Shown here: piece after piece, positions 1-64,000 of the stretch
Position numbering within the stretch: position 1 is the first letter of the stretch
Layout: every line of letters begins with the position of its first letter
Assembly (NCBI GenBank): GCA_963737155.1
Contig: CAVTRN010000002.1
Span: 320,001 to 384,000 of the forward strand
DNA: 64,000 nucleotides
Direction: 5' to 3'
From: Nitrospirota bacterium
GTDB lineage: Bacteria > Nitrospirota > UBA9217
Made by a program: the position numbers and the translations under genes
Notes under the pieces: generated by a model
Told to the model about the DNA's origin: nothing
Seen by the model: the letters and a program-made list of their open reading frames with translations, nothing else
Databases searched by the model: none

Positions 1-27
1 AGCGGCGCAACTGTCGCTGCGACATCC

Positions 28-2547
28 TTGACCGTGGCCAGCAAAGTAAGTGTTGTAGATCCCGAACCGGGCCAAATAGGTCTATCAAGCGTCGCTGCTT
101 CTGCAATTAAAGTTGATTTCTCAAGCGTTTCTCACCTCTTTCACTCATTAGCAGCGTCGTCATTAACGCCAACGGCCGACATCAATACCGATCAGACGCA
201 GGTATCCGTTACGGAAATGTCCACGATGGCGCTCGATAACGTCAATAAGATATTGTGCATGGTCAACCAATCAAGGTATGATGCCATGGTCAACCAGGGC
301 AATTATATCGCGCTGGTAAACGAAGCCCCGTGTGATCCCGCGCAGTCTGACGCGTCTGACGCAGGCCAGTCGGCCGAAGACCCGACGAATTCAGCGAGTG
401 TCCCGGTTTACATGAACTGGACCATAAATTCTTCAAGAGCTGACGACAATTCCCCTGAAGTAGTCAAGTGCTGGATCCATCAGCCTGCAGACGGGCAGAA
501 TCAAAGCGACGCGTACATATATGCGGACGCGGTCATTACCGGCGGCACCTCGTCGGTAAACCCGTACGGTCTTTTCACCATCAACTATGAAGTGTTTCCA
601 GTGACGAATGGTGTGGTTGCAACGACTGCGCATGAGATCGGCACCTTGGAGGCTGTGAGCGATCCCACCTCGAGCCAGGTACTGCTCAAGTATGTTGACA
701 GCCAGGCACAGGGTGGCGGCAACGGTGGTACACAGCAGCAGACCCAGCAAATATCGCTCTCCCGGCAGAACGGCGGTACAGGCGGTGCAGGACACGTTTT
801 GATGACCCAGGTAAGCACGCAGGGCACCAGCACCCTGGAATACAATATTGCTTATGACTCTTCATACTTCTACCGTATGCAGCCGAATACCTCATCGCCT
901 GATCCCATGTGCTTCAACAGAACGCAGTTTAACGACCTCGCATGGTCGTATAATCTCTACGATATGACAGGTACAAGGGTTAATCTAAATTCCGGGTTCC
1001 CCATTACATTTACCCTGGGCGGGGTGCAACACCAGGGCTATATAGGATATTGGGGGCTCTGGACAGACAACGGAGCATCGCTTAGCAACGGCACCACGGT
1101 AAATGTGCAATCCTTCAACAATGGCAATACTACATCCTCGCCGTACACCATATTCGCATCAGGCGGAGAACTTCAAATACATGTGCGGCATCTCATGACG
1201 CTTGGTGATCTGACAAGCATACCGCTTTCCTATTTCATGCAGCCGCCTATGTCGGCCGCAACTAACACCAATCAGCCGGTATCGGCTCCGTCCGGAACAA
1301 ATTATGAGGTGACCTGGAATGGCACGAATTTCATTGAAATAGCGCAAATGCCTCAAAATTGCAACGGAAACTGCACATGGGCAAGCCTCCCGCAGCCCTA
1401 TCAGACACTTGACCTTTCCAATTTGCCGCAGGGATCGCTTAATTTAAATTCCATAAACGGCGGCGGACAGTTCCAAGTACTGCTCAGCAACTGTACAGTA
1501 ACTCCTCAACCTTCAGCAACCGCCCCGGTTTCCGGTCCGACACCAACGGGGACCACGCCACAACCGACGCCCGCGCCACAGCCACAGCCACAGCCACAGC
1601 CTCAAGTCACTGTGTGTGACCCCCCGACGAACGCATCTCAGGTCATTTATTATGACCAAAATCTTGTATATCCTGGCGATACGACAGTGCCGACCACGCT
1701 TGTCGGCTATCAGCAGACCCCCATCGCGACAGCGTCGGGTGTCGATCCGTCAAATCCGTTCGGGAACAGCAATATCATGACCGCGCAAACTAATACGCCC
1801 ACGGTCTATACCTTTGACACGACGCGTCTCATGCTGGATTATAATGGATACGACGTTGTTATGACGGCAAACGGGACGAATGCCACTACTCAAAACGGGA
1901 TCATGAGCGGTCCGCTCTTCGACCCCAATGCTGTAGACATCTCCACGGGCGAGACGTATTCCACGCTTCTGCTTTGCCCCTGGAGCACAGCGCAGAACCC
2001 GCAGGTTTGTGGCTGGCAGGCCCAAGGTGTGCTGCCGGTATATTATACTTGGGAGACGGGGCCGAATAATTTCAACCAGTTCGTCACGGTCTCTGATCCA
2101 ACCGGGTCCATGATAAAATTTGATCCGCCTCTTAATGTCAACTATACATCAAACGGCACAACCTATGTGCTAGAGTATGATGGTGCCGGCCAGCTTAACG
2201 GCATCCCGAGCGAATGCATTGATTTGAATACCGGTCAGGAAGCCGACTGTTCGTTGTCCAATAACTCGATATCCATCGTTTGGGTACCGCAATTTACGAT
2301 ACCTGAATCAGATAACGGGATAATGACAACACTCACAAACGGGAATACTGAATATTATGTTCGCCCGTTACAGGTTGAGCAACTGATGATCAGTGTGCCC
2401 TCAACCAATTGTGCATCACTGGCAACGACAGATTTCAGTCCCTATACACTTCCTGATATCTCGATTTGGGTAGATCCTGTAGCATATAACGGTGCTGAGC
2501 CAACAGTAACGAGCGCACCCGCCGTCATAGGAGGCGTAGTTCAGTAA
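28..2547 (+). CDS. Large secreted/surface hypothetical protein, probably 5'-truncated by the window edge
   Basis: 839-aa ORF, open back to the window start. T/N/S/Q-rich with scattered Cys pairs and a (PQ)n linker at about 1570-1605. Followed by a strong hairpin. Confidence 0.8.
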   Translation: MTVASKVSVVDPEPGQIGLSSVAASAIKVDFSSVSHLFHSLAASSLTPTADINTDQTQVSVTEMSTMALDNVNKILCMVNQSRYDAMVNQGNYIALVNEAPCDPAQSDASDAGQSAEDPTNSASVPVYMNWTINSSRADDNSPEVVKCWIHQPADGQNQSDAYIYADAVITGGTSSVNPYGLFTINYEVFPVTNGVVATTAHEIGTLEAVSDPTSSQVLLKYVDSQAQGGGNGGTQQQTQQISLSRQNGGTGGAGHVLMTQVSTQGTSTLEYNIAYDSSYFYRMQPNTSSPDPMCFNRTQFNDLAWSYNLYDMTGTRVNLNSGFPITFTLGGVQHQGYIGYWGLWTDNGASLSNGTTVNVQSFNNGNTTSSPYTIFASGGELQIHVRHLMTLGDLTSIPLSYFMQPPMSAATNTNQPVSAPSGTNYEVTWNGTNFIEIAQMPQNCNGNCTWASLPQPYQTLDLSNLPQGSLNLNSINGGGQFQVLLSNCTVTPQPSATAPVSGPTPTGTTPQPTPAPQPQPQPQPQVTVCDPPTNASQVIYYDQNLVYPGDTTVPTTLVGYQQTPIATASGVDPSNPFGNSNIMTAQTNTPTVYTFDTTRLMLDYNGYDVVMTANGTNATTQNGIMSGPLFDPNAVDISTGETYSTLLLCPWSTAQNPQVCGWQAQGVLPVYYTWETGPNNFNQFVTVSDPTGSMIKFDPPLNVNYTSNGTTYVLEYDGAGQLNGIPSECIDLNTGQEADCSLSNNSISIVWVPQFTIPESDNGIMTTLTNGNTEYYVRPLQVEQLMISVPSTNCASLATTDFSPYTLPDISIWVDPVAYNGAEPTVTSAPAVIGGVVQ

Positions 2548-2567
2548 AATTTCAACATAGTAATTAG

Positions 2568-2607
2568 ATAAAGCTCCTTCATGGAATCTCATGAAGGAGC
2601 TTTATTT
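2568..2607 (+). terminator. Intrinsic terminator-like hairpin
   Basis: 16-bp perfect inverted repeat ATAAAGCTCCTTCATG / CATGAAGGAGCTTTAT just after the stop at 2547. Confidence 0.75.
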
Positions 2608-2626
2608 GTCAAATACGAAGCAGAAG

Positions 2627-2740
2627 AGCACAGGCATTAGCCCGTGGATGAATGCGTCCCTTTTGTTTCTCTACCATTCGGGGGAGTTAGGGGGTGCTTT
2701 TGTCGTTTTATACCCACGGGCTTATGCCCGTGGCACTTTG
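2627..2740. mobile_element. PATE/REP-like remnant with IS200/IS605-type subterminal hairpins
   Basis: Perfect hairpin CCACGGGC-TTAT-GCCCGTGG (2714-2733) and a degenerate copy CACAGGCATTAGCCCGTGG (2629-2647), with no transposase between them. Confidence 0.5.
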
Positions 2741-3430
2741 ACTCAGGTTGCCCAACATATAGAATCACTGGTTATGAACGACTAACCCCAAAGCCTTTTT
2801 GAATTTGAGACTCGATTTGTGACAGGAGAAGCATGCTACAGCTATTTGATTCACTTGCACTGGCCGAATGGATGCAATGCTACCAACTCGAAACGATATC
2901 AAAAAAACACGCAAGAAGAAAAAGCGAAACACCTCTTCGGAATAGGCTGCTATCGCGCACAATAAAGTCATAATCATGACAATGAAACGGCCATAACAGG
3001 TAGCTTCATCTTTACGAAGGCCGCTAATATAGACTTCTTTTTATAGTATGCATGGCTTTTGATGTTCTATGAGCAGTCTTTTTCTTGCCATTTCGAGCTT
3101 TTCTATAAGTACATCAGGCTTAAATATCCTATCTTTCTGGATATTTCATTACTTTTAGAATCAAGCACAATTACAGTAGGTTTTGCCGTTACACAAAATC
3201 TCATAAACTGATCTGAATCTACGCCAACGCCCGATTCATATTTAATTGGGATAAAAAGTAATTTTATATAGTCCTGAACACTTTGAGTGTCAGACACACA
3301 TATTTGTTAAAGCAATTTATTTGCTGCAACTTTTGGACTGCTGACTTTTGTGATTTCCTCAGAAAGTGTATAATAAAGATAGGAGTATTTTTGCAATGTT
3401 TCCCATTTTATGGACAAGGAGGTGGTTGAA

Positions 3431-3808
3431 ATGTTGGTAAAAGCATCCAACGCAGAACTCAAGCATTTTACAAACCCTGATGAGGTGAGAACGTTTCCAA
3501 AAGGAAAGCTGGAGCTCATAAATATCGGAGGAGCCGTGATCGGTCGGGCGATATTCGAGCCGGGCTGGAAGTGGTCGACTTCCGTTCAGCCACTGGCCAA
3601 GACAAAGAGTTGCGAAGCGCCCCATTTTCAGTATCATGTGTCGGGAACGATCATTGTAAAGATGGATGATGGAACGCAGATCGAATGCAAGGCCGGTGAT
3701 GTGTCTCTGCTGCCGACAGGACATGACGCATGGGTGGTTGGTAATGAACCAGCTGTGGTAGTGGATTTTCAAGGGATGGTCGATTATTCACTGAAGCAAG
3801 CAGCATGA
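3431..3808 (+). CDS. Cupin domain protein
   Basis: AAGGAGG RBS before ATG 3431. Motifs FEPGWKWS, CEAPH and GHDAWVVG. Confidence 0.85.
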   Translation: MLVKASNAELKHFTNPDEVRTFPKGKLELINIGGAVIGRAIFEPGWKWSTSVQPLAKTKSCEAPHFQYHVSGTIIVKMDDGTQIECKAGDVSLLPTGHDAWVVGNEPAVVVDFQGMVDYSLKQAA

Positions 3809-3893
3809 TTTATCAGGAACCAGAGCGAACACTGTGCAAGGCGACGGGACTCTATCTAAAAACCAAAAAACAACTAAGAGGGAGGTGATGACC

Positions 3894-4058
3894 ATGGCAG
3901 AGAAATTAAAAAAAATTGAATGCGACCCTAAATGTGGCTTTCTGGTACGAAGCCATGATGAAAAGGAAATCGTGGAGATTGCTACACAGCATGCAATAAA
4001 ATCGCACAAAATGGCTATCACTGAAAAAGACGTTAAAGGTATGATGAAAGATGCATAG
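3894..4058 (+). CDS. DUF1059-type small metal-binding protein
   Basis: GGAGGTG RBS. C-x3-C-G-F ... H-A-x3-H pattern. Confidence 0.8.
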   Translation: MAEKLKKIECDPKCGFLVRSHDEKEIVEIATQHAIKSHKMAITEKDVKGMMKDA

Positions 4059-4082
4059 ACCAGAGGCCAGCAAGCTAAACCA

Positions 4083-4117
4083 TACTAATGGGCTTGGTGA
4101 TTCCAAGCCCATTAGTA
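4083..4117 (+). terminator. Terminator-like hairpin
   Basis: TACTAATGGGCTTGG / CCAAGCCCATTAGTA perfect inverted repeat. Confidence 0.65.
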
Positions 4118-4443
4118 TATTAAAACCGTTTACATGTGTATTTTTAGAACAATAGTGTCTCAACACAGTGCATGTAGAGCGTGAGTTTGATCGTCGTTGA
4201 CGCATTTTCCAAGTAGCATACCGCAATGGTTTTTTTCACGCGCCGGTGCGAGCTAGGTGTAATTGAGAACCGCTTGGTTCTTAAAGAATTATAATTACTG
4301 ATAGTAACCTGAAATGCATATTTCATTGAGGACGATGGATGGACTTAACGGTGGGACCTTGATTCAAAAATGTCTTGCCATCATTCTGCCAATGGGCTAT
4401 AGTTACTGCTCAAAATACTAATCTTCTTCACTGGAGGGCATTT

Positions 4444-4731
4444 ATGGCAAAGGCAATGACGAAATCCCAATTGATAGCAAAGGTAGCGGAGAAGGCATCA
4501 CTTACGAAGAAGGCAGCAGGTGAGATATTAGACTTCATCGCTGAAACAGCTTACAAAGAAGCTAAGAACTCGTTCACGATACCCGGACTCGGCAAGCTCG
4601 TTCTCGTTCAGCGCAAAGCTCGGATGGGAAGAAATCCTGCCACAGGCGAGACTATCAAGATAAAGGCAAAGAAGGTAGTCAAATTTCGAGTAGCCAAAGC
4701 CGCCAAGGATGCGATCCTCGGCACAAAGTAA
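4444..4731 (+). CDS. hup: HU family DNA-binding protein (intact copy)
   Basis: MTKSQLI...IPGLGKL...RKARMGRNPATGETIKIKAKKVVKF. GGAGG RBS. Confidence 0.92.
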   Translation: MAKAMTKSQLIAKVAEKASLTKKAAGEILDFIAETAYKEAKNSFTIPGLGKLVLVQRKARMGRNPATGETIKIKAKKVVKFRVAKAAKDAILGTK

Positions 4732-4758
4732 CCAAGTCTTTCTACTCTCGACACCACC

Positions 4759-4792
4759 AAGCCCATTCATCATCGAGTGGGCTTTTCTTTTC
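4759..4792 (+). terminator. Intrinsic terminator
   Basis: AAGCCCATTC...GAGTGGGCTT hairpin followed by a T-rich tract. Confidence 0.7.
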
Positions 4793-5058
4793 TCCGAGCA
4801 ACAAAAAAAGAGAGTGATGACCATCTCTGCAGGTGGTGCCCTGAAGCACTCTTATTGACTTTCTCATGCGTAGATATTGAGCTGGGCATGGTGGATATGC
4901 TTTAATTAAGGACTCATGATGCCGGCAGCGATAAATTACGGATAACTGGTTAACGTATTCTTGTAACGTCTTGAGTCGTCTCTGCCTGGACATGGTCAAC
5001 AATATTGTGAAGTTTTCAGGATTCGCATTCCCTGATTATAATTGACAGGAGGTACTCT

Positions 5059-5550
5059 ATGTCAACAGACGATAAAGGAGCTATTGGGCCGGACGCTTTG
5101 ACTGGCGAATATGTTGCGATCGATTATAAGGCGCTTGGGTCCAAAATCAAGCACGTTCGGGATACTGTTACTCAGGCGGACTTCGCCAAAAAATTCGGCA
5201 TAACGCGGGCTGAGGTCAGCAAGATCGAGCGCGGTGAAGTCCGGCCGACTGCCGAGCTGCTTTATAATATTTGCTTGAAGTATCATCTCAGCCTTGAGTG
5301 GATATTGTCCGGTCACGAGCCCGCACCTGAGTCCGCACCTGAGTCCGCACAGGAAGAACTTTTTAAAGAAGAGACTGTAACAGCTGCGCTGGTCAAAGAG
5401 GATCCATCGACAGCGTGCGCAATGCCAATTCTTGAAATAACCGATATAATCGAATGGTTCAGGCTGCACCCGGAAGACCTGTGCTTGGTCAATAAGATGA
5501 TTCAGGGCAAGAAACTTATGCTGGATTCAATGAAGGAGCTGGAGAAATAA
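5059..5550 (+). CDS. XRE-family helix-turn-helix regulator
   Basis: TQADFAKKFGITRAEVSKIERGEVRP ... LSLEWIL. AGGAGG RBS. 12-bp tandem duplication encoding (PESA)2. Confidence 0.85.
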   Translation: MSTDDKGAIGPDALTGEYVAIDYKALGSKIKHVRDTVTQADFAKKFGITRAEVSKIERGEVRPTAELLYNICLKYHLSLEWILSGHEPAPESAPESAQEELFKEETVTAALVKEDPSTACAMPILEITDIIEWFRLHPEDLCLVNKMIQGKKLMLDSMKELEK

Positions 5551-5884
5551 CAGGGAAGTTACTCCCTCTTGTTCACCGGTGACCTGTCCCCGGGTATTGT
5601 ACTAGATGCTGATTTCATTTTGTATCATTGTATTTTATGATAAATTATTCCGTTAGTATCTACATTCTGTATCATGGGACTTGCTTTTTATCGCAACGAG
5701 CCATACTTCATCTCGAAAACAGCACGGCGGATAAGCGTCATAGGAATTGACCGAAAAGTTCTCAAGCATTAATATTTTTAGTCCTTCGAGAATGAGTGTG
5801 GACGCACTAAAATATAGCATAGAGGGGAAAAAGTAAATCCCAGTAATTAAGCAAGCCGGGAGCTTAGGGTGTTGTACGATGCGG

Positions 5885-6210
5885 CTTGAAATTTATTTAG
5901 AAGCTTCTCTGATTTCCTCTACACGAACTTGATCCGCTCGGCAACCGAGAGACCTTTCGTTTCTTCGTAATGCTGGTCCGTGATCTTGCGAACCATTTCA
6001 CCTGTTTTAACCGGCATGGGCATGTACCTCCCGTAGGGAATAAATGGAAACCGGCTTGTACCCAATCGCGATGTTCACGGCATAGAATGCTTGTATTTTT
6101 TCAAAATGAACAATATTCTTGAAGTTCCAGCTTACGACCCTGTCCGCACCCGCGACAGTAGCGATTGCAATATGCCTGGCATCATCACGATCGTTGCGCG
6201 TCAATATACG
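5885..6210 (-). pseudogene. Decayed PIN-toxin / small partner gene pair
   Basis: C-terminal PIN-like DARHIAIATVAGADRVVSWNFKNIVH with no N-terminus. Downstream EMVRKITDQHYEETKGLS..ERIKFV* is interrupted by a stop. Confidence 0.55.
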
Positions 6211-6325
6211 GTGTTTGTCACTTTTTAATGTGAGTCTCACGCTCGCAGAAGCACATCACGGGCAAGTTACCCTCAAATTGATCAAAATATCAGCTCGAAC
6301 TGGTTTTGATCTGTTCAGTCCGCGC

Positions 6326-7180
6326 TCACGGCGTATAGTACTTGCCGTTTACTTCATCTCCAATGATAGCAAAATTCGCCGTTGATGTTTCAAGTGGATC
6401 GGATTTCCATGAAAAACCGATCGATGGAACTTCAACCGAGGCCTCAAGCTGAGCTATGGCTTTGAAGCCATCGACACGGAATTGTTTCTGAGAATCGTCG
6501 TAGCTGAACTTCTCGTTTGTTGCTTTCCACACGATACGCAAGTCCATTCTAGCAGGTATTGTTTCTGCCTTGAACTGCGGCCATTTTGGCTGGTCTATTA
6601 TTTCAATCCCTTTCATTTGCAGTACCGCCGAACGTCCATCATTGCTAAAAGTGACTCCTCCTTCGGCTACAGGCACAACCCAGTAAAGGCCACACGGTCC
6701 GACCGGAGGATGAAAATCATGCACCTGATTCGCAGGGGCCAACTGCCCCTTGAAGAGGGTCACTCATATATGTGCGAACGTCCCATTTTGAGCGGTTCTC
6801 CCCGTGTAGTACTCACCCTGCATGATATCGTTATCCGTTGTAGGATTTCCAAAGGCAAGGCGATTGCCCTTGTTATCAGTGCCCATGCCTCTAAAATCTG
6901 CACATCGGGCGACCTTGCCTTTGAAATGATAAATGTGCGATGGCTCCGTGGTAGGACCAGCTGGCTGGTTGTGACTGCCGTTCTTATCAAGCCAAGGAAT
7001 GGGAAAGGGGTAATTACTTCCATCGTAAACGAAAGGTTCTTTTTCGACTTCGTTATGTTTACCCGTCGCATCAGCATGGTTTGGAATTTGAAGCGCTGAC
7101 GCTGCCGCAAGTATCGAGCCAGAAATAAGAAAACGTCGCCTACTGAACTCGAAATTGGATGACAAAAATTCTTTTTTCAT
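6326..7180 (-). CDS. Tat-exported hypothetical protein with in-frame TGA at 6766-6764; candidate selenoprotein of about 284 aa (otherwise two abutting ORFs)
   Basis: SRRRFL twin-arginine signal with ADA cleavage site. ORFs 6764-7180 and 6326-6763 are in one frame, separated only by TGA. A SECIS-like hairpin follows. Confidence 0.7.
6734..6750 (-). promoter_or_regulatory. Putative bacterial SECIS element
   Basis: mRNA UGA-GUGACCCUCUUCA-AGGGGC-AGUUG-GCCCCU: 6-bp perfect stem, 5-nt loop with G then U at loop positions 2-3, 19 nt between UGA and the loop. Confidence 0.6.
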
Positions 7181-7257
7181 GTTAACCTCCCTTTCTGTAG
7201 TCCTCGTTAGAAGAAGCTTCTGCCAAAGTAATGCAAATTAGGCTTTTTGATTTCAGT

Positions 7258-7387
7258 ACCGTTCCTGAAACCATGTATTTTATTTCCATATACTAGGACG
7301 GCAGCCGAACAGGGCTGCTGCCGGTTAACGTCAAGGCGCATGCCTCTGATGTAGCAGAACAGGTTAAACTACCGAGTTTAAGGAACC
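7258..7387 (-). mobile_element. 130-bp non-autonomous miniature derivative of the TnpB element at 18658-20538
   Basis: 7350-7258 matches 20445-20538 with 4 substitutions and 1 indel. 7387-7360 resembles the element left end. GGT at both junctions. Confidence 0.8.
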
Positions 7388-7423
7388 CATAATGAAGGTA
7401 AAAGATACTTCCTTCCTGCCCTC

Positions 7424-8254
7424 CTATTCCGCAAGTGCAACGGTGGTTTCGGATTCCTGGGAACGCATCTGCTCTTCCATTACCATATGGGTGATTACCT
7501 GCTGAAGACTGAGGAACCATGGTGAGGTCGTATCTCGTGAATGAGGAAATCTCACTTCAACAATCTTTTTCACCGTGCCTGGCCGATTGGTCATGACGAC
7601 CACACGGTCAGCGAGGTAAATGGATTCCTGTATGCTGTGGGTGACGAAGATGATGGTCTTTTTGAATTCCATCCAGATGCGAAGGAGTTCATCCTGCAGC
7701 ATACTGCGAGTCAAGGCATCCAATGCGCCGAAAGGTTCATCCATTAGCATCATCGGTGAATCGAGCGCGAGGGCTCGGGCAAAGGCTACCCGCTGACGCA
7801 TTCCCCCCGACAAGTCCTTAGGATACCGGTCACGGAAATCCGAGAGTTGCAGCTTGTCCAAAAACGCATCGACCTTTAACCTGACAGCGGCCTTCGGCAA
7901 GCCTTTGATCTTCAATCCAAATGCCACATTCTCATCCACATTCATCCATGGGAACAGCGCATACTCCTGAAAAACCATGGCGCGGTCCGGCCCCGGAGCG
8001 GCGACCTCTTTGTTATTGGCGATCAGTCTTCCTGACGTAGGGAGAGAGAAACCGGCAATGGCATTTAAAAGGGTCGATTTGCCGCAACCTGATGGTCCGA
8101 GGATGCAGATGAACTCACCACGGTGGATGTCCAGATTGAAATCCTTAAGCGCAACAATTTCCCGGCCTTCGGAACGATAAACCTTGTTGACTTGCTCGAT
8201 TCTGACGATTGGCTCGTTAGCAGCGCTCATTCTTCCAGTTAACTCCGTAAGCAT
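7424..8254 (-). CDS. NitT/TauT (sulfonate/nitrate/taurine-type) ABC transporter ATP-binding protein
   Basis: Walker A GPSGCGKST, signature LSGGMRQR, Walker B LMDEPFGALD. Confidence 0.93.
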   Translation of the reverse strand: MLTELTGRMSAANEPIVRIEQVNKVYRSEGREIVALKDFNLDIHRGEFICILGPSGCGKSTLLNAIAGFSLPTSGRLIANNKEVAAPGPDRAMVFQEYALFPWMNVDENVAFGLKIKGLPKAAVRLKVDAFLDKLQLSDFRDRYPKDLSGGMRQRVAFARALALDSPMMLMDEPFGALDALTRSMLQDELLRIWMEFKKTIIFVTHSIQESIYLADRVVVMTNRPGTVKKIVEVRFPHSRDTTSPWFLSLQQVITHMVMEEQMRSQESETTVALAE

Positions 8255-8260
8255 GTTCTT

Positions 8261-9109
8261 CTATTCGCCCGTTTCAATGCTCCGACGCCAGCGAAGCAAG
8301 TAATTGTTGATCCGGCTCATGACCGTGTCGATGGCCAAACCCAACATGCCGATAGTAATCATCCCGGCAATAATCTTGTCTGACCAGAAATATTCCCGAG
8401 CCTCAATGATCCGGTAACCCAGACCGTTATTGACTGCAATCATTTCGGCAACAATTACGCAGATAAATGCCACGCCAATTCCTACGCGCAGTCCGGTAAG
8501 AATTTGGGGCATCGCTGCTGGTACGATGACCCGGACAAAAAGCGTCTTTTTCCCGGCCCCCAGGTTCTGCGCTGCGCGTATGTAGATCGCATCTACATTC
8601 CGGACTCCGGATATTGTGTTCATGAGCACAGGAAAGAATGCGCCGAGACTGATGAGAAAATATGCCGGCGGGTTCCCCAACCCAAACCAGAGTATTGAAA
8701 GAGGAACGTATGCAATGGGGGGGATCGGCCTCAAAATCTGTATGAGGGGATTAAAAAGACGATGGACTCTTTCGAAGTTCCCCATCAGAAGTCCCAGGGG
8801 CAGTGCCAGACCGGCGCCGATAAGGAAACCGATAAGCACCCGGAGAAAAGTTGCAAACAGATCGCTGGGAAGCTCTCCTGAAAATATCCATACTAAATAG
8901 GTCATCTGTTTAGGATCGAAAGGCTCAAGAGGGCGGGCATACGCTATCCATCGTGAAAACACCTGAGTTGGGGCAGGAAGGGCCTGAGGATTGAACACTT
9001 GATTTCGGGACAGCAATTCCCAAACGACAAGAATTCCAACAGGAATGATGGCCGACTGAATGATCTGCCTGATCATTTTTGCCACCGATTGTTTTTGTTT
9101 ACCTGGCAT
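8261..9109 (-). CDS. NitT/TauT ABC transporter permease
   Basis: RPIPPIAY, EAA-type loop IRAAQNLGA, multiple TM segments. Confidence 0.93.
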   Translation of the reverse strand: MPGKQKQSVAKMIRQIIQSAIIPVGILVVWELLSRNQVFNPQALPAPTQVFSRWIAYARPLEPFDPKQMTYLVWIFSGELPSDLFATFLRVLIGFLIGAGLALPLGLLMGNFERVHRLFNPLIQILRPIPPIAYVPLSILWFGLGNPPAYFLISLGAFFPVLMNTISGVRNVDAIYIRAAQNLGAGKKTLFVRVIVPAAMPQILTGLRVGIGVAFICVIVAEMIAVNNGLGYRIIEAREYFWSDKIIAGMITIGMLGLAIDTVMSRINNYLLRWRRSIETGE

Positions 9110-10067
9110 TTAGCTCCTTCTTGGCTTTATCGAGTAAATCGAGCCTGACGTAGTCCTTTGCAACGGGTGGTTTCGTCATTTTCGCAATACCATACTTGAC
9201 CATCATGTCTGTCGAAATTTGTACCTGTGCAAGTGTGACATCATAGGTAAATGGCGAATTTTCGATGGCTTGTCGGTAGTCTTCGCTCGAGAGCTGACCC
9301 TTGAACATCTTATCCCGAACATACTGTTCAGCAACATCCGGATGTTCTATAAAATATTTTGTTGCTTCAACGAAGCATTTCATAACCCGTTCAGCAACAT
9401 CACGCCGCGTGTTATACATTTTTTCAGTCATGATCAGAGTTCGAACCGGCTCTCCAAGCGGCGTATCATAGGGTTTGATGATCTCAACGCCATAACCCTT
9501 GCTGATGGCCTGCGAGGACTGGGGTTCCGATTGACTAATGGCGTCAACGTTCCGGGAGAGAAGAGCCTGGTTAAGGTCGGCATAGGCCATGTACTCGATC
9601 TGTACATCCTTGCCCGGGTTCACAGAATAGGTCAAATTATATTTCCCTAATTCGGCAAGAAGGACCAGTTCCTGAGCGCCACCACGGGGCACTCCTACCT
9701 TTTTCCCCTTGAGATCGGCGATTGAATGCCATTTCATGTTGGAGCGTCCGACTATCCGCGCACCTCCACGGGCAAATCCTGCCACGATATAGATCGGGAC
9801 ACCTGCAGCACGGGCCGCAATTGCACCGTCGATAGCACTCGCCGCGATGTCAATGTCACCTGCGATGATTGCCGGCATAATATCGATCCCCTTGGGAAAT
9901 ATGCGCTCCTCTATCCTGAGATTGTACTTAGGCGCGATCTCCTTCATATACGATACAGTCCCGTAATGGGCGAACTTGAGGTTTCCGAGGCGGACCAAAT
10001 CTTCAGCATAAACTGATGAACTACACCAGACCATTACCCACAGAAATATTGCCGCAATCTTTTTCAT
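9099..10067 (-). CDS. NitT/TauT ABC transporter substrate-binding protein (SsuA/TauA-like)
   Basis: Signal peptide MKKIAAIF..VYA. SIADLKGKKVGV motif. GGAGG RBS. Confidence 0.9.
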   Translation of the reverse strand: MKKIAAIFLWVMVWCSSSVYAEDLVRLGNLKFAHYGTVSYMKEIAPKYNLRIEERIFPKGIDIMPAIIAGDIDIAASAIDGAIAARAAGVPIYIVAGFARGGARIVGRSNMKWHSIADLKGKKVGVPRGGAQELVLLAELGKYNLTYSVNPGKDVQIEYMAYADLNQALLSRNVDAISQSEPQSSQAISKGYGVEIIKPYDTPLGEPVRTLIMTEKMYNTRRDVAERVMKCFVEATKYFIEHPDVAEQYVRDKMFKGQLSSEDYRQAIENSPFTYDVTLAQVQISTDMMVKYGIAKMTKPPVAKDYVRLDLLDKAKKELNAR

Positions 10068-10598
10068 CGAATGCCTCCTCGCCATGGCCGTCTCCCTAAC
10101 TCATCGGGAATCCCGCTTTTTCCCAGCCCTCTACCCCTTCGTTGAAAACCCTGACATTCAGAAAGCCCTTTCCGATATATTCTGCCACCCGAGCGGCGGC
10201 ACTCGCCTTTTTTGTTTAGGGTCAATAGAATATAATTTCCTGCCCTTTAGGCCACGAATTGATCTTGTCTCTAAATTCTGTTATGAAATAGCCCGTCAAG
10301 ATATGTCGTTTATTGATAAGCCCTATTTCTAGTATAACACGAGGAGAAATTGGGAGTATTCGGCCGCCTTCAAATTTGCCCTCCTCGGTGTGATTTTTAA
10401 AAAGTTATCAATTTTCATTATCAGTTTTTTCGCCTAATTGACAGATCATTTTTCAGTGGATTCTTGACAACGGGTTTTCATGATATATAGTCATAATAGA
10501 CTCGGTTTTCACAATCTTTTAGATAAATCAATGAACGTCGTTTTTACTACCCACTGTAACTGAAGTGCTCGGCAGGACGGGATCTGTAATCTATTTAG

Positions 10599-11240
10599 GT
10601 GCTTAAAATGCAAGAATTGCGATATTTTGCAATTATGTTTAATTTGCTGACGGCGCTTTTGGATTCCTGGACTGTATGGTCCAGTGTTGCAGGCGATGAG
10701 GTTAAAGGGAAAATATGGCGATTGAAGTATCTTCAGCTAGCTTACGGGCAGGGGCTATATCGACCCTATGAGAAACTCGTCACTCTGGCCGCCAAAGAAA
10801 CTGGTCTGCCAGAATCCAGCACCGACAAACTTGTTAAGAATTGGAAGAAGCTCAAACCGTGGACAGAGGTGAAAGAGGTCCTGACCGAACTGAATCAGCA
10901 CGTTCCTCTAGCGGTAGTCACTAACTGCTCGCAGGTTCTAGGGCTGCAGGCGGCCGCTCTTTGCGGAGTCAAATTTGACGTTGTAGTTACATCAGAACGA
11001 GCCGGTTTTTATAAACCTAACCCTGCTCCGTACCTACTTGCAATACGCGAATTGGGTTTTGAACCAAAGAAGGTATTGTATGTTTCCGGGTCTGCCTATG
11101 ACATTCGCGGGGCTATCGATGTGGGGATGGATGTATATTGGCATAACCGGATTGGCATGTCCAAACCGGAAGAAGTACCGGAGCCGGTTATTATGGCCAA
11201 CAGCCTTATGCCGCTAAAAGATTTTGTATGGAGGGCCTGA
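10599..11240 (+). CDS. HAD-superfamily hydrolase (haloacid dehalogenase-like), motif I reads FNLLT
   Basis: VVTNCS, GFYKPNPAPY, YVSGSAYD motifs. The expected motif I Asp is Asn. Confidence 0.8.
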   Translation: MLKMQELRYFAIMFNLLTALLDSWTVWSSVAGDEVKGKIWRLKYLQLAYGQGLYRPYEKLVTLAAKETGLPESSTDKLVKNWKKLKPWTEVKEVLTELNQHVPLAVVTNCSQVLGLQAAALCGVKFDVVVTSERAGFYKPNPAPYLLAIRELGFEPKKVLYVSGSAYDIRGAIDVGMDVYWHNRIGMSKPEEVPEPVIMANSLMPLKDFVWRA

Positions 11241-12133
11241 TGGGCTTTTAGGTCAAACAAAGGGCTGATCAGAGCATAGATGGGTTGTCATTTATGGAAT
11301 GAACTACCAATTTAAAATATCACAGTTTGTTGTGTAGTTCAGAAAGATTCCCTCTGTGGACGCTTGATTGAAATGTGGATTTGAATAAATTCGAGGTTTT
11401 ATGTTGGTGCTTTGGCTAGAGATTTATGAACAACCCTACAATACTGAATCCGGGACATCTTTGCCGGGATTCCGCCGGAAACTCTCCTCAAGTGATCATA
11501 TAATATTATTTGTATATTCCATCCTACAGGGTAGTTTTAAGTTCCAGATTTTCTTCCAGAAGTTTTGGAGTATTCATCTTTAGCAACATTTAACAGTACA
11601 AGCGGATTTTTCATATTTAATCTACCTATCTTCTGCCCATTCATGGACATGCCCATTCATGGGCATTGACATAAATCAGCAGCAGGCATATAGTCATCAA
11701 TGCCATTTTGAATATTATTGTCACGTTCATTGCCAAATCTGTTAACATCGAATTTCGGATATTAGTTATGCACACTCTGATGCAGCCGTACCGATAATAA
11801 ATAACCTGTTAGTCCAGAAAGAAGCGCTGATCGAAACCCAAGAATATTTTATTTCGAAAAAGTTTACTGCCATGATGAAGTGGTCAGCGGCGATTTGTGC
11901 TATATTCGGTATCCTCGAAAACAGCATTATATTCGTAGACCCTCCTAAGAAACGCGCCTTTGGCTTTTTCCCCAATATTATAGGCATACCTATTTTTGTT
12001 GGAGCTGGCTATTGCGTTCAGTTTCTAAGGCGATCAATAAAATATGCGATAACTGTCGAGGCTGCTGGGATAAGGGATATGCATCAATCGTCTACAGCAC
12101 TTGTTTGGCAAGATGTCGGACAAATAGCGGGGT

Positions 12134-13387
12134 GTGCTGGACATGGTGGCTAGGCGGTCGCTGGGGCGGCAGTTCGAGTGGCTCTGGGCGGCGTATGCGA
12201 TCAGCGTGTCCGGCACGTGGTTCGCGTTCGGTGCGTTTCCCTTGATCGCGATCCTTGTGCTGCACTCCGGGCCGACCGAGGTGTCATTGCTGGCGGCTAC
12301 GGGGCTGGCAGTGGGGGCGGTGGTGGCGGTGCCGCTCGGCACGTGGGTGGAGTTCCGCAGCAAGCGGCCGGTGATGATTGCGATGGACCTGACCCGGTTC
12401 GCGGCATTGATGAGCGTCCCCGCCGCGTTCGTGTTCGGCTGGCTCAGCTTCGTCCAGCTCCTGGTCGTGTCGGTCATCGTCGCCGCAGCCAATATCGCCT
12501 TCAAGGCGGCCAGCGGCGTATATCTGAAAGCGCTCGTGCGGCCGGAGGACCTGCTCGTCGCGAATGGGCGGTTCGAGTCCACGACCTGGATCGCCACGGC
12601 GCTCGGACCACCGCTCGGTGGGGTCGCGATCGGGCTGTTCGGCCCGGTGACGACCGTGGTGGCCGATGCGGTAAGCTACCTGTTCTCGGCAGTAGGCATC
12701 CGCGCGATTGGGGAGAGGGAGCAGCGCCCTGTACGAATTGATGCGCCACGGCTCCGAACCGGCGAACTGCTTGACGGGTGGCGGTACATCCTGACTCACC
12801 CGGCGCTGCGCCCGCTGTTCTTCAACACGGTCCTGGTTAACGGCCTGATCATGGCGACCTCGCCGCTGCTCGCCGTCCTCATGCTCGGCCGCCTCGGGTT
12901 CGCACCCTGGCAGTATGGCCTCGCGTTCGGAGCACCCTGCGTCGGCGGCCTCATCGGCTCACGACTGGCTCACCGACTCGTCGCGCGGTTCGGGCAGCAC
13001 AAGGTCATGCTCGTCGCCGGGGCACTGCGCGCGTGCTGGCCGCTCGGGTTGGCCTTCATCCGCCCCGGCGCTGCCGGGCTCATGCTTGTCATCGCTGTCG
13101 AGCTTGGGCTGATCACCTGCATAAGCGTATTCAACCCGGTGTTCGCCACCTACCGTCTGGACCAGACCGCGACGGATCGAGTCGCCCGCATCCTGTCCGC
13201 GTGGTCCGTCACCAGCAACATCACCATCGCGTCCATGACCGCCCTGTGGGGCCTGCTGGCCAGCATCACCAGCCCCCGAACCGCGATCGCGATCGCCGGT
13301 GTCCTCATGCTGGCCACACCGCTTTTGCTTCCCCGACACGACTACGTACCGCAGCACGAGCCGGAACCGGCCCGGAGCTACATATGA
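12134..13387 (+). CDS. MFS transporter, high-GC, Actinobacteria-like
   Basis: About 12 hydrophobic segments and a G-x-W-V-E-F-R-x-K-R-P-V-M motif-A variant. GC visibly much higher than the flanks. Confidence 0.88.
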   Translation: MLDMVARRSLGRQFEWLWAAYAISVSGTWFAFGAFPLIAILVLHSGPTEVSLLAATGLAVGAVVAVPLGTWVEFRSKRPVMIAMDLTRFAALMSVPAAFVFGWLSFVQLLVVSVIVAAANIAFKAASGVYLKALVRPEDLLVANGRFESTTWIATALGPPLGGVAIGLFGPVTTVVADAVSYLFSAVGIRAIGEREQRPVRIDAPRLRTGELLDGWRYILTHPALRPLFFNTVLVNGLIMATSPLLAVLMLGRLGFAPWQYGLAFGAPCVGGLIGSRLAHRLVARFGQHKVMLVAGALRACWPLGLAFIRPGAAGLMLVIAVELGLITCISVFNPVFATYRLDQTATDRVARILSAWSVTSNITIASMTALWGLLASITSPRTAIAIAGVLMLATPLLLPRHDYVPQHEPEPARSYI

Positions 13388-13985
13388 CACACTGCACTCG
13401 CCACTGACCCCTGAAGGCAGACAGCGGCTGGTCCGCCGATGCAGGTTGGTCTCGACAGTGGTGACGCGATGGAGACGACCAAGCACTGCTGGATCGCTAC
13501 CCAGTATCCAGCCCAACCCGGACGCCTAACCCACCATCGACTGCATTATCGACCTGCGGAAACGACATCGTAGTCGGCCGCACCATCGTCTCGCAAATCA
13601 TCGACAAGGGAATACTGATCAGCACGGCTACAGTCACTCAACACCTCAAGGCCAACGACCGGAACCGGCTGCGCCATTTAGACGCCGTCATAAGAGAACC
13701 GAACTGCAAGCCAGACAGGCAAGATTATAGCCGACTACCCCGTCCACATGATCCATCTTGACGTGAAGAAGGTCGGCTGTATCCCCGATGGCGGTGGTGA
13801 GCGCATTCACGGCAGGGATCATCGCAAGCCGGAGTCGCCGCGGTTGCCAAGACAAGGCCGCTCGGGCCGGATACACCTACCTTCACTCGGCTATCGACGG
13901 GTTCACCCGACTCGTTTACACCGAGCCGCACGACGACGAGACCGCCGCCACCGGCGCAAAAACGCTTCTGTTTCGCCGGAGTATG
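13384..13985 (+). mobile_element. IS481-family transposase pseudogene
   Basis: Fragments PLTPEGRQRLVRRC, HMIHLDVKKVGCIPDGGG and GYTYLHSAIDGFTRLVYTE lie in different frames. Confidence 0.85.
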
Positions 13986-14534
13986 AGCGACATGACGAAA
14001 GTTATTACAACTTATACTCGACATACGAGACCCTTTAAATATAAGATATTCTTTACTTAACGAGCTATAATTGCTAAAGATGAAAATGGGAAAATATCTA
14101 AGCTGGAGGTTTAAGTGACATCTACGAGTGTGTAAACTTGCAGAAGAAGAAAGTCACAAAGAATGTTCTAAATGCGCCAGAACTGAAGCTGAGCCCACAA
14201 AAGACTTTGAAACACGGTTCAGTGAGTTCCGTGAGCGACCATTGATCATGCCCTTGGAGGAGTTTACTTCTCAGAAAAGTGAAGAGTATCCCGTTGTGCC
14301 AACCACATCAAGAAAGTCCGTTCTTGTGGAGTTCCTGATAGAAAGAGAATTTTAAGATAGTCAATATATCAGGACAGCAGTTGACAAACATCGAAATAAA
14401 AAAATAAATGTTGCGAACTCGCTCTGTAACTTGCCGCAATATATATGATGGATGGTCGGGTTATCAAAATAGGCAAATGGTGTGAAAGCATAATAATACA
14501 AATTTGATTATACAATAAAAAAGGGAGAGGGATT

Positions 14535-15632
14535 ATGATTAATAAATGCTTTTCCCGTACCATTATTTATTTACTATATATCATGGTTGCATTGACCCGC
14601 GTAGTCGGTGCCGGAGACGAACCACCATTGAAGGCATCTGAACAATGGAGAAAAGATTTGAAACGACTGGTTATGCTCTCCAGAATTGTTGCTGATAAAC
14701 CTTCTTTGTTAAGTCAAAAGCCTTCAACTCAACAAATTCCTGACTTAGCGGCTGAACCCTTTTGTTGTATATCGCCTGATTTGAATGAATGCTTATTATC
14801 CCAAATATCTAGCATGCTCTTGCAAATAACAACAGATACTGCAAATATATTCGATGCAACACAAGGAGCAGCGGTTCAAATAACCTTTGGTAGGGCAACA
14901 GATGTATGGACTGAAAAAGACATTTCAAATAATTGGGACACCCTGCAGAAATGGACAAATGTATTGGGACCAGCGGCCGTAGTTGTAGGCGCAATACTGA
15001 TATCTCAGCATAAAGAAGGCAGTGCTTATCGTTTGGGAGAAGAGATTGCTGGCAGCGGCGCTGCGTTGATAATAGTAGGTGATTTGGGTACGTTAGGCCA
15101 ACTGTTTGGTGGCGTCAGTCCAAAACATAGAGCAAAGACTGCAATAAGAACGATTAATACATTGCAAGATATTGAAACGTCAAGGCAAGCATACGAAGAC
15201 TCGCAACTTATTTATGGGTTTTTAGATAATTATAGTAATAAATCTAAAAAGCTTTTAAATACAATATTATCGTTATCAAACGATGCTAAAGCCTTAAGTA
15301 GTGTAGCTCCTTCTCCCGATAAATCGAAGAGGATTGTGGAACTATGTGATAAAACGAGAGAGGTAGTAAGTGATTTTAAAGAGACTGCCGGCTTTACAGA
15401 AGATTATGCAAATCAACTACTGATTCTTTATAAAAAATACCATGATGAGGTTTCTTCACCTGAAGATAAGTTAAAATTTGAGGATGCACGGCAAAGCGTG
15501 AATAATTTTAATGCTAAATATGATGAAGTAATTGTTCCTTATTTGCAAGGCGTACCTGAAGTAATTGAAGCAATGCAAAATATAAAGGCAGCTTTCATCG
15601 CAAACAGCATTGCTGATAAACATTACTTCTAA
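14535..15632 (+). CDS. Hypothetical secreted/membrane protein, helical C-terminus
   Basis: 365-aa AT-rich ORF with RBS, an N-terminal hydrophobic segment and two Gly-rich hydrophobic stretches. Confidence 0.7.
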   Translation: MINKCFSRTIIYLLYIMVALTRVVGAGDEPPLKASEQWRKDLKRLVMLSRIVADKPSLLSQKPSTQQIPDLAAEPFCCISPDLNECLLSQISSMLLQITTDTANIFDATQGAAVQITFGRATDVWTEKDISNNWDTLQKWTNVLGPAAVVVGAILISQHKEGSAYRLGEEIAGSGAALIIVGDLGTLGQLFGGVSPKHRAKTAIRTINTLQDIETSRQAYEDSQLIYGFLDNYSNKSKKLLNTILSLSNDAKALSSVAPSPDKSKRIVELCDKTREVVSDFKETAGFTEDYANQLLILYKKYHDEVSSPEDKLKFEDARQSVNNFNAKYDEVIVPYLQGVPEVIEAMQNIKAAFIANSIADKHYF

Positions 15633-16118
15633 CCGCTTTCTAGCGGAATGCTGACAAAAGCAGTAAAACAGCATAAAATGTATCCGTCCAAGAAACGTTT
15701 AAAAAAAGCGTTTTCTTTATGTTGCTGTACATCATTTGATGATGGTGGGAGGATTTAAATAAACTCATAACCGAAGGTCGTCGGTTCAAAACCGCCTCCG
15801 CTTCCAAACTTATCATGAGGATACAGGATTTTCTGTAGCCTCTTTTTATTGTGCCGAGCATGTTCGACAGCTTGGATGTGCAAGATATATGTGGGTAGGG
15901 CATAAGGTTATTCTTCCCCATTAAAGTATAGGAAAAAAATTCTTCAAGACTACCCAAAATAGCAACCTCCTGCTGAGAATTACTTTTGGAACGTAGAGTG
16001 AAATCCCGTAGTTCGGCATTGTTGGTCACCCTCCTGTCGTGAAACGGGCCTGAATGATGGAGGGCGTCGGGGACAGACAACCATGCTTGGCCGTGATCGA
16101 CGTTTTAATTAACGCCTC

Positions 16119-16349
16119 TCAACCTTTCTTGTAAAACCCTTCTTTTTTAACATTACGCCGATGCCCCGTTGGGGGCTTTCCGATAGTATCAACTTTTTTC
16201 TCCATTTCGCCGGTATGTCTCTCCTGTCTTTCCATCACTATCTTTTCTGCATCGACCCAATTCTTTAAATCATTCCCGTGAACTCTGCCTGCTTTTTCAT
16301 AAAATTCGTACGCAACCCTTGCAATCTTGTCATGTATATCTTTTTTCAT
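16119..16349 (-). CDS. DUF2934 domain small protein
   Basis: IARVAYEFYEKAGRVHGNDLKNWVDAEK. GGAGG RBS. Confidence 0.8.
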   Translation of the reverse strand: MKKDIHDKIARVAYEFYEKAGRVHGNDLKNWVDAEKIVMERQERHTGEMEKKVDTIGKPPTGHRRNVKKEGFYKKG

Positions 16350-16413
16350 TATCGTTCAATCCTCCCTCTAAATAATATTGCTTATGAGTGGTCCCATTTC
16401 AATCCTATCGACA

Positions 16414-16818
16414 CTATTTCTGAAAGTACTTCCGGACTTTCGCCGCAACCTGACGATCAGTCATCTTGTCAACAGTTTCAATGCCTGCGATGAGTCCACC
16501 GAGGTTGCTTTTTTTTAGACGTTTTATTAGTTCGCCCGTTGCCTCACCAGGGCCAAATATCAGAATAGATCTAGCATCACGAATACTCGCGATTACCGCA
16601 TCGTAGTAAATGTTGAGATGTCCCGTAAACCTTTTCTGACGGCTGTCAGCTGACGGTACTTGCAGCGGTTCATAGCGACCTTTAAGGGGGGAATCACCGG
16701 ACCGGCGGAGTTGTTTTAAAGCCTTCGATATTACCAGCGTGGTCTCTTCCCCTTTATCCGTAACAGCCACGATAATAGCCTTCCTATGGTCGATCCATAA
16801 ACCCATCGTCGTTTTCAT
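16414..16818 (-). CDS. Host-attachment / eRF1-fold-like small protein
   Basis: GLWIDHRKAIIV ... ILIFGPGEA ... DKMTDRQVAAKVRKYF. Confidence 0.75.
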   Translation of the reverse strand: MKTTMGLWIDHRKAIIVAVTDKGEETTLVISKALKQLRRSGDSPLKGRYEPLQVPSADSRQKRFTGHLNIYYDAVIASIRDARSILIFGPGEATGELIKRLKKSNLGGLIAGIETVDKMTDRQVAAKVRKYFQK

Positions 16819-17019
16819 AAATGTCTCCTTTAGCCGCTTACGCTTATATATAAAATTATACTACTAATAAAAGCTTCTGGAAGCCGCTCTTCTATCTCTC
16901 TTCCTCTTTGATGTAGATTTTACGTATCATGTTCTTACTGAGAACTCCAGGAGCGTTGTCGCCCGAGTAACCTTAAAGGAACGCCTAATCCCCGCAGGAT
17001 TTGTCCTGGACGTCTTTAA

Positions 17020-17340
17020 ATATGGCGGCATCGAAGATCGCTCTGAAAGAAGCGCAATTCTTCAGATGCGTTCCGATATAATGGCTGATCTCCGGAAACC
17101 GGTAGATGATAGCTGACAGTTGAAAGAACCTGCCCCTTGCCACGTGGGTTATACTTGGGAGTGAGAGTGCTCAAATACACAGCCACAACCAAGGGGGCAG
17201 GTAAGAATAATTGTGTCACATTCATCGGTCATGATGTCCACAAAGATTCCATAAAAACCGCGGTTGCAGACGGTTTCAGCAAGCAGGACGTTCCTCACCG
17301 CGGCACAATCGGTAGCAGCCTGGATTCGCTAGCACTTCGT
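17020..17340 (+). mobile_element. IS110-family remnant: structured non-coding left end plus N-terminal transposase stub
   Basis: TFIGHDVHKDSIKTAVAD matches the IS110 G-x-D-V-H-K start. Preceded by about 190 nt of nested inverted repeats. Confidence 0.65.
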
Positions 17341-17617
17341 TCTTCATGGAGCTGATATAGTTGCATCTGTTGGAAAATAAAAACTGCAATTGGAAGTAGT
17401 TAGAACGCGCCTTAGCGCTGGTACTCCTGCCTCCACCTGCCCGTAAAAACGAGCTATAATTAGTTAAGAATTCAAGCATGATCATCCACGTTAAACTTAT
17501 CGTTTTTGCCGCTATGCTTAACGTCGGTTGTAGGTATGGTTCTAGAGGCCACAACAGGGCACAAAGTCATTGTCACGTAAAAACGAGGTTTTAAATGAAA
17601 CAGGAGGTGACCAACAT

Positions 17618-18061
17618 ATGAAAACCATCCTCAAGGCGTTCTATACAAAACCGCTTGTGATCTATCTAATATTAGCGTTGATTGAGATCTCGACTTTCGC
17701 CGGACCAGCCGAGGCCATGTTTTTCCCTGCCGCACCTCATCAGAATATGACCGAGGCGACCGCATTATCCGCGAGCCGGGCGGCAGATATGGCTAAGATC
17801 CAGACGGCATTGGAATCGAAGATTCTCCAGCAAAAGCTTATGGACTACGGGCTATCTCCTGAGGAGACTATGGCGCGGGTGAACAAACTTTCGGACGAGC
17901 AGATTCATCAGCTCGCTACACGCGCGGACTCGCTCCAAGCGGGCGGATACGGGGGTGGTGCTGGGGTTTTGGTGTTTCTCTTCCTGGTGCTCATCATCGT
18001 TGTGTTGATTGTGGCACTCACATACCCCGGGTACGGGTACGGGTACGGCCATCACAGATAG
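17618..18061 (+). CDS. PA2779-family protein
   Basis: LQQKLMDYGLSPEETMARVNKLSDEQIHQLA..LQAGG followed by a TM helix. AGGAGG RBS. Confidence 0.85.
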   Translation: MKTILKAFYTKPLVIYLILALIEISTFAGPAEAMFFPAAPHQNMTEATALSASRAADMAKIQTALESKILQQKLMDYGLSPEETMARVNKLSDEQIHQLATRADSLQAGGYGGGAGVLVFLFLVLIIVVLIVALTYPGYGYGYGHHR

Positions 18062-18424
18062 GATCACGTTTCTTAAATAAAACGGGAGGGAACCACATAC
18101 GAAGAATTTACTCAATATTTCTATGCGAAGCCGCTATTAGCCGCTGTGATTATGGCGTTTAAAATGCATTCTGAGCGTAACACAAAGTGACAAATGTCCC
18201 TAACCTGTCTCTCAACTCGAACCGAGAGAGCATGTACCGGATGCTTTCCAAAAAGGGAACTCCGAGATTAAAAGCATCTTTACCCTGCTGCACTCGCTGG
18301 GGATGAAACTGTATGTCGAGCCGAAGACTAGGTCGGCGAAGTCATCAAAGACCAAAAAGGCGGGATAAGATAAGCAAAGGGTGCGCTCGGATTCGTGAGT
18401 TAAAATATTCGGACGCGCCGATTT

Positions 18425-18657
18425 ACGTGAGGCAACGACCAGACCACAGTTTGTAGCAAAAGATAGCGAAAAAGGCATAGATTACAAAGAAAGCCGCAGA
18501 TGATATCTTAGAATGCATCATAGAAGTAGCCTAACAAAGAAGACAAAACACTTTCACGTTGCCTGGACTTGGCAAACTCGTTCTCGCTCAGCGTAAGGCA
18601 CGTAGCGGCAGGAACCACGCAACAGGAGAGACTAATCAAATTAAGGCAAAGAAGGGT
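18425..18657 (+). pseudogene. HU pseudogene, 5' part (interrupted by the TnpB element)
   Basis: Aligns to 4444-4677 (FTLPGLGKLVLAQRKARSGRNHATGET..IKAKK) with internal TAG, TAA and a frameshift. Confidence 0.85.
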
Positions 18658-20538
18658 TCTCAACTGGTCAAGCTTTAATTGTATATTAGCAACTTTTATG
18701 ATATATTATATTCAATGGAATATATAAATAAGGGCTAAGCATCAGTAAACTAACAACTTGAGGCCGTAAAAAGTGTCAACTAGGAAAAGCACCAAAAATA
18801 AGAATGGTGGTGGAAAAGACACCCTGTCATTCACTGCAAATATGCTTCTGGATGATCACCCCTACCCGGAAATAAAGACCTCTCTTTATGCCATCCTCGA
18901 CGATACGGGCATCTTGTATGGCCGTATAAAGCGGACCCTGTTTAAAGACTGCATTCGCTCCGGCAAAAAAACAACAGAATTAAAGAACGAATACCTGTTA
19001 ACGTACAAGATCACTGCACGGCAGTACAATGCAGTCCGCTATGACCTGGACGGGAATATCAAGGCGGTAACGGAAATCAACAAGCTCAGAATCCTGGATC
19101 TTGAAGAGAAAATAATATCAGTAAAAAAGTGGATAGCAAACAATGAGTCAAGAATACTCAAAATAACGGATGATGTGAGTATCCCAAGCACTGAAAAAAA
19201 GATCCAGGCAAAGGAGCTTCAGTATCGTGTTGATAATAAGAAACGAAAGCTTGCTTCTTTGGAGCAAAAGCTTTCCAAGCTCAGGGAAGATCAGAAAAAC
19301 CGGCGGGTAAGGATTTGTTTCGGGTCAAACAAGATATTCAGAAAACAATTTTCCCTGGAGGAAAACGGGTACAAAAGCCACAATGAATGGCTCCTGGACT
19401 GGAAAAGGTCTCGCAATAACACTTTCTTTTGCCTTGGCTCGAAGGACGAATCGGGCGGGAACCAAACGTGCACCCTGAAGTCCGATGGGACGATGAGATT
19501 AAGGGTCCCTGATTGTATGAAGGACAAATACGGGCATTCCATTGTAATTCCCCGCATAAAATATCCCTATGGTCAGGAACATATCGAAACGGCCCTTCAG
19601 GCCGGAATAGCGATTTCTCACAGGTTTACCAGGGGCGAGAAGGGCTGGTACCTGCACACGACGGTAGATGTTCCAAAGGCAAAAACAGTTACTTACAAGC
19701 CAAAGGAAATCGGGTCTATCGGAGTGGACGTCAATGAAAAAGAAATCGCGGTTAGCGAGACCGACCGGTACGGGAATTATGTCAGGAGCATAACATATCC
19801 ATCCTGCGTTAAGGATTTGCGTACTGAACAGACAGAAGCAATGTATAGCGATATCTGCAAGTCCATCGTGGACCGGGCAGCCAAGACGAGAAAACCTATA
19901 TCCCACGAAGAACTCGATTTTAGCAAGAAGAAAGCTTCCTTAAAAGAGCAGGGCGTTACTTACGCAAGGATGCTTTCCGGTTTCGCCTACGGAACCTTCC
20001 TCACCCTGCTGGATAGAAGGGCGGCAAAACATGGCGTTTCCGTGCTCCCGGTCAACCCTGCTTTCACCACGACCATAGGGAAATTTAATTACGTGGACCG
20101 CTATGGTATTACGTCGCATGAAGCTGCGGCGCTGGCCATCGCGAGACGCTCTCAACATTTCAGTGAAAGGCCTGATTCCGCCAGAATCGCGCCTCCCGTA
20201 CCTGCAAGGAATCGGGGGGTGCATATCTGGAGCATTTGGAGAAGGCTGAAGACGAGACGGGCGGGCGGTAGCATTAGCCTGACCGGCTCAAGGCGGTCCT
20301 TACAGGACTCCTCAGGTTGCGCTGAACCACAAACGAAATTTACATCAACGAAGACAGCGCAATCCATGCGGCCACCTCTTGCTACAATAAAGAGTGTGCA
20401 CCGCCGCATGGGATCCCAATTCAAAAATCACGGGACTTGGGTGAATCAGAGGCATGCGCCCTGACGTTAACCGGCAGCAGCACTGTTCGGCTGCCGTCCT
20501 AGTATGTGGAAATAAAATACTATGGTTCCAGGAACGGT
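18658..20538 (+). mobile_element. Non-autonomous tnpB-only element (IS200/IS605/IS607 superfamily)
   Basis: Ends are defined by interrupted HU homology, with GGT at both junctions (18655-18657 and 20536-20538). No transposase gene. Confidence 0.8.
18773..20464 (+). CDS. tnpB: TnpB-related RuvC protein (large, no CxxC zinc ribbon)
   Basis: RuvC-I IGVDVN, RuvC-II ISHEELDF, VNPAFTT and RuvC-III-like TSHEAAALAIARR. Long N-terminal coiled coil. Confidence 0.85.
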   Translation: MSTRKSTKNKNGGGKDTLSFTANMLLDDHPYPEIKTSLYAILDDTGILYGRIKRTLFKDCIRSGKKTTELKNEYLLTYKITARQYNAVRYDLDGNIKAVTEINKLRILDLEEKIISVKKWIANNESRILKITDDVSIPSTEKKIQAKELQYRVDNKKRKLASLEQKLSKLREDQKNRRVRICFGSNKIFRKQFSLEENGYKSHNEWLLDWKRSRNNTFFCLGSKDESGGNQTCTLKSDGTMRLRVPDCMKDKYGHSIVIPRIKYPYGQEHIETALQAGIAISHRFTRGEKGWYLHTTVDVPKAKTVTYKPKEIGSIGVDVNEKEIAVSETDRYGNYVRSITYPSCVKDLRTEQTEAMYSDICKSIVDRAAKTRKPISHEELDFSKKKASLKEQGVTYARMLSGFAYGTFLTLLDRRAAKHGVSVLPVNPAFTTTIGKFNYVDRYGITSHEAAALAIARRSQHFSERPDSARIAPPVPARNRGVHIWSIWRRLKTRRAGGSISLTGSRRSLQDSSGCAEPQTKFTSTKTAQSMRPPLATIKSVHRRMGSQFKNHGTWVNQRHAP

Positions 20539-20558
20539 GTCAAATTCGGAGTAGCAAA
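20445..20558 (+). ncRNA. Predicted 3' part of the TnpB omegaRNA/reRNA scaffold plus flanking guide; true 5' end probably further upstream inside tnpB
   Basis: Right-end sequence is conserved in the second copy at 7258-7350, with a GGCAGC...GCTGCC hairpin. Conservation stops exactly after CAGGAACGGT. Confidence 0.6.
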
Positions 20559-20595
20559 AGTCGTTAAACATGCAATTCTCCGCACAAAGAAGTAA
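20539..20595 (+). pseudogene. HU pseudogene, 3' part
   Basis: Encodes VKFGVAKVVKHAILRTKK* versus VKFRVAKAAKDAILGTK* in the intact copy. Confidence 0.85.
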
Positions 20596-20639
20596 TCACC
20601 CCCCTTTGTTTTGTTATTCTAAGCCCATTCCCAATCGAG

Positions 20640-20995
20640 GGGGCGACCGTACTCGCGGCTAAATGGGGAAGGGCTCTCATAGTCTATCTGAAACGCCGCG
20701 GTGTCGCGTCCTGATTTTCGGCGAGCATTGGCGTCGCGCTTCGTTCAAACACAAGCATTTCTGGTACTGCAGCGGGCTCATGGCCGTTACCGCTCGGAAA
20801 TGATGGTGGAAGGTCGATGTACGCAGGTTATCCTGCGCTGCGAAGTAATCGATGCGCAACGGCTGTGTGAAGGTACTCTTCAACCAATCGATTGCCCGCG
20901 CTATCTGTTGACTCTGACTTCCCGCCGATGATCGGCGCAAGGACCGGGATATCCTTCGGGTCAGTAAGCAAGTCGATCAACCGTTGAACACTTGA
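20640..20995 (-). pseudogene. AraC-family regulator C-terminal fragment
   Basis: QIARAIDWLK..FTQPLRI..STFHHHFRAVTAMSPLQYQK, with frameshifts and no N-terminus. Confidence 0.8.
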
Positions 20996-21774
20996 CACTT
21001 GCTCAATCCTCAATAATACTATAATAAAGATAAAGCGCTCCCTTTTCGTGGAAAAAAGGCAACTCCTACCGCGATTGTGGGAGGCCGCCGCTGGTGATTT
21101 AAATGTGGCTATGAAAATAGCACTTTAGTCGGATTGATATATTCTTGAAGCGGACGATCCTTAAGAAAAGAATTCGGCTCCCAACAGATCCGATGTCGTC
21201 CGTGTTAGTAGCCGTCCGCGGAAAAGGCGGATGCGACCGCAGATCTCACGGAGTCCACACGCTTTCTCTATGATTATGTGGCGGAGGTATCGGACTGATA
21301 TTCGAATTGGTGTTCCATTGCCTCTGGGAGCCTGTGCATGTGGCGAGGGTGAACCTTGTGTACTTCAGCCTGCACGCCGGCCGCGTTCGGCTGAAGTTGT
21401 TTGATCATCCCGCAAAAGCCATGATCGCTTCCGATGACATGTTTCTGCCTGGCTAGAAGGACAACAAGTACACCACAAATCCTAATGCGGAACAACGAGG
21501 AACGCAGTTGAACTACGCGCCAGTGCTACTGGTGTGTGGTGAAGACGATCTCCTCTTTACAGAATCTGCCAGCCGGAAGATCTTTCAGCGCTATTACAGC
21601 TCGGGGTACAGGTTCAGCATAACGTATACCCCGGTTTTTGACACGATCCGGTCGTCTACACCTTGATGATAGATCATCTGGACTGGAGCGCAGACTGGTT
21701 TGCCGGAGAACCGGCGCCAAACAATTGTCCCTCGTATTCTAAAAATGTCAATGCGTATCAGGCAGGAGTGAAAA

Positions 21775-22923
21775 TTGGTCTCTGACACAACGAAGCAGAA
21801 AGCCGAGGTGACCCTGCTGCGTCTTCCCGACGCCACGCTAACAGTGCGCCTATCAGGGGAATGGAAATTGGGAAGGCAGCTGTCGCAGGGTGAGGAGTTC
21901 CGGCGCCAGATCGAGTCCGCCGGCACGGTCAGCCGAATCACCCTTGATACTCAAGCAATGACAGCATGGGACAGCGGCCTCATTACCTTTCTCCTACATA
22001 TCATCGAGATTGGCTCTGAATTGCATATTCCTGTCGAGAAGGATAGCCTACCAGCAGGCGTGCAGCGGATCCTGGCCCTTACCTCTGCGGTCCCTGAAAG
22101 TAAAGGTGCCCGCAGGGAAGCAGCGAATATCTCCTTTCTTGACAGGGTCGGCGACTCTGCGATCGCTTTCTGGCATTCTAATCTCGAAATGCTCGCTTTC
22201 ATCGGAGAGGCATCTGTCGCCTTTATGAAGTTGTTCGTTGGAAAGGCCCAGTTCCGCCCCGCGGATCTCCTTCTCTTGATGCAGGAATGCGGTGCGCAAG
22301 CGCTTCCGATTGTCTCCCTCATCAGCATCCTTGTCGGGATCATCCTGGCTTTCATCGGCGCCATCCAGCTTAAAATTTTTGGTGCGCAGATTTACGTCGC
22401 CAGCCTCGTAGGGATCGGGATGGTCCGGGCACTTGCGGCTATTATGACCGGGATCATTATGGCCGGTCGTACAGGAGCATCATTCGCCGCGCAGCTCGGC
22501 ATGATGCAGGTAAACGAAGAGATCGACGCCTTAAAAACCCTTGGTATCTCGCCTATGGAATTGCTCGTGGTCCCGAGAATGCTCGCCCTTTTTCTGATGA
22601 TGCCTCTTTTAAGTCTTTACGCAAATCTGATGGGATTACTCGGAGGTTTGATCATTGGGGTCTCGATGCTTGATTTGGGTTTCATGGAATATTACAACAA
22701 TACACGGGAATACGTGCACCTGAACGACTTGTGGGTCGGGCTCTTCAGTGCCGCGGTCTTCGGCATCCTCGTGGCACTAGCAGGCTGTCTTCGCGGGCTG
22801 CAGTCCGGACGGAGCGCTTCAGCAGTCGGTGAAGCGACAACCTCTGCAGTGGTGACAAGCATAGTCAGCATTGTTGTGGCGATGGCGTTGATAACCTTTG
22901 TTTGTTATATGCTGAATATCTGA
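21775..22923 (+). CDS. mlaE: MlaE-family ABC permease with N-terminal STAS-like domain
   Basis: IIMAGRTGASFAAQLGMMQVNEEIDALKTLG, VGEATTSAVV. Confidence 0.9.
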   Translation: MVSDTTKQKAEVTLLRLPDATLTVRLSGEWKLGRQLSQGEEFRRQIESAGTVSRITLDTQAMTAWDSGLITFLLHIIEIGSELHIPVEKDSLPAGVQRILALTSAVPESKGARREAANISFLDRVGDSAIAFWHSNLEMLAFIGEASVAFMKLFVGKAQFRPADLLLLMQECGAQALPIVSLISILVGIILAFIGAIQLKIFGAQIYVASLVGIGMVRALAAIMTGIIMAGRTGASFAAQLGMMQVNEEIDALKTLGISPMELLVVPRMLALFLMMPLLSLYANLMGLLGGLIIGVSMLDLGFMEYYNNTREYVHLNDLWVGLFSAAVFGILVALAGCLRGLQSGRSASAVGEATTSAVVTSIVSIVVAMALITFVCYMLNI

Positions 22924-22939
22924 GGAGTACAGAGCGGAG

Positions 22940-23701
22940 ATGAAGAAAGCAGAGCCACATATTGTTGTACAGGACCTGACCGTGGCCTATGGGAGTAATG
23001 TGATCCTGCATGACCTAACCTTTACCATTAACAGGGGCGATATATTTATAATAATGGGAGTAAATGGTGGAGGCAAGAGCACCGTTTTGCGGAGTATGGT
23101 CGGACTCCTTCCTCCGACAAAAGGACAGGTCCTCTATGACGGCTTGAGCTACTGGTCCGCAGAGCCCGAAGAACAGAAGAGCATCATGAGAAAATTCGGC
23201 ATACTCTATCAGAGCGGCGCCCTCTGGAGTTCTCTCACCCTTGCCGAAAACATTGCCCTCCCGCTCCAGCAATACACGGATCTGAGCCCAGGTCAAATTA
23301 AGAAGATTGTCTTGCTCAAGCTCGCAATTGTCGGACTTGCCGGCTTCGAGGAGTACTATCCATCCGAGATCAGCGGTGGTATGAAGAAGCGCGCCGGCCT
23401 GGCCCGCGCCATGGCATTAGACCCTGATATCCTTTTCTTCGATGAGCCTTCTGCGGGGCTAGACCCGATCAGCGCCCATCTGCTTGACGAGCTGATCATC
23501 GAACTGAGAAATAGTCTCGGAACTACAGTCGTTGTTTTGACCCATGATTTGGCGAGCATCTTTGCGATCGGGAACAACTCGGTCTTTCTCGACGCCGACA
23601 CGAAAACGATGATCGCTGTGGGAGAGCCCAGGATACTTCTCGCCGAGTCAAAGGACCCCAAAGTGATTAACTTTCTGACCCGGGGAGAGGGACGTGTATA
23701 A
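22940..23701 (+). CDS. mlaF: MlaF-like ABC ATP-binding protein
   Basis: GVNGGGKST, ISGGMKKRAGLARA, FFDEPSAGLDP. Confidence 0.9.
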   Translation: MKKAEPHIVVQDLTVAYGSNVILHDLTFTINRGDIFIIMGVNGGGKSTVLRSMVGLLPPTKGQVLYDGLSYWSAEPEEQKSIMRKFGILYQSGALWSSLTLAENIALPLQQYTDLSPGQIKKIVLLKLAIVGLAGFEEYYPSEISGGMKKRAGLARAMALDPDILFFDEPSAGLDPISAHLLDELIIELRNSLGTTVVVLTHDLASIFAIGNNSVFLDADTKTMIAVGEPRILLAESKDPKVINFLTRGEGRV

Positions 23702-23740
23702 AAGTGATATGATCGATATCTATAATTGAGGTGAAAAATA

Positions 23741-24742
23741 ATGAGTAAACAGGCAAGCAGAACGCTCATCGGCGCTTTTGTCCTGGGCGCTTTGGGACTT
23801 ATCGTTGCGGGCGTAGTCGTTTTTGGTTCGGGCAGGTTTTTCAGGAAGGTCAATAGGGATGTGATGTTCTTTGAGGGCTCGGTGAAAGGACTTCAGATCG
23901 GGGCACCGGTTGTGTTCCGTGGCGTCCAGATAGGACAGGTGACCAAGGTTGTCCTGGAAATCAATAAAAAAAACCTCAGCGCTCTCATCCCGGTTTACGT
24001 GGAAATCTATCCGCAAAATATCGTGCAAATAGGGGGCGATCATAGCAATGACCAACGGTATCTTCAGGCATTGATAGAGAAGGGATTGAGAGCTCAGCTC
24101 CAGTTACAGAGCTTTGTCACTGGCCAACTCTTGGTCAACCTCGATTTCTACCCGGATACTCCGATCAGGCTTGTAGGTCTCGAAACGGAGTATCCTGAGA
24201 TCCCGACAATTCCTTCGGATCTGGAGCAGCTGACAAAAAGATTAGAGGAGTTGCCGCTCAATGAGATCGCCAACAGATTAAACGAAACCCTTGCAGGAAT
24301 AAATAAGCTCCTCAATTCCCGGGACCTGCAGACAAGCATCGGCTCGTTAAATCGGTTGCTCAAAAACAGTGATGCGCTTGTGAATAATCTTAATGCCGAA
24401 GTCAGGCCGCTAGCTTCAGACATCAAGGGGACAACGGATGCCGCCAGGGCAGCTTTTGTGCAGGCCGAAAAAACACTCAGATTAGATGAAGGCGTGCCTG
24501 GGGAGGTTGCATCGAGTATTAAAGAAACCCTATCGGCAGCCGACGCCACTCTGAAAGAAACACACGCGGCAGTCGAAAATCTCAACGGGATTGCCGTGCA
24601 GAATGCAAATCTCGGATATGAGATAGGCAGGACACTTGAGCAGATCACTCAGCTTTCACGTTCCATCCGTGTTCTGGCGGATTACCTTGAACGCCACCCT
24701 GAAGCACTGCTTAGAGGGAAGAGCCCCGCTAAAGGAGAATGA
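23741..24742 (+). CDS. mlaD: MlaD/MCE family protein
   Basis: SVKGLQIGAPVVFRGVQIGQV MCE motif. Ends YLERHPEALLRGK. Confidence 0.9.
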   Translation: MSKQASRTLIGAFVLGALGLIVAGVVVFGSGRFFRKVNRDVMFFEGSVKGLQIGAPVVFRGVQIGQVTKVVLEINKKNLSALIPVYVEIYPQNIVQIGGDHSNDQRYLQALIEKGLRAQLQLQSFVTGQLLVNLDFYPDTPIRLVGLETEYPEIPTIPSDLEQLTKRLEELPLNEIANRLNETLAGINKLLNSRDLQTSIGSLNRLLKNSDALVNNLNAEVRPLASDIKGTTDAARAAFVQAEKTLRLDEGVPGEVASSIKETLSAADATLKETHAAVENLNGIAVQNANLGYEIGRTLEQITQLSRSIRVLADYLERHPEALLRGKSPAKGE

Positions 24743-25384
24743 ATGAGAACTATTCGTTTGGATCAGCATACGCTTGTTACCCTCGCATTATTCGTGGTAA
24801 TTCTCACCGGGTGCGCCAGTTCACCGCCGTCGAAGTTCTATCAGTTAAACCCGGTGCAGAGCAGGACTTCGGTCGACCATGATGTCGCGCCCTACCAAAA
24901 CTTGGTCATTGCCATAGGTCCCATTAGCATACCTGACTATCTGGACCGACCCCAGATAGTGACCCGCAATGGCCAGAATGAACTTAAACTCTCGGAATTT
25001 GACCGATGGGCCGGCTCTTTGGAGAGCGATGTCAACCGTGTTCTCGCAGAGGACATCTCGAGCATTCTTCCTGTGGATCGTTTTTCTATCGTGTGTTGGA
25101 CGACACCCTACCTGGAGAGTCAAGTGCCCGCTTCGTATGGAGTCGAAGTGCATGTGGACCGTTTTGAGGGAATGCTCGGTGATTCAGTGCAGTTGAAAGC
25201 CCAATGGGGAGTATTCGCCAAAGACAGGAGTTTGCTCCTGAAAAAAGAATCACGGATCAGCGAACAGATGCATGGCAATAGTTATGGTGCACTTGTTGCT
25301 GCGATGAGTAGTGCTCTTGAAAGACTGAGCCGTGATATCGCGGGAGGAATCATGTCTGTTCTCCCTCAGGAGCCGACAAGATAA
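24743..25384 (+). CDS. pqiC: PqiC-family lipoprotein
   Basis: Lipobox LTGC. IPDYLDRPQIV..RWA motif. Confidence 0.85.
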   Translation: MRTIRLDQHTLVTLALFVVILTGCASSPPSKFYQLNPVQSRTSVDHDVAPYQNLVIAIGPISIPDYLDRPQIVTRNGQNELKLSEFDRWAGSLESDVNRVLAEDISSILPVDRFSIVCWTTPYLESQVPASYGVEVHVDRFEGMLGDSVQLKAQWGVFAKDRSLLLKKESRISEQMHGNSYGALVAAMSSALERLSRDIAGGIMSVLPQEPTR

Positions 25385-25471
25385 TCTAGAACAAAGTACA
25401 CAAGTTCAATACATGAAGCTGCTCGATTACATCGCGCAGCGTTTTAGCGGACGGAACAACGCGGCCCCATT

Positions 25472-25882
25472 TCATTCATTGGTCGAAGCCATCAGCCGCT
25501 GCCTGTCCTTGAACAGCATCTCGCATTTGTGGGCATGGAGCTTCATTACAATGCCCTTGCCGAACGTTTGGTGATTTACAATGTCGCCTATGCGGTATTT
25601 CGAAGCCATGCTGTAATCACGCTCTTTTCCTTTTGCCTCTGCGAGACCGGCCGTCCAGATGATCTCCGCTGTCGCTGCTTCTCCGGCACCTTTTTTCGCT
25701 CTCGGTTTCCGGACTTTTTGAGCTTCAAGGGGACTCCTGAATTTGTGCATGCTGCCGCACATCTTGCATCTCACTTTTGCGATCGTTTCTCCATCCATTG
25801 TCATGATGGTATGATCGCGATTCACCTTGCACTTCCCGCAATAGGAATCAATGTTAAAACCCGCCGAATTCTTTTCCACCAT
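25472..25882 (-). CDS. Conserved hypothetical zinc-ribbon protein
   Basis: CGKC...CKMC plus C-terminal GDIVNHQTFGKGIV. GGAGG RBS. Confidence 0.8.
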   Translation of the reverse strand: MVEKNSAGFNIDSYCGKCKVNRDHTIMTMDGETIAKVRCKMCGSMHKFRSPLEAQKVRKPRAKKGAGEAATAEIIWTAGLAEAKGKERDYSMASKYRIGDIVNHQTFGKGIVMKLHAHKCEMLFKDRQRLMASTNE

Positions 25883-26299
25883 ATTGCCTCCTCATTATTT
25901 GTTTACGACGAACAAGTCTGTGCTGTGAAACTGATCGGAGAGAGGGGTGAAGGCCTGAAGCTACGCTTCTCTAGGATAGAGTCATTATACACTTTACTCG
26001 CGGAAAAGCTAGTAGTCACGACATACTGGCCTGATGGCAATATCTTTGAGGCAACGAACGAATATTACGGCCCGGCCCAGTCGGTCTTTGGCATGTATTC
26101 ACGAAATGATCAAGCGGAAGCGGAAATAGTCTATACATGGTGATTGTATCCCTCTCACTCGTCCCTTCGCACTCCTGAGCAAATATTCGCGATCTGTCGT
26201 TGATATTCTCCCTGACCTGAAAGCGGAGGATTCCCGAATCAGGCGGTAGTGCACTGAGATTCGCTGCTGATTCTGTTAGCAACGGTGGCAGAGATGCTT

Positions 26300-26422
26300 G
26301 CCACCGTTGCTGCCACCCTCCGCGACACCAGTCCTGCGAGAAAAGGGGCTGCGATAATCGATGAAGGACTGCGCGCTCTTGTTGATCCCTATCTAATGAA
26401 GATGGCCCTTGCCAACCTGTTT
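26300..26422 (+). pseudogene. Histidine kinase fragment (pre-N-box)
   Basis: VAATLRDTSPARKGAAIIDEGLRALVDPYLMKMALANLF aligns to IATTLRETEPDRSVDIVITEGMRASVDPNLIRIALMNLI of the kinase at 53644-58128. Confidence 0.6.
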
Positions 26423-26650
26423 GCCCCTGCGTGAAGATTATTACCGATAAGTTTCACATTATTCAACACCTATTACAACCCTTCAACGCTGTGCGCTTCC
26501 AGGAGATTTGCAAGGGTGGGAAAGGGATGAAAAAAAGGCTGTCGGGAGAAAAAGCTTATCCTGCGTTCCCATCAGCCCCATGTGCAAAGGAATGCGCGAG
26601 TGGCGCTCAACGACACCTTGCGTGCGAACAGTCGATTGGTGAAGTCGCAT
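26423..26650 (+). mobile_element. ISL3-family transposase fragment
   Basis: KIITDKFHIIQHL..AVR motif, frameshifted. Confidence 0.65.
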
Positions 26651-26859
26651 TTAATGTAGCTATTGTTAAAAAAAATAGAGCTGAATCCGAGGCTCTCTAT
26701 AATTCTACTATATTGAAAAAATGTGATACATTGTGGTGACATGCCTATTTTGCGGTAATTTCTTGATCAAATTACGAAAATGATGACATCAGCACCGGTA
26801 ACCAGTTGAATCTATTGCCATAACGTTGGGACACAAAGTGACTATCACTATTAAACTGA

Positions 26860-27435
26860 TTACAATGCTGCCCAGGCAGTCGTGCAAATCCCGCCAGGCG
26901 CAGCAGATAAGTTACTGGTAGTAGCTGTTCCAGCTATGTCACCAACCTTTACCTCTCCGCCTAAGGCAGAGCCAGTAGCATTTTGGGACCAATATAGAGA
27001 CGTCGTTGTGGAATCCATCCCGTAACAGCGGTTCCCCGAAGTATTATCTGAAACTCCGGTATAAGTAACACCTGAACCATTTGCATTAATTAATAAAGAG
27101 TCGTTCTGGGAAAGACCAAAGTTTATGAACGTAGCAGAGGATGGAATTGTTGTGCCATTAATTGCATTTTTAGCAACCATGGTGCTAACCGTTGCGTTGG
27201 TGATCACAGTGCCAACAGCACCGGCACCCGCAGTCGATACATACGCCTGCCAATCAGAGTAGAAAGCTTCTTCCGAGGTGCGGGCATTGCGAAGGTCAGC
27301 CAATGCGGCGGCATTATAACCTTTCATACGATACTGAGAGAACTGCGGAATGGCGATGGCGGCTAAAATTGCAATGATGGCCACCACGATAAGAAGTTCT
27401 ATAAGGGTAAAACCTTTGCTGTTTTTAATCTTCAT
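26860..27435 (-). CDS. pilA: Type IVa major pilin
   Basis: KG|FTLIELLIVVAIIAILAAIAIPQF prepilin cleavage/methylation motif. AGGAGG RBS. C-terminal Cys pair. Confidence 0.92.
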   Translation of the reverse strand: MKIKNSKGFTLIELLIVVAIIAILAAIAIPQFSQYRMKGYNAAALADLRNARTSEEAFYSDWQAYVSTAGAGAVGTVITNATVSTMVAKNAINGTTIPSSATFINFGLSQNDSLLINANGSGVTYTGVSDNTSGNRCYGMDSTTTSLYWSQNATGSALGGEVKVGDIAGTATTSNLSAAPGGICTTAWAAL

Positions 27436-27566
27436 CTTGTTCCTCCTATAAGGTGAGTTGTCATAGATGTACAAAATTACTATACATCATCAATAATTAC
27501 TGCTTCTGTACAACGCTTAATCCTGAATACAGACCCCCTTTGTATTGCGTTTTCCTTTTTTAATAC

Positions 27567-27581
27567 GCACTCTACATGCCA
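27567..27581 (-). promoter_or_regulatory. sigma54 (-24/-12) promoter of pilA
   Basis: TGGCATGTAGAGTGC versus consensus TGGCACGNNNNTTGC, with correct GG-N10-GC spacing. pilA is typically sigma54/PilR-dependent. Confidence 0.65.
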
Positions 27582-27884
27582 TAATAAAAATAAGCCTGAT
27601 AAGTTGCGGTTCAATTGCTATTTTATTTATCGGCAAATATTTGTAAATCTTTAATTTATTTTTTTCCTAAAATTATTTTTTTGGCTCTTGGCACGGAACC
27701 ATGGGTTGATACGTTCTATAACTTTTTAAGGCAATCATTGAGGGAAACGAAAAAAGATTGAAGTTTGTAACCCATTGAAATTATGAGATTGCCGTCCTGA
27801 CAATGACGGCTTTCAAAAAAAATGTGTAGCCATAATGACATATCCACACATATCGCCTTGAGCCGAAGGATTTTCAGTTATCTG

Positions 27885-28079
27885 CTAAGCGACACATCTT
27901 ACATGAAACTCGCTTCTGAAGAAATCACACTCCAGACAATGGAATAGTTTATCATCAAAATTATCTTGTTTCTCTTCATTACAGATTGTCCCAAGTACAA
28001 GGGCGCACTGATTTCCATTCGAAGGGTATGCAGAGCAGAATTCGCGACAGTCGCATCTTTTAAAGTCCCAGCAATTCAT
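27885..28079 (-). CDS. Small Cys-rich CW-domain protein
   Basis: MNCWDFKRC..CSAYP..C..V.GT.C...CLECDFF. AAGGA RBS. Confidence 0.7.
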   Translation of the reverse strand: MNCWDFKRCDCREFCSAYPSNGNQCALVLGTICNEEKQDNFDDKLFHCLECDFFRSEFHVRCVA

Positions 28080-28163
28080 GATTGAGCGCGTCCTTTCGCC
28101 GAGAATGCTCTTATCTCTTCAGTACTTGTTCATCTTCCCCTTGGGAGAAGTGCCCCGGCATTT

Positions 28164-28412
28164 TTATATGGCGCGTTTTTTCAGCACAATTATGAGCGCC
28201 AGATAACTGATGATCGTTGCAGACATGAAGGTATCTGCAATAAACGCCCCCGTTGTTCCCGTTCTTTCCAGTGTTTCAAAGTAATTTGTTGCCAACAGGA
28301 GAAAGGGATAAGCAACCACAACCATGATTTTCCATATACGGGGAATGAATATTGAAAAACTGGTGACCCGATTCTCATCGGCTTGACCACTATCAACGCG
28401 TATTATTCCCAT
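28164..28412 (-). CDS. Small two-TM membrane protein
   Basis: GGAGG RBS. Two hydrophobic segments. Confidence 0.5.
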   Translation of the reverse strand: MGIIRVDSGQADENRVTSFSIFIPRIWKIMVVVAYPFLLLATNYFETLERTGTTGAFIADTFMSATIISYLALIIVLKKRAI

Positions 28413-28579
28413 ACTTGGCGTCCTCCAATCGAAAATACGGCTAACTTATTGATATTCTTATGCATTGTTTATGGTAACCTCAATTCTAACTAATTGTCGC
28501 TTGGCTACTTTGTATGAGCGGATGTTTTATTTTACATTATCACAATAAAATTGGTTTGTCAAGTTTTTAGTTGTTTTTT

Positions 28580-28740
28580 TCGGGACGCCTTCCCGCGCCT
28601 TCATAATGAAATAAAGTTCGAAAGAACGGGGATTGGCCCAGCCCTCGTCGAACGGATTATTCGCCATCACGAAGGGAAAAAGCTGAGCGGAGGGAGAGGT
28701 TGCTAAGGGGCGACGATCTATTTCACGCTCGGACAATAAA
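28580..28740 (+). pseudogene. Histidine kinase HATPase C-terminal fragment
   Basis: RLHNEIKFERTGIGPALVERIIRHHEGKS*AEGEVAKGATIYFTLG, with an internal stop. Confidence 0.7.
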
Positions 28741-28989
28741 AGGACTAGGTGTCACTGATACATGATACAATGAGAAATCTTTGCCCATGTCGTAAATTGA
28801 CATTACAATGTTGTAGGTGGAAACGAGATAGACATAATTTTTGATGTGGTGTAAAATCCATGTCCTCAGTATCGCTTCCGAGTCCTATGACGTTTTTTAT
28901 CATTTTAAACAAATTTACCCACCACCACGATTGAGAGCGAGGTCAACGCGATGGTCAGTCGAAGCTGTAATGCCGAAAGGAGAGCAACG

Positions 28990-29451
28990 ATGCAGAGGCT
29001 CATTGTGCTGATCTTGGTGTTGGGGACGGGCGTGTGGCTCAGCCAGACCGCAATTGCTGGCGGCGACTGGAACGACGCCGACATTAACTGGCAGCCCTAT
29101 GAGCAAGGGTTGGCCATGGCGAAAGAGGAGAACAAGCCCGTGTGTCTCATCTTCTACACCGAGTGGTGCCCGCACTGCATCAACTACAGCAAGCTGTTCC
29201 ACAATGATAACGTGGTCGAGCGAACGAAACAGTTTATCATGATTCGCGTCGATAATGACAAACACCCGGACCTGCGCATGAAGTATGCATCGGACGGCCA
29301 GTACATCCCGCGAACGTATTTCCTGTCACCTGAAGGCACGCTCGATACGTCGATCCACGTGGCACGCGACCGCTACATGTACTTTTACGACGAGCACAAT
29401 CCATCCGCGTTGCTGGACGGTATGAACCAAGCATTACAGAAGCTGCGCTGA
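28990..29451 (+). CDS. Exported thioredoxin-family protein
   Basis: Signal peptide, WCPHC active site, cis-Pro motif YIPR. Confidence 0.88.
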   Translation: MQRLIVLILVLGTGVWLSQTAIAGGDWNDADINWQPYEQGLAMAKEENKPVCLIFYTEWCPHCINYSKLFHNDNVVERTKQFIMIRVDNDKHPDLRMKYASDGQYIPRTYFLSPEGTLDTSIHVARDRYMYFYDEHNPSALLDGMNQALQKLR

Positions 29452-29571
29452 GAAGAGAACGCATCCGGGGTCAGTGTCGCTCCGCACGTATAAACGGGTT
29501 CACTTACTCCCATCCGTTGCTGAATGGAAGAGTTATCATTGCTGAAAAAGCCTTTGAAAAGACGATATCCT

Positions 29572-30552
29572 ATGACAATTAAAATTCTATCTTTAGACGG
29601 CGGGGGGATACGGGGAATTATACCCGCAACAATCTTGGCCGAAATAGAGGGCCGGACGAAGAGGCCTATCAGTTCACTGTTCGATCTCATTGCGGGAACG
29701 TCAACGGGCGGCATCCTTGCCCTCGGACTAGCAAAGCCGAATAACGGCAAACCCAGCTACAGCGCACGCGACTTCGTCCAACTCTACGAGGACAAAGGAG
29801 AAAGGATCTTTTCGCATTCCCTCTGTTACGAGATCCGCTCACTCCGGGGATTGAGGGAGGAGCGTTATCCGTCGAACGGCATCGAGGCCGTATTGGATGA
29901 GTACTTTGGCACCGCGAGACTTTCCGAATCGTTAACGGACCTCTTTATCACGAGCTATGAAATCGAAAGCCGTGATCCTTTTTTCTTCAGAACCACGAAA
30001 GCGAAAAACGACCCGGCCTACGATTATCTGATGAGGGACGTTGCCCGCGCCACCTCAGCGGCCCCGACCTACTTCGAGGCGGCCAAAGTGCGTTCCGTAA
30101 AGCAGGCTGCAGGTAACGATCGTTTGGACTATTACGCCCTTGTCGACGGGGGAATGTTCGCGAACAACCCGGGCATGTGCGCGTTCGTCGAGGCGAAGGC
30201 CGACAGAACAATCAACAAACGGAGCAAGGAGGATGTACTGATGGTATCGGTCGGGACCGGTCAGCTTACCAGGACGCTTCCTTACACGAGGGTAAAAGAT
30301 TGGGGCATTGTGCAGTGGGCGAAACCGGCGTTGGACGTCGTTTTCGACGGGGTGAACGACACGATCGATTACCAGCTGAGACTATTATTGACTGAGGACA
30401 GTTATTACCGCTTCCAAGTCAGCCTCGAGATTCTGGGCAGCGATGATATGGACAATACAACCGAGCAGAATTTGCACGAGCTGAAAGCAGTCGCAGAGGA
30501 ATTGATCAAAAAAGAGAGTGAAATGCTGGATCGTTTGTGCGAAAAACTATAA
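29572..30552 (+). CDS. Patatin-like phospholipase
   Basis: DGGGIRG, GTSTG, ATSAAPTYF and DGG motifs. Confidence 0.93.
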   Translation: MTIKILSLDGGGIRGIIPATILAEIEGRTKRPISSLFDLIAGTSTGGILALGLAKPNNGKPSYSARDFVQLYEDKGERIFSHSLCYEIRSLRGLREERYPSNGIEAVLDEYFGTARLSESLTDLFITSYEIESRDPFFFRTTKAKNDPAYDYLMRDVARATSAAPTYFEAAKVRSVKQAAGNDRLDYYALVDGGMFANNPGMCAFVEAKADRTINKRSKEDVLMVSVGTGQLTRTLPYTRVKDWGIVQWAKPALDVVFDGVNDTIDYQLRLLLTEDSYYRFQVSLEILGSDDMDNTTEQNLHELKAVAEELIKKESEMLDRLCEKL

Positions 30553-31153
30553 TTCAGTGATTTGTGAGGTTTCAGACCGATCTAGGTTCTTTGCCAAGAG
30601 GCTGGGCTAAAATAGAAAGACGTTATTTTGACAATGCGGTTAGCGTGAATTTGTCATGATCCTGACATGCAATGATTAAACCGGTATTCTTTGCCCTTGT
30701 CAAAATATCGGCAGTCTAGCAAGAGATGCAGAAATGATTTGATATTCGATGGAGGTGCTGCTGCATCATCTAGATGCCGTTTTCCCGAGGGGCGAGCCAT
30801 TTTCCGTGAAACAGGCACTTATGAATTGGAGCCAAGTGGTCTGGAAGCAGGCAAACAAATACGGGTTTAAATCTTCCTGTTCCCGTGTCCGCTCTTAATG
30901 GTGATCCTTTTATTCCTTCCGTAACTGCTCATTGACCTGAGTAGTTATAAAAAATCAACATACCAAAATCTCATAACTGCCGATAAGGATAAGCATATAT
31001 GCAAGGGTTTCAATATTAGCTCATAGTTATTTAAAAAAGCAGCATCATGAAATAATATTTTATACGAGAATGTTCATAAATATCAACCTGATACGAAGTC
31101 GCACAGAAGGGTCTATTTTATAGTATTTATCATGTTGATGAGAATAGTATATA

Positions 31154-31627
31154 ATGACAACGTTATTGTTCAATTACGTTGTGAGGTTAATGCATGGTTT
31201 TAATATGAGTATATACAAAGAATATTTTGAATATCTAGCAATATTTTATATCATTATTTTTTTCACTGCGGCTCCTTGTGTCGCAGGGGATAATACTAAT
31301 CTTATGTCTTATGAAACAGACACGATAATGAACACCTTATCGAACAATTTGACCAAAACAAATGATCCACCTTCAAAATTATTAACTGACGATTCCTATT
31401 TTACTGGATATTTTCCAAGTTCAAGAAGCTTATCCGATAATTTCGATAGAAAATATAATTTATTACCGATGTCTGTGGACGAATGTTTCTTAGATAAGGC
31501 TGCTATTACAATCGGTAAATACGGAGACAATATCACATGGAGTTTTGTCCCATTATTTAATGCGTCAGGTTACAACCCAATAGACGCTATTAGAAATTTT
31601 CAGGTAAAGTGCCAGTTTAAATTCTAG
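31154..31627 (+). CDS. Hypothetical exported protein
   Basis: AT-rich ORF with a hydrophobic signal-like segment and C-terminal FKF. Confidence 0.45.
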   Translation: MTTLLFNYVVRLMHGFNMSIYKEYFEYLAIFYIIIFFTAAPCVAGDNTNLMSYETDTIMNTLSNNLTKTNDPPSKLLTDDSYFTGYFPSSRSLSDNFDRKYNLLPMSVDECFLDKAAITIGKYGDNITWSFVPLFNASGYNPIDAIRNFQVKCQFKF

Positions 31628-32334
31628 TTTTTTGCCGGCATTGAAAAGTATGAATGCTCATTTCTCCTGTATTGAGGTGAATAACATAGCGTATTATTGT
31701 CACTATGTGTCTAGAAGAAGGGATTAACGCCGTTTATCCATGCTAAACCGCACAATGTAGTACAAGAAACAGAGCATAAACCCTGACATTTAGGGTGGAA
31801 ATGACCGCAATCTCAGCCACCAAACAATTTTAGGCAGCCAAATGTCGGAAGAGTAGGGGAGTAAACAGTCGCGCGAACATGTCAACTGTTGCGGGGATTT
31901 AAAATATCGTGCATGGGGGAGATGCTGCCCTCTTGGCCTGGGGACAGATATGGTGCGGCAGGCAGCCATTGTTCTTTAAGGCGAAAAGTAATCACCAAAA
32001 GCGCAGAGTTAACAATCCGTTTTTAAATTCGAATGCATCCTAGCCATGTACTGCCTACCCGTATTCGTGATGCCAGGGTTGTCTTGTTCCGGGAATCCAG
32101 GCTCTGGACGAAACATGTTTAACTTGTCGATTGTGGATTCCGTGAATTGAAAAAAAAGGCGAGAGAACTGATAATCGAATTCTTCCCTGCATATATATTT
32201 TCAATAGATGAGAGGCTCATACGTACGATCAACGTGCAAATTAACCATTATTATATATTCCAGACTCAGCGAATGACCTGCTTGGAGCTAGATGCCCCGT
32301 CAAAAGAGACGGGGCAAATTAATTTAGTCACTTA

Positions 32335-32598
32335 TTAATTATTATCAGGTGTTGGAGATGGTGAAGGTGTTGGAGATGATGAAGGTGCTGGAGGCGGTGG
32401 TGGACAATTAGCTAAACACTTCTTCTGATCATTTTGACAATTTGATTGACAAAATTGGTCAAGCGATGGGCATTGATTATTACAGCTCAAATAAGCGCTT
32501 TCACAATCTGCCGTGCAATCAGCATGAGAATTTGTGCAAATTATGCCAGACAAGAGCATGAGCGATATATATCCGACCAAAAAATGTATTAACCTCAT
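32335..32598 (-). CDS. Small secreted 8-Cys peptide with Pro/Ser tail
   Basis: AGGAGG RBS, signal peptide ending SHA, four CxxxC motifs spaced by 6 aa. Confidence 0.7.
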   Translation of the reverse strand: MRLIHFLVGYISLMLLSGIICTNSHADCTADCESAYLSCNNQCPSLDQFCQSNCQNDQKKCLANCPPPPPAPSSSPTPSPSPTPDNN

Positions 32599-32840
32599 CT
32601 TGAGCCTCCTTTGATTTATTCTGTCCCCGAAATTACTATTTTTACGGCTCCTTCCGAAAAAAAGAGTATTCGCGAAAGACGAAAGAGGCTGAAAAAAGAC
32701 AGCCCTTGATTTGTTGCCTGGTTTCCCGTTTATATAAACAATCAAGCGATTAGAGGATTTCAAAAGATCTATCTATTATGATGATCATGGTCTGTAGAAT
32801 ATTTTTTATCGCATTTTAGCACAGTGCCGGACTGACCTGG

Positions 32841-33548
32841 TTATCGCAATTTTACTGCGGTATCTGCTGAACTCTGACCCAGGATAGGAGCATAGACATT
32901 CGTCCTAACCTTCTGCCATCCTGCCTTACCGAGCACATCATCTACTGCCTGCCGAAATCGTTTGCGGCGACCAGTAAGCGATTGCCTGACCGCAGATCCT
33001 TCTGGTTGAATAATGCCAATCTGAATGTGCACACTGACATCTTTGTTCCACTTCAATCGCTCGTCTTCTCGGTGATCAATGATCAATTGGACGATTTCTT
33101 CAGCCATCGAGTGTATGTCCAACGCGGCCTGCATCGGTCGAACCTGTTTAGAGCCAACGTTTTGGCAACTTGCTGTCCTTGTTTCCATGTTGAGCGTCCA
33201 CATATGACGCCCCTCTCTTGAAGATCCAAGAACTGTTCCTCAATGCCGCACAACAACGAAGGTCAAGACGGGTGGATCCCAGCGAACGTCTTCAACTCGA
33301 TTATGCAATATGTAAGCAGCCATGCCTTCCGATTCGCTGCCAGCAAATTCATTCCAGCAGGCTGCAAGAAGGGACACAATCTTATTTGTGTCTAATATGG
33401 GACCAGTATGTATCGACGCAAGATATTCAAGCAGCTGCTTATGCTTGGCCTCTGTTTCTTTAACTTTAACAGATTTTACCGCCAATGGCAAACTTTCGGC
33501 TTTCTCTGTTACCGTTTCCCCCATTACGTCACTCCTGATATTCCTCAA
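32841..33548 (-). pseudogene. Hypothetical protein interrupted by in-frame TGA at 33242-33240
   Basis: ORFs 33240-33548 and 32841-33203 are in one frame: VRH*GTVLGSSR. Confidence 0.6.
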
Positions 33549-33619
33549 TATCTACACGTAAGGATTCAGCTCTGATATAATATCTCACATCCCAGCAACG
33601 GAGGCGGTTACCTGCCGCG

Positions 33620-33951
33620 AATTGATTGTCCAAATCCTGCGGGCACTACAAAATTTATCAAGGGTTTCAGATAATATGCTGTCCATGTGGTGGGTGCAAT
33701 GGCAGAGTTCGAAAGGTCGCTGTTGGAGGAGAGGGTGAGGGCTGGCGTTGGCCCGGCAGAAGTGCGCACAGATTGAGCGAAAGTCCACAGATGTCGAGTT
33801 TCTTGCTCAAATCATTGATGCACGTGAGAACGACAAGTTGTCGGCAAGAGAGATAGTGAAGAAAGTAAAAATCTCCCGGTCAACAGTTTTGCGAACAATT
33901 ATAAAATATAAGGCAAAAGAGAGGGGAAGGGATGGTCAGATAGTCGGATAG
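33620..33951 (+). pseudogene. Serine resolvase C-terminal remnant
   Basis: AMAEFERSLLEER, then a frameshift to LALARQK and an HTH (SAREIVKKVKISRSTVLR). Confidence 0.65.
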
Positions 33952-34000
33952 CTGCGATCTAAGTTGGCATTACTCACAGTATATCACTCTGCTATTAAAA

Positions 34001-34240
34001 TTAACAATTACCCAGCTGTTCACAGTTATCGAACAATTTTTCGATGTCCTCTTTTCTGGCTTCCACCATATCGACAAAAGTACAAGCAAGAAGAAGCAAA
34101 GACGAGTCAATTAACTTGGTATATTCCCTTTCCGTAATCTGTCTACCTTCTTTTTTAGCCTGTACCACTTCTGGATAAGAATCTGCTACCCATCTAACCA
34201 ATTCATGTATCTTTTGTGATAACATTATTTGGCTAAACAT
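34001..34240 (-). CDS. Small hypothetical protein
   Basis: AGGAGG RBS before ATG 34240. Confidence 0.5.
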   Translation of the reverse strand: MFSQIMLSQKIHELVRWVADSYPEVVQAKKEGRQITEREYTKLIDSSLLLLACTFVDMVEARKEDIEKLFDNCEQLGNC

Positions 34241-35169
34241 TTTCACCCTCCTAATGATAGCGTAGCGTAACATCACTTTAATAAATTAACGACTTGTTCA
34301 CAGTGTCCTTCTGAATTAAATATCAATTAAGTATTTTCAGTGATGAAAATACATTTCTCGAAGGTAATCATGCCCCCACTGTGAATATTCTATCGTCACA
34401 ATCATGAAAAACTTTAGAAAAATATGTGTGATTCTGTGGGTATTCCTGCAATTACAGAATGCACCTGATGAATTTCACGAAGATGGAACTTCAACAGTTT
34501 CAAGCCATAGAGTGGAAGCCATATAATAAAATCATGATTCTAACGGTTATCATGTGCACCTCCTATGAGGTATATTGGTGTTTTCGCGCGGATTATAGAG
34601 TCGAATGTGGGGTATTTGGCAAAGGTTCTTTGGAAACAGTCCGATGACTCCTGTACGGATTTCGTTTCTACGCTTGACAACTGATTATAAGTTCAGTATG
34701 CTTTTTCCACGTGACAGGAAGGCTTCAACTTTTTGAAAAGGACAGAAAATGTAAGACGAATAAAGAACAGTATTTAAATCATCAAGTGAGGGTAAAACAG
34801 AAAGAGGACTGAAGAGAGCTTTGCTGATTATGACAATTATAAAAAGCCTCTTGGAGTGGGGTAAAGAATGTATTTCTGTTTTGCACTGAAAATGGAAAGG
34901 AACCCTGTAAAAGGAGTTCCTTTCTTTTTTCCATCACTTGGAAAACATCAGATGCGTGTCCTTGATAGACTTTATTACCCCCCCCGAAGAGAGAGGTGGG
35001 GCAGATAGCCCAAGCAATATGCAGCGGCAAAACAAGGCAGTGCCCTACTCTTCCACTCGAAATGGGTGACGATATTCGCCACACACAAACAGCAACGAAT
35101 AATAATTAACCGGAATCCTTATTTAATTTACTACTTGCCAAAAACGTAAAAAGGCTATGGGAAACAAAT

Positions 35170-35784
35170 ATGGGTAATGTTGGAAACGGCATATTGAATA
35201 CCATGTCAGCATTTACTTTCTCCTTGGGCGTAGTCGAATGTTTTTTTGGATATAGAATGCTAAAACTAACACTAGGCGTTACTGGCTTTATTGTTGGTGG
35301 TTTGATGTGCGCGGGGCTTGCATACGAAATGACGAAAGGGCATCCTGTGATTGCGTTAATAGCTGGATTAGTTGGCGGAATAGTTGGAAGCTTATTGATG
35401 CTTGGTCTCTTTGTCTTTGGAGTGTTTATCTTAGGCGCAGTTCTTGGAATAATACTATGGGAATTTATTGGTATAGGTTTTATTGGTATGACTCATTTAT
35501 CAATTGTCATTCCGACTGCAATTGTTGGGGGTATTGCAGCGGTAATCATGCGTAAAAATATGATTATTATTTCGACCTCTTTTATAGGCGCGTATTTAAT
35601 CGCATTTTCCATCGGCAGGTTTACAGGGATGCCGAACAAAGTATTCAGATTCCATCAATTTAATGAATTACGAGAATTTGGCAGTCAATTCTTCGTTATG
35701 TCATTGATTTGGATTTTCGCAGGGATTGCCGGAATTATCGTTCAGCATAAATATACGGCAACGTCAGCAGAGGCAGAACGATAG
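35170..35784 (+). CDS. DUF4203 (TMEM198-like) membrane protein
   Basis: CFFGYR...GFIVG, IISTSFIGAY and GIIVQ; Gly-rich TM helices. Confidence 0.8.
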   Translation: MGNVGNGILNTMSAFTFSLGVVECFFGYRMLKLTLGVTGFIVGGLMCAGLAYEMTKGHPVIALIAGLVGGIVGSLLMLGLFVFGVFILGAVLGIILWEFIGIGFIGMTHLSIVIPTAIVGGIAAVIMRKNMIIISTSFIGAYLIAFSIGRFTGMPNKVFRFHQFNELREFGSQFFVMSLIWIFAGIAGIIVQHKYTATSAEAER

Positions 35785-36208
35785 GAAGAAACGCAAAGCG
35801 CGGCTGTGGTAAACAGCAACGTATTTGAGACAAATGTTCTTTCCTAGCCTCCATCCGAATCAAGAAGCTGGCTGAATATTTTCAGGCTTGTTGTACTTGA
35901 ACGGATTCAATTTCGGTGCGGCTCAATAAGCTTCGAGTTTATCAGAGGGCGAATCTGCCACATATGGAATATTATAACGCGGAAATCTTTACGTACTAAA
36001 TTACAGGTGCAGCATAATGGTGAGCGTGGGGATGTTCCTGCATTATTGATCTAGCGAGAATGCTAACAGATGTTGGGCAGGAGGGAATCGGCAATACATG
36101 ATAACTTACAGTGTATATTTGAATATCTGGGGAACCTAGTTTATAACCAATTTTATGCTATAATTTGGCATGTAGTTTGTTCACATATAAAAGATGAGGG
36201 GGAAATAA

Positions 36209-36391
36209 ATGATTAAGAATGATGACAAACCCATTTGCGAAGCAGCCAATTATTTCAAGGAAGAAATTCTGGAGATTATGCCGGATATTTCTGTAGACAA
36301 ACTCGCTGACATGGTGTCGCTATACATTTATTATAATTATGGCATTACCAAAGAAGAAGCTAAGAAAGTCATTGAAAAAACCTGTTTGTGA
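36209..36391 (+). CDS. Small hypothetical protein
   Basis: GAGGGGG RBS, 60 aa. Confidence 0.55.
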   Translation: MIKNDDKPICEAANYFKEEILEIMPDISVDKLADMVSLYIYYNYGITKEEAKKVIEKTCL

Positions 36392-36519
36392 GTCGCGCTC
36401 ATCCTAAAACCAGAGATCTATATCGTTTCTAACCGCCAGGCATCGATAGTAGACCGGGGGGGAAGCATCGGCGCCGCAACGCTGGCTGCAGCATACTTCA
36501 ATTAAGGAGGATATCGGCT

Positions 36520-36762
36520 ATGCAAAAAAAAGCTCTTGTGGTTCTTGTTGTTGTGCTAATTCTTGGTGGTGTTATTGCTGGGTGGGCTGCGATTAGACAG
36601 CCACACATGATAGCTGCTCTTGACCATTTGAAAGCAGCGAGAATTGAGTTGGAGAAGGCCGAGCATGACAAGGGCGGACACCGTGTAAAAGCCCTTGAGT
36701 TCGTAGATCGGGCCATAGAACAGACTAAAAAAGGCATTGAGGCCGGTGAACATGGATATTAA
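36520..36762 (+). CDS. Small exported helical protein
   Basis: AAGGAGG RBS, signal peptide, QPHM..AL..L...DKGGHRVKA motif. Confidence 0.75.
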   Translation: MQKKALVVLVVVLILGGVIAGWAAIRQPHMIAALDHLKAARIELEKAEHDKGGHRVKALEFVDRAIEQTKKGIEAGEHGY

Positions 36763-37877
36763 TAGTTTTTTGAAAAACAAAAGTCCAAGAAATCAATCGG
36801 CGCTCTGTGGTCAAGGACTTCACCTTTACTGAACCTGTGGATCAGGCCATAGATCGGACTAAAAGTAGCTATAGTGTTTGGCGAAAGAGGATATCAGCAG
36901 TAGCATATGACATATCGTTTATGAAACCGATTCCTGTTAGCATGTTACGACGGAGCATGGATATCAAGGGCTGGGGCTACCCAGCCCTTTTGTTGTAAAA
37001 ATCATTTCTCAGAATGAGTATTCTGGGAACCATTCAAGACATTATTCTTTTCCAGAAAGGCAAGATCACTCATCCGTATTATTTAAAATATGGCAGAATT
37101 CGCTGGAGTGTGGCTGTCCCGGTTCCTGAACAGCCCGCCATAATCCTCTTCGGCACAGACATAGCTAGTTTGGCAAGTCTTGATCTTTTTCTCCAGACGT
37201 TTTATCGGGCAAGTTTCAACAGGGATTGCGTACCTCTATTTATTGGTCGGAGTTGTAAATTTGTAAGCGAATCCCGGAGAACCAGTGCCACAAAGAACAT
37301 AACTAATTCCGCTCGAAATAATTTAGTCAACGCTCCTTCCTATGCAGATCGAAGTTGCTGTTTTGTGACACTTAACGCTTGGATCCGTAATCGACATAAT
37401 TGCAATCCGACGGGATTCCTCAATAATTTCAGGCGGATGCTATATCGCATACCTTCATGCTATAACAGCAATTGTTCTCTCAAAATATCACACCTGAGAT
37501 ATTTTATTTCTAAAGATTTCCACTAAAAAACCGATAAGTACAATGAAATATCATATTCTCGATATAAGGCATAGGCAGGTGTCATGACACGAGGTCGCAC
37601 GGATCAAGAGGTGTTCATAAGTCTGGAAGTCGATCGGCTTTTCCGGACATGGATGTTCCCTGTAAGCATTATCGGTCCACTGCTTTATTTAGCTTTGGTT
37701 TCCTTGCTTATTTCATAACGTCTGAGAATTATAGAACGCTCCTGACATCCCGTGTCATTAATCGCTCCGTTTCTGGCTCGTCTTGGTATCTCGCTGAAAT
37801 TTATGAGAACAGGCATTTCATATACTGGCATACCTTACTTTCGGACATTGCGTTGAGGAGATGTGAAAGGTCAGAAA

Positions 37878-38621
37878 ATGAACGAGTTGCACTCTACAGA
37901 TAAAATTAACCGTTTTACTCTTGTGGTAGTTACTAACAAAGACGACCGGTTCCGCGCGAATATGCTGCTTCAACAGTTCGGTTACAACATCTGTGCCGCT
38001 CAAACAGCGGTGGAAGCGATAACGTACCTGGACGTAGCGCCACCAGCTTGTATTGTCACTGATACGGGCTCTACGGGCCGAGGTCTCCTTTCAAGGATAA
38101 ATAGGAATCCCCGCTTTTCGAATATTCCAAGGATACTTCTTTTGTCTTCGCACAACCGTGAATTGGAAGACCAATCTCAGCGTGGGGAATCTGTTGCATA
38201 TCTCAGAACACCCATAAATATTGATGAATTATATCAGGTCATTCAATCCACCGTCGAAAAGAGCCAGCGCAAGTATGTCAGGATAGACACTACTCTTTGG
38301 GCCAAGCTTAATGACGAGTTTGAAGGACTTGTCACAGTGCTTTCGGAGTACGGAATGTTTGTTCGCACGCTTGATTCACGACCGGTGACCACGCGTCTAT
38401 CGGTGAGTGTCGAGATCATGGGCAGAATCATAAAGCTTGAAGCAGCAATCCTGTGTATTAATGAAGGGCCATTCAAAAAGCCCGGGATGGGAATGAAATT
38501 TGTGAATATCACCCCTGAGGACAGAGCATTTATTAAGGCCTTTATCTTTGAAAAAATCGAGCAACGTATTATCCATCAAAATCTCTGGAAGCCAAAAGGT
38601 TCCGTAGTGGCTCTTAGATAA
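37878..38621 (+). CDS. Degenerate receiver + PilZ domain protein
   Basis: REC-like N-terminus with eroded acidic pocket. RKYVR and LSEYG PilZ-like motifs, GMGMKF. Confidence 0.75.
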   Translation: MNELHSTDKINRFTLVVVTNKDDRFRANMLLQQFGYNICAAQTAVEAITYLDVAPPACIVTDTGSTGRGLLSRINRNPRFSNIPRILLLSSHNRELEDQSQRGESVAYLRTPINIDELYQVIQSTVEKSQRKYVRIDTTLWAKLNDEFEGLVTVLSEYGMFVRTLDSRPVTTRLSVSVEIMGRIIKLEAAILCINEGPFKKPGMGMKFVNITPEDRAFIKAFIFEKIEQRIIHQNLWKPKGSVVALR

Positions 38622-39035
38622 GCTTTGAGTATGATCATGTGAATGCACCTCATCATACCTACGGTTATCAATAAGAATTACCCGGAATTTCTAGGAAAAC
38701 TTATTTCTTCACTGAATTAATGAGGAAAAATCAGAGCACCGTTGGGTGGTCAATGAAATCTAATTTTTGCGGGTAACTACATCTACAACTAAAGAACTTA
38801 TAATAAATGCCGACAAGAAGGGCGAGCAACTAAAATTATCCTTGTTTTAAAATTTAGGTTTACCTCAAAAACCGGGCTTTACTTTTTGGTTTTACTTTGC
38901 TTTATGGTCTTCAGAACGGTTGAGAAAACGGAACGTATAAAAAGCGGGACGATCTTGAAACGTAACCTTATTTGCACTATTCGCATTCAACCTTAAATCA
39001 TCTCCGGGGTTTAGTAGCCAAAAAGAAGGTCATGA

Positions 39036-41783
39036 GTGGATTTCATTATATATTTCAAAAGGATCAATTACTTAATACTGAGATTACTTGCCAGGATCCC
39101 ATTCTTGCAAAATACCAACCGCAGTCAGTATCGGCTAAGGTCTTTTGTCTGCGTATCGACTTTCGTCCTTTCGCTTATTAGCTTCAGCCTCGCCATCATC
39201 ATAGCATTTACTGTTTATCAGGGTGTCATCATACATAGGGCCAGAGAAATGTCGCGCTCCGTTTCCCATCAGGCATTTAATACTCTCTATTTACTCATGC
39301 AAAAAGGCTGGACAAAAAAAGAGCTGGATGAACTCCTTGTATCCACAGCCGGGAGAGGAAGTGATACAGAATACCAAGTTACGCTTTATAGAAACGATGG
39401 AACAGAAACCGATAATGATGTAAAAAACGTGTTGCAACGAGGCGTTGTTGTTAATAGTAGCAAGGGTTTTCGGTTAATCGATATCTATCCGGTAGAGGCA
39501 AAAAAGGCTTGTTTGGAGTGTCACCGTAAGGAGAGGCAAGGTAACATATTAGCCGCAGTGAGTGTCCAGCAGGACATAGGACCAACAATTAAAGGCATTA
39601 AAAAGAATTTTATTTTCTATATCTTGCTATTGTCTCCAATTCCCTTCATTTTTACAAGCATCATCGCAAAAACTTTGAATGCCCGGATTATCAAAGCCAC
39701 TGACTTATTTCACCAGAAGATTCAGGATGTCAGCAGCATAGGTGATCTGGCCAATCTCGAAACGCATAGCATTAATTTCGGTTTTGTTGAATTCAACAGC
39801 ATGCTGCTTGAAATAAATAACTTCGTTAAAAGGATCAAGAATGTTGCTGTGGACAAGACTCTCCTTGAACGCGAACTTCACGAACGGAAAACGACGGAAA
39901 AGGCACTCAAGAAAAGTGAAAATATGCTGCAGGCGATTATCGACACTGAGCCAGAATGTGTAAAGCTCCTAGACGCAGATGCAAATCTGCTCATGATGAA
40001 CGAAGCAGGCTTATCAATGATCCAGGCGGATTCACTGGGTCAGGTCAAAGGCAAAAGCGTCCTCCCCCTGGTTACCGAAGAATACCGGAAAGACTTCTTG
40101 GAACTGACAAATAAGGTATTCAAAGGCGAGTCTGGGATTCTGGTGTTTGAGATCGTCGGTATGAGAGGCAGGCATCTGTGGTTGGAGACCCATGCCGTAC
40201 CTTTTCGAAATGAGCATGATGGAATAGTTGCCTTGCTTGGCGTTACACGGGATATTACCGAGAGAAAAAAGGCTGAAAAGGCGCTAGGGGAGAGCGAGGA
40301 ACGTTTCCGCGACTTGGCTGAATCTCTTCCATTAACGATCTTTGAAATGGATCTTCAGGGGCGCATTACATACGTAAACAGGACCGGTCTGGATGTTTTC
40401 GGATATTCGCAGCAAGATGTCGAGGCTGGCGTGAACGTAATGCAAGTGGTGGCTCTAGACGACCGCGAAATGGCACGGGAACTTATTACCCGTCGACTTG
40501 AGGGAGATCGATCTGGATACAGAGAATACAGGGCGCTGCGGAAGGATGGAACCACGTTTCCGATCCGCATCGTTTCGAGCCCTATAGTGCGAGATAACCG
40601 GGCAGTCGGATTACGGGGCATCGTTAGCGATATCTCCGAACACAAGAAGGCGGAAGAGCAGTCTCTTAAGGTTCAGAAACTTGAGTCCATAGGAACCTTG
40701 GCCGGCGGCATTGCTCATGACTTCAACAACCTTTTGCAGGGTGTATTTGGCTATATCTCTCTTGCAAGACTTAATGTAAACGAGCAAACTAAGTGCCTTG
40801 CCGCGCTGGAGCAGGCCGAGAAGGCACTGCACTTATCAGTAACTTTGACAAACCAGCTTTTGACGTTTTCAAAGGGAGGCAAACCGGTAAAAGAACAGAT
40901 TGGTCTTCTGCCGCTAATCGAAAACGCAGCTAAGTTTGCCCTGAGTGGATCAAGCTCGGATTACCGCATCGTTGCCGATGACGGCCTTTGGCAGGTTGAG
41001 GCGGACGGGGGCCAGATTGGGCAAGTGATTCAGAATCTCGTCATCAACGCGGGTCAGTCCATGGCGGAAGGAGGAGTGGTGGAAATAACGGCGAAGAACG
41101 TCCAATCGGTCCTACGCCAGGATTTGCAGAAAGGAAAATATATTGAGATTACCATCAAGGACTGCGGCATTGGTATCCCGGGACATTACCTGTCTAATAT
41201 ATTTGATCCTTACTTCACGACGAAGGAACGAGGTAATGGCCTAGGCCTTGCGACTTCCTATTCCATTGTTAAAAACCATAATGGCCTGATTGATGTGATC
41301 TCTGAGATAGGTAAAGGAAGCATTTTTTATGTCTATCTTCCAGCAGTTGAGGCAAGCCAAAAAGCCGAGCCGTTGCAATCGATGGCAGTAGCGTCATCTG
41401 CTCATGCTTGTAAAATACTTCTTATGGACGATGAGCCCGCTATCCGTGATGTTGGCGGGGAATTGATCCGGGCTTTAGGGCACGAGGTCCAATTCGCGGT
41501 GAATGGTGAGGAGGCTGTTGATAAGTACAAATTGGCGAAGCAACTAGAAAAGTCTTTTGATATCGTTATTCTGGATCTTACGATCAAGGGAGGGATGGGA
41601 GGCGCTGAAACAGTTCGTAAACTGTTGGAAATCGATCCGGGAGTTAAAGTCGTTGTTTCGAGTGGCTACTCTGATGATTCCGTTGCCTCACAACACAAAG
41701 AACAGGGATTCAAGACTTTTCTCAAGAAGCCCTACAGTTTTGATAACCTGCGAGAAACATTGAACAAGGCGCTAATTTCATAA
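39036..41783 (+). CDS. Hybrid sensor kinase: periplasmic CxxCH heme domain, 2 PAS, HisKA, HATPase, REC
   Basis: CLECH between two TMs. GIAHDFNN H-box, GLGLA G-box, ILDL receiver. Confidence 0.92.
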   Translation: MDFIIYFKRINYLILRLLARIPFLQNTNRSQYRLRSFVCVSTFVLSLISFSLAIIIAFTVYQGVIIHRAREMSRSVSHQAFNTLYLLMQKGWTKKELDELLVSTAGRGSDTEYQVTLYRNDGTETDNDVKNVLQRGVVVNSSKGFRLIDIYPVEAKKACLECHRKERQGNILAAVSVQQDIGPTIKGIKKNFIFYILLLSPIPFIFTSIIAKTLNARIIKATDLFHQKIQDVSSIGDLANLETHSINFGFVEFNSMLLEINNFVKRIKNVAVDKTLLERELHERKTTEKALKKSENMLQAIIDTEPECVKLLDADANLLMMNEAGLSMIQADSLGQVKGKSVLPLVTEEYRKDFLELTNKVFKGESGILVFEIVGMRGRHLWLETHAVPFRNEHDGIVALLGVTRDITERKKAEKALGESEERFRDLAESLPLTIFEMDLQGRITYVNRTGLDVFGYSQQDVEAGVNVMQVVALDDREMARELITRRLEGDRSGYREYRALRKDGTTFPIRIVSSPIVRDNRAVGLRGIVSDISEHKKAEEQSLKVQKLESIGTLAGGIAHDFNNLLQGVFGYISLARLNVNEQTKCLAALEQAEKALHLSVTLTNQLLTFSKGGKPVKEQIGLLPLIENAAKFALSGSSSDYRIVADDGLWQVEADGGQIGQVIQNLVINAGQSMAEGGVVEITAKNVQSVLRQDLQKGKYIEITIKDCGIGIPGHYLSNIFDPYFTTKERGNGLGLATSYSIVKNHNGLIDVISEIGKGSIFYVYLPAVEASQKAEPLQSMAVASSAHACKILLMDDEPAIRDVGGELIRALGHEVQFAVNGEEAVDKYKLAKQLEKSFDIVILDLTIKGGMGGAETVRKLLEIDPGVKVVVSSGYSDDSVASQHKEQGFKTFLKKPYSFDNLRETLNKALIS

Positions 41784-41939
41784 TATTTATCAGTCTAATA
41801 GACGGTACACAGTTATTGTCGATAAAATTTCTTCAGGCTTCTTTTTTTTAACAATGCTGAGATACATGTACTAAAAACAATGTTATCCGACAGGCAATTC
41901 ACACACTGACAGAGTGCTTTTGACCGAAAGAGAGGCTAT

Positions 41940-43541
41940 ATGAAAATCAGGGACATATCAATAAAATGGAAGCTTGCTGTACCGATTCTTTTTTTTATAG
42001 TCGTGGGAGTTACTATCACGACCGTAGTGACGGGGTATAAAACAGAGTCCATTGTTCTTCACGAAGTGGAGCGTTCGACTCTTTCGGGATACAGGGATAC
42101 TATTCTGAATACCCTCACGACTATGATGATAGCAAACAATATTAAAGATACCAAAAAGCCGTTCCTCGAGCAGATGCAGAGCATCGTGGATCTGCGTGTC
42201 ATCCGGTCGGAGAACGTCGACAGAGACTTTGGGAAAAGTAATGCCGAAGATTACACCGCCGATGACCTGGACCGTGATGTTATCGAAAAAGGAGTGGAAA
42301 GGGTCGTCGTGGAAGGAGATTCCATCCGGGGAGTATATCCTTATATTGCAAAAGAAAATTTCATGGGCAAAAATTGCCTTTCTTGTCACAACGTGAAGGA
42401 AGGAACGGTACTGGGAGCCATCAGCATCAAAGTGCCACTCAGTGAATCCTTCGGCAGGATACGGGCGATGCAGTATCTTTATGGTGTGCTGGGGCTGTGC
42501 GGCATTATTGTAATGACCATCATTGTCTTGGTTCTTGTCCACTTAAACCTTTCACCCATGAAGGACCTGATCGCAAAGGTGAGGCGGGTCGGGGAAGGAT
42601 ATATCGATACATCACTCTACCGAGAAGGCAAAGACGAAATAGCTCAAATGTCGCAGAATGTGGACATGGTCATCAAACATTTTTCACACATGCTTAATAC
42701 CATCATTAAGACTTCCGCCAAAATAATGCCGGCGGTAGACATAGTCAGGGGTCATGCTAATGTCACTTCGGAAGGGGCGAAAAAACAGGCGGGCCAGGCA
42801 CATGCGATTGCGGCGGCTGCCGAAGAGATGAACCAGACCATCGCGGACATAGCAAAAAATGCGGGGGAATCCGCCGACAACTCAAAGGAAGCCTTGGAAA
42901 TAGTGGAAAGCGGGAAACAGATAACGAACATTTCCGTAGACACGATCAATGAGCTTAACGGCTCGACACTTGAGCTCTCAAATACAATCGAAAAGCTGAA
43001 CAAAAGGGCATCGGAGATCGGAAACATCGTGACAGTCATCAAAGGCATCGCGGACCAGACGAATCTCCTTGCTTTGAATGCAGCAATAGAGGCTGCACGG
43101 GCCGGGGAACAGGGAAGAGGGTTTGCTGTAGTGGCTGACGAGGTAAGAAAACTGGCGGAAAGGACTATTCAGGCGACCGAGGAGATCTCAACGGAAATCG
43201 GCGCTATACAGTCCGAGTCCAGCCAGACAGCAGCTTCGATGGCAGAATCAGCAAAAGGGGTGACAAAGGCCGGTGGACATATCAAGAACCTGAACAATGT
43301 TCTTGAGACCATCGTGGAGTCGATTACGAAGGTGAAGGACCAGATCAATCAGATTGCAACAGCAGTAGAGGAGCAGTCGGCAACGGCGGCAGAAATATCG
43401 AAAAATATTGAATCCACCTCAACCATTTCGAGGGACATGGAAAAAATGGCAGACAAGGTTACCGGTGAAGTGCAGCATCTTTCGGGAATCGCCGCGGAGC
43501 TGGGCAGAGCTACCGCCGATATTAAAACCGTCAGTAGCTAA
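41940..43541 (+). CDS. Methyl-accepting chemotaxis protein with c-type heme sensor
   Basis: CLSCH in the periplasmic domain, [38 protein letters not shown]. Confidence 0.95.
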
Positions 43542-43780
43542 TTATTTACGATGGCCGAAACTACCGTCGCATGACCTCCATCCTCAGTGATGGCAAGGGT
43601 TGTGTTTTCATTGGTCATAAACGTCATAACGTTTTCGGCGTTCTTAGATGAATCGGTTCAGCACTAGAAAGGATGTTTCGTCATATGCTTTTGTTATCAT
43701 AAGTACATATGTCAGAGCAAGCATCAGTTCAAAAATTAGTAACGTGATATCTGCGATTTGTCATTGGCGAAAGGATATAC

Positions 43781-44719
43781 ATGATAACCGCTAAATCTCA
43801 CGGTATGAGAAATGCAGTCGCGGTTGCGTTGTTACTTCTTGGTTGTGGGACATTCGCAAACATGTACCTGAAGAATCGAGTTATCGCTAGGCTTGGCTTT
43901 TACGAGGTTAGCCGGCAGATTGTCGAGACTCCCGTCTTCTCTTTTTTACCCAGATGGTTTCTCAATAGAGCAGCTGTGTCAATCTCGCACGAACGCAACG
44001 CCGGTGTATTGAAGAGCGCGCTTGAGGTGTTTGACCCATCATTGAGATCTTTTCTGACATCGGTGCCGATAATTTTGGATTCCTCGGCAAATACCGCGAA
44101 ATCGTATCCTGCAAAAGGCTATATTGGAGTCAGTCCGGACTGGGACAATACTGTGTTTCAATCACAGTACAGGGCAATTTATGAACAAAGGGGAATGAAG
44201 CCGGAAGATCCAGTATTCATGCAACGCTTCAAGACGGATTTGTTGATACACGAATTTTTGCACATACTCCAAGTTCACCAGGGAATTGATAGCCGTTCGT
44301 GTTACGAGGTGGTTGCGCGATGGTATTTAGACCCACGATATGGCATGCCGTCTGCAAATGGCGTAGTCCATGCTGACATGACGAAAGATAAAAGACCTGA
44401 TACACTCGTGATCAATAGGGTTAAATATATAGTATGGCATGAGTTGTACAATTATCGAGGGTTACGCGATGTACCACAGGATGAGAGCTGGAAGAATATG
44501 CAATATGGCGAAAGATACCGATTGTCGGAAAAGGGAGTAGAGGAGTTTGCCTACATCGGGCAAGAAATACTTGCCAGCGGAAGTAGTTCTGGGAACTACA
44601 TTAAGACAGGTCAGTGGTGCGATAAGGATTGGAGGGACAAGAAGATGAGGTTGTTGGAGGTTTCTCCAGAAGTTATTGCACTTTTCAGGGGTGTGTTCAA
44701 TCCTAAATTGACACGGTAG
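43781..44719 (+). CDS. Exported hypothetical protein with HEXXH motif (putative metallopeptidase)
   Basis: N-terminal hydrophobic segment. LLIHEFLHIL and downstream EEFA. Confidence 0.65.
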   Translation: MITAKSHGMRNAVAVALLLLGCGTFANMYLKNRVIARLGFYEVSRQIVETPVFSFLPRWFLNRAAVSISHERNAGVLKSALEVFDPSLRSFLTSVPIILDSSANTAKSYPAKGYIGVSPDWDNTVFQSQYRAIYEQRGMKPEDPVFMQRFKTDLLIHEFLHILQVHQGIDSRSCYEVVARWYLDPRYGMPSANGVVHADMTKDKRPDTLVINRVKYIVWHELYNYRGLRDVPQDESWKNMQYGERYRLSEKGVEEFAYIGQEILASGSSSGNYIKTGQWCDKDWRDKKMRLLEVSPEVIALFRGVFNPKLTR

Positions 44720-44722
44720 CAA

Positions 44723-44975
44723 GTGTCTTGTAAAGAGTTTTGTGTAAATGGTCTATTGGTTTAGAGTCCTGACATCTGTCCTTCAAACTGAATCGTAACC
44801 GGATTCAGCGTCGACTTCCATTCCCGGATCGGCACTATCCATTTCTTCGAGATGTTCTTCATGGCCAACGAAAGATCAGCATTCTATATCCTTTAACAAG
44901 CTATGCGCGCAGATGGCTCAAGGTCAACAAAATATCATAAGGCCACGGGGCATTCCGCCATGATTTGCTAATACT
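44723..44975 (-). mobile_element. IS256-family remnant (transposase C-terminus plus right end)
   Basis: LAMKNISKKWIVPIREWKSTLNPVTIQFEG followed by TTTACACAAAACTCTTTACA, an IS256-like terminal repeat. Confidence 0.7.
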
Positions 44976-45142
44976 AAAGAACTGCCAATGCGTTTTCCTC
45001 CCCTTGACAATTATTTAACTGATGCTAACCTGTTATCATATGGCCGGATTCGATTAGACCACATGTGTTATTCACCCCAATGATTTGATAATCAGATACT
45101 TTACACCGAGAGAATTATAATCATCACGCACGGAGGTGAGCT

Positions 45143-45616
45143 ATGATCACTCTTGAAGTCAACGGCAAAAATTATCAGGTAGATGTACTGCCGGATACAC
45201 CGCTGCTCTGGGTCATTCGGGAAGAGCTGAATCTCAAGGGCACGAAGTACGGGTGCGGGATAGCACAGTGCGGCGCCTGCACCGTGCACGTTGACGGAAA
45301 GGCGGAACGCTCCTGCCAGATTTCGGTAAAGGACGCCCAAGGCAGGAAGATTACGACCATCGAGGCACTTGGGACTGACCGGGTAGGCAAGGCGGTCCAG
45401 CAGGCGTGGATCGCGGAGGACGTGCCCCAATGCGGTTACTGCCAATCCGGCCAGATTATGCAGGCGGCGGCGCTCCTCACGCACAACCCCAAACCCCTGG
45501 ACTCTGACATCGACAACGACCTCTCAGGCAACCTCTGCCGGTGCGGCACATACCAGCGTATCCGCAAGGCCGTGCACCGTGCGGCCAGGATGCTGGCAAA
45601 AGGAGGTAAACCATGA
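45143..45616 (+). CDS. iorA: (2Fe-2S) subunit of IorA/xanthine dehydrogenase-family oxidoreductase
   Basis: [32 protein letters not shown]. Confidence 0.93.
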
Positions 45617-47778
45617 GCGAGATCATCAAGATAACCAGGCGTGATTTTTTAAAGACAGGGGCATTGGTCGGAGGAGGTTTGATACTCGGTTTTCATCTGC
45701 CGGTGCGCGAGTCTTTCAGCCAAACGCTGACACAGCCGGCTACACCCATCGTGCCGAATGCTTTCATCCGCATCGGCACTGATGATACCATAACCATCAT
45801 CGTTAACCATTCTGAAATGGGCCAGGGCGTGTACACATCGCTTCCGATGCTCATTGCTGAAGAACTTGAATGTGATTGGAGCAAAGTGCGAGTGGAGCCG
45901 GCTCCCGTGGACCCCGTATACAATCACACCGCCTTCGGCATCCAGATGACCGGCGGTAGCAGCAGCGTTTGGAGCGAGTATGATCGGCTGCGCATGGTGG
46001 GTGCCGCTGCCCGGGAGATGCTGATCGCTGCGGCTGCCAACCTGTGGAAGGTGGACAAGGAAAGCTGCCGCGCCCAGACGGGAAAAGTCATCCACAGGAG
46101 TGGCAAATCCCTCAGCTATGGGAAGCTCGCGGGCAGGGCTGCTACCTTGCCCGTGCCGCAGAACGTAAAGCTTAAAGACCCGTCGAAGTTCAAGATCATC
46201 GGGAAACCCACAGGCCGTCTCGACACGCCGGAAAAGGTAAACGGCAGGGCCGTGTTCGGACTGGATGTTTCGTTGTCCGGCATGCTCACGGCCGTGATCG
46301 CTCGGCCCCCGGTGTTCGGTGCAAAAGTAGTGAGCGTCAACGCCGATAAGTCCAAGACTGTTCCCGGAGTTCAGGATGTGGTGCAGGTGCCCTCAGGGGT
46401 GGCGGTGATCGCTTCAGGCTTCTGGCCGGCGAAGAAAGGGCGGGACGCACTTGAGATCGTCTGGGACAAAGGAGAGGGTGCGACTTTCTCAACAGCGGGC
46501 ATGCGTGATCAGTATATGAACCTGGCTAAAACCCCCGGGACTGTCGCCCGGAAAGAAGGCGACTCCGTAGATGCGCTCTCGAAGGCGGCAAAGCAAGTTA
46601 GCGCCGAGTATGAAGTCCCCTACCTTTCCCATGCAACCATGGAGACATTGAACTGTCTGGTTGATCTGCGCACCGATAGCTGTGAAATCTGGACCGGTAC
46701 GCAATTTCAGACCGTTGATCGGGATGCCGCTGCACGAGTTGCGGGTCTTGAACCCGAGAAGGTGAGGATTCACACGACGTTTCTCGGAGGCGGTTTCGGC
46801 CGCCGTGCTAACCCCCGATCCGATTTCGTCATTGAGGCGGTGCAGGTCGCGAAAGCGGTTGGGAAACCGGTCAAGGTGGTCTGGACCCGTGAGGACGACA
46901 TTACAGGAGGCTATTACCGCCCGATGTGGCGCGACCAGATCGCTGCAGGACTCGATGAGGGCGGAAGCCTGGTCGCCTGGCAGCATACGATCGTTGGACA
47001 ATCGATTCTGAGCGGGACACTGTTTGAACAAATGCTCGTCAAGAACGGCGTGGACGGGACGTCAGTTGAAGGGGCCAAAGACATTCCTTACGGAATCCCG
47101 AACATTCTTGTCGACCTGCACAGTCCGAAGCTCGCGGTACCGGTGCTCTGGTGGCGCTCTGTCGGCCATTCTCATACCGCTTTTGTCGTCGAAAGCTTCA
47201 TGGACGAGGTGGCGTACGCGGCCGGCAAGGACCCCTATGAACTGCGCCGCGTGCTCCTCGCCGGTCACCCACGCCACCTCGGCGTGTTGAACCTCGCCGT
47301 GCAGAAGGCGGGCTGGGGCATGCCGCTTCCGACAGGACGGGCGCGCGGCATCGCTGTGCACGATTCATTCGGCAGTTACGTCGCGCAGGTGGCGGAGGTG
47401 TCGGTGAGCCCCGCAGGGCAGGCGCGCGTGCACAAGGTGGTGTGTGCCGTGGACTGCGGTCAGTTCGTCAACCCCGACACTATCAAAGCACAGATGGAGG
47501 GGGGGATCGTCTTTGGCCTTTCCGCCGCACTTTACGGTGCGATCACTTTCAAGGATGGCCGGGTGGAGCAGAGCAATTTCGACGACTATCATCTCCTGCG
47601 TTTGAACGAAATGCCCGAAGTCGAGGTATACATTATGCCAAGTACGGAAAAGCCAGGCGGCATCGGGGAGCCGGGTGTGCCACCGATTGCTCCGGCTGTC
47701 TGTAATGCCATATTCACCTTGACCGGCAAACGCATCCGTCGGCTGCCTATTCGGGTCGAAGAACTGAAAATGGCATAA
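45613..47778 (+). CDS. iorB: Molybdopterin-binding subunit, IorB-type, Tat-exported
   Basis: TRRDFLK Tat motif, [28 protein letters not shown] overlap with iorA. Confidence 0.93.
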
Positions 47779-48203
47779 CTGCGGTGGAGTGAGCTCTCCC
47801 CAATTATTGTACAAGGTGGAATATTGAACGGTGGCTCGAGGGGCTAGCTGCCGCATTGCCCGCACCTCAATTCGCTGTTATATCTTAGGCGCGTATTTGA
47901 AAATAAAATAGTCCTGCTTGATGTTGGTTATATTTTTTTCCCAAGGCCATCTCTCCTCGACGCCGGCAGAAGTCCGATTTTGAGTTATTTTTATTGAAAT
48001 TGATCCGCACAAAAGACATGGAATAAACAGTATAGATTATTTAAAACTTGCAAAGATGCCGAAGAGAGCGCCAAAGGGAAGGAGAGGCATGAATGTAGTG
48101 AGAGAGGCCAGCGGCGTATTTTGCATTAATGAGTATCGGAGCTGACACTCTATCTGAAACTACGTTGCTGGATTTCTGGGTGTTGTCAAAGAGGGGAGAG
48201 ATA

Positions 48204-48701
48204 ATGGCAAGCGATAGAGTCGAGTGGGCGGGATGGCCGATTGTGGTGCATTCCACGCGAACGGCTGTGGCAGCTGTGGCATCAGTCTTGGCAGCACGGT
48301 TATTCCGACTGCCGGAAGCATATTGGGCAGCGATTACAACCCTAGTAATCACACAGTCATCGCTCGGTACAGCGCTCACCGTTTCCTGGCAGCGATTCGT
48401 CGGAACAGCGCTTGGAGCGGTCGTCGGTGCGATTGTGGCGAGTCACTTTGGGCCGGACGTGCTTGTCTTCGGTATTTGCGTCTTCATTCTGGGGCTGCTT
48501 TGCGCTGTGGCGCAGTCGGATCGAAGCGCATATCGCTTTGGAGGCGTTACGCTGGCTATTGTATTGTTGGTGCCGCGAACGGGTCCTGCATGGAGTATCG
48601 CTTTTCATCGGTTCGCCGAAGTGTCCATCGGACTTGCGATGGCGCTGATTTTGGCGTGGGTATGGCCTGAGAGGGAACTCACATCATCGGGGAAAGTTTG
48701 A
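48204..48701 (+). CDS. FUSC/aromatic acid exporter-family membrane protein
   Basis: YWAAIT..V.Q, RFVGTALGA, RFAEVSIG. Confidence 0.8.
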   Translation: MASDRVEWAGWPIVVHSTRTAVAAVASVLAARLFRLPEAYWAAITTLVITQSSLGTALTVSWQRFVGTALGAVVGAIVASHFGPDVLVFGICVFILGLLCAVAQSDRSAYRFGGVTLAIVLLVPRTGPAWSIAFHRFAEVSIGLAMALILAWVWPERELTSSGKV

Positions 48702-49022
48702 ATTCTTCCTTATTCATAACCAGAACCTGCGCGGCTCCTTCACCTGGATGCCGGCACCATCGTGTTCGGATGGCTGGAGCAGCCAGAGCGTTAATTATGG
48801 TAGACACGGTGTTTCCTCTGTAGCGGGTCGCAGACGTGCATCGTGCCCTCGAAACCAGCCAAGTCGTAGGCAATCGGTTCTCACAGTGCAGTAATGGGGG
48901 CCGATACTCCGCCATTTCAATACCGGACAGCCGTATACTGCTTAGCTTCCTGTTATGATATGCATCATAACGCATTGGCGAATAATAATATATCATGGCA
49001 CCATGATCCGAAGGACATTATT

Positions 49023-50147
49023 ATGAACCGCTTCTTATTTTTCCCCCATGCGCTCACAGTCCGGAAGCGAACAATGTTCATCGCTGCGGTCGCTTTTGCA
49101 CTGTTTGTCGTGATATCATGCTCAACCAGGCACGTCCCTTCGCTGACAGCATTATCAATCAAATACCGACCTATCAAGATCGCAACGCATATTCAGGAAC
49201 AACCAGGCAGCTTTGCATGGTCTAACGATGGAAGAACCCTTGCATTTGTAAAGAAGGGAATGATAAATCTGTATAATGTAGGATCACCAGGAGTGAGGTC
49301 TATACGGCTAAACGGCGCTCATTCTATAAGCTGGTCACCAGAAAATACCCTTTTCGTCCTTGCGAAGGATAGCGGGAAGGATATTCTTTGTACGATCGAC
49401 CGCAATAGCCTCGAAATTTCGGAAACATCCGTCGATGCAGGTGCTGAGGCCGTTTATGCCACGGACGACAACCGTCATCTGCTCGTGTTATCAAAACGTA
49501 TCAGACAGTTTTCATTCGGAACAGAGATCGCGCTTTGTCTGACTTCGTACAAAAAGGATGCTAGCACTCCAAAAATCCTCTACGAATCCACCGAAACCTA
49601 CACGATCGACAAGCCTGATCTGCGCGCCATGTTGGCATGGACACATGCAGGCCTGCGCCCCGTAGATAATTCGCTGCTGGTTATCGAGCACATCGAGCCT
49701 CCTGAAGTCGCCCCCTATTCCCGCGTGATCATGATCGATACTGTAAGCGGGGAGACAACGAAGATCTCCGGCCGGCTGCCTAACACAATTTTTGTTTCTG
49801 CGAGATGGTCTCCTGACGGGAACATGGTAGCTTTGACTAGGGGAGATGGTAATCTTGAGATTCGAACTGTCCGCACCAACCAGCGAGTTCTATACCAATC
49901 GACCCCAGGGTTTTACCCGACTTGGAACCCGCAGGGAAATATAATTTATACCGGCGGAAATTTGGTCCCCCTTGATGGAAAGGAACCTGAGGCGCTTCTA
50001 TTAAACGATGCATGGAGCATCGCTCTATGGTCTCCTGACGGCACAATGCTTGCCGCATCCGCAGAGGGAGACCTTTGGTTGTTCAGGGACATGAGCCCAG
50101 TTTCAGACCGGCCCAATGCCAAACGTGATTGGACATTCTTGAAATAA
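49023..50147 (+). CDS. TolB-like beta-propeller putative lipoprotein
   Basis: Lipobox-like VISC. Repeated WSxDG/WSP motifs. Confidence 0.8.
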   Translation: MNRFLFFPHALTVRKRTMFIAAVAFALFVVISCSTRHVPSLTALSIKYRPIKIATHIQEQPGSFAWSNDGRTLAFVKKGMINLYNVGSPGVRSIRLNGAHSISWSPENTLFVLAKDSGKDILCTIDRNSLEISETSVDAGAEAVYATDDNRHLLVLSKRIRQFSFGTEIALCLTSYKKDASTPKILYESTETYTIDKPDLRAMLAWTHAGLRPVDNSLLVIEHIEPPEVAPYSRVIMIDTVSGETTKISGRLPNTIFVSARWSPDGNMVALTRGDGNLEIRTVRTNQRVLYQSTPGFYPTWNPQGNIIYTGGNLVPLDGKEPEALLLNDAWSIALWSPDGTMLAASAEGDLWLFRDMSPVSDRPNAKRDWTFLK

Positions 50148-50563
50148 ATGCAGCTATTGCGGGACCCATTCCTCGAGAGGCTTACCACGCCCCAAGAATA
50201 TCAAGAATGGAAGGGCAACCTTTTGAAAAAGAACTTATGGCTAATATGTTTATTTTCTAATCGCTTTCATCACAACAAAGCTGCCACTCATAGCGCAGTT
50301 ATCTTTTACCGACGATCCGCAAGGGGAAATGCCTGTACTATCATACGACCATTTAGCAGCCCGCAGATAATAACTGACACTTCCAGCGTTTATGGCCATG
50401 GCGCATGTTACATTGAAAGATGTTTATTTATGTTCTTCGCAGACGTGGTTGTCTGTATTCAGTGTCATCCAAGGTGAAATGATCAGGGTTCCCGCCAAAC
50501 AGAATATGCCCCATCTCATCTCTTTTTTGTGCCTACATATAACACCTTTCAAACTCGTATAAA

Positions 50564-51619
50564 TTATTTATTAGATTTTGCATGACTAAGTGTTCCATCA
50601 AACTTGGTGTATTGAATACCGTCAAGATTTATATTCCTTTCAAAAAGCGCTTTTTTTTGAGATTGACCATTTTTAAACTCTTCGCTGACATGGACTGTAA
50701 ATGTGAGGCTTTTACCGCTACAGTAATAGTACCACTCAACCCCATGCCCCTGTGGCGTGGAACCATTCGAGAAAAGAGATGTACCATTATCTTTATCGAC
50801 ACCGTTAAAATAAAGGTATTGTTGCTTCTCTATATAATCTACCAAAGCAATCGGGGTAACTTCTTCAAGAGAATAATACCAGCGGTCCTCGCCGGCATAT
50901 TTAATTATAACGAATTTATTGTTTATTAAAGTCCCTTGCCCTCCACTTTTATAGCAGAGAGTGTTTGCATATTGGAAAATGTTTATGTCGCTAATTACTG
51001 CGTTTTTACTGAAGCTATCACTACCATCGCCAGGCTTAATAATATATTTAGCTGTCTGATATATACTGCCATTTGATAAAGGAACAACTTTATTCTCCGG
51101 TGGTATATATCTGCTCTTGTAGACAAAATGTTGAGGTTTATTGTGTTTAATTACGATCGCTTTTATTTTACTAATATTGTTATCACGTCGTTGACCATTT
51201 TCATAAGCCTTATAAATATTAGTTATCTCAAATACACCCTTACACCTGTATTTTGTTAAATACTGTAAAATCTGTTTATTCTCCTCAACTTCTTTCCACT
51301 GTGAGGTTATATTGCCGGTATTTTTATTTAATAAAAACGTTTGTCTCTGTATTTTCCCCTTATTTTGAGAACATATTTCGCTCAAGTTGTCATATAACCC
51401 TGCATTTGTGTTTCCATCTAAACCATCATTCAGAGGTATAACAAGAGTATAATGGTCATCAATAGGGATAACCTCGTTTGTGTTTATTGAGTCAACAAGC
51501 GCATCCCGGACATTTACGATTTCATATGCATATGAATTATGTAATAGAGACAGGGACATTATCAACGCGAATACTATTAACCTTAAAATAAAAATTATGT
51601 TAGACGTGGATATTTTCAT
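50564..51619 (-). CDS. Low-GC secreted hypothetical protein
   Basis: 351-aa ORF with a signal peptide (SYA), markedly AT-rich. Confidence 0.7.
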   Translation of the reverse strand: MKISTSNIIFILRLIVFALIMSLSLLHNSYAYEIVNVRDALVDSINTNEVIPIDDHYTLVIPLNDGLDGNTNAGLYDNLSEICSQNKGKIQRQTFLLNKNTGNITSQWKEVEENKQILQYLTKYRCKGVFEITNIYKAYENGQRRDNNISKIKAIVIKHNKPQHFVYKSRYIPPENKVVPLSNGSIYQTAKYIIKPGDGSDSFSKNAVISDINIFQYANTLCYKSGGQGTLINNKFVIIKYAGEDRWYYSLEEVTPIALVDYIEKQQYLYFNGVDKDNGTSLFSNGSTPQGHGVEWYYYCSGKSLTFTVHVSEEFKNGQSQKKALFERNINLDGIQYTKFDGTLSHAKSNK

Positions 51620-52252
51620 TGAAATGATACTCTATATGCCTCTTTTGATAATATTAATATCATTTGATATTTATTATCGTCAGTTTGCTCTAAATGAATG
51701 CTGGCTTGTCTCGAATAACCGCAGCCAAATGATTTATATTTCGCGGGCCAACTTTCAGTTTCACCATAAGGTTAGCATCGGGATACCGAAGGATATAGCT
51801 ATATTAGCGATATCCTGAATATTCATTTTCTCTCCCATATATACCGCCCGATAGCCGGATTTGACCGTCGTTTATTGGGACGTTGCGAGATGGTCGGGGT
51901 GGATCATGCCGTTCGGCGACCTCGGTTCATAAGGGAATATGCTTTATCCATGGGGTCTTCCGCGTACAGTATATCTTTTAACCAAACGACATTAACATGG
52001 TTTATCATCGGATTGCTTTCCCTTAAGTCTCATTATCTCCTCTTAAATCGTGCGGCGCGGACTGACAGGGACAACCTCTATTTGTTTCCTATAGCATTAG
52101 TAAAATAAAGAAAACAAGAAGAATATAACAATGAGAGCTGTAACAGTTATAAAAGTGCTAATGGCAAGGCTTTTTTGGCCATGTACTTCTACTTTGTTAG
52201 TATTTTCTGGGTCCGCGTTTACGCAGCCCAGGAGACAAACGAAATGGCACCC

Positions 52253-52735
52253 TTAAAGCCAACGGCGCACACTTGATTTGTATCTAAGATATTCCTTCCC
52301 GAAACGGCGCTCCAAATACCGCTCTTCTTGCACAATAGCTAAGTAGTGCACTAAAACGACTACAACAGGTACCAGTAATAGTACCCAGAAATCATCGAGC
52401 CACAGCGTTAGCCCGATATAGAGGAAGACAAGGCTTAAGTACATCGGGTTCCTAGAGAATCGATAGGGACCGTTCGTAATGAGTGCCGTGGTCGGCTTAA
52501 TGGGCAAAGGGCTGGTGCCGGCGCGCCGGAACATGACGAAGCTCGAAGCGGCCAGCATTGCGGAAACAGCGAAACTCACAACTGATATAAAACGACCCAA
52601 TACCCGCGGGATTACTATTATGGGAAAGAGATGCTGCAGTTGAATACCGGCGACGAACACACCTATAAAGATAAGTGGTGGTGGGAATCGCACTCCTGGC
52701 ACATCACTCGGGTTTCGGCGTGACAATTTGACCAT
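52253..52735 (-). CDS. Isoprenylcysteine carboxyl methyltransferase (Ste14)-family protein
   Basis: GPYRFSRNPMY, EERYLERRFGKEYLRYK..VRRW. Confidence 0.9.
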   Translation of the reverse strand: MVKLSRRNPSDVPGVRFPPPLIFIGVFVAGIQLQHLFPIIVIPRVLGRFISVVSFAVSAMLAASSFVMFRRAGTSPLPIKPTTALITNGPYRFSRNPMYLSLVFLYIGLTLWLDDFWVLLLVPVVVVLVHYLAIVQEERYLERRFGKEYLRYKSSVRRWL

Positions 52736-53139
52736 AGCGACCTGTCAACGGCATGGGCCGATCTTTGAACCCAAGCACGTAATTTATATTGCCTTCTCTT
52801 CTGCACCTTGCATTTAGCACTGCCGTAACATCTTCGAAGCCCGCAAAATTCAATTGATTATATCATAGAATAAATTATTCCACATTTCAATTCGAAGTGT
52901 GGACATGGTAGCATGGATATTTAGGGGGAAAATATTGTCAGCTACGATATGAAAACTGCTGTGTTTGACAGAATGGCAACTACAGCAAGGTATCTTATTT
53001 ATCATGGCACAAGCAAACAAAGATTAATCGGAATTTATCAGTAAGCCGGCCGATCAGACGATCCTGAACTTCACTTACAAGTCCATAATTTTAATAAACA
53101 ACTAACAAGCTCCGGCTGAAACATACAACCGTAGTATCG

Positions 53140-53545
53140 TCACAGATGAGGCGCATGAGTACCCAACCAGTAGTCTAATATGCGCTTTATATCTTTTCTG
53201 AATTGATTGAGGTCTGTTGTTTTGTGCAGAAAATTGTTAGCTCCCGCCCTGACGGCTGGCTGTTCTTCCGATTCCAGAAATGAGTTCGTGACGATGACCA
53301 CTGGATTGTGCTCAATCTCTCGTCGTCACGTATTTTGTGCAGAATTTCGATGCCATCCATCCCGGGCATTTTCAGGTCGAGAAGCATCAGCTCCGGTGAA
53401 GTTTTCTTCCGCGTATGAGCGCCAGACCAGCTTATCCGCTAAAGGCGACTTCCGTCCTTAGATCCCGCCTGGTCTTAGATAGTTCCAGCTTCATCAACGG
53501 GACATCGTCCTCGTTGTCATCGATGATGAGGATTGCTGGTTGCAT
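53140..53545 (-). pseudogene. Single-domain response regulator pseudogene
   Basis: MQPAILIIDDNEDD..., an internal TAA, LLDLKMPGMDG, then a frameshift before VVIVTNS. Confidence 0.8.
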
Positions 53546-53643
53546 GGTAATCTCCAATAAATGAGGATTGCATAACGAGGACTATTGATGGAGAACGAAG
53601 ATATCGGCATCATGTCTTCAGTTATTCACGGAGTTCTTGTTCT

Positions 53644-56600
53644 CTATCCCAGCGTGAAATAGAGCGTTGCCCCGATACCGACGTCTCCCTCCGCGCAGAT
53701 TTTTCCTTCGTGCCGATGAATAATCCTTTCGACGATTGCCAAGCCGATTCCTGTTCCCCCGAACTCTTTATCGGAATGGAGCCGGTGGAAGGGCAGAAAC
53801 ATCTTGTCCGCGTAGGTACGGTCGAACCCGGCGCCGTTATCCCTAACATAGTATACGGTCTTCCCGTCTTTTTCGTAAGCGTTGAATTCAATACGGGCAT
53901 TTGTCGTTTTCGAAGTAAACTTCCAGGCGTTATCAATCAGATTCATTAACGCGATCCTTATCAGGTTCGGGTCCACGGAGGCGCGCATGCCTTCTGTAAT
54001 AACGATATCAACGCTTCTGTCAGGCTCTGTCTCGCGAAGGGTAGTCGCGATCGAGGAAGCCAGGCTGCTGAGATCATAATCCATTCGGTCCATATTCTGC
54101 TTTGATATCTGCGAAAGGCGCAGCAGGTCTTCAATGAGTTCAGTCATTCTCTCAGAAGCTTTTGTTATGCGCAATAAATAATCTTTTGGTTGGTTTTCCA
54201 GCTTGTTGGCATAGTCCTCGATCAGGATTTTGGAGAAACCGGACATGATGCGGAGCGGCGCCCGCAAATCATGGGACACCGAGTAGACGAAGGATTCCAT
54301 CTCCTTGTTTGCTAATTCCAGCTCCAGGTTCCTAGCCGCCATGTCTTTGTTCAGTTTCAATATGTTCTCTTCTGCTTTCTTGCGTTCGCTGATGTCGAAA
54401 AATACCACAGCGAAGCGGTTGGTGTCGGTCCGGTAGACGCTGACCTCGAACCACTTATTGAGGGGGCCGAAGCGTTCCTCAAAATGCGCTGGCTCTCCGG
54501 TGAGGACAACCTTTCCGTACCGTTCGAACCAGACGGGTTCGGCATCGGGGAACAATTCGCGGGTGGTTCGGCCGACAATGTTCTCGGCCTTCAATCCTGT
54601 GTGGCGTTCGAACGCAGGATTGACTACTAAATATCGAAGATCAACAGGCTTCCCGGCCTCGTCTAAGATGATTTCATCGTGCGAGAAGCCCTCCGTCATC
54701 GTTTCAAAGAGTGTTCGGAATCGGGCCTCGCTCTGTTGTAGTGCCTCCTCAGCACGCTTACGGTCAGTGATGTCCACCAGGGTCGAAAGGATCACCCGTT
54801 CGCCCTGTACGAACAGGATCTGCGCAGACAACTGTGCTACGAAGAGCTCTCCGGACTTCTTCCGGAACTCCTGCTCCCACCCGCGCACAGCGCCTTTTTC
54901 CCGCAATGTCTGAACGAAATGGTTCGCGGCCTCAGCGCTCGGCCAGATGTGCAATTTCCTGGCGGAATGGCCGATCACCTCATCCCGGCTGTACCCGTTT
55001 ACTGCTAGCCAGGTGTTGTTCACTTCTAGAAACAGGCCGTCTTCGAGACGGGTCATCGCAATGGCTGCCGAGTTATTTGCAAAGGCCGTAGCGAACTTTT
55101 CCTCAGATAAGCGCAGCACCTCCTCGGCCCGCTTGCGTTCCGTAATATCGGTGAGGAAGGAGTAGTAATAGAGTGGTTTCCCTACCGTGTCCTTCGTGAC
55201 GTGCACTAGCAATTCGATAGTTACACGCGTGCCATCTTTGCGGATATACTCCTTTTCATAACGCACGGGCAAGCCGGTACGGCTTAGTTCATCCAGTTTC
55301 TGCTGCTCTATCTCAATCCATTCCGGCGGCGTAAGCGTTTTCGACCAATCGAGGGATCTCAATTCCTCGCTGCTGTATCCGGTGAGCTTTTCGAATGCCT
55401 TATTGGTCAGACCCAGACGTCCATCGGGATATCCCACGCCGAAGGCTTGCGACGAGGCTTCGAGGATGTTTGCCAGAAATTCGTTTTGCTTCTGGCTCTG
55501 GAGAACCTCAGCAGCTAGCCGCATCGCCTCGAGAGTGTGGGAGCACTGGGCAGCGAGCCACTCGATCAGCCTGAATTGCTCTTCGGTCCACTGCTGCTTC
55601 TTGCTGCTGTAAATGCTAACGGCTCCTATAGGTTTGCCCTTAACGCGCAGGGGGGAAGAGAGCACTGCGGCAAATCGCAGGTGTCCGGGGACGCTCAAGA
55701 TGTTCAAGTCCGTCCGTAGCGAGGTGTCCTCAAGTGACGCCGTGCGGTCCTGCTGGATCACCATCTCGGGAAATGAACCTTTCGCCGGCCATGAACCAGG
55801 AACGTCATCTCCATCGAAGCCTGCGTGAGCTAAAATCTTTAATTCGTCTCCATGCAGTTCGCAGACGACTACGCCAGTGGCAGGCCGGCCAATCATTTCC
55901 CGAGCAGTTTGGCAGATATTACCTATCACTTCCGCCTCGCCGATTGGCAAGCGGGCGGAATCAAGCAGTGTCTGGAGCATCTTCTCCCATTGGATTAGGT
56001 CCGCGTTCAGTGCCTGAATTTTCTCCGACTGGGTCTGCAACTCCTCGTTTTGCTCAGACAACTCCTCGGACTGTTGCGCCAGTTCCTCCGATTGCTGCGA
56101 AAGCTCTTCGTTCTGCTGTGCCAGTTCCTCCGACTGTTGCCGAAGCGATTCCTCGGCGAGCTTCTGCCGGGTGATGTCGGTGCTGACCTCCAGGATGGCC
56201 AAGGGCTTGCCACGCTCGTCGCGGCGCAGCGCCCACAGGATTGCCACGGACAGTTGGGCTCCGTCCTTACTGCGTCGAGTTATTTCTCCTTCCCAGTAGC
56301 CTTTCTCCAGCAGTTCGCTGTGTATCTGTTCCTGGGGCTGGCCAAAATGAGTCTGGAGCAATTCATAAGTGAGTTGGCCCTGGGCCTCTTGCGAGTCAAA
56401 ACCGTATAACCGGCGGTTACCTTCGCTCCAACGAACAATACGATGATCCAGGTCAAGGGCCATGAGATTGCCCATGTTCAGCAGGGCAAGTTCTTTCTTC
56501 TGAGTTACACTAACGGCCTCGGCCCGCCGGGCACGCTTCAGACGTTCCGCCAGAACACTCAGGAAGATGCCCGTGCCGGTAAAAATGCCCAATGCGAGGC

Positions 56601-58128
56601 CGTTATTTGCTGCGGTAATGCTGAAGTGTCCAATTGGTTCAATGAACCAGTAATCGGTCGCCAGGGCTGACAGGATGGTAACTACCACCCCCGGTCCGCC
56701 GCCGGCGATAGTTGCCACCACGAGAATGGCCGGATACGACGTAATGAAGAGCGGCATGGGCCCAAAGGACCGCACCAACCACAATCGAAAACACATAGCC
56801 AGTGCCACTGCCGCCACTGCGAATGTGTATTGGCCTGCGACACCGATCCATTTTTCGCTGGAGTCTTTGAACATCAGGCTGCGATCCGCCAGCATCATCG
56901 TGCGCATGATAATGAGCGAGAAGGCTCCAAGCACGATCAATGACAACAGCATGCCGATACCCACCGTCAGTATACTTCGCTGGGCGGTTTCTCTGGTAAC
57001 CCGATTCCGTTTGTCCAGCAACCCGCTCTCGCGGGATTCCATCTGATTCATGAGCGCCCTGATCTCGTCCATGATCTGCTCGCCTCTGTCGGTGCGAATG
57101 ACCGACAAGGCTGCTTCCATGCCCGCCTTCCTGCGAAGCTTGATGGTTTCCTGCAACACGACTAACTTGTCACGGGTAAGATTCCGAAGCTGCTGGAGGT
57201 TTTTTTGCTGCTCAGGATTGTCCTGGGTCAAGGATTCTACGGCCTTAATGTTGCCTTGGATTTCCCCGACGGCCGCGTTGAAAGGCTCGAGGTAGCGGTC
57301 CTCTCCGGTCAAAACAAAGCCACGCCCCCCCGTTTCGGCATCCTTCAGCGCCGATAGCACGTGCTCCAGGTACCCCTGTACTTCGTAGGTATGAATCACC
57401 CAACGGTTCGCTTCGGTTAACCGTTGAATTCCCAAGTAGGATTGGACTCCTACGATACCGATCATAAGCAACGTCAAAACAAAAAAGGCGGTAACCTTCA
57501 CTCCAAATTGTTTTCTGCCTCTGACAATGACCGCGGCGACCCCTAGAACAATCAGAGACAACAGCATGCCGATACCCACCGTCAGTATACTTCGCTGGGC
57601 TGCTTCGCTAGTAACCCGATTCCGTTTGTCCAGCAACCCGCTCTCGTGGGATTCCATCTGATTCATGATCGCCCTGATCTCGTCCATGATCTGCTCGCCT
57701 CTGTCGGTGCGAATGACCGACAAGGCTGCTTCCATGCCCGCCTTCCTGCGAAGCTTGATGGTTTCCTGCAACACGACTAACTTGTCACGGGTAAGATTCC
57801 GAAGCTGCTGGAGGTTTTTTTGCTGCTCAGGATTGTCCTGGGTCAAGGATTCTACGGCCTTAATGTTGCCTTGGATTTCCTCGACGGCCGCGTTGAAAGG
57901 CTCGAGGTAGCGGTCCTCTCCGGTCAAAACAAAGCCACGCCCCCCCGTTTCGGCATCCTTCAGCGCCGATAGCATGTGATCCAGTCTCCCCTGTACTTCG
58001 TAGGTATGAATCACCCAACGGTTCGCTTCGGTCAACCGTTGAATTCCCAAGTAGGATTGGACTCCCACGATGCCGATGATCAGCAACGTCAGAACAAAAA
58101 AGACGGTAATCTTCACTCCAGATTTCAT
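53644..58128 (-). CDS. Sensor histidine kinase: 2x CHASE3, DUF4118-like TM block, PAS, coiled coil, GAF, 3x PAS, HisKA, HATPase
   Basis: DAETGGRGFVLTG twice. SVSHDLRAPL H-box, GTGIGLA G-box. Confidence 0.93.
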   Translation of the reverse strand: MKSGVKITVFFVLTLLIIGIVGVQSYLGIQRLTEANRWVIHTYEVQGRLDHMLSALKDAETGGRGFVLTGEDRYLEPFNAAVEEIQGNIKAVESLTQDNPEQQKNLQQLRNLTRDKLVVLQETIKLRRKAGMEAALSVIRTDRGEQIMDEIRAIMNQMESHESGLLDKRNRVTSEAAQRSILTVGIGMLLSLIVLGVAAVIVRGRKQFGVKVTAFFVLTLLMIGIVGVQSYLGIQRLTEANRWVIHTYEVQGYLEHVLSALKDAETGGRGFVLTGEDRYLEPFNAAVGEIQGNIKAVESLTQDNPEQQKNLQQLRNLTRDKLVVLQETIKLRRKAGMEAALSVIRTDRGEQIMDEIRALMNQMESRESGLLDKRNRVTRETAQRSILTVGIGMLLSLIVLGAFSLIIMRTMMLADRSLMFKDSSEKWIGVAGQYTFAVAAVALAMCFRLWLVRSFGPMPLFITSYPAILVVATIAGGGPGVVVTILSALATDYWFIEPIGHFSITAANNGLALGIFTGTGIFLSVLAERLKRARRAEAVSVTQKKELALLNMGNLMALDLDHRIVRWSEGNRRLYGFDSQEAQGQLTYELLQTHFGQPQEQIHSELLEKGYWEGEITRRSKDGAQLSVAILWALRRDERGKPLAILEVSTDITRQKLAEESLRQQSEELAQQNEELSQQSEELAQQSEELSEQNEELQTQSEKIQALNADLIQWEKMLQTLLDSARLPIGEAEVIGNICQTAREMIGRPATGVVVCELHGDELKILAHAGFDGDDVPGSWPAKGSFPEMVIQQDRTASLEDTSLRTDLNILSVPGHLRFAAVLSSPLRVKGKPIGAVSIYSSKKQQWTEEQFRLIEWLAAQCSHTLEAMRLAAEVLQSQKQNEFLANILEASSQAFGVGYPDGRLGLTNKAFEKLTGYSSEELRSLDWSKTLTPPEWIEIEQQKLDELSRTGLPVRYEKEYIRKDGTRVTIELLVHVTKDTVGKPLYYYSFLTDITERKRAEEVLRLSEEKFATAFANNSAAIAMTRLEDGLFLEVNNTWLAVNGYSRDEVIGHSARKLHIWPSAEAANHFVQTLREKGAVRGWEQEFRKKSGELFVAQLSAQILFVQGERVILSTLVDITDRKRAEEALQQSEARFRTLFETMTEGFSHDEIILDEAGKPVDLRYLVVNPAFERHTGLKAENIVGRTTRELFPDAEPVWFERYGKVVLTGEPAHFEERFGPLNKWFEVSVYRTDTNRFAVVFFDISERKKAEENILKLNKDMAARNLELELANKEMESFVYSVSHDLRAPLRIMSGFSKILIEDYANKLENQPKDYLLRITKASERMTELIEDLLRLSQISKQNMDRMDYDLSSLASSIATTLRETEPDRSVDIVITEGMRASVDPNLIRIALMNLIDNAWKFTSKTTNARIEFNAYEKDGKTVYYVRDNGAGFDRTYADKMFLPFHRLHSDKEFGGTGIGLAIVERIIHRHEGKICAEGDVGIGATLYFTLG
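56935..58121. repeat. Near-identical 615-bp-period tandem duplication (CHASE3 module)
   Basis: GACAACAGCATGCCGATACCC occurs at 56942 and 57557. Long identical stretches throughout. Confidence 0.92.
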
Positions 58129-58170
58129 AATTATTATCTCCGGTTCTTGGGTAACATTTGTTCGTTGCGG

Positions 58171-59100
58171 TCAAAGCCCAAAGGCGCGGTCGCCCTCGCA
58201 GGAACAAGAACGATAAATGCATTTTCTCACATTAATCAAAGGCAACTCTACTGGCGGCCGCTCAGCCTTGCCTACGACCAACACGCCCTCTGGCGCTAGG
58301 ACCGAAGCCAAGCCCCGCCACATGGACTCTGCTGCCTCGGTCTTAAGGTAAATGGCTATGTTTCTCCACAGGATCATGTCCCATGGACCTTCCTCAATAC
58401 CCTGTGCTAGGTCTGCAACTTTCCAGTGAACGTGCCGGCAAATTGGCTCAATCGGCCGCCAAAAATGTCCGGTCTCTTCGAAGTATCTGTGGCGATCCGA
58501 CGGTTCGATCTTCCTTAACTCACTGGATTTATACAATGCCGTATGCGCGTGTTCAATGGCGTCGCGGCGGCAGTCACTGCCCAGAAGGAAACTGCCCTCC
58601 AGATGACCGCTTTGCGCCAATAGGATCGCCATGCTATAGAGCTCCGCCCCGCTGGAACAGCCGGCGCTCCAGACGCGTAATGGCCGGGTGGGAGAAGTTA
58701 ATTGCGGTAGGACCTCGGATCGCAGCGTTTCGAAAACCGAGGGATCGCGAAAGAATTCGGTAACGCCTATGAGTAGCGCACCGATCGCCGACGGCAGAAG
58801 GTCAGGTCGCTGCTCTAGCACCTGACGGGCACGCGCCTCGGTGTCGGCGTGCAATGCCCGCAGGCAGGCGGGAAGGCGCCGCTGAAGTGGTTCGCCGCGA
58901 TAGCTATCTACGGACAAGCCAGCACGTTGGAACACCCACGAGATGAATTGGCCAGGTCGTTCGGACTGGTATGCAGGGGTATACCTGGCCGTCAGAGGGA
59001 GAGTCCCAGTTCGATCAGGGAGGCGCGGCTCCGTAATCGTCGGTCGGCCGACAAACTTCACATGCCGTAAAGCATCTTCCTTGGTAATAGACCTATCCAT
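58171..59100 (-). CDS. cheR: CheR-family methyltransferase
   Basis: IGVTEFFRD, RVWSAGCSSGAELYS, DMILWRNIAIY, LVVGKAE. Confidence 0.88.
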   Translation of the reverse strand: MDRSITKEDALRHVKFVGRPTITEPRLPDRTGTLPLTARYTPAYQSERPGQFISWVFQRAGLSVDSYRGEPLQRRLPACLRALHADTEARARQVLEQRPDLLPSAIGALLIGVTEFFRDPSVFETLRSEVLPQLTSPTRPLRVWSAGCSSGAELYSMAILLAQSGHLEGSFLLGSDCRRDAIEHAHTALYKSSELRKIEPSDRHRYFEETGHFWRPIEPICRHVHWKVADLAQGIEEGPWDMILWRNIAIYLKTEAAESMWRGLASVLAPEGVLVVGKAERPPVELPLINVRKCIYRSCSCEGDRAFGL

Positions 59101-59812
59101 CTAGCGTAAATGACCTCATTCAATGCGTGATATGCAGTGTTCGTCCATGCTTCAGGAGACGTATCTGAGGAAAAAATGATAGCCGCAATGATGAAATCAG
59201 TGCAGGGATCGGCAGGAAACTGAGTTCATATTACGTCACCATCTGTCGAGTTTATTTAATATTACCACGGACGAGGGGGAGAAAAATAGGACTAAGTTTT
59301 TGCTATATAAAATTGTAGCTATCATATGTTTTTCCGGGGGACAAGTCTATTCTATTGAATATGTCAACCATCCTGAATGGGCTTTTATTGCTTTACAGAA
59401 TGCCATTAATCAGGTTGTCTAGTGCTTAGATGACAAGTTTCAGGGACATCGGTTACCCGGATGTATCAAGACATCGGTAACCCACAAAGCCATTATTTAT
59501 ATAAGGACGTCGGTGTCCTGGATTCCATTTAACGCTATCATGCTCTCCTTATCTGAAATCGTTAAAGGAGAGCATCGATGGAAGAAGAACTGAGACAAAC
59601 CGCTATTAACAGACACATCCAATTAGTTCCGTATTGTATGTGTGCTGTTGCCTTAACCATTCTTATCTCATCATTGTTTAAACTCGTCCTGAATGGTGAT
59701 TTTCATGGGTCCCAGGGAAGTTCGGCTCTTTCAGGTAAGCATCAGCTGGCCAAAGTGGCCAAGAGAGGGGAGTAGTGGCAGTAGTAGGTTTCATTGCATA
59801 CTTCATATACTT

Positions 59813-59868
59813 TATACTTGACTGTCTGATTCAGATCAAGTATATCTAACTTATCTGATTAATCAGAT
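59813..59868 (+). promoter_or_regulatory. sigma70 promoter of the hgc cluster with overlapping palindromic operators
   Basis: TTGACT-17 nt-TATATC. Inverted repeat TATACTTGA/TCAAGTATA and perfect palindrome ATCTGATTAATCAGAT (59853-59868). Confidence 0.6.
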
Positions 59869-59891
59869 TATGCTGATATTCCGGAGGATTC

Positions 59892-60176
59892 ATGACAACA
59901 ACTAAAAAAGCGAAAATGCCCATAAGCGGACCGTTTGGCAAGGGCGCAAGCTGCTGCGCAGTCGAAGCGCTGGTCACTGTTGACGAACGAGGCCAGATGG
60001 TCTTACCGAAGGAATTGCGTGTAAAGGCGGGTATCAAGGCCGGCGACAAGCTTGCCGTGACAAGCTGGGAAAAGGATGGGAAAATCTGCTGCATCGCCCT
60101 GATCAAAGCAGACAACCTGGAAACCATGGTTAAGGGCATTCTCGGGCCGGTAATGGGAAACATCCTCAATAAATGA
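59892..60176 (+). CDS. hgcC: HgcAB-associated AbrB/MazE-fold protein
   Basis: VTVDERGQMVLPKELR..AGIKAGDKL AbrB motif flanked by two CC pairs. Directly upstream of hgcA. Confidence 0.75.
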   Translation: MTTTKKAKMPISGPFGKGASCCAVEALVTVDERGQMVLPKELRVKAGIKAGDKLAVTSWEKDGKICCIALIKADNLETMVKGILGPVMGNILNK

Positions 60177-60377
60177 AACTGCGGGGGCATCTATGATTGG
60201 TCAACCAGTGAAGAGTTTTTTATTGTTGGACCGGTATCTGGCATTGGGAGTTGGTCTCGGCGATTTTGTCCTGGGACGCTCATCAAGAGCGTTCGGGTTG
60301 AAAGACAAAATATCGCCATTGATAGAGAGATTCGCAGTAATTTAAAAATATCTTCTTGCATTAGATAAGGTGACCCC

Positions 60378-61469
60378 ATGCAAACCATGCAAACGCTTAA
60401 ATTTGTGAAAAAATCCGATATCCCTCCCTATGGCTCGGGCACAATGAGTACAGCAGCTGGCAGTGTATTTCGTATCTCGTCCGACTGGTCTCGAGCAGAC
60501 TATTGGGGCATGATCAAAAGCCGAGTCGGCGCCTTCCGCATGAACTATACCGTTTCGCCCGGAATCTACGCCGTGGGTGAACCGACAAAGGCTTCCGATG
60601 TTTTTGTTTCGGCCAATTACAAACTGAGCTTCGACATCCTGCGGCGTGAATTGAAAGGGCTCGATGCCTGGGTTCTTGTGCTCGACACCAAGAGCATCAA
60701 TGTCTGGTGCGCGGCCGGCAAAGGGACTTTCAGCACCGCTGAGCTGGTCAGCCGTATATCGGCAACGAAACTATGTACCTTGGTCGCTCACCGAAGGATC
60801 ATTGTGCCTCAACTCGGCGCAGTAGGTGTCAACGGCGCAGAAGTCCAGAAGAAGTCTGGTTTTCGGGTCCTTTTCGGTCCTGTTCAGGCAAAGGATATAC
60901 CTTCTTATGTGGAAGCTGGTTATAAGAAGACAAAGGACATGAGCACGATCCGCTTCCCAATGATGGATCGTATCATCCTTACGCCGATGGAAATCAATCC
61001 TGCGATGAAGAAGTTTCCCTGGTTTGCCGGCGGAGTGCTCATCTTGTTCGGGCTTCAACCGTCGGGTATATTATTTAAAACCGCATGGTCCGGGGGCATG
61101 CCTTTTCTCGTTCTTGGGCTCAATGCCGTATTTGCAGGTGCGTTCCTTACCCCGGTGTTGCTTCCTTTTATCCCGTCTCGCTCATTCGCGATTAAGGGAT
61201 GGATCATGGGCCTACTCAGTATGTCAGCGGTTGCACCGCTTATCGAGCTGGCTGTCAGGGGCGAAATTCTGCTACTGGTTGCGTCCTGTCTCATCTTCCC
61301 TGCCATGAGTTCCTATATCGCTCTCCAGTTCACCGGATCAACGACCTTTACCGGCATGTCGGGTGTCAAGAAGGAATTAAAGATCGGAATTCCTCTATAT
61401 TTATCATTGGCCGGAATTTCGCTGGTTCTCCTCGCGATCTACAAGATTAGGGAATGGGGGATCCTATGA
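60378..61469 (+). CDS. hgcA: Mercury methylation corrinoid protein HgcA
   Basis: Cap-helix motif NVWCAAGKG, ANYKLSFD, C-terminal TM domain with FTGSTTFT. Confidence 0.96.
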   Translation: MQTMQTLKFVKKSDIPPYGSGTMSTAAGSVFRISSDWSRADYWGMIKSRVGAFRMNYTVSPGIYAVGEPTKASDVFVSANYKLSFDILRRELKGLDAWVLVLDTKSINVWCAAGKGTFSTAELVSRISATKLCTLVAHRRIIVPQLGAVGVNGAEVQKKSGFRVLFGPVQAKDIPSYVEAGYKKTKDMSTIRFPMMDRIILTPMEINPAMKKFPWFAGGVLILFGLQPSGILFKTAWSGGMPFLVLGLNAVFAGAFLTPVLLPFIPSRSFAIKGWIMGLLSMSAVAPLIELAVRGEILLLVASCLIFPAMSSYIALQFTGSTTFTGMSGVKKELKIGIPLYLSLAGISLVLLAIYKIREWGIL

Positions 61470-61759
61470 AGTATCTCTTGAATGTGACAACGCTTCAGTA
61501 TGCATACGACAAATGTGCCGGGTGCGGCAGGTGCGTAGAGGTATGCCCCCGGGGCGTGTTCGAGATGCGCGACAAGCACGCAATAATCACGGACGGCGAC
61601 TTGTGCATGGAATGCGGAGCATGCGCCAAGAACTGCGATTTCAGTGCGCTCTCGGTTAATGCCGGCGTGGGCTGCGCCGCGGCGATCATTACCGGCCTTC
61701 TTACCGGCAGCGAGCCGACGTGCGGGTGCAATGATAGTGTTTCAGGAAACTGCTGTTGA
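61466..61759 (+). CDS. hgcB: Mercury methylation ferredoxin HgcB
   Basis: Two CxxCxxCxxxC motifs (CMECGAC), GVGCA, terminal CC. ATGA overlap with hgcA. Confidence 0.96.
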   Translation: MKYLLNVTTLQYAYDKCAGCGRCVEVCPRGVFEMRDKHAIITDGDLCMECGACAKNCDFSALSVNAGVGCAAAIITGLLTGSEPTCGCNDSVSGNCC

Positions 61760-61764
61760 AATCC

Positions 61765-61905
61765 TTGCCTCGTCGAAAGAGGACATTGCCCGGATGGAGA
61801 GCTGCCAGCTTGGCGCGAGTAACTACATTTAAAAATCAGCGGATTTATATGCGCTGGCTGTAGCCGTGAAACAACTCGGGTCTTGTTGGCTGGTTATAAA
61901 CCAAG
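61765..61905 (+). pseudogene. Response regulator C-terminal remnant
   Basis: SSKEDIARMESCQLGASNYI*KSAD...AVKQLGSCWLVINQ, an Rcp1-like C-terminus. Confidence 0.55.
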
Positions 61906-62349
61906 ATATGGTGAAGTTTGTAAGAACCTTGGACAAACTAGACTTTCGGAAAGTAAAAGAGAATGATGGGCAGTGGGTGTAATATATGCTCTGGTTTCCC
62001 GCGCTAATTATATTTTTCACCCCAGAGAATAAATTATACATAAACTAATTCTGCCAAAGTCCTAAGAGCGTCCTTCAAATGGGAATTAGCGGGTCGATTT
62101 TCATCGTATTATCGACACAGGAAAGATTGCACGCTCGACAAGAGGGCTATTGTAGTGTATTTTAATAAGGGAGATTAACTAAGAGATCAGACTATCAATA
62201 AGTATTCCTGTAAAGGTTGCACGTGGGCTCGTATAGTGGTGAATTGCATGCAACAACCTCAGAAATTCACACCCGTCACGATCGACAGGAGCCACATCAC
62301 TACAATAGGCGAACGGCTTTACGCTGCAAGCAATGGAAAGGAGATCAGT

Positions 62350-63999
62350 ATGACAACAGGTATCCCGCAACTTACCACACTTTCGGCATGGCAGGCCCTC
62401 GAAGCCCATTTCCCGAAGATCAGGGAATTGCATCTTCGGAAGCTTTTCGCGGACGATCCAAAGCGCGGGGAGCGCATGACAGCTGAGGCCGTCGGTATCT
62501 ACTTTGACTATTCGAAACACCTCATCACCGACGAGACGCTCAGGCTCCTTCTGCAATTGACGGAGGAGTCCGGTCTGCGGGCTCGCATCGATGCCATGTT
62601 CCGGGGCGAGAAGATCAATGTCACGGAGAGGCGGGCCGTCCTGCACGTGGCTCTGCGCGCTCCTAAAGGGCAATCCATCGTTGTGGACGGCGAAGACATA
62701 GTTCCTGAGGTCCACGCCGTGCTCGACAAAATGGCCGACTTCTCCTCCCGGGTGCGCAGTGGGGAGTGGAAGGGCAACACCGGCAAACCGATCCGCAACA
62801 TCATCAATATCGGCATCGGCGGGTCTGATCTGGGGCCGGTGATGGCGTATGAGGCATTGCGGCATTACAGTCGGCGCGACCTGACCCTCCGCTTCGTCTC
62901 CAACATCGACGGCACGGACTTCGCCGAGGCCACCCGCGACCTCGACGCGGAGGAGACACTGTTCATCATCTCATCGAAGACCTTTACGACTTTGGAAACG
63001 ATGACAAACGCGCACACGGCCCGTGACTGGGCCCTCAAGACTTTGAAACATCCCGCTGCTGTTGCCAGGCATTTCGTTGCGGTCTCGACCAACGCCGGGG
63101 AAGTGTCTAAATTCGGCATCGACACCAAAAATATGTTCGAGTTTTGGGATTGGGTCGGTGGGCGGTACTCAATGGACTCGGCGATCGGCCTTTCAACAAT
63201 GATCGCGATTGGCCCCGAAAATTTCCGCGCCATGCTTGACGGTTTTCACCAGATGGACGAGCATTTCCGCACTGCTCCTTTCGAGCGCAACTTGCCGGTG
63301 CTCATGGGGCTTTTGGGCCTCTGGTACAATAACTTCTTTGGTGCGCAGACCATGGCGGTTCTTCCGTATGAGCAGTACTTGAAGCGTTTCCCTGCTTACC
63401 TCCAGCAGTTGACGATGGAGAGCAATGGCAAACACATCACGCTCGAGGGGATAGCGGTTCCCTATCAAACCGGGCCAATCTACTGGGGGGAGCCAGGTAC
63501 CAATGGACAGCATTCCTTCTACCAACTGATTCATCAGGGGACCAAGCTCATCCCCTGTGACTTCATTGGATTTGTTCAGCCGCTTAACCCTCTCGGCCGC
63601 CACCACGACTTGCTCTTGGCCAACGTGTTTGCCCAGGCAGAGGCGCTGGCTTTTGGCAAAACGCCGCAGGAGGTCAGCTCTGAGAGTACACCGGCATGGC
63701 TGGTTCCGCACCGGACCTTCGAGGGCAACCGTCCGTCCAGCACAATCCTCCTGGAACGGTTGACTCCGCTGGCACTGGGGAAGCTCGTCGCATTGTACGA
63801 ACATTGCGTCTTCACCCAAGGCGCCATTTGGGGCATTGACTCATTTGACCAGTGGGGGGTAGAACTGGGGAAGGCGCTTGCCGCGCGCATTATTCCCGAA
63901 CTTGAGGCCGGGCTTACGTCCCAACTCAAGCACGATAGCTCAACCAACACCCTGATCCGGCGTTACAGGAGATCCAAGGAGCTGTTGCAGGAGCAATAA
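62350..63999 (+). CDS. pgi: Glucose-6-phosphate isomerase
   Basis: [34 protein letters not shown] and [20 protein letters not shown]. Confidence 0.98.
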
Positions 64000-64000
64000 A

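What the first reader, a model, noticed from the sequence alone, without database searches (positions are those of the whole stretch)
6326..7180. Candidate unannotated Tat-exported selenoprotein (in-frame UGA plus SECIS-like hairpin)
Seen: a twin-arginine signal ORF (SRRRFL) ends ...GTFAHI-TGA, and the same frame runs on for 145 more codons (VTLFKG...VHDFHPPVGPCGLYW...). The GTG right after TGA has no Shine-Dalgarno sequence. 13 nt after UGA a perfect 6-bp stem begins (AGGGGC/GCCCCU) with loop AGUUG. Established: bacterial SECIS elements are short hairpins just 3' of UGA, with a G among the first two loop nucleotides, often followed by U. Inference: one exported protein of about 284 aa with Sec at residue 139. 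I recognise no thioredoxin, formate dehydrogenase or hydrogenase context, so it may be a selenoprotein family that pipelines split into two hypothetical genes.
Basis: partly seen in the sequence, partly recalled or inferred. Interest (0 to 1): 0.88.

Follow-up and report, generated by a model that had tools for sequence, protein, structure and literature searches.

The report
New exported bacterial selenoprotein family
Two adjacent "hypothetical" ORFs are almost certainly one exported protein of about 284 residues with selenocysteine at residue 139, from a widespread soil and peat bacterial family that current selenoprotein catalogues and domain libraries do not seem to contain.

Summary
On the minus strand, a 138-codon ORF with a twin-arginine signal (7180-6767) ends at TGA (6766-6764). 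The frame then runs on for 145 codons to 6329. A 6-bp hairpin, AGGGGC/AGUUG/GCCCCU (6750-6734), starts 13 nt after the UGA.

Comparative data strongly support selenocysteine:
- The aligned codon is TGA in 162 of 163 homologous loci, from MAGs titled Nitrospirota, Acidobacteriota, "delta proteobacterium"/Syntrophorhabdales, Verrucomicrobia and others.
- The codon after TGA is CTN, not a start codon, in 140 of 154 unique loci.
- The hairpin covaries and fits the published bacterial SECIS model: loop G in 135/135 rows, followed by G or U.
- The one non-TGA homologue (GGG) has lost the hairpin.
- A clade at about 30% identity keeps TGA at the same position, with a hairpin of unrelated sequence.
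- The window's genome has selA, selB, selD, tRNA-Sec and tatC.

No Pfam or NCBIfam family matches except weak Tat-signal hits. None of the 119 catalogued selenoprotein families fits. The confident AlphaFold model (pLDDT 93.8) is a generic closed beta-barrel with no specific structural relative. No gene neighbour is conserved.

Biochemical function is unknown. The universally invariant polar residues are His154, Asp196, Glu276 and Asn278, alongside Sec139.

The parts
6326..7180 (-). Whole selenoprotein gene: ATG 7180-7178, 284 sense codons including UGA-139, and the terminal TGA stop at 6328-6326
   Evidence: The homologous read-through frame is found in 162 of 163 loci. Third codon positions vary most both upstream and downstream of the TGA (entropy at positions 1,2,3: 0.38/0.31/1.41 upstream, 0.49/0.33/1.49 downstream).
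7186..7190 (-). Shine-Dalgarno GGAGG, 5 nt before the ATG
   Evidence: Read from the sequence.
7067..7180 (-). Tat signal peptide, residues 1-38. The twin-arginine motif S-R-R-R-F-L is residues 13-18 (7144-7127). Cleavage after A36-D37-A38 is inferred by eye.
   Evidence: RR is invariant in 25 of 25 rows of A3. PF10518 hits 9 of 25 members (best E 0.0031) and TIGR01409 hits 4 of 25 (best E 0.026), all weak. tatC is in the genome at 204 bits. The cleavage site was not computed.
6764..6766 (-). UGA codon 139, read as selenocysteine, in the motif F-A-H-I-U-V-T-L-F
   Evidence: TGA in 162 of 163 homologous loci and at the same aligned position in the distant homologue L185.
6734..6750 (-). bSECIS hairpin: 5' arm AGGGGC 6750-6745, apical loop AGUUG 6744-6740, 3' arm GCCCCU 6739-6734. 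There are 19 nt between the UGA and the loop.
   Evidence: -11.7 kcal/mol. Covariation. Loop position 2 is G in 135 of 135 rows and position 3 is G or U in 135 of 135.
6719..6721 (-). His154 codon, invariant across both clades and the non-Sec variants; candidate catalytic partner of Sec139
   Evidence: Invariant column H108 of A5 (85 sequences; numbering +46).
6902..6904 (-). Cys93 codon (V-A-R-C), invariant in the 25 rows of A3 but Ala in the distant clade
6347..6355 (-). Codons for Glu276, Val277 and Asn278. E276 and N278 are invariant in all 85 aligned sequences, as is Asp196 (6595-6593).
   Evidence: Invariant columns D150, E230, N232 and G233 of A5.

Best explanation
The two ORFs are one gene for a precursor of about 284 residues. 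Decoding (inferred from sequence and comparison, not from protein data): when the ribosome reaches UGA-139, the hairpin 13 nt downstream acts as a bacterial SECIS. It recruits SelB-GTP-Sec-tRNA(Sec), so selenocysteine is inserted and translation continues for 145 more codons. Export (inferred): the N-terminal twin-arginine signal sends the folded protein through TatABC to the periplasm, with cleavage near Ala38. Structure (predicted): the mature protein of about 246 residues is a closed meander beta-barrel preceded by a very conserved Pro-rich segment (PIPWLDKNGSHNQPAGP). Function (my weakest step, an inference): Sec139 sits at a beta-turn in an H-x-U motif. It is the reactive centre of a stand-alone periplasmic enzyme or redox protein. 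The residues invariant across all clades are His154, Asp196, Glu276 and Asn278. The main clade adds His70, His85, Cys93, His137 and His157, which could form a selenenyl-sulfide couple or a metal site. Sec is almost never replaced by Cys, which suggests chemistry that needs selenium.
For: Conservation of the codon:
- TGA in 162 of 163 homologous loci. These are 80 from GTDB genomes, 80 from metagenomes and 3 from relatives' genomes; several duplicate each other, leaving 153 unique plus the window.
- In-genome searches agree: 3 of 4 matches among 61 relatives have one TGA, and 6 of 6 matches among 401 Acidobacteriota have one TGA.

One continuous coding frame:
- Codon-position entropy is the same on both sides of the TGA, and the majority-residue frequency is 0.84 upstream and 0.85 downstream.
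- The codon after TGA is CTN in 140 of 154 unique loci and GTG or TTG in only 9. In 44 loci the first in-frame start lies 50 codons downstream.

The hairpin:
- An 8-pair helix covaries: pair 23-39 AU 58 / GC 53; pair 27-35 GC 55 / AU 54 / UA 5; pair 29-33 AU 66 / CG 46. There are 163 double-change cells against 65.5 in shuffles, reached by 0 of 500.
- Third-position entropy falls to 1.07 in the hairpin codons.
- MFE is at or below -7.5 kcal/mol in 149 of 154 loci.
- Loop, stem, spacing and energy all fit the bSECIS model quoted in PMC13188914, Fig. 2 legend (loop counts).
- The only non-TGA locus (L005, GGG) has lost the hairpin (-3.9 kcal/mol).
- Distant homologue L185 (79 bits) keeps TGA at the aligned site, with a different hairpin, UUGACC-AGUCU-GGUCAA, 10 nt after the UGA.

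Host machinery:
- The window's genome has selA (603.6 bits), selB (374.3), selD (370.5, itself with an in-frame TGA), tRNA-Sec (65 bits) and tatC (204.3).
- The same genome's selD has a hairpin that starts 12 nt after its UGA, with loop GGU at +20, which is the same geometry.
- selA passes its cut-off in 50 of 53 host genomes.

Other:
- RNA-library contigs from a 90-95% relative bridge the junction in 4 runs of 1 study.
- Invariant residues across 85 sequences are listed.
Against: - No protein-level evidence (75Se labelling or mass spectrometry) exists.
- Single-sequence folding is not better than shuffles (z = -0.34).
- The host association is weak as a test. selA is present in 297 of 401 sampled Acidobacteriota anyway, so 6 of 6 carriers having it is expected about 1 time in 6. 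Three of 53 hosts did not pass the selA cut-off: one has a fragmented selA and two have no match, one of those only 1.8 Mb.
- Cys homologues, usual for selenoproteins, are nearly missing. One is seen (P0209). The other non-Sec homologues have Gly, Ser or Glu at the site, which fits lost or changed function but gives no Cys/Sec pair support.
- RNA contigs may include DNA carry-over and cannot show translation.
- The functional reading has no support from fold relatives, conserved neighbours or family models. I had no model coordinates, so I could not check that the invariant residues lie near Sec139.
Confidence: 0.9

Rival explanations
1. These are two separate, translationally coupled genes: a 138-aa Tat-signal protein, and a 145-aa protein that starts at the GTG overlapping the stop.
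For: In the window the codon after TGA is GTG. Gene callers list the halves as separate proteins.
Against: GTG or TTG follows the TGA in only 9 of 154 unique loci, and CTN in 140. In 44 loci the first in-frame start is 50 codons downstream, yet the protein sequence is conserved from the first codon after the TGA. There is no SD before the GTG. The second half has no signal peptide of its own, and both halves form one predicted barrel (pLDDT 93.8). The junction is never out of frame and never TAA or TAG.
Confidence: 0.02
2. UGA-139 is read through without selenocysteine, by near-cognate Trp, Cys or Arg insertion. Alternatively it mostly terminates, and the hairpin tunes the ratio of short to long product.
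For: The DNA alone cannot tell which residue is inserted. The hairpin could in principle slow the ribosome. Two of 53 hosts gave no selA match.
Against: The hairpin has the specific SelB-type loop: N1-G-[G/U]-N-N2, with G in 135 of 135 rows. Its spacing of 19-20 nt matches the same genome's selD element. The full Sec machinery is present. If another residue were wanted, a sense codon would do, yet only 1 of 163 loci has one, and that locus lost the hairpin.
Confidence: 0.05
3. It is a pseudogene: a simple nonsense mutation of a Trp (TGG) or Gly (GGA) codon.
For: Database homologues print W or G at this site.
Against: TGA is kept in 162 of 163 loci across several phyla, with purifying selection on both halves. 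No TGG was seen in DNA. The W in P0004 is explained by TGA=W gene calling.
Confidence: 0.01
4. The hosts use a genetic code in which TGA is a sense codon.
For: Some gene callers translated these contigs with TGA=W.
Against: The same genes end at TGA in 67 of 154 loci. selA and selB of the window's genome are open with no internal TGA. The matches carry exactly one internal TGA.
Confidence: 0.005

Closest known systems
Formate dehydrogenase alpha subunit (FdhA/FdnG), the classic Tat-exported bacterial selenoprotein
   Same: A UGA decoded through a hairpin just 3' of it. A twin-arginine signal. Sec next to a His (the catalogue lists the motif UHxP; here it is H-x-U). That FdnG is exported by Tat is recalled, not taken from a call.
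   Different: FdhA is a large molybdopterin and Fe-S enzyme with Pfam and TIGRFAM models and many Cys forms. This protein is a 246-residue beta-barrel with no such domains, almost no Cys forms and no conserved partner genes.
selD of the same genome (Sec-containing selenophosphate synthetase) and its SECIS
   Same: Both have an in-frame TGA followed by a hairpin that starts 12-13 nt downstream. The apical loop begins about 19-20 nt after the UGA and carries G then G or U.
   Different: The protein is unrelated. selD has abundant Cys-type homologues (recalled).
Domain-less predicted selenoprotein families in the 2026 catalogue (hypothetical proteins GOS_B/GOS_C, DG/DW/DF, OS_HP3-5)
   Same: They are predicted from a conserved TGA plus a bSECIS, and their function is unknown (PMC13188914 Table 1; PMC12013277).
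   Different: Those families have NCBIfam models, and none scores against this protein at E <= 10. They were found through Cys/Sec pairs, and deep-Sep's authors state their method may miss selenoproteins without Cys homologues. This family is such a case.
Eight- to ten-stranded closed beta-barrels: NspA (1p4t), PagL (2erv), and the C-terminal barrels of the Diels-Alderases Fsa2/CghA (7e5t, 6kbc)
   Same: Up-and-down barrel topology over residues about 84-280. Z is 8.0-9.2, rmsd 4.1-5.9 A, with 128-142 residues aligned.
   Different: Sequence identity is 6-10%. The Z values lie in the range the tool itself calls a common arrangement. Foldseek found nothing at E <= 0.001. This protein is a soluble Tat substrate, not an outer-membrane barrel.

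Membership tests
Bacterial selenoprotein gene (bSECIS model as quoted in PMC13188914, Fig. 2 legend) | In-frame UGA conserved among homologues, with coding conservation continuing downstream | tested here: met
   TGA in 162 of 163 loci. The same codon-position entropy on both sides.
Bacterial selenoprotein gene (bSECIS model as quoted in PMC13188914, Fig. 2 legend) | Apical loop of 3-9 nt on an upper stem of 4-16 bp | tested here: met
   Window: 6 bp with a 5-nt loop. Family: 7-8 bp with a 3-5 nt loop.
Bacterial selenoprotein gene (bSECIS model as quoted in PMC13188914, Fig. 2 legend) | G in one of the first two loop positions, usually followed by G or U (N1-G-[G|U]-N-N2) | tested here: met
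   Loop position 2 is G in 135 of 135 rows, and position 3 is G (112) or U (23). N1 and N2 pair in 112 of 134 distinct rows.
Bacterial selenoprotein gene (bSECIS model as quoted in PMC13188914, Fig. 2 legend) | 16-37 nt between the UGA and the apical loop | tested here: met
   19-20 nt in the main clade. 16-17 nt in L185.
Bacterial selenoprotein gene (bSECIS model as quoted in PMC13188914, Fig. 2 legend) | Hairpin MFE at or below -7.5 kcal/mol | tested here: met
   Window -11.7. 149 of 154 unique loci pass, median -11.65; 5 fail, the weakest at -4.7.
Bacterial selenoprotein gene (bSECIS model as quoted in PMC13188914, Fig. 2 legend) | Host encodes selA, selB, selD and tRNA-Sec | tested here: met
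   The window's genome has all four over their cut-offs. selA passes in 50 of 53 other hosts. Only selA was tested in the other hosts.
Bacterial selenoprotein gene (bSECIS model as quoted in PMC13188914, Fig. 2 legend) | Homologues with Cys at the Sec position | tested here: inconclusive
   One Cys form (P0209, distant clade, DNA not seen). The others have Gly, Ser or Glu.
Bacterial selenoprotein gene (bSECIS model as quoted in PMC13188914, Fig. 2 legend) | Selenium shown in the protein (75Se labelling or mass spectrometry) | not testable with these tools
   No proteomic data were available.
Tat (twin-arginine) export substrate | S/T-R-R-x-F-L-K-type motif followed by a hydrophobic stretch and an A-x-A site | tested here: met
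   SRRRFL, then ISGSILAAASAL, then ADA. RR is invariant in 25 of 25 rows. HMM support is only weak: PF10518 in 9 of 25 members (best E 0.0031) and TIGR01409 in 4 of 25; the window's own protein scores under neither.
Tat (twin-arginine) export substrate | Tat translocase present in the host | tested here: met
   tatC at 204.3 bits, over its 132.7-bit cut-off. tatA and tatB were not searched.
Any of the 119 catalogued prokaryotic selenoprotein families (PMC13188914 Table 1) | Match to the family's Pfam or NCBIfam model | tested here: not met
   No family at E <= 1 for the window protein. Only Tat-signal models at E <= 10 across 25 members. The few catalogue families defined by CDD or PANTHER models only could not be scanned.
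Outer-membrane 8-stranded beta-barrels (OmpX/NspA/PagL type) | Sec-type signal peptide, a membrane-embedded barrel and a C-terminal aromatic beta-signal | tested here: inconclusive
   Structural Z of only 8.5-9.2 at 6-8% identity. The protein has a Tat signal and ends ...NGKYYTP. I do not file it here.

The most novel reading that the evidence does not exclude
This is an obligate-selenium periplasmic enzyme of a new kind. A small beta-barrel carries Sec139 together with invariant His154, Asp196, Glu276 and Asn278, and in the main clade an added His/Cys set that may bind a metal. It performs chemistry that cysteine cannot support, which would explain why Cys forms are almost absent. It works alone, without operon partners, in peat and soil Nitrospirota, Acidobacteriota and Desulfobacterota.
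Probability: 0.3. Interest if true: 0.85.

Novelty: new member of a known kind. Interest (0 to 1): 0.68.

Why it matters
The recoding mechanism (UGA, bSECIS, SelB) is textbook. The protein family appears to be undescribed.

It is not rare. 246 stretches in one-genome-per-species GTDB contigs and at least 523 metagenome contigs encode a relative.

Public protein sets hold it only in three wrong forms: truncated halves, TGA=W mistranslations, and read-through of the true stop. Fixing that would correct hundreds of annotations.

It is also a concrete example of a blind spot. Current predictors rely on Cys/Sec pairs, and their authors say they may miss families without Cys homologues (PMC12013277).

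Biologically, it is an exported selenoprotein with almost no Cys counterpart and no recognisable fold relative. That makes it a good candidate for new selenium chemistry in soil and peat bacteria, where selenium supply may then matter for an unknown periplasmic process.

Tried and rejected
Function by homology:
- Pfam, NCBIfam and PDB-sequence profile searches gave nothing beyond weak Tat-signal hits and two chance Titin rows.
- Foldseek against the PDB found no match at E <= 0.001 for either model.
- VIA-align wide gave only generic barrels at Z <= 9.2.

Function by context:
- I clustered flanking ORFs of 80 genome loci. The commonest neighbour family occurs in only 7 of 80, so there is no conserved operon.
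- The ABC transporter upstream in the window is not conserved elsewhere.
- Promoter and terminator scans were uninformative.

RNA and expression:
- Rfam at E <= 10 gave only chance rows over 6500-7000.
- RNA-library runs held only 0.10-0.16 of the sampled words and come from a 90-95% relative. They say nothing firm about habitat or expression level. Of the differences found, 40 were listed and 30 were not shown, so I cannot state that the RNA contigs are unchanged at 6764-6766. The listed ones flank it, at 6761 and 6767.

Other checks:
- Host association with Sec machinery is too weak to count, because selA is in 297 of 401 sampled Acidobacteriota.
- I tried to match the W-containing database proteins exactly to fetched DNA. 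There were 0 exact matches for the 10 proteins tried. Nearest-relative matching then worked for P0004 only. The W in P0106, P0159 and P0174 and the C in P0209 remain unverified at the DNA level.
- I did not run complex prediction, because I make no binding claim.

Literature:
- Searches returned no paper on this family.
- I read Table 1 of PMC13188914 (section 7, parts 1-2), passages of PMC12013277 and PMC13326102, and otherwise only listings and abstracts.
- Supplementary tables, such as BSepDB Table S2 and deep-Sep Table S2, were closed and could list it.
Full report
**What is in the sequence**

The feature lies on the minus strand. An ORF starts at ATG 7180, preceded by GGAGG 5 nt upstream. 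It encodes M-K-K-E-F-L-S-S-N-F-E-F-S-R-R-R-F-L-I-S-G-S-I-L-A-A-A-S-A-L..., and after 138 codons reaches TGA at 6766-6764. The next ORF begins at the adjoining GTG (6763) in the same frame and runs 145 codons to a TGA stop at 6328-6326. Read through, the product has 284 residues with the recoded codon at 139.

There are 13 nt after the UGA, then AGGGGC (6750-6745), loop AGUUG (6744-6740) and GCCCCU (6739-6734). It folds at -11.7 kcal/mol as a 19-nt element. No Shine-Dalgarno run precedes the GTG.

On its own the hairpin is not statistically remarkable. The 76-nt stretch folds no better than dinucleotide shuffles (z = -0.34).

**Comparative test of the codon**

A word-indexed protein search found 102 relatives. 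Most cover only one half. A few full-length ones print W, and one prints G, at position 139.

- One scan of one-genome-per-species GTDB contigs gave 246 confirmed relatives, of which 80 were kept.
- One scan of JGI metagenome contigs gave at least 523, of which 80 were kept.
- A search of 61 related genomes gave 3 more.

A script walked each tblastn alignment to the codon opposite residue 139. It is TGA in 162 of 163 loci and GGG in one. TGG never occurs. Several loci duplicate each other; 153 are unique, besides the window.

The record titles name Nitrospirota, Acidobacteriota, "delta proteobacterium", Syntrophorhabdales, Syntrophaceae, Desulfomonilaceae, Verrucomicrobia, Myxococcaceae and Betaproteobacteria MAGs.

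The printed W is a gene-calling artefact, at least for P0004. Its 93%-identical DNA relative L074 has TGA both at the internal site and at the true stop. P0004 has W at both and continues 31 residues past the family's C-terminus. Exact DNA for the other W proteins was not among my loci.

**One gene, not two**

The codon after TGA is CTN in 140 of 154 unique loci, and GTG or TTG in only 9. In 44 loci the first possible in-frame start lies 50 codons downstream.

The protein is nevertheless conserved from the first codon after the TGA. Codon-position entropies are 0.38/0.31/1.41 bits upstream and 0.49/0.33/1.49 downstream. The majority-residue frequency is 0.84 upstream and 0.85 downstream. The genes end in TGA (67), TAG (54) or TAA (32), so TGA is an ordinary stop in these organisms.

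**The hairpin is a SECIS by every criterion I could apply**

A gap-free alignment of 135 non-identical 51-nt segments supports an 8-pair helix.

- 89.8% of cells pair, against 79.9% in column shuffles (reached by 0 of 500) and at most 54.3% when the 3' partner is slid.
- There are 163 double-change cells, against 65.5 expected (reached by 0 of 500).
- Three pairs switch wholesale: AU 58 / GC 53; GC 55 / AU 54 / UA 5; AU 66 / CG 46.

Some of these switches change the amino acid on one arm (Ala/Val/Asp; Gln/Arg) to match a synonymous change on the other. Third-position entropy drops to 1.07 bits in the hairpin codons.

The review PMC13188914 (Fig. 2 legend) gives the bacterial model: a loop of 3-9 nt, a stem of 4-16 bp, G in the first two loop positions (mostly N1-G-[G|U]-N-N2 with N1 and N2 pairing), 16-37 nt between the UGA and the loop, and MFE at or below -7.5 kcal/mol. 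Here:

- The loops are AGGCU (55), CGGCG (40), AGUUG (18) and so on.
- G is at loop position 2 in 135 of 135 rows, followed by G or U in 135 of 135.
- The spacing is 19-20 nt.
- MFE is at or below -7.5 in 149 of 154 loci.

Three independent controls agree:

- (i) The single non-TGA homologue (L005, GGG) no longer has the hairpin (-3.9 kcal/mol).
- (ii) A distant clade member, found in an Acidobacteriota genome (79 bits), has TGA at the same aligned position (...AFALI-U-LDVF...). Its hairpin is completely different in sequence, UUGACC-AGUCU-GGUCAA, 10 nt after the UGA, again with an A-G-U loop.
- (iii) The same genome's bona fide selenoprotein gene selD (...SHGAG-U-ACK...) has its hairpin starting 12 nt after the UGA, with a GGU loop at +20.

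**Machinery**

The window's genome is 4.84 Mb in 2 contigs and 100% complete. It encodes selA (603.6 bits), an adjacent selB (374.3), selD (370.5), tRNA-Sec (65 bits against a gathering score of 47) and tatC (204.3).

selA passes its cut-off in 50 of 53 other host genomes. I do not lean on this. In an even sample of 401 Acidobacteriota, selA is present in 297, while the family is present in only 6, all with one TGA and all with selA. That tally includes three genomes flagged unpublished (G159, G262, G134).

**Expression**

Four metatranscriptome runs of one peat study hold contigs from a 90-95% identical relative. One contig per run bridges the junction: 6251-6841, 6518-7240, 6552-6812 and 6443-6869. 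This is compatible with a single transcript. It is weak evidence, because these are contigs, come from one study, and could include DNA carry-over.

**What the protein is**

There is no Pfam or NCBIfam hit at E <= 1. Scanning 25 members at E <= 10 gives only Tat-signal models, PF10518 in 9 of 25 and TIGR01409 in 4 of 25. A profile search of PDB sequences gives two chance rows.

An exhaustive HMM search of 1.84 billion representatives finds 652 proteins at E <= 0.001. They are overwhelmingly halves that end at or start after the TGA. The full-length outliers have Gly, Ser or Glu at the site, or W (unverified), and one has Cys (P0209).

With a 25-row alignment AlphaFold gave pLDDT 72.7. With 85 rows and the mature sequence it gave pLDDT 93.8 and pTM 0.90. 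The model is a closed meander beta-barrel over residues about 84-280, with the conserved N-terminal segment now confident as well. Neither Foldseek nor the all-against-representatives aligner (best Z 9.2 and 8.9, outer-membrane and Diels-Alderase barrels, 6-10% identity) shows a specific relative.

Flanking genes are not conserved; the best family occurs in 7 of 80 loci.

Across all 85 aligned sequences, including the distant clade and the non-Sec variants, the invariant polar residues are His154, Asp196, Glu276 and Asn278. The main clade adds His70, His85, Cys93, His137 and His157.

**Mechanism, and what is shown versus inferred**

Shown by comparison:
- A conserved in-frame UGA.
- A covarying SECIS-type hairpin at the right distance.
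- Coding continuity across the UGA.
- Sec and Tat machinery in the host.

Inferred:
- SelB-dependent Sec insertion at residue 139.
- Tat export, with cleavage near Ala38.
- A periplasmic location.

Speculative:
- Sec139 is the nucleophile or redox centre, working with His154, Asp196, Glu276 and Asn278. In the main clade it may form a selenenyl-sulfide with Cys93, or sit in a His-rich metal site.

I could not test proximity, because model coordinates are not exposed.

**Comparison with what is known, and novelty**

The 2026 catalogue of 119 prokaryotic selenoprotein families (PMC13188914 Table 1, read) lists no family that fits. Its Pfam and NCBIfam models do not score.

BSepDB reports 111 families compiled from earlier reports (passages). 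deep-Sep's authors state the method may miss selenoproteins without Cys homologues (passage).

Five literature searches found no description. Supplements were closed.

I therefore rate it a new family of a known kind. The recoding mechanism is standard. The protein is new, widespread in soil and peat bacteria, exported, and unusual in having almost no Cys form.

Noticed in passing
L174 (G000:C1:1242985-1243899): The genome's own selD is a selenoprotein (...SHGAG-TGA-ACKLGP...). Its hairpin starts 12 nt after the UGA and has a GGU loop. It served as an in-genome positive control for SECIS geometry.
   Followed up: yes
Database proteins P0002-P0006, P0009, P0010; L074:3720-4643: Public metagenome protein sets hold this family translated with TGA=W. 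P0004 has W at the Sec site and at the true stop, and runs on 31 residues past it. Such entries hide both the Sec codon and the real C-terminus.
   Followed up: partly
L005 (G019:C2:562876-563694, same family as the window's genome): This is the only homologue among 163 loci without TGA. It has GGG (Gly) at the site, an intact frame at 52% identity, and no hairpin. It may be a Sec-independent derivative with changed or lost activity.
   Followed up: partly
L185:17-1780 (+), directly upstream of the distant-clade homologue: A 587-aa ORF with its own twin-arginine motif (VTRRTFVKG). By eye, and from recalled motifs, it has PAP2/vanadium-haloperoxidase-like signatures (P-T-H-P-x-Y-P-T-G-H; G-I-H-F-R). 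It has no Pfam hit at E <= 0.01. This is a single locus, so no conserved link is shown.
   Followed up: partly
window 7424-10085 (-): An ABC transporter operon lies upstream of the selenoprotein gene: an NMT1-type binding protein, a BPD_transp_1 permease and an ABC ATPase. It is separated from the gene by 243 nt that contain a GC-rich inverted repeat (GGCAGC...GCTGCC). It is not conserved next to homologues elsewhere.
   Followed up: partly
G088:C2:680616-681986: The selA match of one host genome carries an in-frame TGA (522 bits, 1 TGA). This could be a sequencing error, a pseudogene or a Sec-containing SelA. I did not examine it.
   Followed up: no
window 6007-6240 (-) and 5059-5550 (+): Just downstream of the gene lie a 77-aa ORF with no Pfam hit and a divergent HTH_3 (XRE-type) regulator gene. 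An HU-type DNA-binding gene sits at 4375-4731. No link to the selenoprotein is seen.
   Followed up: no

Follow-up and report, generated by a model that had tools for sequence, protein, structure and literature searches.

The 64,000-nt stretch of Nitrospirota DNA analysed here (the window) contains, between an ABC operon and the gene that follows it, a protein-less segment of transposon origin, which we call the stub. Its structure raises a key question: is it a miniature element that loads a TnpB nuclease with a second guide in trans, as the original prediction proposed, or the leftover of a larger transposon? On balance, we think it probable, by a little, that the stub derives from an IS607-family element, designated A below, as a gene-less miniature, and that today it is a remnant, passive and immobile, that serves the cell in no way. 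A trans guide-RNA function is possible, and in the accessible part of the source, this idea has already been printed for the PATEs of the IS605 type (bioRxiv 10.1101/2023.03.14.532601).

Structure and surroundings of the stub

On the minus strand, positions 7388-7258 of the window read GGGTTCC...CAGGAACGGT, with ...TTAT|GGG as the left border and ...GGAACGG|T as the right one. The segment has no coding capacity and is composed of two parts, namely, a 38-nt left part that opens with the GGG junction of the family and the last 93 nt of the family's right end, which stop exactly at the right boundary of the parent element. The coordinates of these and all other features are given in Table 1.

Table 1 Features of the stub and of its nearest full-length relative in the window
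Feature	Positions	Strand	Remarks
Whole stub	7258..7388	-	131 nt with all three G of the left GGG counted, ~130 bp otherwise
Left part, 38 nt	7351..7388	-	Left inverted-repeat arm plus CCTGTTCTGCT; no significant likeness to family left ends
Left arm of terminal inverted repeat	7365..7386	-	17/22 matches with the right arm
Right-end module	7258..7350	-	93 nt, 94.7% identical to the A right end 20445-20538
Hairpin, helix 7	7331..7349	-	A-subfamily-type sequence
Hairpin, helix 8	7299..7324	-	Loop CTGTTC, candidate pseudoknot with the 3' tail GAACGG
Hairpin, helix 9	7271..7297	-	1-nt deletion in the 3' arm
Right arm of terminal inverted repeat	7261..7282	-	Right terminus of the element; from inverted-repeat comparison
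Flank in guide position	7238..7257	-	ACTGAAATC...
Full-length A element	18654..20538	+	1885 bp; its one gene is TnpB-related; closest to the stub's right-end module
TnpB-related ORF, 563 aa	18773..20464	+	Cas12f/TnpB fold (predicted), no zinc ribbon, non-canonical RuvC-III
Scaffold of the full A element, helices 1-9	20275..20538	+	Approximate span, ~260 nt, from covariation

The stub is co-directional with the genes on both sides. The stop codon of an ABC ATPase gene (7424-8254; Pfam ABC_tran, 1.2e-32) lies 33 nt before it, and the ATG of the next gene, at 7180, lies 77 nt past it. The latter gene contains in-frame TGA at codons 139 and 285; the predicted position of the stub directly upstream of a candidate selenoprotein gene was thus confirmed. 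Read through these TGA codons, the gene gave no match in Pfam. Its product (6300-7180, minus strand) carries a twin-arginine-like signal, SRRRFLISG, and a homologue with 73% DNA identity is present in another species of the genus. A distant blastn search of the phage collection with the stub returned no match.

Since no terminator-like site was detected on the stub's strand in the interval 6700-7900, from the ABC gene to the next gene, read-through from the ABC operon into the stub appears plausible. The RNA data came from one public metatranscriptome (peat), with a 0.04 share of sampled words, and its contigs stem from relatives at 90-95% identity. Among these relatives' contigs, none bridged the junctions of the stub. 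A 355-nt contig over the right end of a related element (stub region 7298-7330) showed a word depth of 65.6 compared with 5-16 for contigs on the neighbouring gene, and contigs of this kind cannot prove RNA.

The parent family and its TnpB-related protein

The borders of the A element were set from six genomic copies, which are 96-99% identical over ~1.8-1.9 kb; in the genome, A is represented by five intact frames and one damaged copy. A sister subfamily, B, is 2381 bp long and has eight copies that are full length in one piece. The TnpB proteins of the two subfamilies are 57-58% identical. Upstream of its tnpB, the B element carries a 189-aa gene (orfA) that matches the NF033518 model 'IS607 family transposase' with 197 bits (cutoff 110) and Pfam Resolvase PF00239 at 5.3e-18; this serine transposase gene is absent from the A copies and from the stub. 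The parent family is therefore classified as IS607, which is marked by a serine-recombinase TnpA with a DNA-binding domain at its N terminus, and A is a non-autonomous member. The parent is not IS200/IS605, the group with hairpin ends by which PATEs are defined.

The junctions (G)GG|T...GGAACGG|T were found at all five A left ends, all six A right ends and in 11 B copies, and the insertions of both subfamilies lack target duplications and have unrelated flanks. These junctions agree with the GG rule at insertion sites given for IS607 in the accessible part of a published account (PMC6188088). The junction letters had been predicted to be common to the stub and the TnpB element, and this was borne out: every full copy has ...(G)GG|T at its start and ...GGAACGG|T at its end, like the stub.

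As far as the accessible parts of the sources describe them (bioRxiv 10.1101/2023.11.20.567912, PMC6188088), IS607 elements and IStrons likewise combine a serine TnpA with a TnpB-like orfB, insert at (G)GG without target duplication and have a right end in ...CGG with the guide next to it; the motif targeted by their transposase doubles as the TAM, so that the guide-RNA complex recognises the vacated site. For the IStron of C. botulinum, the first of these sources gives, in its accessible part, TGGG as both the transposase target and the TnpB TAM and a scaffold that ends in UCGG. Unlike the elements described there, the stub is gene-less, has terminal inverted repeats and lacks a recognisable family left end, and the A-type TnpB is without a zinc ribbon and has a non-canonical RuvC-III.

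The 563-aa ORF (18773-20464) had no Pfam match, and the NCBIfam matches of orfB were sub-threshold (guided_TnpB, 4.6e-12 and 45.9 bits against a cutoff of 100; also TIGR01766); the source labels on its relatives read 'IS605 OrfB' or 'TnpB-related protein'. An AlphaFold model of the A-type TnpB, built with 15 sequences, reached a mean pLDDT of 78.9. Foldseek matched this model to Cas12f, Cas12k, ISFba1 TnpB, Fanzor2 and ISDra2 TnpB with a probability of 1.00 and E values down to 2.9e-8. Judged by the model, the orfB product has a predicted RuvC fold with the WED/REC architecture, which places it in the TnpB/Cas12 superfamily. Residues D319 and E379 are invariant in the alignment with 14 relatives. 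The canonical D-E-D triad and C4 zinc ribbon were not found: SHEAAALAIARR stands at RuvC-III where DxDxN is expected, H449 occupies the place where RuvC-III normally has Asp, an invariant E465 follows 16 residues later, and there is no CxxC pair. These features fit the description of RIIIr-4, compared by description alone; in the accessible part of its report (PMC10691335), RIIIr-4 is a major TnpB clade with a rearranged RuvC-III and no zinc finger, and its authors think it active.

The right-end module and the guide-RNA scaffold

A 93-nt match between the stub and the right end of the TnpB element had been predicted, and BLAST of the region against the window reproduced it: 7258-7350 (minus strand) aligns with 20445-20538 (plus strand) at 94.68% identity over 94 columns, with four substitutions and a one-base deletion. 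The A right end is the sole strong partner of the stub region within the window. Two of the four substitutions are polymorphisms common to other A copies (TATATGG in 3/6 and GGTTTC in 2/6). The private changes of the stub are thus limited to two substitutions and one deletion, namely, a C>T change in helix 7 that leaves a G-U pair, an A>C change in the loop of helix 8 and the loss of 1 nt in the 3' arm of helix 9. So few private changes indicate that the right-end module is young.

Another important question is how much of a guide RNA this module represents. Fourteen right-end regions from four genomes were aligned over 306 columns, and RNAalifold predicted 43 pairs, 20 of them with compensatory changes; the addition of a third terminal hairpin raised the structure to 48 pairs in nine helices. 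Paired cells amounted to 88.6%, compared with 32-43% in controls with the partners slid by 1-3 columns, 22 of the 48 pairs were changed on both sides (5-14 in the slid controls), and none of 500 shuffles was equally good; these figures have to be read with the kinship of the sequences in mind, and with the fact that the structure itself comes from them. A scaffold of ~260 nt and nine helices in the full elements is supported by this covariation. It overlaps the last ~70 codons of the A-type tnpB gene, which encode a poorly conserved C-terminal tail of ~70 aa modelled with low confidence. The full elements show the arrangement by which an omegaRNA is recognised, a structured RNA that overlaps the 3' end of tnpB and stops at the element boundary. 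We know of no characterised guide RNA for the TnpB clade without a zinc finger. An Rfam search of 6500-21000 at E<=1 returned two sub-threshold chance matches only, neither RAGATH-18 nor any guide-RNA family being among them.

The homology of the stub to this scaffold starts right after helix 6. Only helices 7-9, with 17 of the 48 pairs, are retained, and the other 31 covarying pairs (helices 1-6) are gone, including those of a long-range helix in which the conserved CTTGGG, located directly 5' of the break, takes part. A guide-RNA scaffold is supported for the parent family, with its nine covarying helices, and is incomplete in the stub, which keeps three helices of nine. The helix-8 loop and the 3' tail form a candidate pseudoknot. 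In a set of 52 distinct right ends, the two words are fully complementary in most cases, two ends show double changes from G-C to A-U, and one shows a one-sided change; both words are intact in the stub. With z -1.75, the stub's fold does not stand out in stability.

ISDra2 provides a useful comparison. In the accessible part of its study (PMC10097598), the 5' half of the 231-nt scaffold is dispensable and the working core consists of the 3' 116 nt, which fold into four stems and in which the 3' tail forms a pseudoknot with a segment further upstream. The guide RNA of ISDra2 overlaps the 3' end of tnpB and a disordered C-terminal tail, as in the A element, and the 93 nt of the stub, with their candidate pseudoknot, are similar in size to the ~116 nt that suffice there. 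The two families have no sequence relation, however, and the upstream helices covary in the A family, which indicates that they are under selection.

Left boundary, copy number and rival explanations

Does the stub also have a left end? The original prediction saw a likeness between its left ~30 nt and the left end of A, which proved to be within chance by local alignment, shuffles and a profile HMM. The local alignment score of 15 was equalled by 12% of mononucleotide shuffles, and 283 of 2052 genomic 40-mers starting with GGGTTC reached it too. The profile HMM, built from nine left ends, those of A and B together with seven taken from three sister species, recovered the known left ends and several relic left ends and did not find the stub up to E=100.

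What the left part does contain is an inverted copy of the right end. Its terminus, GG + GTTCCTTAAAC, matches the inverted right terminus GTTCCTGAAAC at 10/11 positions, and in register the repeat reaches 17/22, so that the right terminus is mirrored over the opening 22 nt of the left part. GG followed by an inverted match of at least 10/11 occurs at four sites on both strands of the 4.84-Mb genome (9.7 Mb), the other three being unrelated to the stub, and 0 of 20,000 random 150-nt windows contained such a site; for the extended repeat, the shuffle p was 0.008-0.011. In addition, CCTGTTCTGCT in the left part matches, at 10/11 positions (shuffle p 0.046), the word in the helix-8 loop of the right end, and CTGTTC is a conserved word near the left ends of the family as well. 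Since the terminal inverted repeat is significant, the left boundary probably exists, and there is moderate evidence that it is a real recombination end of an atypical kind. The repeat is atypical for IS607 because the A and B elements have no terminal inverted repeat, only subterminal similarity, and IS607 elements are described as lacking such repeats in the accessible part of the literature (PMC6188088). The base before GGG is also unusual: it is a purine in 16/16 A and B copies with a left end and in 6/7 copies of relatives, which suggests an RGGG target or TAM, and a T in the stub, which carries TGGG.

A repeated MITE/PATE family is not supported. The stub is single copy in its own genome, where its left part and junctions occur once, and the 29-mer of the left part at <=3 mismatches had no match in the 63 other genomes of the taxonomic family. 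Exact scans, which miss diverged relatives, found the 20-mer of the left part in neither public genome contigs nor metagenome contigs and the 25-mer of the right flank, used in the search for an empty site, in no metagenome contig. Nor was an empty-site orthologue found in the 40 relatives searched. In these, the ABC gene is conserved and the downstream gene is conserved but located elsewhere, and the intergenic DNA is not conserved; genomes G003 and G011 share the ABC gene (83% identity) and differ in the DNA downstream of it, and in G007, the downstream gene stands behind another neighbour, with an unrelated upstream region and no stub. At C2:1261754, a 23-nt look-alike stands alone, and its surroundings show no paralogy.

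In the sister species G011 (L073:1037-3418), a full B-like element with TnpA and TnpB lies right after the stop codon of the orthologous ABC gene, and in G003 (L074), the same site behind the ABC gene is empty (TTAGGG|CAG). The G011 insertion is a separate event in the same region, since it lies 33 nt from the position of the stub.

Other gene-less or internally deleted derivatives of the family are present in the genome of the stub (C1:1616623-1616953, C2:2748630-2748904, C2:1060712 and C2:1574243). They are independent of one another, have differing breakpoints and are each single copy. Such one-off derivatives with varied breakpoints fit ongoing decay rather than an amplifying MITE family.

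The interpretation as a MITE- or PATE-like unit thus survives in part. The stub is protein-less, ends at the right boundary of the parent and carries the 3' portion of the guide-RNA region, followed by a different flank; on the other hand, it is single copy, its left end is not demonstrable by family likeness and no empty site was found. Of the two ends that such a unit has, the right one is present and the left one is unrecognisable, yet bounded by a significant terminal inverted repeat and the GGG junction. PATEs of the IS200/IS605 group, in the accessible part of their description (bioRxiv 10.1101/2023.03.14.532601), resemble the stub in being protein-less with a guide-RNA end and in depending on TnpA and TnpB from elsewhere; they differ in belonging to a tyrosine (Y1), hairpin-recognising family and in being usually multi-copy, whereas the stub belongs to a serine-recombinase family, is single copy and holds a third of the scaffold. 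Our literature search, in the parts of the sources accessible to it, found no paper dedicated to IS607 MITEs. The original prediction had named an untranscribed single copy with no empty-site orthologue, or the lack of scaffold parts needed for TnpB binding, as grounds against it, and on these terms the balance leans towards a relic.

The right flank of the stub, as predicted, is unlike those of all six A copies. In the published IS605/IS607 model, the guide of each copy is its own right flank, and RNA-loaded TnpB cuts the vacated site (TAM + flank), after which recombination restores the element. A guide taken from the own flank is a property of every copy; therefore, the 'different guide' of the stub is nothing special. 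The claim of a second guide acting in trans is weakened: in this model, the flank would target the stub's own vacated site and no new one, and a search of the genome at <=1 mismatch found no second TAM-adjacent match to it, the best other matches having one mismatch and no GGG before them. Comparison of the right flank with the six A flanks by eye showed no common guide, which would have pointed to an origin by homing or copy repair.

How, then, could the stub behave, and which explanation accounts for it? Its movement would need TnpA from the B copies, and RNA-guided retention would need an A-type TnpB made elsewhere, for example, 11 kb away. A read-through transcript from the ABC operon would contain a 5'-truncated scaffold (three of nine helices and the candidate pseudoknot) followed by the stub's own flank, which in the published homing model would match only the vacated site of the stub. 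We consider it unlikely that the stub is a working trans guide-RNA locus of this kind, co-transcribed with the ABC operon, in which the 93-nt module would be the functional core, A-type TnpB would load it and the flank would guide, protecting the stub from loss after excision. This explanation is favoured by the sufficiency of the 3' 116 nt in ISDra2 and by the PATEs whose guide RNAs are used by TnpB in trans, both as given in the accessible parts of the sources (PMC10097598; bioRxiv 10.1101/2023.03.14.532601), as well as by the three hairpins and the intact candidate pseudoknot (CTGTTC/GAACGG) of the stub, private changes that leave helix 7 paired through G-U and the pseudoknot letters untouched, the five intact A-type TnpB frames in the genome, the strand without a terminator-like site between both genes and the recurrence of homology starts at -94 to -99 treated below. 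Against it stand the loss of the 31 covarying pairs, the 1-nt deletion in helix 9, a pseudoknot with two compensatory cases and one contrary case, a loop word that also occurs in the family left ends and may instead be a transposase site, the one metatranscriptome without a contig across the stub junctions and the single copy, which gives no sign of selection.

The atypical left part leads to an explanation of another kind, to which we give a similarly low probability: a plain 5'-truncated right end, produced by a deletion from the upstream flank to -93 of a full A-type copy, with no left end at all and a coincidental inverted repeat and GGG. The failure of the left part in both left-end tests (local alignment and profile HMM) and the atypical base before GGG agree with such a truncation, as do the many right-end relics in the genome with breakpoints from -49 to -452 and the full element in the same intergenic region of a sister species, which points to a frequent landing place. 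Nevertheless, coincidence would have to place, 37 nt from the break, one of just four GG + 10/11 inverted matches in 9.7 Mb and to extend it in register to 17/22 (shuffle p about 0.01). The preferred explanation, a miniature derivative that has become a passive remnant, accommodates the repeat as a real boundary and meets difficulties of its own. A young right-end module is joined to a left part unlike the A left end, so that simple internal deletion of an A copy is inadequate and a lost subfamily with another left end, or another origin, must be assumed. The terminal inverted repeat is unlike IS607, A and B, and T instead of a purine precedes GGG. Furthermore, IS1535 needs ~40 bp of left-end motifs (LE 20-59) for end pairing according to the accessible part of the source (PMC6188088), which is more than the stub seems to carry, and the inactivity of the remnant is deduced from copy number only. 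It is highly improbable in our view that the stub has been exapted as a leader, either within the 5' UTR of the gene with the TGA codons or by stabilising the ABC operon at its 3' end. Only its position, 77 nt from the ATG and 33 nt from the ABC stop, speaks for this. In another species of the genus, the homologous gene is preceded by unrelated DNA that lacks the stub, the 40 relatives searched show no conservation of the intergenic region, and the stability of the fold is ordinary.

Interpreted as a remnant, the stub is routine transposon debris, the annotation of which corrects the parent family to IS607 from IS200/IS605. The by-products of the analysis are a covariation-supported ~260-nt scaffold for a TnpB clade without a zinc ribbon, an IS607-type miniature with terminal inverted repeats, which are normally absent from the family, and a natural truncation series of the scaffold within one genome that could guide minimal-RNA experiments. 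If it is true that the 93-nt module loads TnpB, it would represent a compact scaffold for a poorly explored nuclease clade.

A broader form of this idea is that the 3' module of ~95 nt is the natural minimal guide-RNA core of the zinc-finger-less, RuvC-III-rearranged TnpB clade, that the stub acts as a guide-RNA gene in naturally trimmed form, transcribed by read-through of a host operon and programming TnpB in trans, and that selection set the breakpoints at -94 to -99; taken as a whole, this is distinctly doubtful. Of the 18 partial right ends listed, 3 have the start of their homology at -94 to -99, a fourth such case (C1:1616953) was identified by eye, and the starts of the remaining partial right ends are scattered from -49 to -452. 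The clustering, noticed post hoc, is suggestive of either selection for a module or a deletion hot spot.

The derivatives that start at -94 to -99, at the foot of helix 7, are located at C2:2582173, C2:1574243, C1:1616953 and position 7350 of the window. Two of the gene-less derivatives illustrate the variety of their composition. In C1:1616623-1616953 (~330 bp), 124 nt of filler rich in hairpins separate an A-like left end from a right end of 97 nt; in C2:2748630-2748904 (~275 bp), a B left end and the start of tnpA are followed by a right end of 72 nt.

What the first reader, a model, noticed from the sequence alone, without database searches (positions are those of the whole stretch)
18425..20595. 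TnpB-only element inside a dead HU gene: its guide matches the live HU paralogue 14 kb away
Seen: HU homology stops at ...AAGAAG-GGT (18657) and resumes after CAGGAAC-GGT at 20539. Removing the element gives in-frame KKGVKF. Established: TnpB guides derive from DNA flanking the right end. The predicted guide GTCAAATTCGGAGTAG matches the intact hup gene at 4678-4693 (GTCAAATTTCGAGTAG) at 14/16, with the first 8 nt perfect. The upstream TAM-side context is AAGGTA there versus AAGGGT at the donor site. tnpB is intact although the HU flanks carry stops and a frameshift. Inference: either near-self-targeting is avoided by TAM/guide mismatch, or RNA-guided binding could regulate HU in a TldR-like way.
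Basis: partly seen in the sequence, partly recalled or inferred. Interest (0 to 1): 0.75.

Follow-up and report, generated by a model that had tools for sequence, protein, structure and literature searches.

The report
IS607-type insertion in dead HU gene
A young, multi-copy insertion sequence carrying only a TnpB-like gene and its guide-RNA scaffold sits in an old, decayed HU pseudogene, and its guide resembles the live HU genes only because the pseudogene is their paralogue.

Summary
An HU pseudogene (18430-18657 and 20539-20595) is split by a 1.88-kb element. Removing the element gives KKGVKF. The 16 nt after the right end match the live hup at 4678-4693 in 14 of 16 positions.

The match is ordinary paralogy. 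The genome has 5 intact HU paralogues, and they match the guide at 14, 13, 14, 13 and 11 of 16. A genome-wide scan found 3 sites with two mismatches, one of them unrelated to HU. None of the 33 near-matches has the GGGT motif that precedes 16 of 17 left ends in this genome and 4 of 4 in another.

The element is a tnpA-less derivative of an IS607-family transposon. Sister copies carry a serine-recombinase tnpA. Its 563-aa protein has a Cas12f/TnpB fold, no zinc finger and a conserved D-E-H triad, which fits the published RIIIr-4 clade.

The last ~105 nt encode a three-hairpin RNA. It was found 3' of the gene in 68 of 80 related loci, with strong covariation.

The window copy differs from its nearest sibling by 8 of 1880 nt. 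The HU remnant has lost its starts and carries stops and indels. The insertion is therefore most likely recent, into an already dead gene. A TldR-like role is not supported.

The parts
18430..18657 (+). 5' part of the HU (Bac_DNA_binding) pseudogene: both start ATGs lost, +1 frameshift, in-frame stops, compensated indel pairs
   Evidence: DNA and protein alignments to intact paralogues. The intact hup matches PF00216 at E 2.7e-24.
18654..18657 (+). GGGT, the target or TAM-like motif at the left junction. GGT occupies the codon that is Val (GTN) in all five live paralogues.
   Evidence: GGGT precedes 16 of 17 left ends in the own genome, with one AGGT, and 4 of 4 in another genome. Register with the paralogues is shown.
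18658..18772 (+). Left end of the element: AT-rich and non-coding, with no tnpA
   Evidence: Copy boundaries. ORF list. By eye it shares an AT-rich TTGTATA...TGATATA stretch with the left end of the tnpA-bearing family.
18773..20464 (+). tnpB-like gene, 563 aa: Cas12f/TnpB fold, no zinc finger, conserved D319-E379-H449. Residues 497-563 are disordered and poorly conserved, and overlap the RNA region.
20434..20538 (+). Omega/reRNA-like scaffold core: hairpins at 20446-20464 (contains the ORF stop codon), 20472-20496 and 20498-20524, then the terminal motif AGGAACGGT at 20530-20538
   Evidence: No Rfam match.
20539..20558 (+). Predicted guide: the first 16-20 nt of flank after the point where conservation drops
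   Evidence: Flanks differ in every copy directly after ...CGG[T/C]. By analogy with published IS607 reRNAs (PMC10711439, section 25 read).
20539..20595 (+). 3' part of the HU pseudogene, through its TAA stop
4447..4731 (+). Intact hup paralogue. The 14-of-16 near-match lies at 4678-4693 and is preceded by AAGGTA.

Best explanation
The element at 18658-20538 is a non-autonomous, tnpA-less member of an IS607-family group of insertion sequences that is active in this genome.

It encodes a TnpB-superfamily protein of the zinc-finger-less, RuvC-III-histidine type. It also encodes, at its right end, a three-hairpin RNA scaffold that would be transcribed together with the adjoining flank as guide.

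It was most likely mobilised in trans by the serine-recombinase TnpA of the sister family (inferred). It inserted at a G-GG-T site that had arisen by mutation in an already inactivated HU paralogue (inferred).

By analogy with studied TnpB elements, its ribonucleoprotein would recognise only the vacated donor site, GGGT followed by GTCAAATTCGG... (inferred, not shown).

The similarity of the guide to the live hup genes is a by-product of paralogy and has no function. The live genes lack the GGGT motif and differ at guide positions 9-10 or elsewhere.
For: **Multi-copy and young**
- Six copies at 96-100% identity.
- The window copy differs from its siblings by 8 of 1880, 17 of 1881, 36 of 1881, 35 of 1864 and 70 of 1815 nt.
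- Five of the six copies keep a full-length reading frame.

**IS607 kinship**
- Nine full-length copies of a second family (57% aa identity) end in the same ...AGGAACGGT.
- The copies examined upstream carry a conserved 188-aa gene there. It scores 197.8 bits on NF033518 'IS607 family transposase' (cut-off 110) and matches Resolvase PF00239 at E 3.6e-18.
- GGGT lies at 16 of 17 left junctions and at 4 of 4 in a Nitrospirota MAG.

**Protein**
- NCBIfam guided_TnpB at E 4.6e-12, below its cut-off.
- 353 homologues, some named 'IS605 OrfB' or 'TnpB-related'.
- AlphaFold2 mean pLDDT 80.7.
- Foldseek top hits are Cas12f at E 3e-8, followed by Cas12k, Cas12m, ISFba1 TnpB, ISDra2 TnpB and Fanzor2.
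- In a 36-sequence alignment D319 and E379 are invariant, H449 is conserved in at least 90%, and there is no CxxC pair.

**RNA**
- The model hits 68 of 80 related loci, always on the gene's strand and just 3' of it.
- 94.8% of cells are paired, against 33-45% when partners are slid.
- 18 of 19 pairs show compensatory change, and 0 of 500 shuffles reach the observed score.
- GU/UG cells number 73, against 13 AC/CA.
- Conservation ends at CGG[T/C].

**Paralogy**.

**Decay of HU**
- 32 of 163 nt positions that are invariant in the five live copies are changed (ungapped register).
- The lesions are listed.
- A broken AraC-type gene lies downstream, with its pieces in different frames. A short frameshifted remnant lies upstream.
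Against: - No RNA data: no RNA run was listed, so transcription and the 3' end of the RNA are not shown.
- Nuclease or binding activity of this His-variant clade is not shown in the passages I read. PMC10278001 reports an active RII-r5 orthologue and says nothing there about RIII-r4.
- No empty allele was found in relatives, so the order of gene death and insertion rests on a rate argument. That argument fails if the window copy is an old master copy kept intact by selection.
- The TAM is inferred from junctions. It could reflect the recombinase's preference rather than TnpB's.
- The covariation alignment A5 was fitted to the model, which inflates pairing. The independent MAFFT alignment A4 gave weaker figures: 85.4% paired, 8 of 19 pairs with compensatory change, and 4 of 500 shuffles as high.
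Confidence: 0.85

Rival explanations
1. The insertion itself inactivated a functional HU paralogue. On this reading the window copy is an old master copy kept intact by element-level selection, and the point lesions in HU accumulated afterwards.
For: - The insertion alone would suffice to kill the gene.
- The ORF is intact, and the copy is the closest relative of another copy (8 of 1880 differences). Both are compatible with a source copy.
- No empty allele is available to date the event.
Against: - All fam1 copies coalesce within about 4% divergence. The HU remnant differs at about 20% of positions invariant among live copies and carries at least five further disabling lesions.
- The GGGT site requires Gly in place of a Val that is invariant in 5 of 5 live paralogues.
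- Other remnants lie on both sides of this locus.
Confidence: 0.1
2. The TnpB-like protein loaded with this locus's guide binds the live hup gene or genes and modulates HU expression, in a TldR-like way.
For: - The first 8 guide positions match hup, and 9 match paralogue C2:1520012.
- Published TldRs bind with a TAM plus a seed of about 6 nt and tolerate distal mismatches (bioRxiv 10.1101/2023.11.30.569447, passages read).
- The third catalytic residue is His rather than Asp, and no cleavage activity for this clade appears in the passages I read.
Against: - No GGGT or GGG precedes the site in any of the five paralogues. None of the 33 near-matches in the genome has it.
- The site lies at codons 78-83 of 94, not in a promoter.
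- The element is mobile and multi-copy, with a different flank in each copy.
- D-E-H is conserved across phyla, and the same RNA and transposon ends are present. This is the pattern of a transposon function, not of an exapted single-copy regulator.
Confidence: 0.03
3. The TAM and seed mismatches between the guide and the live paralogues were selected to prevent lethal self-cleavage.
For: Both kinds of mismatch exist. Published prophage fliC_P promoters carry TAM and seed changes that preclude self-targeting by TldR.
Against: - The paralogues are 59-68% identical to the pseudogene over their whole length. Against that, 11-14 of 16 identical is as good as or better than the average.
- The live copies carry the conserved Val codon. 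It is the pseudogene that changed.
- The element is too young for the old paralogues to have adapted to it.
Confidence: 0.02

Closest known systems
IS607-family insertion sequences (serine-recombinase TnpA plus TnpB, e.g. ISXfa1 as studied in PMC10711439)
   Same: - Sister copies in the same genome carry an IS607-family TnpA.
- GG-containing junctions lie at both ends and there is no long target duplication.
- tnpB is followed by a right-end RNA whose invariant junction nucleotides belong to the scaffold.
- A G-rich left-flank motif is present. The published ISXfa1 TAM is GGG (passages read).
   Different: - The window copy has no tnpA, so it is non-autonomous, with the single-gene architecture that the literature calls IS1341-like.
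- Its TnpB is the long (563 aa), zinc-finger-less His variant, not the typical D-E-D enzyme.
TnpB major clade RIIIr-4 of Altae-Tran et al. 2023 (PMC10691335)
   Same: The paper describes RuvC-III Asp replaced by His and loss of the C4 zinc finger (passages read). Here H449 is conserved, no CxxC motifs are present, and some members are associated with a serine recombinase.
   Different: - Placement in that clade was not tested by phylogeny, because no reference sequences were available and supplements are closed.
- The paper notes an association of part of the clade with RHH/MazE-like genes. I did not look for that here.
ISDra2 / IS200-IS605 TnpB-omegaRNA (canonical OMEGA system)
   Same: Same fold: Foldseek hit 8exa at E 6.2e-4 and 8iaz at E 4.3e-5. 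The guide is taken from the right flank, and the TAM-like motif comes from the left flank.
   Different: - The partner transposase is a serine recombinase acting on double-stranded DNA, not a Y1 HUH enzyme.
- Sequence similarity to solved TnpB/Cas12f chains is marginal (best E 0.021).
- No Rfam family matches the RNA.
TldR (TnpB-like nuclease-dead repressors)
   Same: A TnpB-derived protein whose guide resembles a host gene.
   Different: As read in bioRxiv 10.1101/2023.11.30.569447, TldRs have deteriorated RuvC sites and often a truncated C-terminus. They also have new non-transposase gene associations and TAM-flanked targets in promoters. Here the protein sits in a mobile multi-copy element, its triad is conserved, and the similar site lacks the motif and lies inside a coding sequence.

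Membership tests
IS607 family insertion sequence | Encodes a serine-recombinase TnpA | tested here: not met
   No second ORF lies between 18658 and 20538. The sister family at 57% aa identity does encode one (NF033518, 197.8 bits against a cut-off of 110). The window copy is therefore a tnpA-less derivative.
IS607 family insertion sequence | Matching short (GG) motif at both junctions, with no long target duplication | tested here: met
   The left junction is G-GG-T in 16 of 17 copies and A-GG-T in one. The right end is ...AAC-GG-T/C in every full copy. The HU paralogues show that only one GGT belongs to the target.
IS607 family insertion sequence | Ends related to those of an autonomous partner that could act in trans | tested here: inconclusive
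   The last ~245 nt are about 75% identical to the tnpA-bearing family. The left ends share only an AT-rich motif, judged by eye. Mobilisation was not tested.
TnpB / OMEGA RNA-guided nuclease | Cas12f/TnpB-type fold with a RuvC domain | tested here: met
   Model pLDDT 80.7. 49 PDB chains match at E <= 0.001. Cas12f, Cas12k, Cas12m, TnpB and Fanzor2 are prominent among them, beside RuvC resolvases and a few Tex/SPT6-type chains.
TnpB / OMEGA RNA-guided nuclease | D-E-D catalytic triad | tested here: not met
   D319 and E379 are invariant. The RuvC-III position reads S-H-E-A-A-A, with H449 conserved in at least 90% of 36 sequences. This equals the published RIIIr-4 pattern.
TnpB / OMEGA RNA-guided nuclease | C4 zinc finger between RuvC-II and RuvC-III | tested here: not met
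   No CxxC pair in any of the 36 aligned sequences. The Pfam TNB domain hit covers only profile positions 1-29 of 60 and is below its cut-off.
TnpB / OMEGA RNA-guided nuclease | Structured RNA at the 3' end of the gene that abuts a variable guide | tested here: met
TnpB / OMEGA RNA-guided nuclease | RNA-guided, TAM-dependent DNA cleavage | not testable with these tools
   No RNA run was listed, and no biochemical data for this clade appear in the passages read.
TnpB clade RIIIr-4 (PMC10691335) | RuvC-III Asp to His and no zinc finger | tested here: met
   against the passages
TnpB clade RIIIr-4 (PMC10691335) | Phylogenetic placement within the clade | not tested
   No reference sequences of the clade were at hand, and the paper's supplements are closed.
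TldR | Deteriorated RuvC site (two or more triad residues lost) and/or a truncated C-terminal RuvC/ZnF region | tested here: not met
   Only one triad position differs. The replacement is conserved across phyla, and the RuvC-III helix is present.
TldR | Loss of transposon context, with a fixed association with a host or phage gene | tested here: not met
   Six copies of this family and nine or more of the sister family, with intact ends and different flanks.
TldR | Guide complementary to a TAM-flanked promoter target | tested here: not met
   The hup site lies in the coding sequence and is preceded by GGTA, not GGGT.
HU / Bac_DNA_binding (the disrupted gene) | Intact open reading frame homologous to PF00216 | tested here: not met
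   Homology is clear at 59-68% nt identity to the live copies. The start is lost, and there are a frameshift, stops and the insertion.

The most novel reading that the evidence does not exclude
The zinc-finger-less His-variant TnpB of this widespread IS607-type family may not be a double-strand DNA cutter. It might instead be an RNA-guided binder, or act on another substrate. In that case the many copies in this genome would each carry a guide that could occupy look-alike sites. The HU-derived guide, with 8-9 perfect seed positions in two live HU genes, could then dampen HU paralogues if the motif requirement is looser than the junctions suggest.
Probability: 0.03. Interest if true: 0.6.

Novelty: new member of a known kind. 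Interest (0 to 1): 0.2.

Why it matters
As posed, the finding would have been a natural case of a transposon guide RNA aimed at a host nucleoid-protein gene. The evidence says it is not. Any TnpB element that lands in a member of a gene family will have a guide resembling the other members. The test that counts is the TAM plus the seed, and that test fails here.

Two things remain useful. First, this is a well-delimited, recently active pair of autonomous and non-autonomous IS607-type elements. They encode the little-studied His-variant, zinc-finger-less TnpB. Second, their right-end RNA has strong cross-phylum covariation and no Rfam family. Both would be good material for asking whether that clade cuts DNA at all.

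Tried and rejected
**Rfam.** An E-value scan of 17000-22000 gave 0 matches.

**Expression.** The look-up of sequencing runs listed no RNA holder. This says nothing about expression.

**Orthologous or empty allele.**
- The left flank (17400-18657) and the right flank (20539-21800) were searched in 40 relatives.
- Only the DUF6627 gene region (17521-18077) is syntenic-like, at 86% in one genome.
- HU-part hits were no closer than the genome's own paralogues (76% or less).
- The order of events could therefore not be read from relatives.

**Empty sites for two other copies.** I searched the left flanks of L003 and L004 in 14 genus relatives.
- For L003 the right flank was not found beside the left flank.
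- For L004 two relatives lack about 136 nt around the insertion point.
- Neither gives a clean empty site.

**RNA folding on a plain alignment.** RNAalifold on a 25-sequence MAFFT alignment recovered only the middle hairpin, because the distant sequences were misaligned. I then set the three helices by eye on a 16-sequence alignment and tested them.

**Promoter and terminator scan of 18400-20700.** It found 3 promoter-like sites against 2.9 expected, and 0 terminators. This is uninformative.

**Sequence search of the PDB with the family profile.** The best hit was E 0.021. Only the fold comparison was informative.

**Upstream remnant (18213-18368).** From memory it looked like the C-terminus of an HTH antidote protein. 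Pfam gave 0 hits, so I do not name it.

**IS200/IS605 (Y1) reading.** I considered it and rejected it for this element. The genome does hold 22 Y1_Tnp matches. However, the sister copies of this element carry a serine recombinase, and the junctions are of the GG type.

**Supplements** of PMC10691335, PMC10711439 and PMC10278001 were not seen. They may hold the clade's member list, its RNA scaffold-guide boundaries and per-orthologue activity, all of which bear on the RIIIr-4 assignment and on 'activity not shown'.
Full report
**What is in the sequence**

The intact hup gene is at 4447-4731 and matches Bac_DNA_binding at E 2.7e-24. A second HU-like sequence starts near 18430 and runs to ...GCAAAGAAGGGT at 18657. 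It resumes with GTCAAATTCGGAGTAGC... at 20539 and ends at a TAA at 20593-20595.

Read in one register, the two halves give ...KAKKG|VKFGVAK.... The live genes read ...KAKKVVKFRVAK....

The remnant is badly damaged. Both candidate ATGs are lost. There is an uncompensated +1 insertion near the 5' end, two +1/-1 indel pairs, a 3-nt insertion before the stop, and in-frame stops.

**The inserted element**

A search of the window's own genome found six copies at 96-100% identity. Conserved sequence starts at GGGTTCTCAAC (18654) and ends at ...CCAGGAACGGT (20538). Four of the six copies have the full left end. Two lack the first 21 or 70 nt.

The window copy differs from the others by 8 of 1880, 17 of 1881, 36 of 1881, 35 of 1864 and 70 of 1815 nt.

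A second family is 57% identical in protein and about 66% in DNA. It has nine full-length copies and ends in the same ...AGGAACGGT. The copies examined upstream carry a conserved 188-aa gene there. That gene scores 197.8 bits on NCBIfam 'IS607 family transposase' (cut-off 110) and matches Resolvase at E 3.6e-18.

The window element is therefore a tnpA-less relative of an IS607-family transposon, not an IS200/IS605 element. The genome also holds 22 Y1-transposase matches.

**Junctions**

In the own genome, 16 of 17 left ends are preceded by GGGT and one by AGGT. Four of four copies in a Nitrospirota MAG show the same GGGT on the left and AGGAACGGT on the right.

In published IS607 elements, insertion is by recombination between matching GG dinucleotides. 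The invariant flanking nucleotide belongs to the RNA scaffold, and the ISXfa1 TAM is GGG (PMC10711439: passages and section 25 read). The geometry here is the same.

The live HU paralogues have AAGAAG-GTN-GTCAAA where the pseudogene has AAGAAG-GGT-[element]-GTCAAA. One GGT therefore belongs to the target, and the vacated site is AAGAAGGGT|GTCAAATTC.

**The protein**

- Pfam gives only a sub-threshold hit to the Cas12f1-like TNB domain. NCBIfam gives guided_TnpB at E 4.6e-12 over residues 361-447, below its cut-off.
- The big-database search returned 353 homologues of 8000 scored candidates. Where named, they are called 'IS605 OrfB' or 'TnpB-related'.
- In a 36-sequence alignment D319 and E379 are invariant and H449 is conserved in at least 90%. 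There is no CxxC pair, so no zinc finger. Conservation stops near residue 495.
- The AlphaFold2 model has mean pLDDT 80.7. Residues 497-563 score below 50.
- Foldseek against the PDB gives Cas12f at E 3e-8, then Cas12k, Cas12m, ISFba1 TnpB, ISDra2 TnpB and Fanzor2, with 49 chains at E <= 0.001.
- By sequence alone the best PDB hit is E 0.021.

These features equal the published description of major clade RIIIr-4: RuvC-III Asp to His and no C4 zinc finger (PMC10691335, passages read). I did not test the placement by phylogeny.

In the passages of PMC10278001 that I read, activity is reported for an RII-r5 orthologue. Nothing is said there about RIII-r4.

**The right-end RNA**

The last ~245 nt are about 75% identical between the two families, although the protein tail is not conserved there. 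The last ~100 nt are 77-80% identical to copies in another genome. A 30-nt core recurs in distant phyla.

I set three hairpins (20446-20464, 20472-20496, 20498-20524) on a 16-sequence MAFFT alignment. It gave 85.4% paired cells, against 29-48% when partners were slid. Eight of 19 pairs changed on both sides, and 4 of 500 shuffles were as high.

A covariance model built from that alignment found one hit in 68 of 80 loci that encode relatives of the protein. Every hit is on the gene's strand and just 3' of it. The other 12 loci gave none at E <= 0.01.

On that model-fitted alignment:
- 94.8% of cells pair, against 33-45% when slid.
- 18 of 19 pairs show compensatory change.
- No shuffle of 500 reaches the observed score.
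- GU/UG cells outnumber AC/CA cells 73 to 13, which points to an RNA of the sense strand.
- Conservation ends at CGG[T/C]: 66 of 68 have CGG, followed by T in 47 and C in 19. After that, columns are mixed.

Rfam has no match. The single-sequence fold contains the same three hairpins, with z = -2.56.

**Is the match to hup meaningful?**

The genome has five intact close HU paralogues and at least five fragments.
- The 16-mer matches the five at 14, 13, 14, 13 and 11 of 16. Another paralogue (C2:1520012) also reaches 14, with 9 perfect leading positions.
- Over the whole gene the pseudogene is 59-68% identical to them, so the local match is what paralogy gives in a conserved stretch.
- Genome-wide there are 3 sites with two mismatches, one of them unrelated to HU, and 30 with three. 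None of the 33 is preceded by GGGT.
- All five live genes read AAGGTA, AAGGTT or AAGGTC at that point.

The TAM-like motif exists only in the pseudogene. It arose from a Val-to-Gly codon change at a position where all five live copies have Val.

**Order of events**

No orthologous locus was found in 40 relatives, and two other copies gave no clean empty site. The argument is therefore internal.
- 32 of 163 nt positions invariant among the live copies differ in the remnant. So do 20 of 65 invariant residues. These counts use an ungapped register, so the two compensated indel pairs inflate them a little.
- There are at least five disabling lesions beside the insertion.
- The element is 99.6% identical to its nearest sibling, and all six copies lie within about 4%.
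- A broken AraC-type gene lies downstream, with AraC_N and HTH_18 pieces in different frames and both below cut-off. A short frameshifted remnant lies upstream.

The simplest reading is a recent insertion into a gene that was already dead. The alternative, an old master copy kept intact by selection, is not excluded. I give it 0.1.

**TldR-like regulation**

I read passages of bioRxiv 10.1101/2023.11.30.569447. They describe TldRs as having deteriorated RuvC sites and new non-transposase gene partners. Their targets are TAM-flanked and lie in promoters.

TldRs bind with a TAM plus a ~6-nt seed and tolerate distal mismatches. Mismatches at guide positions 9-10 alone would therefore not rule out binding.

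The idea fails on everything else:
- hup has no TAM-like motif.
- The site lies at codons 78-83 of 94.
- The element is mobile and multi-copy, with a different flank in each copy.
- The triad, RNA and ends are conserved across phyla.

**Verdict**

The resemblance to the live HU gene is incidental.

The element is a new member of a known kind: an IS607-type element of the RIIIr-4-like TnpB class.

The by-products worth keeping are the clean autonomous/non-autonomous pair and the strongly covarying right-end RNA that is absent from Rfam.

Noticed in passing
window 7258-7350 (-): A solo copy of the element's right-end RNA region (93 nt, 94.7% identical) with no tnpB beside it. About 15 further, more diverged solo right-end pieces lie elsewhere in the genome.
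   Followed up: partly
own genome G000: C2:324447, C2:563269, C2:1520243, C1:412867, C1:715351, plus fragments at C2:1510333, C2:2944879, C2:307995, C1:1496219: An unusually large family of close HU paralogues: five intact copies (77-90% aa identity to the window's hup, about 69-87% nt identity among the five) and several truncated copies. None of the other copies lies next to a copy of the element.
   Followed up: partly
window 20600-21100 (-): A broken AraC-type regulator, with AraC_N and HTH_18 pieces in different frames and both below the Pfam cut-off. The stretch 20643-20940 is 80-86% identical to one to three places in 12 of 14 genomes of the genus.
   Followed up: partly
L056-L135 (80 loci from many phyla): The three-hairpin right-end RNA model hits 68 of 80 loci encoding relatives of the protein, from Nitrospirota, Chlamydiota, Verrucomicrobiota, Bacillota and Pseudomonadota among others. 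The loop AGCACUGUUCG of the middle hairpin is nearly invariant, and no Rfam family matches.
   Followed up: yes
L004 (G000:C2:2269268 copy) versus L161 and L162: Two genus relatives lack about 136 nt around this copy's insertion point (31 nt on the left and 105 nt on the right). The element may therefore sit inside another small insertion or a variable spacer.
   Followed up: no
window 20446-20464: The stop codon of the tnpB-like ORF (20462-20464) lies inside the first hairpin of the RNA scaffold. The last ~65 codons are disordered and unconserved, so the ORF tail appears to be a read-through of the RNA gene.
   Followed up: partly
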